Positions 1 to 21,089 of a stretch of 21,089 nt of DNA are shown here, in pieces. Every line of letters begins with the position of its first letter. Within the stretch, counting starts at the first letter, position 1. The stretch spans positions 17,246-38,334 of the forward strand of contig JBNPEG010000256.1 in the NCBI GenBank assembly GCA_051117555.1. The letters run 5' to 3'. This DNA is from Elainellaceae cyanobacterium (GTDB lineage Bacteria > Cyanobacteriota > Cyanobacteriia > CAZCXK01). Both the position numbers and the translations under genes were made by a program. The notes beneath the pieces were generated by a model. It had not been told where the DNA came from. It was given only the letters and a program-made list of their open reading frames with translations, and did not search any database.

Positions 1-96
1 GCGAAAGTCTAGGAGCTGCACCAGAATCAGGTATCCGATGCTGAGCAGGAGGGCGATCGCCCCGGTGATGATGGCAACAAGTTTTGAGCGATCCAT
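1..96 (-). CDS. Small cyanobacterial membrane protein, 5' part only (runs off the window); MDRSKLVAIITGAIALLLSIGYLILVQLLDFR...
   Basis: Hand translation from ATG at 96 gives an open frame to position 1 with one hydrophobic helix. It resembles a conserved ~40-50 aa cyanobacterial hypothetical protein (recalled pattern ...YLxLVQLLDFRG...). Not in the ORF track. Confidence 0.8.
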   Translation of the reverse strand, partial: MDRSKLVAIITGAIALLLSIGYLILVQLLDFR

Positions 97-240
97 AATT
101 AGTGTGGTATTGATTACGGTTGAGTTTACGATTCTTTAATCGTTAAGCCGGGCAGTTCTTCGTGTTCTAGACTGACATAAAAGTTAGCGGAAATGGGAAT
201 TAGTATAGTCAGAGAGCCATTATTTCAGAGTGGGCAGACT

Positions 241-269
241 AATGTATCTGCTGTCAATGTATCTGCTGT
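241..269. repeat. 14-bp tandem direct repeat in a divergent promoter region
   Basis: AATGTATCTGCTGT at 241-254 and 256-269. Confidence 0.8.
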
Positions 270-294
270 AATGGAATCAATTCACGCTTGACGT

Positions 295-1284
295 ATGAAG
301 AATATGGATGTCACATCCCACGCTCCGGCTCACCTCGCATCTGCGAATCAAACCGCTGTCGTAGACACCCATCAGTTGCGTAAGGTCTACCGGACAGGGT
401 TTTGGTTAAATCAAAAGCTCGTACCGTTGCAGTCGTGCTCACTAACAGTCTTTCAAGGGGAAACCTTTGGCTTGCTGGGGCCCAATGGAGCCGGTAAGAC
501 GACGCTCCTCAAAATTTTGCTGGGCATTATTCGCCCGACCTCAGGCAATGCCTCGCTTCTCGGCAAATCGCTGGGCGATCGCTCGGTCAAACATCGCGTC
601 GGCTATTTGCCAGAAAATCCATATTTTTATGACTACCTGACCGGCTGGGAGTTTTTGAACTACACAGCCGGGTTGTTTCAAATTCCTCACAACGTTCGGC
701 GAGAACGCATTCCTCAACTCCTTGACCTGGTGGGCCTGGCTCAGTCTGCGGCTCGAAAGAAGCAGCTTCGGCACTATTCGAAAGGCATGTTGCAGCGCAT
801 TGGCATGGCGCAAGCCTTGATTAATGATCCTGAAGTGGTGTTTCTGGATGAGCCCATGTCAGGGCTCGATCCGCTGGGGCGTTACCAGATTCGAGAAATT
901 ATCGCGTCTCTCAAGGCGCAGGGCAAAACCATCTTTTTCAATAGCCATGTGCTATCTGATGTGGAGATGATTTGCGATCGCATCGCAATCTTAGCTCGGG
1001 GAGAATTAATCTGCGCGGGATCGCTTCATGAGCTACTCGGCACTGCCGATCTATATCGCGTAGTCATTAACGGCGGCAATCAAGACGCTCTGCGCGAATG
1101 GATTCCAGATTTAGAATGTCGGGAGGGGCATTGGCAGGGGCATCTTAAAGGCGATGCTCAAGATTTTTTGGCAAGCCTCAGTCTCATGAATGCTCAACTC
1201 ATTTCCATGAATTTAGCTCGACCGTCGCTCGAAGAGTTTTTTGTGCAGCAGCTTCGACAACGCGGAATCTACACCAGCCAGTAG
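295..1284 (+). CDS. ABC transporter ATP-binding protein (ABC-2/exporter type)
   Basis: Walker A GPNGAGKTT, signature YSKGM, Walker B VFLDEP, H-loop NSH. No permease gene adjacent in the window. Confidence 0.95.
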   Translation: MKNMDVTSHAPAHLASANQTAVVDTHQLRKVYRTGFWLNQKLVPLQSCSLTVFQGETFGLLGPNGAGKTTLLKILLGIIRPTSGNASLLGKSLGDRSVKHRVGYLPENPYFYDYLTGWEFLNYTAGLFQIPHNVRRERIPQLLDLVGLAQSAARKKQLRHYSKGMLQRIGMAQALINDPEVVFLDEPMSGLDPLGRYQIREIIASLKAQGKTIFFNSHVLSDVEMICDRIAILARGELICAGSLHELLGTADLYRVVINGGNQDALREWIPDLECREGHWQGHLKGDAQDFLASLSLMNAQLISMNLARPSLEEFFVQQLRQRGIYTSQ

Positions 1285-1306
1285 CGATTGATTCTAGTAA
1301 TTGCGA

Positions 1307-1394
1307 TATGGCTCTATAGGCTCGGATTATGCATAGAACCCTGCACTCCTGGAGTTCTATGCATAACGTCACAACGCGAGATCGTCAGGCTATA
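1307..1394. repeat. TATAGC-ended hairpin element, copy 1 (degenerate)
   Basis: TATGGCTCTATAGGCTCGG...ACGCGAGATCGTCAGGCTATA with a perfect 13-bp inner stem TTATGCATAGAAC (1327-1339)/GTTCTATGCATAA (1354-1366). Arms align with the copy at 9964-10056. Confidence 0.7.
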
Positions 1395-1551
1395 GTCAGT
1401 CTCTTTAATAGATTGCAAACAAACCCATGAAAATGATGAAGCTCTATTAAGGCGTGAGGAAATGCACGTCAGAAGAGTGAAGAAATTAATAGAACCACGG
1501 GGTTTGACTTCGTAATGAAGCCAGCATCGTTAATACATTCAACAATATCCG

Positions 1552-1600
1552 TACGCTCTCGCGTTAGGACGTTGAACGTGCGTGAGCCCGTAGAGCTATA
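1552..1600. repeat. TATAGC-ended element, copy 2 (internally deleted)
   Basis: TACGCTCTCGCGTTAGGACG is identical to 9972-9991, and TGAGCCCGTAGAGCT is identical to 10039-10053. Confidence 0.85.
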
Positions 1601-1619
1601 CATTCAACAGGTGATGACA

Positions 1620-1727
1620 ATGACTCCCGATCAAATTTATGGACTTTGGATTACGCTCATATTTTCTGTTTCTTGCATTGCACTGTGCCCGTTAGTGTAT
1701 TGGATTTTAACGCCCAATCGGGCATGA
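1620..1727 (+). CDS. Putative 35-aa single-helix membrane microprotein (MTPDQIYGLWITLIFSVSCIALCPLVYWILTPNRA)
   Basis: AGGTG SD-like motif at 1609-1613 and a continuous hydrophobic stretch. The longer ORF-track start at 1515 runs through a repeat element and is unlikely. Confidence 0.5.
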   Translation: MTPDQIYGLWITLIFSVSCIALCPLVYWILTPNRA

Positions 1728-1952
1728 CAACTGCCCCAATGCTCAAATTTCAATAGGGATGCGCATCCTACCCAGCCAAACTAGACTCAGGTTTCACGGC
1801 AATTGGGCACGCCCTCTGTCCGCCAAGATTAATGCCTTAAGACTTCCTTATGATTCGTATGAATGTTTATTTATGTAGAAATATTGCAGATCAACGCGGT
1901 GTCGTGTTAACTTTCTTAATAAGAAGTTGACATTGTTGAGGTCTAGTGAGTT

Positions 1953-2096
1953 ATGGAAAATCAAGACGCTAAGTTCGGTTTCACAAAGTTCGCAGAAAAC
2001 TGGAATGGTCGCCTGGCTATGCTAGGTTTCGTTATCGGAATCGCTACCGAGTATTTGACCGGTCAGGGCATCTTGTCTCAACTAGGTATCATGTAG
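1953..2096 (+). CDS. hli: High-light-inducible protein (HLIP/SCP), 47 aa
   Basis: Hand translation MENQDAKFGFTKFAENWNGRLAMLGFVIGIATEYLTGQGILSQLGIM, with the ExxNGRLAMLG chlorophyll-binding motif and TGQG. Missed by the ORF track. Confidence 0.97.
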   Translation: MENQDAKFGFTKFAENWNGRLAMLGFVIGIATEYLTGQGILSQLGIM

Positions 2097-2150
2097 TTTT
2101 ATCTCTTCGAGAAATTAATAGGTCTGACATAGTTTGACACTCAAAGTGTG

Positions 2151-2181
2151 GGGTGGAGATTCGTCTCCACCCTTTTTGTTT
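2151..2181 (+). terminator. Intrinsic terminator of hli
   Basis: GGGTGGAGA-TTCG-TCTCCACCC (9-bp stem, UUCG loop) followed by TTTTTGTTT. Confidence 0.9.
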
Positions 2182-2197
2182 AATAGCGGTATACGCT

Positions 2198-2294
2198 TAT
2201 AGCCTTACGGGCTCAGGTTTGTATGGTGAGCCGCACCGCAGGGACTCACCCACGCTCAGTAAGCGAGATTTGCTGACTCAAAGAACCTGCTGTA
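2198..2294. repeat. TATAGC-ended element, copy 3 (different right arm)
   Basis: TATAGCCTTACGGGCTCAGGTTTG matches the reverse complement of 10033-10056. Inner GGTGAG...CTCACC stem. Ends in GCTGTA at 2289-2294; the right boundary is less certain. Confidence 0.75.
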
Positions 2295-2317
2295 TCGTTC
2301 CGCAGATCACCTACCCC

Positions 2318-3712
2318 TCAAAACTCAGCGCTAAAGGGCGTGCGTGGGAAGGGAATCACGTCTCGAATGTTGGTCATACCCGTCATAAACTGAACCAAAC
2401 GCTCAAAGCCCAGACCAAAGCCAGCATGAGGAACTGTTCCATACCGTCTTAGGTCGAGATACCACCAGTAGTCGTCGATAGGCAATCCGCTTTCTTTAAT
2501 TCGACGCTCAAGCACATCCAGTCTTTCTTCGCGCTGCGATCCCCCGATGATTTCGCCAATTTTAGGCGCAAGGACATCCATTGCAGCAACGGTCTTCTCA
2601 TCGTCGCTCAGCCGCATATAGAAAGCTTTGATCTCAGTCGGATAATCTGTGACAGCAAGGGGTTTTTTGAAGACCTCTTCTGCTAAATAGCGTTCGTGCT
2701 CAGATTGCAAGTCGATGCCCCACGACACCGGAAAGTCAAAATTGCGGTCTGCTTTTTCGAGCAGTTTGATAGCATCGGCATAGGTGATTGAGTCAAAATC
2801 ACTGTTGATGATATTATCTGCCGTCGCCAGCACTGTGTTGTCGATGCGCTTGTTGAAAAATTCCATATCCTCTGGGCAATGCTCCAGCACATAGTTGAAA
2901 ACGTACTTGAGAAATGCCTCAGCGAGTTCAATATTGCCTGACAGATCGCAAAAGGCCATCTCAGGCTCTACCATCCAAAATTCTGCCAGATGCCGAGAGG
3001 TGTTTGAATTCTCGGCTCGGAATGTCGGACCGAAGGTGTAGACATTCGTAAATGCCATGGCCATGATTTCAGCTTCAAGCTGACCGCTTACCGTAAGATA
3101 CGCGGGTCTACCAAAGAAATCTTGACCAAAGTCAACATCTTGAGAGTCGGCCATAAAAGGAACTTTAGACAAGTCCATACTGGTGACGCAAAACATCTCT
3201 CCAGCCCCTTCGCAGTCGCTCGCGGTAATCACGGGTGTATGCACCCAAAGGAATCCTCGGTCTTGAAAAAACTGATGAATTGCAGTGGAACAGGCATTGC
3301 GGACTCGCATCACTGCGCCGATCGTGTTGGTGCGGGCTCGCAAGTGCCCGATGGTTCGCAGAAACTCGAATGAATGCCGCTTTTTTTGCAGCGGATAGGT
3401 TTCTGGGTCAGCCTCACCATACACCTGAACCGCAGTCGCCTGTAGCTCAATGCGCTGTCCTTTTCCTGGAGAGGGGACTAGCGTTCCCGTGATTTCAACA
3501 GATGCGCCCGTATTAATTCGGGCGATCGCCTCTGCATAGTTGGGCAAATCTTGATTGACCACGACTTGCAGCCCAGCCATCGACGAGCCATCATTGACCT
3601 CGATAAACGAAAATTCTTTAAGCTCTCGCTTGGTGCGAACCCAACCTTGAATCGTCACCGAGTCGTCGGGCTGTCCGTGTTTCAAGATATCTGCGATGCG
3701 GCGAGTCGTCAT
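2318..3712 (-). CDS. asnS: Asparagine--tRNA ligase
   Basis: Class IIb aaRS motifs [59 protein letters not shown]. Start probably ATG 3712. Confidence 0.98.
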
Positions 3713-3784
3713 AGTCACTATCAATCGATATTTACTCTCCAGTATCGCCTCTGGATGCGTTTAAGGCTACTCAAGACGTTTCAA

Positions 3785-4891
3785 TCAGGCAACGATATGC
3801 TGACGAATTTCATCGGCACGGCGTTGACTGGCGACATCGGGAGTGACAATCTCAATTTGCTCGTCACTGCTCGCTCCTAACCCTAGGGCGATCGCCCGTT
3901 GAATTTGCTCTAGCTCCCATACCGAGCCCTGCGCAACCTCGCTAGTCGTACCCAGCGATCGCAAAATCCCAAGCGCGACCACATCCACTGCAACGCGATC
4001 GGTTCCTGCGAGCATCACATTGGCAGGTACTTTATCTCCAGATGCAGGTCCACCTTTCACAAACGCTTCAACTCCATCGAGAAGGACTAAAGCAGGCTGA
4101 TATGCTGCATTGATTTCAGCAATCATCAAGCGCTGATGGGGAGATGAGTGCAAGTCTCTCATGTAGTTGAACGAGTCACCGGGCACATATTTTGCAACCA
4201 TGCCTACTGTGTTTTTCAATGACAGCGTGAAATGCCCGCCGTATCGATGGGTCTTTAAGCAGCAGGTGTTAATCACCGCTCCTGCTTCAAGAATGGGACG
4301 CGCAAATGCAAACCCTTGCTGCCAATGGGTTCCTTCGGCATCGACGTATTGCCATTGGTCAGCGTCCATTTCATCAAACACCAGCGCATTTAGGCCATAT
4401 CGGTCAGCCAGTTCAAATACGCCCTTCTGCTGCATGGCTTGACGAGTCTCTGCCATCCCGGAGCGATCGCCAATGGTCATGCCCCCCGCGCCAGCACCTT
4501 GCAAATCTTGAATCAACGCCTCTAGAAGCTGCGTATCGGTTGCCGCAGGAGCCGCGTCACCAGTGTTATAGTTTGGTTTAAGAAATACTGACTGGCCTTG
4601 GATTCCATCGGGTTGCAGCAGGTCAATTGCCTGATGCGCACCGGCGACGCGATCCTCCGTTTGAATGAGCACGACTCGGCTCATGCCCGTTGACGCAGAG
4701 GTCGGACTTGCAGACGGAGTTGCAGAGGGGGTTGACGGCGACGCGATGGTTTGCGGAGAAGCATCGCCCGCTGGGGAGTTGGAATTCAGCGCTCGACATG
4801 CAGATGGCAAGATAGAGGCTCCGGCGGCCAGCCCTGCGAGATGCAGAAGCTTGCGTCGGTTGTATTTAGCGTTGAAGGGATTGGGTTGCAT
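3785..4891 (-). CDS. DUF362-family protein with twin-arginine lipoprotein signal
   Basis: From ATG 4891: NRRKLL twin-Arg, hydrophobic core, LPSAC lipobox-like site and a Ser/Thr/Pro linker. Then VFLKPN, LKTH...TLSLKN and DRVAVD motifs typical of DUF362. Confidence 0.8.
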   Translation of the reverse strand: MQPNPFNAKYNRRKLLHLAGLAAGASILPSACRALNSNSPAGDASPQTIASPSTPSATPSASPTSASTGMSRVVLIQTEDRVAGAHQAIDLLQPDGIQGQSVFLKPNYNTGDAAPAATDTQLLEALIQDLQGAGAGGMTIGDRSGMAETRQAMQQKGVFELADRYGLNALVFDEMDADQWQYVDAEGTHWQQGFAFARPILEAGAVINTCCLKTHRYGGHFTLSLKNTVGMVAKYVPGDSFNYMRDLHSSPHQRLMIAEINAAYQPALVLLDGVEAFVKGGPASGDKVPANVMLAGTDRVAVDVVALGILRSLGTTSEVAQGSVWELEQIQRAIALGLGASSDEQIEIVTPDVASQRRADEIRQHIVA

Positions 4892-5058
4892 AGTGATTTT
4901 GGCTGATAACAACAAGTCGGCGCATATCCTATCGGCACCCACAGAGATGCATTTGCTTTCGAGGGTAGAATTTACTTCTCGAATGCTTTGCCTGTTTTGA
5001 TTGTAGACAGCATGTCTAAAATTGGGATATTTACCCGATAACCGACACGTCACACGGC

Positions 5059-5850
5059 CTAATCATCAGGCTTTTCGAATAATGCTGGACGATTTAGAAA
5101 ATAGACAACGAGCCCCAAAAAGGGGATGCTCCACGCAATCCAGCGAATGAAAGAATTGTCCCAGTTGCGGCGCAGCATATCATCGTCGACCAGCCATCCT
5201 TGAAACACCCAAAACACCAGCAGATCAACGACAAATGAATAGGCAAGGCGATCGCTCCCAATCAAATTCAATAAGGAATTCCAACGATCATCAATGCTGC
5301 CAAATTCGGGTCGCGCCCATAGTCCCCAAGCGATCGCCACCAAACCAACGCCAAGTAACACAATAGGAAATAAACGACTTTCTGCCAGTTTTTCTAACGG
5401 ACTGAAAGGTGACTTTGGGGTGTCTACATGCGATCGCCGCAAGGCTAGCCAGGGTAAATAAAACACATTGGTCAGCAACGCAGTACCTACCAAAAATGGC
5501 AGCATGGGAATCCGCTGATTGCGTCCATCGATCAAAAATCCCCAAAATAAAAGCCCCCACGTGACCACTATATTGAACAAGGCTTCGAGGGCAGGATTGA
5601 GTGGGGGGGCAGCATCCGGAAACACCGCAGGCAAGACCAGCCAGAAATTCAAGCTTAGATCAACGGCCTCCTGGAGTGTTTCAGGTTGAGTATGCAACAG
5701 TGATGGCCCCGGCGGTATGTCGCTCAGCAGCAAATATCCAACATAAACCCCCCACGCAGTCCATAAAAATGTCTTTGAAAGTAACGCAGCGCGATCGCTT
5801 AAAAACCAATCTGGGATTTGATTTGCAAACTCTTGGATACGGCTAAGCAT
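5059..5850 (-). CDS. Multi-pass membrane protein of unknown function (DUF2834-like)
   Basis: About 6 hydrophobic segments. Motifs NPxLEALFN, IDGRNQRIP, LPWLALR and DDMLRR resemble a conserved cyanobacterial/plastid membrane family. Confidence 0.7.
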   Translation of the reverse strand: MLSRIQEFANQIPDWFLSDRAALLSKTFLWTAWGVYVGYLLLSDIPPGPSLLHTQPETLQEAVDLSLNFWLVLPAVFPDAAPPLNPALEALFNIVVTWGLLFWGFLIDGRNQRIPMLPFLVGTALLTNVFYLPWLALRRSHVDTPKSPFSPLEKLAESRLFPIVLLGVGLVAIAWGLWARPEFGSIDDRWNSLLNLIGSDRLAYSFVVDLLVFWVFQGWLVDDDMLRRNWDNSFIRWIAWSIPFLGLVVYFLNRPALFEKPDD

Positions 5851-5868
5851 ACGAATAATGAACTAAGA

Positions 5869-5983
5869 TTTTGAGAAATTTTTGAGAATTATCGGCTGGG
5901 GCGATCGCCTCTGCTATAGATCTTTTAACATTTGTGCTGACGTTTATTCTCAACTGTCTCAGCGTTCTCTCATCCTCTTGTCA
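5869..5983. promoter_or_regulatory. Candidate OmpR/PhoB-type direct-repeat operator sites in a divergent promoter
   Basis: Minus strand TTCTCAAAA twice (5869-5877, 5880-5888; 11-bp period). Plus strand TCTCA/TCTCA/TGTCA at 5957, 5968, 5979 (11-bp period). Confidence 0.45.
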
Positions 5984-6045
5984 GATCAGCGTCAGGCTTT
6001 TCCCTCATCATTAAAGTAGATAAACGTCTGTACAGGAGAATACAA

Positions 6046-6516
6046 ATGACACGCACAAGTTTTGTCGTTTTACGGCTCGCAGCAGGGCTTGCAGTCGGTT
6101 TTTGGGGACTGTCTAAGCTCGTTTTCGTTCAGAATTGGGTTGCTCCCTATGAAGGCGCGTTTTACGGAAATTTGCCCGGAAATGGAGCATTGTGGGTTTA
6201 TTTGCTCGGCATTATTCAGCTTTTGATTGCGATCGCCATTATTTTCAATATTTCCCGGCGATTTGCGGCATGGGTTGCGGTCGGTATGTCAGGCATCAAC
6301 CTGATTGCTTCAATTTTGACCGTCATGAAGCCCGAAAATCCTATTTTGGGAAACCCAGCGCCGCTTGGCATCAAGCTGATCTGGTTTTTCTTTGATCCAG
6401 TTGCCATCCTGCTGCTGCTTGCAGGTGTGGCGCTATTACCCAATATCAATCAGATTCGGTCTACGACATCAGACTCACCTGAATTTACGGCTGTAGGTGG
6501 CAATGGTCCTCGATAA
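6046..6516 (+). CDS. DoxX-like membrane protein
   Basis: AGGAGA SD upstream. VLRLAAGL...WGLSKL pattern, LGIIQLLIAIAII and RRFAA match the DoxX pattern; about 4 TM helices. Confidence 0.75.
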   Translation: MTRTSFVVLRLAAGLAVGFWGLSKLVFVQNWVAPYEGAFYGNLPGNGALWVYLLGIIQLLIAIAIIFNISRRFAAWVAVGMSGINLIASILTVMKPENPILGNPAPLGIKLIWFFFDPVAILLLLAGVALLPNINQIRSTTSDSPEFTAVGGNGPR

Positions 6517-6540
6517 GACACTATGACTCATACCCAATGG

Positions 6541-6585
6541 CAAGGCGATCGCGCGGATACCGTACGTGCGATCGCCTTGTTTGTT
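6541..6585 (+). terminator. Hairpin built from two HIP1 sites; probable terminator between convergent genes
   Basis: CAAGGCGATCGC (6541-6552)/GCGATCGCCTTG (6568-6579), followed by TTTGTT. Confidence 0.65.
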
Positions 6586-6638
6586 AGAGCCGCTAGCTTT
6601 CAGCAGTCAGCGCGACTTCTAGCTATCGAGATTTATTT

Positions 6639-7196
6639 CTAAGACAGCCGATGCCCACAGCTCGAACAAAAGCGATCGTCAGGTTTGACTGACGTTCCGC
6701 ATTGGCTACAAAAACGCTTTTGTGGCGAGGAGGATGAGGGGGATCCCATCCGCATTTCCATATCTCCCATCCGCATTTCCATTGGATTTGAATTCATCTG
6801 CATATCTCCCATCTGCATGGGCTGCATAGGTTCCATTGGCTTCATCGGCTCCATCGGCTTCATCGGTTCTGCCGATGGCGTAGACTGAGGAAAATTAGGA
6901 ACCTGCTGCATGTGCATCTGCTGCGTTCCTCCCAAAAAGGGCGTATCATTTATCATGCTCATGCTGCCGCCTTGAAGATGAATAAAAAATTCGCCCTGTA
7001 CTGCTTGAATGCGTACAATGACGCCATTTGCAGTTCGAAACACTTCTGGAGGCGCAGTCCAATTTCCGGTTTGGAAGGCATTGCTCGCCTGTTGCTGCTG
7101 GCCTGGTGTACCGCTTACCGTCGTCGCAACGGTCTGCCCGCGAGGATTGTCGAGATAGATGCTTTGTCCCGTTTGCAGCTCACATTGGTACGCCAT
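6639..7196 (-). CDS. Zinc-ribbon protein with Met-rich low-complexity region
   Basis: C-terminal CSQC-x10-CSSC. (PM[KE])n and MGDMxM repeats. Confidence 0.85.
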   Translation of the reverse strand: MAYQCELQTGQSIYLDNPRGQTVATTVSGTPGQQQQASNAFQTGNWTAPPEVFRTANGVIVRIQAVQGEFFIHLQGGSMSMINDTPFLGGTQQMHMQQVPNFPQSTPSAEPMKPMEPMKPMEPMQPMQMGDMQMNSNPMEMRMGDMEMRMGSPSSSSPQKRFCSQCGTSVKPDDRFCSSCGHRLS

Positions 7197-7275
7197 ATTA
7201 AGCCCTTCCTAATTCTGCCTATTTCGATTATTACGGTTTAGGTCCATAATCCCAACTGTTATCTGGGTAGAAGCA

Positions 7276-8037
7276 TTAATCGAGCAAATCAGGTTCTAGG
7301 CGCACAATCTTGTCATACAACGATTGAAAACTAAACCACCCCAGGTGATGGCTGCCCACTTGGCTATAGGTGAGGCTGGCTGTATCTGGGTCGATGCAGA
7401 CTGGAGTTCCGGCAGCTTCTGCTAAAAGCTGAGCCTGACAGCTTCGATCCATCGTGATAAACCACCATGCCGCTTCATCGACGGTATGCCCGACGGTTAA
7501 CAATCCATGATTGCGTAAGATAATTGCTTTGCGATCGCCCAATGTAGCAGCAATTCGCTGCCCTTCTTCGAGGTCAAGCACCACGCCGGTATAGTCATCC
7601 AGCAGTGCGTGATCGTCATAAAAGGCACAGGCATCTTGGGTGAGCGGGTCGAGATGTCGTCCGAGGGTAGACCAGGCTTTGCCATAGAGAGAATGGGCAT
7701 GGGCAGCGGCAATCACATCAGGGCGCGCTTGGTGAATTTGAGAATGAATGGCAAAGGCAGCATCGTTAACCGGGCGATCGCCCAAGACAATGTCCCCTTT
7801 GTGATTGACTAGCACCAGGTCTGACACCTGAATATGCCCAAAATACATGCCAAACGGATTGACCCAGAAATGGTCAAGATATTCTGGATCACGGGCCGTG
7901 ATGTGTCCGGCGATGCCTTCGTCAAAACCATATCGGGCAAAGAGCCGAAACGCCGCCGCCAGGCGTTGTTTGCGGTGTAGCCGTTCTGCGTCAATGCTGT
8001 CAAAGGTAGGGGGGTGAGGAAGAGGCAGGTCTACCAT
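7276..8037 (-). CDS. Class II aldolase/adducin family protein
   Basis: EGIAGHITARDP, FWVNPFG, AFAIHSQIH, HAHS and LRNHGLLTVG metal-binding His motifs. Confidence 0.93.
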   Translation of the reverse strand: MVDLPLPHPPTFDSIDAERLHRKQRLAAAFRLFARYGFDEGIAGHITARDPEYLDHFWVNPFGMYFGHIQVSDLVLVNHKGDIVLGDRPVNDAAFAIHSQIHQARPDVIAAAHAHSLYGKAWSTLGRHLDPLTQDACAFYDDHALLDDYTGVVLDLEEGQRIAATLGDRKAIILRNHGLLTVGHTVDEAAWWFITMDRSCQAQLLAEAAGTPVCIDPDTASLTYSQVGSHHLGWFSFQSLYDKIVRLEPDLLD

Positions 8038-8146
8038 GAGTCTTTTTCACACCATTATTTACGTGTACAATCAGCGTAGATTGGCAATCTGCCGGGGCTG
8101 GAGGAGATGAATGGATTCATCACTTCAGCCTTGCATTGAGTGAAGC

Positions 8147-9952
8147 TTATTGCGACTCATCCATCTGGGTGTCCATCCATGCAGCAATGCCATCCGCTAA
8201 GGCATTCGCCAACTGGCGCTGCGAATTTGGATCAGTAATCCATTCAAATTCGACTGGATTAATCATAAATCCTAATTCGAGCAAGACGGATGGTGCTACG
8301 GTGGGGCGGGTCAGCGCCAAATTATTCCAAAACACACCATAGGACGGGCGATCGAGAGTGTCGACTAAATAATTGTGTAAAAACACCGCGAGACTATGGG
8401 CTTGGGGATGATACCAAAATGTCCCAATGCCCGCCGTGTTAACCGCATCTCCGCTGTCCGGCAGCGCATTGTAGTGAATGCTGAGCGCTAAGTCAGGTTC
8501 AAGCTGGTTGATGATGTCAACGCGATCGCTCGGATATAAATCATCATCGCCCTCGCGGGTCATCACAACCGTTGCGCCCCGGTCAATCAGCTCGTCGCGC
8601 AAGAGGGTTGATACGACCAGGTTGACATCCTTCTCAGGATAGCCGGTAGGGCCGCGTGCCCCTAGATCATTCTCGCTGCCATGTCCGGGATCAAGCAGGA
8701 TCGTCATACCTCGTAAAGTCTGTGCCGGTGAGGAAGACGAGACGAGAGAGGGCGGATGGCGCAGGGAAAGAACCAGCGTCGTGCCGTCATAGCGAAGCTG
8801 ATAGCCCCACTGCTGGTCAGTTTTGAGGCGAAATATATAGTCGATGCGGTCGGGAGCAGGCTGAGTCCAATCGAGGCGATCAATCAACGGATCATCATTG
8901 AGCAAGATGGTGTCAGTTTGGGCAGTGGTGTTGTAGAGCGTCAGGGTAAATGTATTGCTACCTTGTTGAACGCTGACGGGAACCGGAACCTGTAGCGGGA
9001 AATAGATGTCGGTTCGGTCATCCGTCTGGAGGGCGCGGACACTGCGAATGAGCGATCGCGGCGGCACTGCTCCAGGGCGCACATCAACCTGAGAGGCCGC
9101 AATCCATGCCCCATAGTCGAGGCGATACCATTCTCCCTCTCTGCCCGTGATTCGGGCTTGCGTAGTCGGCGGAAGGGGGGTGAGGCGTGAATAGTTGGTG
9201 CTAGGCCCCGTGCGGGCAGTACCCGAATCAGCGGTGACTTCAGCAATTTGCATCGAGGTCGGTGCAAGGATAGTGATCGTCCCCGTAGCAGCGTCACGAA
9301 CCGTTTGCCCGTTTAAGGTCAGATGAAACTCTGGACCTCCTAAATTGCCAGGTTCAGCAAATACGGTGCATCCCTGGTATGATTCTGCCACCGATACTGG
9401 AACGGGTTGATTTTGCGAGGTGAGGACGGCAGAATTGGGCGGCAGCGTCACCGAGCTTGACTGAGCCAAGAGCGGAATCGTTTGATCCCCGATCGCTACC
9501 CTGACAGACGCATTGGGAGGTGCGATCGCCTCGAAGCAAATTAGTTCTCCAGGCATGCGGGCCATATCGACAGCGGGCGTTAACGACCCATCTGCAAAAG
9601 CAACGCCAACGGGGGCAGGAGGGGCAGCCGACTGGCGCGTGACACGAAGTTGAAGATCGTGATCCCCGTAGCTCAAGGTGATCACATTTTCACCGAGTTC
9701 TAACGGAACACTTGGCGCAAAATGCCCGGCAGGGCTGCGCTCAATGATGTCTCCATTAACCGTGACCTCACCGTCGGGAGGAGCAGTACCGATTAGAAAA
9801 ATTTGGTCAGAGGTGGTTTCATGACCATCGGGCGGATAGGCAACAAATAAGGGGTGGTCAGCTCTGGCGATCGCTAGCCCCGCCATACTCACCGTGCCAA
9901 TACTCGTACCCAATATCGTCAGCCCGATCGATGTCATTCCCATCGCATTCAC
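8147..9952 (-). CDS. N-acetylmuramoyl-L-alanine amidase (Amidase_3) with SH3-like domain
   Basis: C-terminal ILLDPGHG, EKDVNL, SIHYNA, SVLLELGF. Central ARTGPST...WYRLDYGAWI SH3b-like segment and an N-terminal signal-like region. Start may be a few codons downstream. Confidence 0.93.
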   Translation of the reverse strand: MNAMGMTSIGLTILGTSIGTVSMAGLAIARADHPLFVAYPPDGHETTSDQIFLIGTAPPDGEVTVNGDIIERSPAGHFAPSVPLELGENVITLSYGDHDLQLRVTRQSAAPPAPVGVAFADGSLTPAVDMARMPGELICFEAIAPPNASVRVAIGDQTIPLLAQSSSVTLPPNSAVLTSQNQPVPVSVAESYQGCTVFAEPGNLGGPEFHLTLNGQTVRDAATGTITILAPTSMQIAEVTADSGTARTGPSTNYSRLTPLPPTTQARITGREGEWYRLDYGAWIAASQVDVRPGAVPPRSLIRSVRALQTDDRTDIYFPLQVPVPVSVQQGSNTFTLTLYNTTAQTDTILLNDDPLIDRLDWTQPAPDRIDYIFRLKTDQQWGYQLRYDGTTLVLSLRHPPSLVSSSSPAQTLRGMTILLDPGHGSENDLGARGPTGYPEKDVNLVVSTLLRDELIDRGATVVMTREGDDDLYPSDRVDIINQLEPDLALSIHYNALPDSGDAVNTAGIGTFWYHPQAHSLAVFLHNYLVDTLDRPSYGVFWNNLALTRPTVAPSVLLELGFMINPVEFEWITDPNSQRQLANALADGIAAWMDTQMDESQ

Positions 9953-9963
9953 CCCCCCTATCG

Positions 9964-10056
9964 TGTAGCTTTACGCTCTCGCGTTAGGACGCTGAACGTA
10001 TTGTGAGCCCGCGCCCCGCGCGGGTTCACCAACAAACCTGAGCCCGTAGAGCTGTA
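9964..10056. repeat. TATAGC-ended hairpin element, copy 4 (most complete, 93 bp)
   Basis: Imperfect ~24-bp terminal inverted arms TGTAGCTTTACGCTCTCGCGTTAG / CAAACCTGAGCCCGTAGAGCTGTA. Inner GC stem GTGAGCCCGCGC-CCC-GCGCGGGTTCAC. Confidence 0.9.
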
Positions 10057-10074
10057 TGACCAGTGTAGGAGATT

Positions 10075-11193
10075 CTATGCCTGGTTTACGCCTTGGAGTT
10101 GCTGAGCGCCATTATCGTTGACTTCAACTGCAATGCGATCGCCCACTGGATTATTCAAGTAGGTGACCTGAGTCGGATACGCAAATTCGATGCTGGCCTC
10201 TTCAAACGCTTGCTTTAGCCCAAAATTAATAGCTTGCTGGGCATCCATAAATTGGTTGTAGTCATTGCTATTGACGTAATAGACGATCTCAAAATCAAGA
10301 CTAAAGTCACCGTAGGCAAAGAAATGCGCGCGATCGAAGGTAATAGTTTCGATCGATTCGATAATCGCCTTGACCCTCTGCGGAATCTCTTGCAGTTTGT
10401 CAAAGCCCGTTTCGTATGTCACGCCGATCTGAAATGCAACGCGACGACGTTCCATGCGCTTATAGTTGCGAATTCTAGAACTGGTCAAATCGGTATTGGC
10501 AAGGATGAGTTCTTCCCCGCCAAGACTTCTGAGGCGAGTTGTCTTGATGCCAATATGTTCAACCGTGCCCAAATAGTCACCGAGGATAATGAAGTCGCCA
10601 ATCTCAAACGGGCGATCAAACAAGATTGAAAAATAACTGAATAGATCTTGCAGCAGTCCCTGAGATGCAAGCGCAACGGCAACACCCCCAATGCCAAGCC
10701 CAGCAATCACAGCGGAGATATCAAACCCTAAATTATCGAGCAAAAATACGATGCCGAGTGCCCACACCACTGCTCGAATCGCAGGAACCAGTGCGCTCAA
10801 GCTTTCCTCAAGATTTTCGTCGCGGCGTTTAGTAAACCAATAGACTCGAACCGCATATTCTGCAAGCGCCACCACCAGTCGAATCCCTAAGATAGTGGCT
10901 GCAATAATCACAATTGCATTAAGGGCTCGATCCACAATGGGGTGCAGCACCAAATTGCCAACGCTGACATAAAACGCGCCGAGATAGAGTAGGGGGATCA
11001 GCGCCCGCTCAAAAATTTGAATCAGCGCATCATCTAAATTCGTTGACGTGCGCCGCGCCCAGCGTTTGAGCTGAGCCAGCACAATACTTCGAATAATATT
11101 GACTGCGATAATACCAACGAGCAACATCCCGGCTGCCAGCAAATAATCGGCAACCGTATTCTGAAGAAATTCTCTCTGTAGAATCTCTTGCAT
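10075..11193 (-). CDS. mscS: Small-conductance mechanosensitive channel family protein
   Basis: AGLGIGGVAVALASQ pore helix, DRPFEIGDFI, GTVEHIGIKTT, IEFAYPT. Confidence 0.93.
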   Translation of the reverse strand: MQEILQREFLQNTVADYLLAAGMLLVGIIAVNIIRSIVLAQLKRWARRTSTNLDDALIQIFERALIPLLYLGAFYVSVGNLVLHPIVDRALNAIVIIAATILGIRLVVALAEYAVRVYWFTKRRDENLEESLSALVPAIRAVVWALGIVFLLDNLGFDISAVIAGLGIGGVAVALASQGLLQDLFSYFSILFDRPFEIGDFIILGDYLGTVEHIGIKTTRLRSLGGEELILANTDLTSSRIRNYKRMERRRVAFQIGVTYETGFDKLQEIPQRVKAIIESIETITFDRAHFFAYGDFSLDFEIVYYVNSNDYNQFMDAQQAINFGLKQAFEEASIEFAYPTQVTYLNNPVGDRIAVEVNDNGAQQLQGVNQA

Positions 11194-11571
11194 GATATGA
11201 AACCCTCAGAAACTGACACGATTGGTTGAATCTATAGCAAAATAACTAAAACAAATCATAGTCACACGCAGGTGGATGCTGATTCGTCTCGACCGAATCG
11301 ATGGAACTCCCTGCATATCTCCCCTCGCGCATACCCACGTCTTATGTTCCGTGTTTAAGGCTGCATGTCTCGGTATGAACTGGGTAGAGAACTAACATCG
11401 CGCTTCATCCTAGTCGGGCGATCGCCCCTGTGTGATCCACCGCAAGGCAGTTTTTTTAGTTTTACTTAGTTTTTCAGCCATTTGGACAGAGATCAGCACA
11501 ACATTACTGATGCAACACTCAACGGTGAACCCCTGTGGCAAAATGAATGGGTTATGAGCACAGTTTGATAG

Positions 11572-13239
<1,668 letters not shown>

Positions 13240-13271
13240 CACGTCGTCTTGATTGGTTATTTCTACAGATT

Positions 13272-14156
13272 ATGCTGATCCACCGATTTTCAAGCTTGGG
13301 ATTCATGCTGACGGCAGGGCTGCTCTTGAATGGATGTGCGTCTCAACCGAGTGATCCGATTGGCAAGCTTACCATCGGTATCGTCAGCTATGATTCTGGA
13401 GAACGCACCGTCGAGCAGTATCAGCAGTTTAAGGACTATTTAGCTCGGCAAACTCAGGCTGTCGTTGAGCTTGAACCGGCCTTCAATGAGCTGCAAGCCG
13501 TTGAGCAGATTCAAAAGCAAAATGAATGGTCGATTGTGTTTGCACCACCGGGTTTGGCGGCGATCGCCATTTCAGAAGCGCAATATGTTCCTATCTTCCC
13601 GATTCAAGGCATTCCTAATTTGCGATCGGTGCTAGTGGTGGAAGAGGACAGCGAGATTGAGTCAATCGGGGATTTAGCCAACACGGTGATTGCGCTGGGC
13701 GAACCTGGCTCGGCAACCGGATATTATTTGCCGCTCTATGATCTCTATGGGCTAACGCTGCAAGAGGTTCGATTTGCCCCCACCCCCCGTACCGTCTTAG
13801 AGTGGATTAGTGCCGGGGAAGTGGTGGCTGGGGCAATCGCCGAACCTGAATTTCAGCGATATGAAAATGAATTTCCGGACACCGATTTTCGCATTCTTCA
13901 TACCAGTCGTGTGGTGCCTATCGGGGCTGTCCTAGTCGGCCCCACTGTAGATCGAAACCAGCAGCAACAAATTGAGACGGCGATGCAGGAAGCACCGTCT
14001 AATATTGTAGGCGACGCGGGCTATATTCCCAATTATGACGTTCCTAATTATGATCAATTCATTCAGCTTGTCGAAAAAGTCAGACCCCTCGAAGCGCAAA
14101 TTCTTCAACAGCCTGCTGTATTAACCCTGCCAGCGGAGTCTGACGACGCAGAGTAA
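13272..14156 (+). CDS. PhnD/phosphate-phosphonate-type substrate-binding lipoprotein (orphan)
   Basis: Lipobox LLNGC. RSVLVVEEDS...DLANTVIALGEPGSATGYYLP resembles the PhnD-family core. No permease or ATPase adjacent. Confidence 0.8.
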   Translation: MLIHRFSSLGFMLTAGLLLNGCASQPSDPIGKLTIGIVSYDSGERTVEQYQQFKDYLARQTQAVVELEPAFNELQAVEQIQKQNEWSIVFAPPGLAAIAISEAQYVPIFPIQGIPNLRSVLVVEEDSEIESIGDLANTVIALGEPGSATGYYLPLYDLYGLTLQEVRFAPTPRTVLEWISAGEVVAGAIAEPEFQRYENEFPDTDFRILHTSRVVPIGAVLVGPTVDRNQQQQIETAMQEAPSNIVGDAGYIPNYDVPNYDQFIQLVEKVRPLEAQILQQPAVLTLPAESDDAE

Positions 14157-14233
14157 GCATTGCCCTTGCACCCACATTGGCGATCGCCTGCCCGGTATTT
14201 CGGTGTACCAGTTCAGCACATTGGACGGCTACT

Positions 14234-16348
14234 ATGAACCCTGGATCATCGCCACCTACTCAACGGCATCATTCTCTAGCTGCCATTGTCGTTACGGATG
14301 GTGCTGAATTTAGCGAGTCTCTGGTTGGTGATCCAGGATCTAATCTGACGGCAATTCGGGAGGACCTGCAATCCCTTGCCAATACGGTATGCAATCGCTT
14401 TGGGGGACAGTTGTTCCAGACGAGCGATCGCGGCGTGTTGATGTATTTTACGAGTGCAGTTCAAGCCGTCACGTGCGCCATTAATATTCAAAAAGACCTG
14501 ACCCAAATGACGGTCAACATTCCGCCAGATTCGCTGATTGCGCCTCGTATCGGCATTCACCTGGGCGATGTTGTCTTTAGCGCGACCGATCTTGTTGGAG
14601 AAGGGGTGACCATCGCAAATCGACTATTAGCGGAGGCGTCGCCTGGAGGCATTTGCATTTCTAAAACGGTCTATGATGTCGTCAAGGCGCGACTCAATCT
14701 CAAAGCGGTTTTCATGGGATCAATTGATGTGGATGCATCGCAAGAAACTGTGCAAGCCTACGAAATTTTTCCGGTGATGTCTACCCCTGCATTAGGCAAT
14801 CCAGTCTCTAGCGGTGGGGCGATCGCCCCAGAAACGCTCATTAACAATCGCTATCGGGTGCGCCAAGTGCTAGGGCGGGGCGGCTTCGGACAGACCTATC
14901 TTGCTCACGACACCTATCGCTTCGACGACTTATGCGTTTTAAAGGAATTTGTGCCCCTAACTAAAACGCTGCAACTCGTTGAAAAATCTCGCAAGCTCTT
15001 TGAGCAGGAAGCTCGCGTTCTTTACCAAATTAATCATCCTCAAATCCCCAAATTTTTAGCCTGGTTTACCGAAAATGAGCGATTACTGATTGTTCAAGAA
15101 TACATTGACGGCAAAACCTATTCAGACTTGGTGCGCGATCGCCAGGCTGCCGGTACTCCCTTCTCAGAAGCAGAGGTGATCGAATGGCTCTGGGATCTTC
15201 TGCCCGTTTTAGACTACATTCACGGGATGAATATCGTCCATCGAGACATTTCTCCCGAAAACATCATGTTGCCAAACGGTCAATCTAAGCCGGTCTTGAT
15301 TGATTTTGGCGTCGTCAAGCAGGTCGTGACTCAAATCTGGACTGGGCATGGCGCTCAAGCATCGGGTGGACAAGCATCGGTGGTCGGCAAATTTGGCTAT
15401 GCCCCTCCCGAACAAATGCGCTTAGGTCAATGCTTTCCCTGTAGTGATTTATATGCCCTAGGCATTACGGCAACGGTGTTGCTGACCGCTCAGAAGCCTA
15501 GCCCTGTTCCCGATCCGGTTCCTCTCGATTGGCGACGATTTTGCCACGCCCCCGTGAGCGATCGCTTCGGTCAACTGGTAGACAAAATGCTGGCAGAACG
15601 TCCCAAAGATCGATATCAAAATGCTCGACAGGTGATTGCCGATTTAGAACCCATCCGCGCATCCATGCGGTGGCCTGGTTCGTCGATTTTAGACAAATCC
15701 CCGTTCGAGTCGTCTGACTATCTGCCCAACGCTTCTCTCCAATCGCCCCATCCGTCTGTATCTCGTTCGGCTGCCCCGTCGCCACCCGGTTTACCCCCGC
15801 CCCCCCCGCCCCCTGCCCCATCTGTGGTAGAGCCAGTTCAACCTCCGACTTCCTCCATTACCCCTGACGTTTTAGCCCATTGTCAGCGAGAATTGAGTCG
15901 CTATATTGGGCCAATGGCAGCGTTTGTGGTCGAAGATGTGGTTGCTCAAAAGCCACGCAGCATCGACCAGTTGATTGAGGCACTCGCACGCGAAATTCCG
16001 GATCTCCACATCGCTGAAGACTTTAAGCAATCTCTCAGCCCTAAACGCTACGCGTCACCTCCTCCTCGCCAAAATGCCCCAACTCCAGTGCCCTCGCCAT
16101 CGCCAGCGTCCCCACCATCGTCAAGGCGATCGCCCAACAATCCGGCTATCCTCAACCCAGATTTTATTGAGCGCTGCCAGCAAGAACTGACCCACTGTGT
16201 GGGACCCGTCGCTCAGTTTATTATCGATGACCTGCTATCAGACGACCCCAATCTCAGCCCAGCCCAGCTTGTTGAGGCGATCGCGGCTGAAATTCCGAGT
16301 CCTCAGCAAGCTGAAACGTTTCGGCAGCGTTTAATCCAATCCATGTGA
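14234..16348 (+). CDS. Degenerate class III cyclase domain + Ser/Thr kinase + two C-terminal repeats
   Basis: RIGIHLGDV cyclase core. Kinase motifs GRGGFG, VLKE, HRDISPEN, DFG, YAPPEQ, SDLYALG. Pro-rich linkers and two CQxEL..GPxA..EIP repeats. ATG 14234 chosen by alignment with the paralog. Confidence 0.9.
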   Translation: MNPGSSPPTQRHHSLAAIVVTDGAEFSESLVGDPGSNLTAIREDLQSLANTVCNRFGGQLFQTSDRGVLMYFTSAVQAVTCAINIQKDLTQMTVNIPPDSLIAPRIGIHLGDVVFSATDLVGEGVTIANRLLAEASPGGICISKTVYDVVKARLNLKAVFMGSIDVDASQETVQAYEIFPVMSTPALGNPVSSGGAIAPETLINNRYRVRQVLGRGGFGQTYLAHDTYRFDDLCVLKEFVPLTKTLQLVEKSRKLFEQEARVLYQINHPQIPKFLAWFTENERLLIVQEYIDGKTYSDLVRDRQAAGTPFSEAEVIEWLWDLLPVLDYIHGMNIVHRDISPENIMLPNGQSKPVLIDFGVVKQVVTQIWTGHGAQASGGQASVVGKFGYAPPEQMRLGQCFPCSDLYALGITATVLLTAQKPSPVPDPVPLDWRRFCHAPVSDRFGQLVDKMLAERPKDRYQNARQVIADLEPIRASMRWPGSSILDKSPFESSDYLPNASLQSPHPSVSRSAAPSPPGLPPPPPPPAPSVVEPVQPPTSSITPDVLAHCQRELSRYIGPMAAFVVEDVVAQKPRSIDQLIEALAREIPDLHIAEDFKQSLSPKRYASPPPRQNAPTPVPSPSPASPPSSRRSPNNPAILNPDFIERCQQELTHCVGPVAQFIIDDLLSDDPNLSPAQLVEAIAAEIPSPQQAETFRQRLIQSM

Positions 16349-16353
16349 GTAAA

Positions 16354-16460
16354 ATTGAGATAGCTACATCACTCTTTCAAACAATCTCCGAATCGACAGC
16401 CCCCGATCTACTGTCCGGATATAGGATCGGTTCGGTTGAAAAGATTAGCTATCCCTCAAT
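16354..16460. other. Long nested imperfect inverted repeat between the two kinase genes
   Basis: Collinear pairings ATTGAG/CTCAAT, GATAGCTA/TAGCTATC, TTTCAA/TTGAAA, CCGAA/TTCGG, CCGATC/GATCGG. Confidence 0.6.
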
Positions 16461-16490
16461 GGGGTCAGGGTGTCGGTAGACTTGGTATGA

Positions 16491-18716
16491 ATGAACGCCA
16501 TCGCGCACCTGCCTACTGCGTCACTCTTTCCTGGCACCATGGAACACTCTATTCCGCCTTATTCAATTCGAAATCAGAGCACGTTAGCTGCGATCGTCAT
16601 TACCGATGGAGTCGCATTTAGTGCTCGCATGGCAAGCGATGAAGAACACACCCTATCGCTCATTCATCGCGATCTTAAGCTGATGCGCGAACTCTGCATC
16701 CGATTTGAAGGTCAGGTTTTAAAGTCAACTGGGGATGGCTTACTCATGTATTTTACGAGCGCAATTCAAGCCGTTTCCTGCGCTCTTGAGATTCAAAAAA
16801 CCCTGATCAAACTGGCGTCTCACACCTCGCCGCACAATGTGCTTGTGCATCGAATTGGCATTCATTTGGGTGATGTGTTTTTGAGCGAAGCGGATGTCAT
16901 GGGCAACGGGGTCAATATTGCGGCACGTCTGCAAACTGAAGCAGCTCCTTGGGGACTCTGTATGTCTCAGACGATTTATGATGTAGTCAAAACTCGTCTT
17001 GACGTTGATGCAACCTATCTAGGACCATTACACCTCAAAAATATTCAAGAAACAGTTCCGGCATATCAGGTATTACCGTCATCTACGATTCCTAAGATGG
17101 CGGTAGAGCTGTCTACTCATTCAGAATCGAGTCCAGAAACCTTGATTAATCATCGCTATCGAATCGAAAAGATCTTAGGTCGTGGCGGATTTGGAGTTAC
17201 CTATCTTGCCTCCGATACTCAGCGTTTTGACGACCTCTGCGTGCTCAAAGAATTTTTTCCCACCAGCAAAACCGAATACGTCGTTCAAAAAGCTCGCAAC
17301 CTGTTTGAGCGGGAAGCCAAAACTCTATATCAAATTAATCACCCACAAATTCCTAAATTTTTAGCCTGGTTTACTGATTCAGGACGGCTTTTTATCGTCC
17401 AGGAATATATCAACGGCAAGACGTATTCAAGTTTGCTCAAAGAGCGGAAACAGAAGGGTCGGCTATTTTCTGAAGCGGAAGTCGTTCTATGGTTGAAAAA
17501 TCTCCTGCCCGTTTTGGACTATTTGCATACTCTCAATATCGTGCATCGGGATATTTCGCCAGACAATATTATGTTGCCTCATGGTCGCTCAGCGCCCATG
17601 CTGATTGACTTTGGGCTGGTTAAACAAACTGTTGTAGAAATGTGGGCGATTGATTCTCAAGTTGATACGCTGGTCGGGCAAGCGTCATTTGTGGGGAAGA
17701 TGGGCTATGCACCGCCTGAGCAAATCCGCATGGGGCAGTGTTTTCCGTGTAGTGACCTCTATGCGCTTGGCGTGACTGCTGTGGTGTTTCTCACTGGCAA
17801 AGAGCCAGGACTTTTGATGGATCAGGGCTCTTTAGAATGGCGATGGCAGGCTCATGCCGATGTCAGCAACCCACTAGCTCAGATCCTCAATATTCTGCTC
17901 GCTGAGAAACCAAAGGATCGATATCAGACTGCGCGCGAGGTTATTGCAGATCTGGAACAGATGGAGACATCAGCGGCATACTACTCTGCTGCAACGTTTG
18001 GCTCAACTCGTTACTCGTCCCAGGATATATCTGCCACAGAAGCTACGAATCCTAGTACTAGGGTCGGCGTTTCGGTGTCTGATCCCCCGTCTCAGTCTCA
18101 TGGAGACATGCGGGTGATCACCCCCGGTCATCCTCTGGTTGAGCGATGTCAGCAAGAGCTTGCGCGGTGTATTGGTCCGATGGCAAGCTGTATTCTCAAT
18201 GATGTGTTGACTCTCAGAGCCCCGATGACGGCGCGTCGGTTTGTTGAGGTAGTCGCTGGCGAAATTCCTAACTCGCGGCAAGCTCAGGAATTTAAGACGG
18301 CGATATTCTCAGATTTGAATGCTCCACGTGATGGTTTACCCTCGAGTGGGCGATCGCCCGTATCTCATTCGCCTACCATTTACCCACCCGTACTTCAATC
18401 GCCCTTGCCAGATTCATCGACATCTGAGCTGTTGTCTTCTGCGGTATCGCCTTCCAATCAGGCGTCGTCTGACGTCTCTACTAACCGCGTTTTGTCTCCC
18501 GTCTCTCAGCCCGCACGACTCAATCTCGCATTCATCAACCGCTGTCAGCATGAACTTGCTCGCAGTATTGGCCCTATGGCTAGTTTTATAGTTGATGATG
18601 TGTTAGCGCGATTTCCCGATGCAACGCCTCAAGAATTTATTCAGGCGATCGCCACCGAAATTCCCGATTCAAAACAGTCCCGAGAGTTTCAAAATCGACT
18701 ACTTGATGGAATTTGA
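16491..18716 (+). CDS. Adenylate-cyclase-type class III domain + Ser/Thr kinase + two C-terminal repeats
   Basis: Cyclase motifs intact: ITD, LKSTGDG, RIGIHLGD, DVMGNGVNIAARL, LKN. Kinase motifs GRGGFG, HRDISPDN, DFG, YAPPEQ. Alternative start ATG 16539 aligns better with the paralog. Confidence 0.92.
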   Translation: MNAIAHLPTASLFPGTMEHSIPPYSIRNQSTLAAIVITDGVAFSARMASDEEHTLSLIHRDLKLMRELCIRFEGQVLKSTGDGLLMYFTSAIQAVSCALEIQKTLIKLASHTSPHNVLVHRIGIHLGDVFLSEADVMGNGVNIAARLQTEAAPWGLCMSQTIYDVVKTRLDVDATYLGPLHLKNIQETVPAYQVLPSSTIPKMAVELSTHSESSPETLINHRYRIEKILGRGGFGVTYLASDTQRFDDLCVLKEFFPTSKTEYVVQKARNLFEREAKTLYQINHPQIPKFLAWFTDSGRLFIVQEYINGKTYSSLLKERKQKGRLFSEAEVVLWLKNLLPVLDYLHTLNIVHRDISPDNIMLPHGRSAPMLIDFGLVKQTVVEMWAIDSQVDTLVGQASFVGKMGYAPPEQIRMGQCFPCSDLYALGVTAVVFLTGKEPGLLMDQGSLEWRWQAHADVSNPLAQILNILLAEKPKDRYQTAREVIADLEQMETSAAYYSAATFGSTRYSSQDISATEATNPSTRVGVSVSDPPSQSHGDMRVITPGHPLVERCQQELARCIGPMASCILNDVLTLRAPMTARRFVEVVAGEIPNSRQAQEFKTAIFSDLNAPRDGLPSSGRSPVSHSPTIYPPVLQSPLPDSSTSELLSSAVSPSNQASSDVSTNRVLSPVSQPARLNLAFINRCQHELARSIGPMASFIVDDVLARFPDATPQEFIQAIATEIPDSKQSREFQNRLLDGI

Positions 18717-18717
18717 G

Positions 18718-19644
18718 TTACTCATTAGCATCATCTAAGCTACGCCGACCAATGCGATAGCGTTCTAGTCGCTTCATCGCCATCATCAAACTCATCTTCA
18801 TGCGGCGAAATGCCTCTGCAAGGGTGCCCACTTCGTCCTTCGATACATATTCAAAGTCAGCATCCATGTCTCCCGTGCTCACCGCCTCGGCAGTCATCGC
18901 CATCCGCTTGAGGGGGCGAATTACGAAACGTTTTAGCCATAGATTAACCATGAAAATTGCCGCAGCAAACGTCAACATCACGATTCCCATAATCAAAACA
19001 AATGACTGGCGAGCGCTTTGTCGGACTTGGCTAGCAGGAACCGAAATCATTTGAGCCCCCACAATTTCATTGAGTTCCCACCCAAACCCGTTTGCTGTCC
19101 CATAAAAATCGATCATGCTGCGGGGCGCTTCTTCCGGTACGCTATGGCATTCTAGGCAGCTTGCAGACGAAATTCTGATTGGACGAGCTAGATAAAACAA
19201 GTCTCCACTGGGCGTTGTGCGAAATCCTTTCACCTCTTGGAGATTTTCATTATCTCGAAAGCGATTGACAACATCGGCTTCAAATGCGTCTGCCTTGTCT
19301 CGAAGATTTGTTGGATTGAGCGTCGCTTCTTTGTAAAAGAACTCGCTATAGGATTGGTTTGACCGGAGTTTTTCAAAGACTTCTCGTGCTGAATAGGCTG
19401 GGACCGTTTCTGGTAAAAACTCCTCTTCTAATCGATCCGATAATTCAGGGTTCACCTGGGTGTCGGTGTAATTACGCACCGAGTTCATGGTTTCGATGAG
19501 CATCAGTGCTTTAGATGCGACCGTGTTGCGGGAGTTGTAGTTGAGAATGGCTGCTAAAGCGCTACCGCTGGCAAGCACCCCAATCAAGAACACAGCTAAC
19601 AAAAGAATCGTAAACTTTTGACCTAACTTAAGTTTCTTGAACAT
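18718..19644 (-). CDS. c-type heme (DUF3365/Tll0287-like) sensor with HAMP domain, no output domain
   Basis: TM1, extracytoplasmic domain with EATLNPTNLRDKAD and CLECH, TM2, HAMP (IRPLKRM...VSTGD...DEVGTLAEAFRRM), then a short tail. AGGAG SD upstream. Confidence 0.88.
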   Translation of the reverse strand: MFKKLKLGQKFTILLLAVFLIGVLASGSALAAILNYNSRNTVASKALMLIETMNSVRNYTDTQVNPELSDRLEEEFLPETVPAYSAREVFEKLRSNQSYSEFFYKEATLNPTNLRDKADAFEADVVNRFRDNENLQEVKGFRTTPSGDLFYLARPIRISSASCLECHSVPEEAPRSMIDFYGTANGFGWELNEIVGAQMISVPASQVRQSARQSFVLIMGIVMLTFAAAIFMVNLWLKRFVIRPLKRMAMTAEAVSTGDMDADFEYVSKDEVGTLAEAFRRMKMSLMMAMKRLERYRIGRRSLDDANE

Positions 19645-19668
19645 GCGATCGCTCCTAAAGTTAAGAGG

Positions 19669-19762
19669 TATAGCCCTACGGGCTTGGGTGTGTGGGTAGA
19701 ATCTCTGTACCGTGGGAGTTCTACACGCGTTTGAGGGCCTTACGCTCTCGCGTTAGGCTATA
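19669..19762. repeat. TATAGC-ended hairpin element, copy 5 (94 bp)
   Basis: TATAGCCCTACGGGCT...CCTTACGCTCTCGCGTTAGGCTATA with inner stem GTAGAA...TTCTAC. Confidence 0.85.
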
Positions 19763-19788
19763 AGCTTAAGTAGAAATGACCAAACTGA

Positions 19789-19891
19789 TATGGCGATTCT
19801 AAATCGCTTGTGAACCGTGGGTGAGCGGTGGGTGAGCGGTGGGGTGGTCGGCGATCGCCCCACCGCTCACAACCCATCTGGGATTGCTATA
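19789..19891. repeat. Second-type TATAGC-ended hairpin element (103 bp)
   Basis: Arms TATGGCGATTCTAAATCGCTTGTGA / TCACAACCCATCTGGGATTGCTATA (18/25 complementary). Inner perfect stem GTGAGCGGTGGGG/CCCCACCGCTCAC around a HIP1 site, plus an 11-bp tandem duplication. Confidence 0.8.
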
Positions 19892-20296
19892 TGATTTGAA
19901 GATATTAGATTAGGGGCTACAGAGTGAAAAATCCAGTCCTTTTCTTAATACATCACGGCGATCGCCCAAAGATGCTAGCGAATTAAGAGAGCATTAATAT
20001 CGACCTATTCAGATATCCTTGTCATTCCTACAAATTTAGAAAATTCGATTCCGGGAAAGCGCGGAGGTAAATTTGGAAAATTTGAACTCTGCGTTTCATA
20101 CACGATTTGGGACGCGTTCACACCGCGTTCTAAAGGTAAAGTGTCTCTGTCAAAAGAACGTGAGTCGCCAAGACAACGTGGAAATTAATAAGTTCTACAC
20201 GCACACTTAGTACAAGATGGCGGAAGTTTCATACCCGTAGTGGTGTGACATGCCTGAAATAGTGGAAATTCTTAAAGGGCTGAATCTCTTGAATCC

Positions 20297-20393
20297 GGTG
20301 CGTTATGCTGCGCTAACGACGCCCCTATTTTAGCTGTGCCACGCCAGTAGTGTGAGCGTCTCGCTCACGTCGCGGGCAAGATGTCTGCACTTA
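20297..20393. repeat. REP/REPIN-like palindromes
   Basis: GTAG-TGTGAGCG-TCT-CGCTCAC (20347-20368), followed by the degenerate inverted partner GCGGGCAAGATGTCTGCACT. A minus-strand ATAG-GGCGTCGTTA...TAACGCACC lies at 20297-20327. Confidence 0.6.
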
Positions 20394-20426
20394 AATGGTT
20401 GGCTTATTTTTGCCAAATAGTACTAG

Positions 20427-20966
20427 TCACGGGTTTGGTTGAAGCAACCAGACAGACTCCACTGACGCAACTTTTCCTTTTAATCCACCCGCTACGCTTT
20501 TGCGGTCGACACGTTTCAATCGGTAGATGGTGCCATAGAGTTGCTCGATTTCATGCTTATCGACCGAAAACGGGGGGCCATTCATCAGCAACGGGTCATA
20601 TTCATAGACAATCAGAAGCTGTGAGGCTCCATTCGTTAAGTTTATGAGGTGCGAAGCGTATTTTTGTCTTGTTTTTTCAGGTAGTGCAACTAACGCGGCG
20701 CGATCGTATATCGCGTTTATACGCCCAAGATATTCGGCAGATAGATCAAAAATGTCTCCTACAAATATGTCGATATCTTTGGATCTGTAATGAAGCAAAT
20801 TACCGACTGTGGCAATTTTCGGTTCCAGCCCAAGCTCTTTAAATAGCTTATTAACGGCGAAAGCGCTTAACTCTACACCAACGACTCGAAAACCCTGAGA
20901 CAGCAACCAACTTATATCGAGGGTCATGCCACACAGCGGCAGAAGTATCCGATCACCTTTTACTAG
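20427..20966 (-). pseudogene. tpm: Thiopurine S-methyltransferase, 5' end separated by an IS insertion
   Basis: LPLCG, VVGVELS, FVGDIFDL, IYDRAALVALP and GPPFSV motifs. The usual N-terminal ~30 aa (W..W...IGFH) is absent; upstream sequence switches to an IS end after CTAG. Confidence 0.8.
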
Positions 20967-21089
20967 ACTCATATCTTGCACCTAGGCAGCAGGAATGAGA
21001 AAAAAGGGCGTGGAACCAATAAATTGCAAGTCTCATGAAGATCCTTGCCCACGCCCAAGAGCTAATTTACCAACTGTTGGACAGGATGC
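20967..21089 (+). mobile_element. Left end of an IS701-like insertion sequence (partial)
   Basis: Begins ACTCATATCTTGCACC directly after CTAG (20963-20966). Inverted repeat GGGCGTGG/CCACGCCC spans the transposase start. Family recognition is from memory of cyanobacterial IS701-like ends. Confidence 0.65.
21035..21089 (+). CDS. Transposase N-terminus (MKILAHAQELIYQLLDRM...), partial
   Basis: Open frame to the window end. Resembles recalled N-termini of cyanobacterial IS701-like transposases (..ILAHAQ.LVY.LL.LMPS). Confidence 0.6.
   Translation, partial: MKILAHAQELIYQLLDRM

Follow-up and report, generated by a model that had tools for sequence, protein, structure and literature searches.

A probable split receptor of the Cache_haem-HAMP type in a cyanobacterium, with two module-bearing kinases and a lipoprotein as candidate co-sensor

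The closest described relative of the locus analysed here is the Cache_haem-HAMP (CHH) receptor of Pseudomonas azotoformans, known from a preprint (Deshpande, Xu, Dunleavy, Zhulin and Crane, bioRxiv 10.64898/2026.05.25.727664, May 2026, not peer reviewed) and a companion preprint (10.64898/2026.02.01.703092); all comparisons with it refer to the accessible portions of these texts. By cryo-EM, an IGPxA element was seen to hold a Ser/Thr kinase on the HAMP domain, the contacting helices, IGPLARFLVRKSLN and IGPIARIVVSRALR, belonging to a C-terminal pair of pseudo-symmetric helical bundles of the kinase (10.64898/2026.05.25.727664). For this gammaproteobacterial homologue, module and HAMP are shown to bind each other with nanomolar affinity, and NO enhances the phosphorylation of a threonine in HAMP.

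A similar arrangement exists in Archaeoglobus fulgidus, where Af1503, a receptor with HAMP as its sole cytosolic part, is genomically coupled to Af1502, a four-helix bundle of ~65 residues in which helices 1 and 2 flank an LGPx(x)A motif; Af1502 stands alone, carries no enzyme and, in the accessible text, is not shown to bind HAMP (PMC4834066). In bacteria, STAC domains are described as connecting SLC5 transporters to histidine kinases, CbrA and CrbS among them. Af1502 is reportedly the founding STAC domain, according to a STAC paper of 2015.

On the periplasmic side, AioX, ArxX and ArrX, of two-component systems of the AioS-AioR type, are binding proteins of the PhnD fold that lack a transporter, are encoded beside a membrane sensor and form the first component of the signalling chain (PMC5908839, in the part accessible). 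LuxP-LuxQ and TorT-TorS, named in the same article, are likewise pairs in which a periplasmic binding protein modulates a transmembrane sensor.

The window, i.e. the whole stretch of 21,089 nucleotides that was analysed, comes from an Elainellaceae cyanobacterium (GCA_051117555.1, contig JBNPEG010000256.1). An earlier note, made from the letters alone, had read four of its genes as one split receptor, and the open reading frame list contains all four at exactly the limits given there:

13272..14156, plus strand: PhnD/AioX-type solute-binding lipoprotein, 294 aa (PF12974 Phosphonate-bd, E 8.8e-32)
14177..16348, plus strand: kinase 1, 723 aa from TTG, with an ATG at 14234 (Pfam Guanylate_cyc and Pkinase)
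16491..18716, plus strand: kinase 2, 741 aa (Pfam Guanylate_cyc and Pkinase)
18718..19644, minus strand: output-less receptor, 308 aa (Pfam Tll0287-like/DUF3365 and HAMP)
19645..20426, minus strand, 782 bp: non-coding DNA ahead of the receptor gene, presumably its own promoter region

Two points are absent from the earlier note: the kinases are tandem paralogues (46% identity), and the receptor gene is convergent with their operon, the stop codons being 1 nt apart (18716/18718). The description of each protein as incomplete alone also holds: the lipoprotein gene has neither a permease nor an ATPase gene beside it (the closest ABC ATPase gene lies at 295-1284 of the window), just 22 residues follow the receptor's HAMP domain, and no 19-residue hydropathy window reaches 1.6 in either kinase. 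The repeats noticed in both cyclase-kinase proteins are real, with two copies of a 65-residue unit in each.

The split-receptor interpretation is supported. An output-less haem sensor adjoining two module-bearing enzymes and a faithful lipoprotein is very likely one split receptor, and the probability that the four genes form one split transmembrane signalling unit of the CHH type is put at about 0.72. The receptor would be a dimer carrying covalent haem c on its periplasmic Cache domain, with HAMP as its sole cytoplasmic part, on which both soluble enzymes would be held by C-terminal pairs of STAC-like modules, each HAMP subunit taking up one module. A gas such as NO, or the redox state, would alter the haem, and this change would pass through HAMP to the docked Ser/Thr kinase and, in kinase 2, also to a class III cyclase domain that appears intact. 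Kinase 1 would be a duplicate with a decayed cyclase domain that probably competes for the receptor or pairs with kinase 2. The lipoprotein would be the receptor's periplasmic partner, most likely feeding in a second signal, a small oxyanion, in the manner of AioX/ArrX. Module-HAMP binding and control of the NO type are proposed here by analogy with the gammaproteobacterial homologue.

The relay from receptor to kinase is already known, since cryo-EM places an IGPxA-type element on a CHH HAMP. The non-covalent relay suggested in the earlier note therefore has a direct experimental precedent in P. azotoformans (10.64898/2026.05.25.727664), and its statement that no system of such composition had been characterised is now outdated for the receptor-kinase half. 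Three features are absent from the accessible text of the two CHH preprints: the lipoprotein as a third conserved partner, a cyclase domain that appears intact in one paralogue and degenerate in the other, and the likeness of the module to Af1502 (STAC) together with its presence on cyclases, caspase-like proteases and histidine kinases.

The receptor has the following parts, all on the minus strand:

about 19543-19614: TM1 (hydropathy)
19036-19530: periplasmic Cache_haem domain (Pfam Tll0287-like/DUF3365, E 1.7e-42)
19144..19158: CLECH haem c attachment motif, residues 163-167 (C163, C166, H167)
about 18934-19002: TM2 (hydropathy)
18787-18939: HAMP, residues 236-286 of 308 (Pfam)

Hydropathy reaches the 1.6 level in two stretches, near residues 5-36 and 211-242. 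As in P. azotoformans, a periplasmic haem c Cache domain is combined with two TM helices and HAMP as the only cytoplasmic part, but here the host is a cyanobacterium and the receptor gene, instead of sharing an operon with the kinase genes, converges on them. The CxxCH motif is invariant in 86/86 receptors, as are Ser256 and Gly258, with which the HAMP connector starts; invariance extends to much of the periplasmic domain among relatives. These end within about 10-30 residues past HAMP, most of the top matches being open frames of about 300-350 aa; in the host genome the full-length receptor is present in single copy. Co-expression of receptor and kinases is not a given, because the receptor is encoded on the other strand, behind 782 bp of upstream DNA of its own. 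No ORF of at least 60 aa falls entirely within this stretch, which matches no Rfam family, and promoter-like sites are no more frequent in it than in shuffles.

The two kinases, both on the plus strand, are built in the same order:

about 14276-14776: kinase 1, degenerate cyclase-homology domain (Guanylate_cyc, 24.3 bits; cut-off 21.9)
14852-15631: kinase 1, Ser/Thr kinase domain (Pkinase, E 2.3e-33)
15848-16042: kinase 1, docking module 1 with IGPMA helix (module HMM 79.9 bits; alignment)
16142-16336: kinase 1, docking module 2 with VGPVA helix, C-terminal (module HMM 93.7 bits)
about 16578-17081: kinase 2, cyclase-homology domain (Guanylate_cyc, 32.8 bits; cut-off 21.9)
17157-17939: kinase 2, Ser/Thr kinase domain (Pkinase, E 5.7e-35)
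18114-18308: kinase 2, docking module 1 (module HMM 75.6 bits)
18510-18704: kinase 2, docking module 2, C-terminal (module HMM 83.2 bits)

As in P. azotoformans, the genetically linked kinase is soluble and PknB-like, lacks PASTA and TM segments, and ends in two small helical bundles that carry an IGPxA recognition helix. The differences are that there are two paralogous kinases, each with an N-terminal cyclase-homology domain, that the catalytic loop reads HRDISP[DE]N, and that no PP2C gene is found in the window or at 16 annotated loci. Each docking module is a four-helix unit with an (I/V)GPxA helix, paired at the C-terminus of each kinase, and the alignment of the repeats contains IGPMAAFVVEDVVA, VGPVAQFIIDDLLS, IGPMASCILNDVLT and IGPMASFIVDDVLA. 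The repeats are very likely the CHH docking module, judging by two motifs of 14 residues, by fold and by position, all as printed in the preprint. AlphaFold2 predicts a four-helix bundle for module 2 of kinase 2 (pLDDT 90.5; helices 6-20, 24-34, 40-50 and 54-64). Profile and Foldseek searches of the PDB agree in placing Af1502 first (Foldseek prob 0.92, TM 0.69), a likeness that is weak by E-value (0.062 and about 1, respectively). A search of 28,926 ORFs of the host genome with the module HMM found it in the genes of kinases 1 and 2 only, out of about 30 kinase genes in total.

The membrane haem protein might instead be no sensor at all but an anchor and substrate, HAMP serving as a docking or phosphorylation site for feedback or localisation, with the kinases regulated in some other way. 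This would suit the preprint, where the readout is a HAMP threonine of the receptor itself becoming phosphorylated and where the authors, in the accessible text, consider direct control of the catalytic domain unlikely. It is nevertheless quite improbable, given the invariance of CxxCH and of much of the periplasmic domain and the fact that NO binding alters phosphorylation across the membrane in the homologue. The same module is also carried by effectors of unrelated chemistry, which suits a receptor with exchangeable outputs.

Conservation of the neighbourhood, which had been proposed as a check, was surveyed in 401 genomes of the host's class, with a positive outcome; the module is present in 131, the lipoprotein in 113 and the receptor family in 174. 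Receptor, lipoprotein and module gene cluster in many cyanobacterial families and in several lineage-dependent orders (S, lipoprotein; K, kinase; H, receptor): S>K><H; K><H S>; and S>K> with H elsewhere, the partners staying together. Among the matches listed, 74 of the 126 module genes are within 5 kb of a receptor gene, 69 of them convergent (tail-to-tail) and 55 at less than 500 bp. When loci with enough flank were picked by the receptor alone (n = 66), a module gene was found at 57, a lipoprotein gene at 42 and neither at four. As related genomes are not independent, these counts overstate the number of events. The three genes need not occur together: about 20 genomes have a receptor and no lipoprotein match, and a module gene is missing from the stretch examined at 25 of the 88 loci with lipoprotein and receptor.

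The lipoprotein is the receptor's most faithful neighbour. Its signal peptide ends in the lipobox Cys22, which is invariant in 86/86 relatives together with N72, E73, W86, Y105, G146, S147 and Y152. It was rejected as a PhnD orthologue, scoring 57.6 bits with an equivalog cut-off of 261.1 bits. The best solved relative is ArrX (6x8w, E 8.8e-5), a weak match of 25 bits in which the lipoprotein has S-A-T at the SxS loop and nothing aligned with the second pocket Tyr. Unlike in the AioX, ArxX and ArrX systems, the place of the histidine kinase is taken by a haem receptor without output, and a response regulator is missing. LuxP and TorT belong to binding-protein families unrelated to the lipoprotein, and their sensors have a kinase output of their own.

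It is unlikely that the pairing of receptor and kinases is real and the lipoprotein stands outside it, as the binding protein of a distant ABC transporter or as a neighbour kept by a shared divergent promoter. In favour of this reading, no lipoprotein gene is present within 6 kb of 24 of the 66 receptor loci, the host genome has three further PF12974 matches and many ABC permease-like genes, and the gene lies 32 bp downstream of that for CTP synthase, whose transcript it could share; the main text of the P. azotoformans preprint is silent on such a protein. On the other hand, 88 of 117 lipoprotein genes are within 10 kb of a receptor gene among the receptor matches listed, in at least three gene orders (66 adjoin it divergently, 21 are separated from it by one or more kinase genes and one is in tandem), and 104 of the 113 lipoprotein genomes also have the short receptor. 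The PhnD score, the absence of any PhnE permease at the PhnE cut-off in the host genome, the absence of an attached transporter operon at 16 annotated loci and a sensor protein as nearest solved relative all argue against a transport role. The lipoprotein is thus retained as a candidate periplasmic co-sensor within the split receptor, a role suggested by gene neighbourhood and by ArrX, and it may contact the receptor directly.

The N-terminal domain of kinase 2 shares its fold and motif positions with minimal class III adenylyl cyclases (Ma1120, PDB 4wp9; Rv1900c LipJ, 1ybt), differing in its fusion to a Ser/Thr kinase and docking modules. The roles of the motif residues are assigned as in class III cyclases in general. 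On this basis every canonical residue is kept in kinase 2, the motifs TD, LKSTGDG, DVMGNGVNIAARL and LKNIQE being conserved in 24 of 27 relatives, whereas the kinase 1 copy is degenerate: K, the second metal Asp, Asn and the C-terminal Lys are all replaced, a loss confined to kinase 1 and its two orthologues (3/27). Of the cAMP output once envisaged for both proteins, only that from kinase 2 is plausible, kinase 1 having lost key residues.

The cyclase-homology domains might instead, though less probably, make no cyclic nucleotide and serve in dimerisation or nucleotide-binding regulation, with phosphorylation as the only output. Besides the losses in kinase 1, both Pfam scores are barely above the cut-off, the closest structure to the kinase 2 domain, 3mr7 (E 3.1e-25), comes from structural genomics and belongs to an uncharacterised protein, and the domain is missing from most module partners elsewhere (35/70 are kinase-only). 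A cyclase output from kinase 2 is favoured by the conserved motifs, by the cyclase Ma1120 as second-best PDB relative (E 8.7e-15) and by eight of the 27 relatives, in which the cyclase domain is the sole enzymatic part ahead of the modules. Canonical FHA-GAF-cyclase genes also adjoin the docked kinase gene at two other loci (L006 and L011).

Kinase 1, which has Pro-rich linkers, retains HRDISPEN and DFG. HRDISP[DE]N is found in 19/19 cyclase-kinase fusions and is missing the Lys that typical Ser/Thr kinases carry in the catalytic loop; these fusions may therefore differ in their kinase chemistry.

The earlier note had proposed that four neighbouring genes in the window encode a split receptor, each part of which is incomplete alone. 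The finding proved real and its interpretation holds. Four ORFs were found exactly as described, flanked by genes for a CTP synthase (11599-13239) and a thiopurine methyltransferase (20427-20981):

13272-14156, + strand: lipoprotein (PF12974, PhnD/AioX-type binding protein), with a signal peptide ending at the lipobox Cys22
14177-16348, + strand: kinase 1, with a class III cyclase-homology domain, Hanks-type kinase domain (catalytic loop at 15200-15223), proline-rich linkers and a repeated C-terminal unit
16491-18716, + strand: kinase 2, with the same order of cyclase-homology domain, Hanks-type kinase domain (catalytic loop at 17508-17531), proline-rich linkers and C-terminal repeats
18718-19644, - strand: receptor, with a Tll0287-like/DUF3365 domain carrying CLECH between two hydrophobic helices, then HAMP and a 22-residue tail

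The locus is a cyanobacterial variant of the newly described system of CHH, the Cache_haem-HAMP receptor of Pseudomonas azotoformans, and its docked kinase. It has been a puzzle since Af1503 how a receptor that stops at a bare HAMP domain passes on its signal, and a kinase docked on HAMP is the first experimental answer, given in a 2026 preprint for one proteobacterium. DUF3365 has been defined as a haem c Cache family by the Crane and Zhulin groups, and a P. azotoformans member with an isolated HAMP domain binds NO (10.64898/2026.02.01.703092). The kinase from the CHH operon has nanomolar affinity for the receptor, and a 3.47 Å cryo-EM map shows its two C-terminal helical bundles touching the two HAMP subunits, the contacting helices being IGPLARFLVRKSLN and IGPIARIVVSRALR; NO on the CHH haem enhances phosphorylation of Thr256 in HAMP (10.64898/2026.05.25.727664). 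The statement that no characterised system has this composition has therefore been overtaken for the receptor-kinase relay, which now has a counterpart in P. azotoformans. The lipoprotein partner, the cyclase domain and the pairing of paralogous kinases are additions that the accessible text of the two preprints does not describe.

The periplasmic domain of the receptor matched Cache_haem (PF11845, E 1.7e-42), and the CxxCH residues C163, C166 and H167 were invariant in 86 of 86 relatives. HAMP (residues 236-286 of 308) is the sole cytoplasmic domain, with no enzymatic output in the chain, and the relatives likewise stop shortly after it. Among the 86 relatives some 20-odd periplasmic positions were invariant, including K105, P111, T112, D116, E122, Y151, Y181 and W189, as were Ser256 and Gly258, where HAMP helix 1 ends and the HAMP connector starts. 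The connector opens with a conserved Ser256-Thr257-Gly258, which may hold the counterpart of the published phospho-Thr256 of CHH. Apart from CxxCH, no second Cys, no His and no Met was invariant in this set. The haem of Tll0287 has His/Cys ligation; the distal side of the haem should therefore be unlike that of Tll0287, and one with no invariant Cys, His or Met ligand would suit a ligand-binding sensor, as judged from the alignment. The receptor gene is single copy in this genome. A scan of the collection gave at least 589 receptor-encoding stretches, and the 80 that were kept were nearly all cyanobacterial. The record that carries one receptor locus (L093) has the title of a plasmid from a Leptolyngbya assembly, and another locus (L102), on a 3.8-kb contig whose receptor is 59% identical, has been assigned to an Acetobacteraceae bin, probably through a binning error.

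The gene lying tail-to-tail with the receptor gene was found to vary when 16 loci were compared, all from complete or long genomes of the same class and cyanobacterial by the photosystem II and phycobilisome genes in their flanks. The 12 such genes encode a Ser/Thr kinase of 440-520 aa (seven loci), a kinase-less cyclase-homology protein of ~380-420 aa (three loci), a cyclase-kinase (one locus) or a caspase-like protein (one locus). Of these 12 partners, 11 end in one or two copies of a shared module, and the caspase-like one was shown by local profiles to have three. The module is 65 residues long, with the consensus F..C..EL...IGPIA.......L...P......LV..LA..IP....A..FR..LL; G21 and P22 were invariant in 25 of 25 copies (motif consensus IGPIA). 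Kinases 1 and 2 carry two modules each, which form a C-terminal dyad. Pfam has no family for the module: one fragment had no match and the others matched only NGO1945_C, at E 0.0013 and 0.016. A search of the 28,926 ORFs of this genome with the module profile matched only kinases 1 and 2, yet the genome has about 30 kinase genes. AlphaFold2 confidently predicted a four-helix bundle (pLDDT 90.5; helices 6-20, 24-34, 40-50 and 54-64) in which helix 2 begins with the GP motif. In one fetched locus (L078:1420-2835) the kinase tail-to-tail with the receptor gene has a PsbP-like C-terminal domain in place of the docking module.

The module helices of the window kinases, IGPMAAFVVEDVVA, VGPVAQFIIDDLLS, IGPMASCILNDVLT and IGPMASFIVDDVLA, share their motif, that of an IGPxA(R) recognition helix, as well as position and predicted fold with the HAMP-contacting helices of the CHH kinase. 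The CHH receptor is linked with a soluble PknB-like kinase that lacks TM and PASTA segments, and the window kinases match this, being encoded next to the receptor gene and having no hydrophobic segment in either chain. Given this precedent, the proposed non-covalent relay from a bare HAMP domain to soluble kinases is well supported. Cyanobacterial Ser/Thr kinases, the inputs of which are mostly unknown, thereby gain a defined upstream receptor. Phosphonate-type binding proteins, cyanobacteria, cyclase fusions and STAC go unmentioned in the main text of the preprint on the docked kinase, as far as this was available, and its supplementary Figure S1 may show the lipoprotein (10.64898/2026.05.25.727664). 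Among the papers listed in literature searches, none was on the cyanobacterial system.

The co-conservation check proposed in the earlier note came out in favour of the pathway: module, receptor and lipoprotein cluster both across 401 genomes and in a replicate chosen by receptor. One sample of 401 genomes of the class was searched with each part. The receptor was found in 174 genomes (E 1e-10, longer forms with outputs included), the lipoprotein in 113 (E 1e-25), the cyclase-homology domain in 122 (E 1e-12) and the module profile in 131 (E 1e-6). With the receptor family so common in the class, the locus indicates wide use of this mechanism among cyanobacteria. Counted per family, module, receptor and lipoprotein follow one another (17, 17 and 16 of 39 in family f18; 7, 6 and 6 of 7 in f16; 22, 25 and 22 of 39 in f17). 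The cyclase domain, out of step with these tallies (34 of 39 in family f9), was rejected as a conserved link, since it is absent from families that have the other three parts (0 of 7 in f16, 1 of 39 in f18).

Lipoprotein and short receptor (≤400 aa) occurred together in 104 of 113 genomes, and 88 of 117 lipoprotein matches had a listed receptor match on the same contig, no more than 10 kb away. In 66 of the 88 pairs the genes are divergent neighbours at a distance of 34-778 bp; in 21 one or two kinase genes lie between, with the receptor gene convergent, which is the order in the window, and one pair was tandem. From the 150 module matches listed, with 180 further matches outside the list, 126 module-bearing genes were rebuilt. 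Among these listed matches 74 of the 126 genes have a listed receptor gene no more than 5 kb away; for 55 of the 74 the distance is below 500 bp, 69 of the 74 are convergent with the receptor gene, and 83 of the 126 are near a receptor or lipoprotein gene. When 87 lipoprotein-receptor loci and the window were annotated with local profiles (3-kb flanks, some cut by contig ends), 63 of the 88 fetched stretches contained a module gene, which in 51 of the 63 was convergent with the receptor gene and less than 300 bp from it. The replicate began from the receptor alone, in 79 named cyanobacterial records, 66 of them with enough flank: 37 had both partners, 20 the module only, five the lipoprotein only and four neither. 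These counts are of genomes and not of independent events, as many are close kin (e.g. a block of Nostoc assemblies), and the several distinct gene orders are a better argument for co-conservation than the numbers. The distance matrices of receptor and lipoprotein were correlated with r = 0.805 (at most 0.092 in 500 permutations), a result that shared species history would also yield and that was not counted.

The lipoprotein, described in the earlier note as an orphan, seems to lack a cognate permease: no PhnE reached the cut-off in this genome (best match 57.8 bits, cut-off 216.7) and no transporter was attached to the lipoprotein gene in 16 annotated loci. It scored 57.6 bits against the NCBI PhnD equivalog, for which the cut-off is 261.1. 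Its best solved relative was ArrX (E 8.8e-5), a member of the AioX/ArxX/ArrX subfamily of PhnD-fold proteins, which stand at the head of signalling chains that include a sensor kinase (PMC5908839). The likeness is that of a PhnD-fold binding protein without a cognate transporter, encoded beside a membrane sensor. The partner of AioX/ArrX is a sensor histidine kinase with a response regulator, whereas that of the lipoprotein is an output-less haem receptor, and no conserved histidine kinase/regulator pair was found beside the lipoprotein gene in the 16 annotated loci. Little or no variation was seen in the loop G146-S147-A-T-G-Y-Y152 or at N72, E73, W86 and Y105; S147 lines up with the first Ser of the S-F-S loop of ArrX, which corresponds to Ser161/Ser163 of AioX (PMC5908839). 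Of the residues that form the arsenic-oxyanion pocket of ArrX (Tyr, Cys, Tyr, Ser, Ser, His, Asp), clear counterparts were seen at Tyr50 and Ser147 only. The ligand might reasonably be guessed to be a small oxyanion, and this is no more than a guess. The gene neighbourhood suggests contact between lipoprotein and receptor; a search for longer, fused lipoprotein forms gave none at E 1e-10, which is weak evidence. The role of the lipoprotein is the weakest link of the split-receptor reading. With a conserved binding lipoprotein in the periplasm, the receptor would be a sensor of two inputs.

Kinases 1 and 2 are paralogues (46% identical), and their kinase domains matched Pkinase at E 2.3e-33 and 5.7e-35. 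The cyclase-homology domains scored 24.3 and 32.8 bits against PF00211 (gathering score 21.9), and that of kinase 2 matched 3mr7, an uncharacterised structure of the cyclase family (E 3.1e-25), and the mycobacterial cyclase Ma1120 (E 8.7e-15). All class III cyclase motif positions, which we take to be the two metal Asp, the substrate Lys/Asp and the transition-state Asn/Arg, are retained in 24 of 27 relatives, kinase 2 included. Only kinase 1 and its two orthologues from the same small order depart from this pattern. Their substitutions are Gln for Lys, Arg or a shifted Asp for the second Asp, Thr or Ala for Asn, and Asp for the C-terminal Lys; kinase 1 itself has K to Q, Asp to Arg and Asn to Thr. 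Cyclase domains on the docking module would tie a periplasmic haem sensor to cAMP.

A tree of 82 kinase domains, made by a quick search with SH-aLRT support only, placed kinases 1 and 2 in sister groups, each with orthologues in two related genomes, so the duplication predates the split of those genomes. In the same tree kinases with the module are mixed among those without it, and at least five gains or losses are needed to account for the well-supported branches. All 19 cyclase-kinase fusions compared (L015-L038) have HRDISP[DE]N, with Ser replacing the Lys of the catalytic loop. Seven of 35 kinase-only partners have HRDISP[DEGA]N, most of the kinase-only partners having HRD[IL]KPxN, and DFG is present in every kinase of both sets. 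Genes for FHA-GAF-adenylate cyclases (L006:9442-11109, L011:9765-11384) and for an FHA-FHA-ABC transporter (L008:8347-11082) adjoin docked kinase genes; their products are candidate phospho-threonine-reading targets.

The locus leads to a broader observation on the docking module, beyond this system. The best Foldseek match of the module in the PDB was Af1502 (probability 0.92, TM 0.69, rmsd 2.6 Å over 60 of 68 residues, E ~1), which was also the top match of the module profile among 177,635 PDB sequences (E 0.062, 16.3 bits), the alignment covering the IGPIA helix; taken singly, neither score reaches significance. Af1502, on which the STAC domain was founded, is a bundle of four helices, has a conserved LGPx(x)A motif where helix 1 meets helix 2, and shows genomic coupling to receptors of the Af1503 type, of which HAMP is the only cytosolic part (PMC4834066). 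The module is likewise modelled as a four-helix bundle of two alpha-hairpins and ~60-70 residues, has IGPIA as the counterpart of LGPx(x)A at the junction of its first two helices, and is coupled to receptors with HAMP as their only cytosolic part. The docking module is probably a STAC domain and a general plug. Its likely STAC identity would join the Af1503/Af1502 puzzle, the SLC5-STAC kinases and the CHH receptors, a link not made in the available text of the second preprint (10.64898/2026.05.25.727664).

With a threshold of E 1e-3 the module profile matched 3,162 of 1.84 billion cluster representatives, and with E 1e-10 it matched 1,320. A Pfam census of 116 of the best 150 carriers gave 41 with a protein kinase domain (three also with a cyclase domain and two also with CHAT), nine with a HisKA_3/HATPase_c core, seven with a cyclase domain only, four with Peptidase_C14, three with CHAT only and two with an EF-hand pair; 50, mostly short, had no family, and no TIR protein was found in the 116. 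Caspase-like (Peptidase_C14), HisKA_3-HATPase_c and CHAT-kinase carriers adjoin receptor genes and lie tail-to-tail with them in fetched loci (L012:3425-5890, L051:4954-7146, L083:314-2767, L076:1687-2916, L021:3963-6326).

These observations allow a tentative joint reading, to which we would give a probability of about 0.3. The STAC-like module would be a general plug through which an output-less haem receptor drives interchangeable enzymes: Ser/Thr kinases, class III cyclases, caspase/CHAT proteases, NarL-type histidine kinase cores and EF-hand proteins. The cyanobacterial receptor would be a three-part sensor, in which the PhnD-type lipoprotein on the haem Cache domain adds a solute to the gas/redox input. 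The two kinase-cyclases of the window would compete for one HAMP dimer, the dead cyclase domain of one acting as a built-in attenuator of cAMP output.

The receptor gene and the kinase genes converge, with stop codons 1 nt apart (18716/18718). Over 53 convergent receptor/module-gene pairs in the fetched loci (L003-L089) the median stop-to-stop gap was 19 nt, and 13 pairs overlap. With gaps this small neither gene has space for its own terminator outside its partner, and regulation may work in part through overlapping 3' ends or transcriptional interference. The receptor gene is preceded by 782 bp of non-coding DNA (19645-20426), which was found to contain neither an ORF of at least 60 aa nor a tRNA or Rfam family; Rfam and tRNA scans across the whole window also gave nothing. 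A promoter/terminator consensus scan of 13000-20500 was uninformative (9 and 9 sites, 8.4 and 7.8 in shuffles). Elsewhere in the window, 3785-5053 encodes a 422-aa DUF362 protein, the ORFs at 5059-5850 and 6046-6516 match no Pfam family, and the 601-aa Amidase_3 protein encoded at 8147-9952 also has SH3_3 and an N-terminal region resembling glucodextranase B. In one other genome (L016, G062:C1:3173777-3175653) two tandem receptor genes stand beside one lipoprotein gene and one module kinase gene, and a cytochrome b561 gene comes after the lipoprotein gene.
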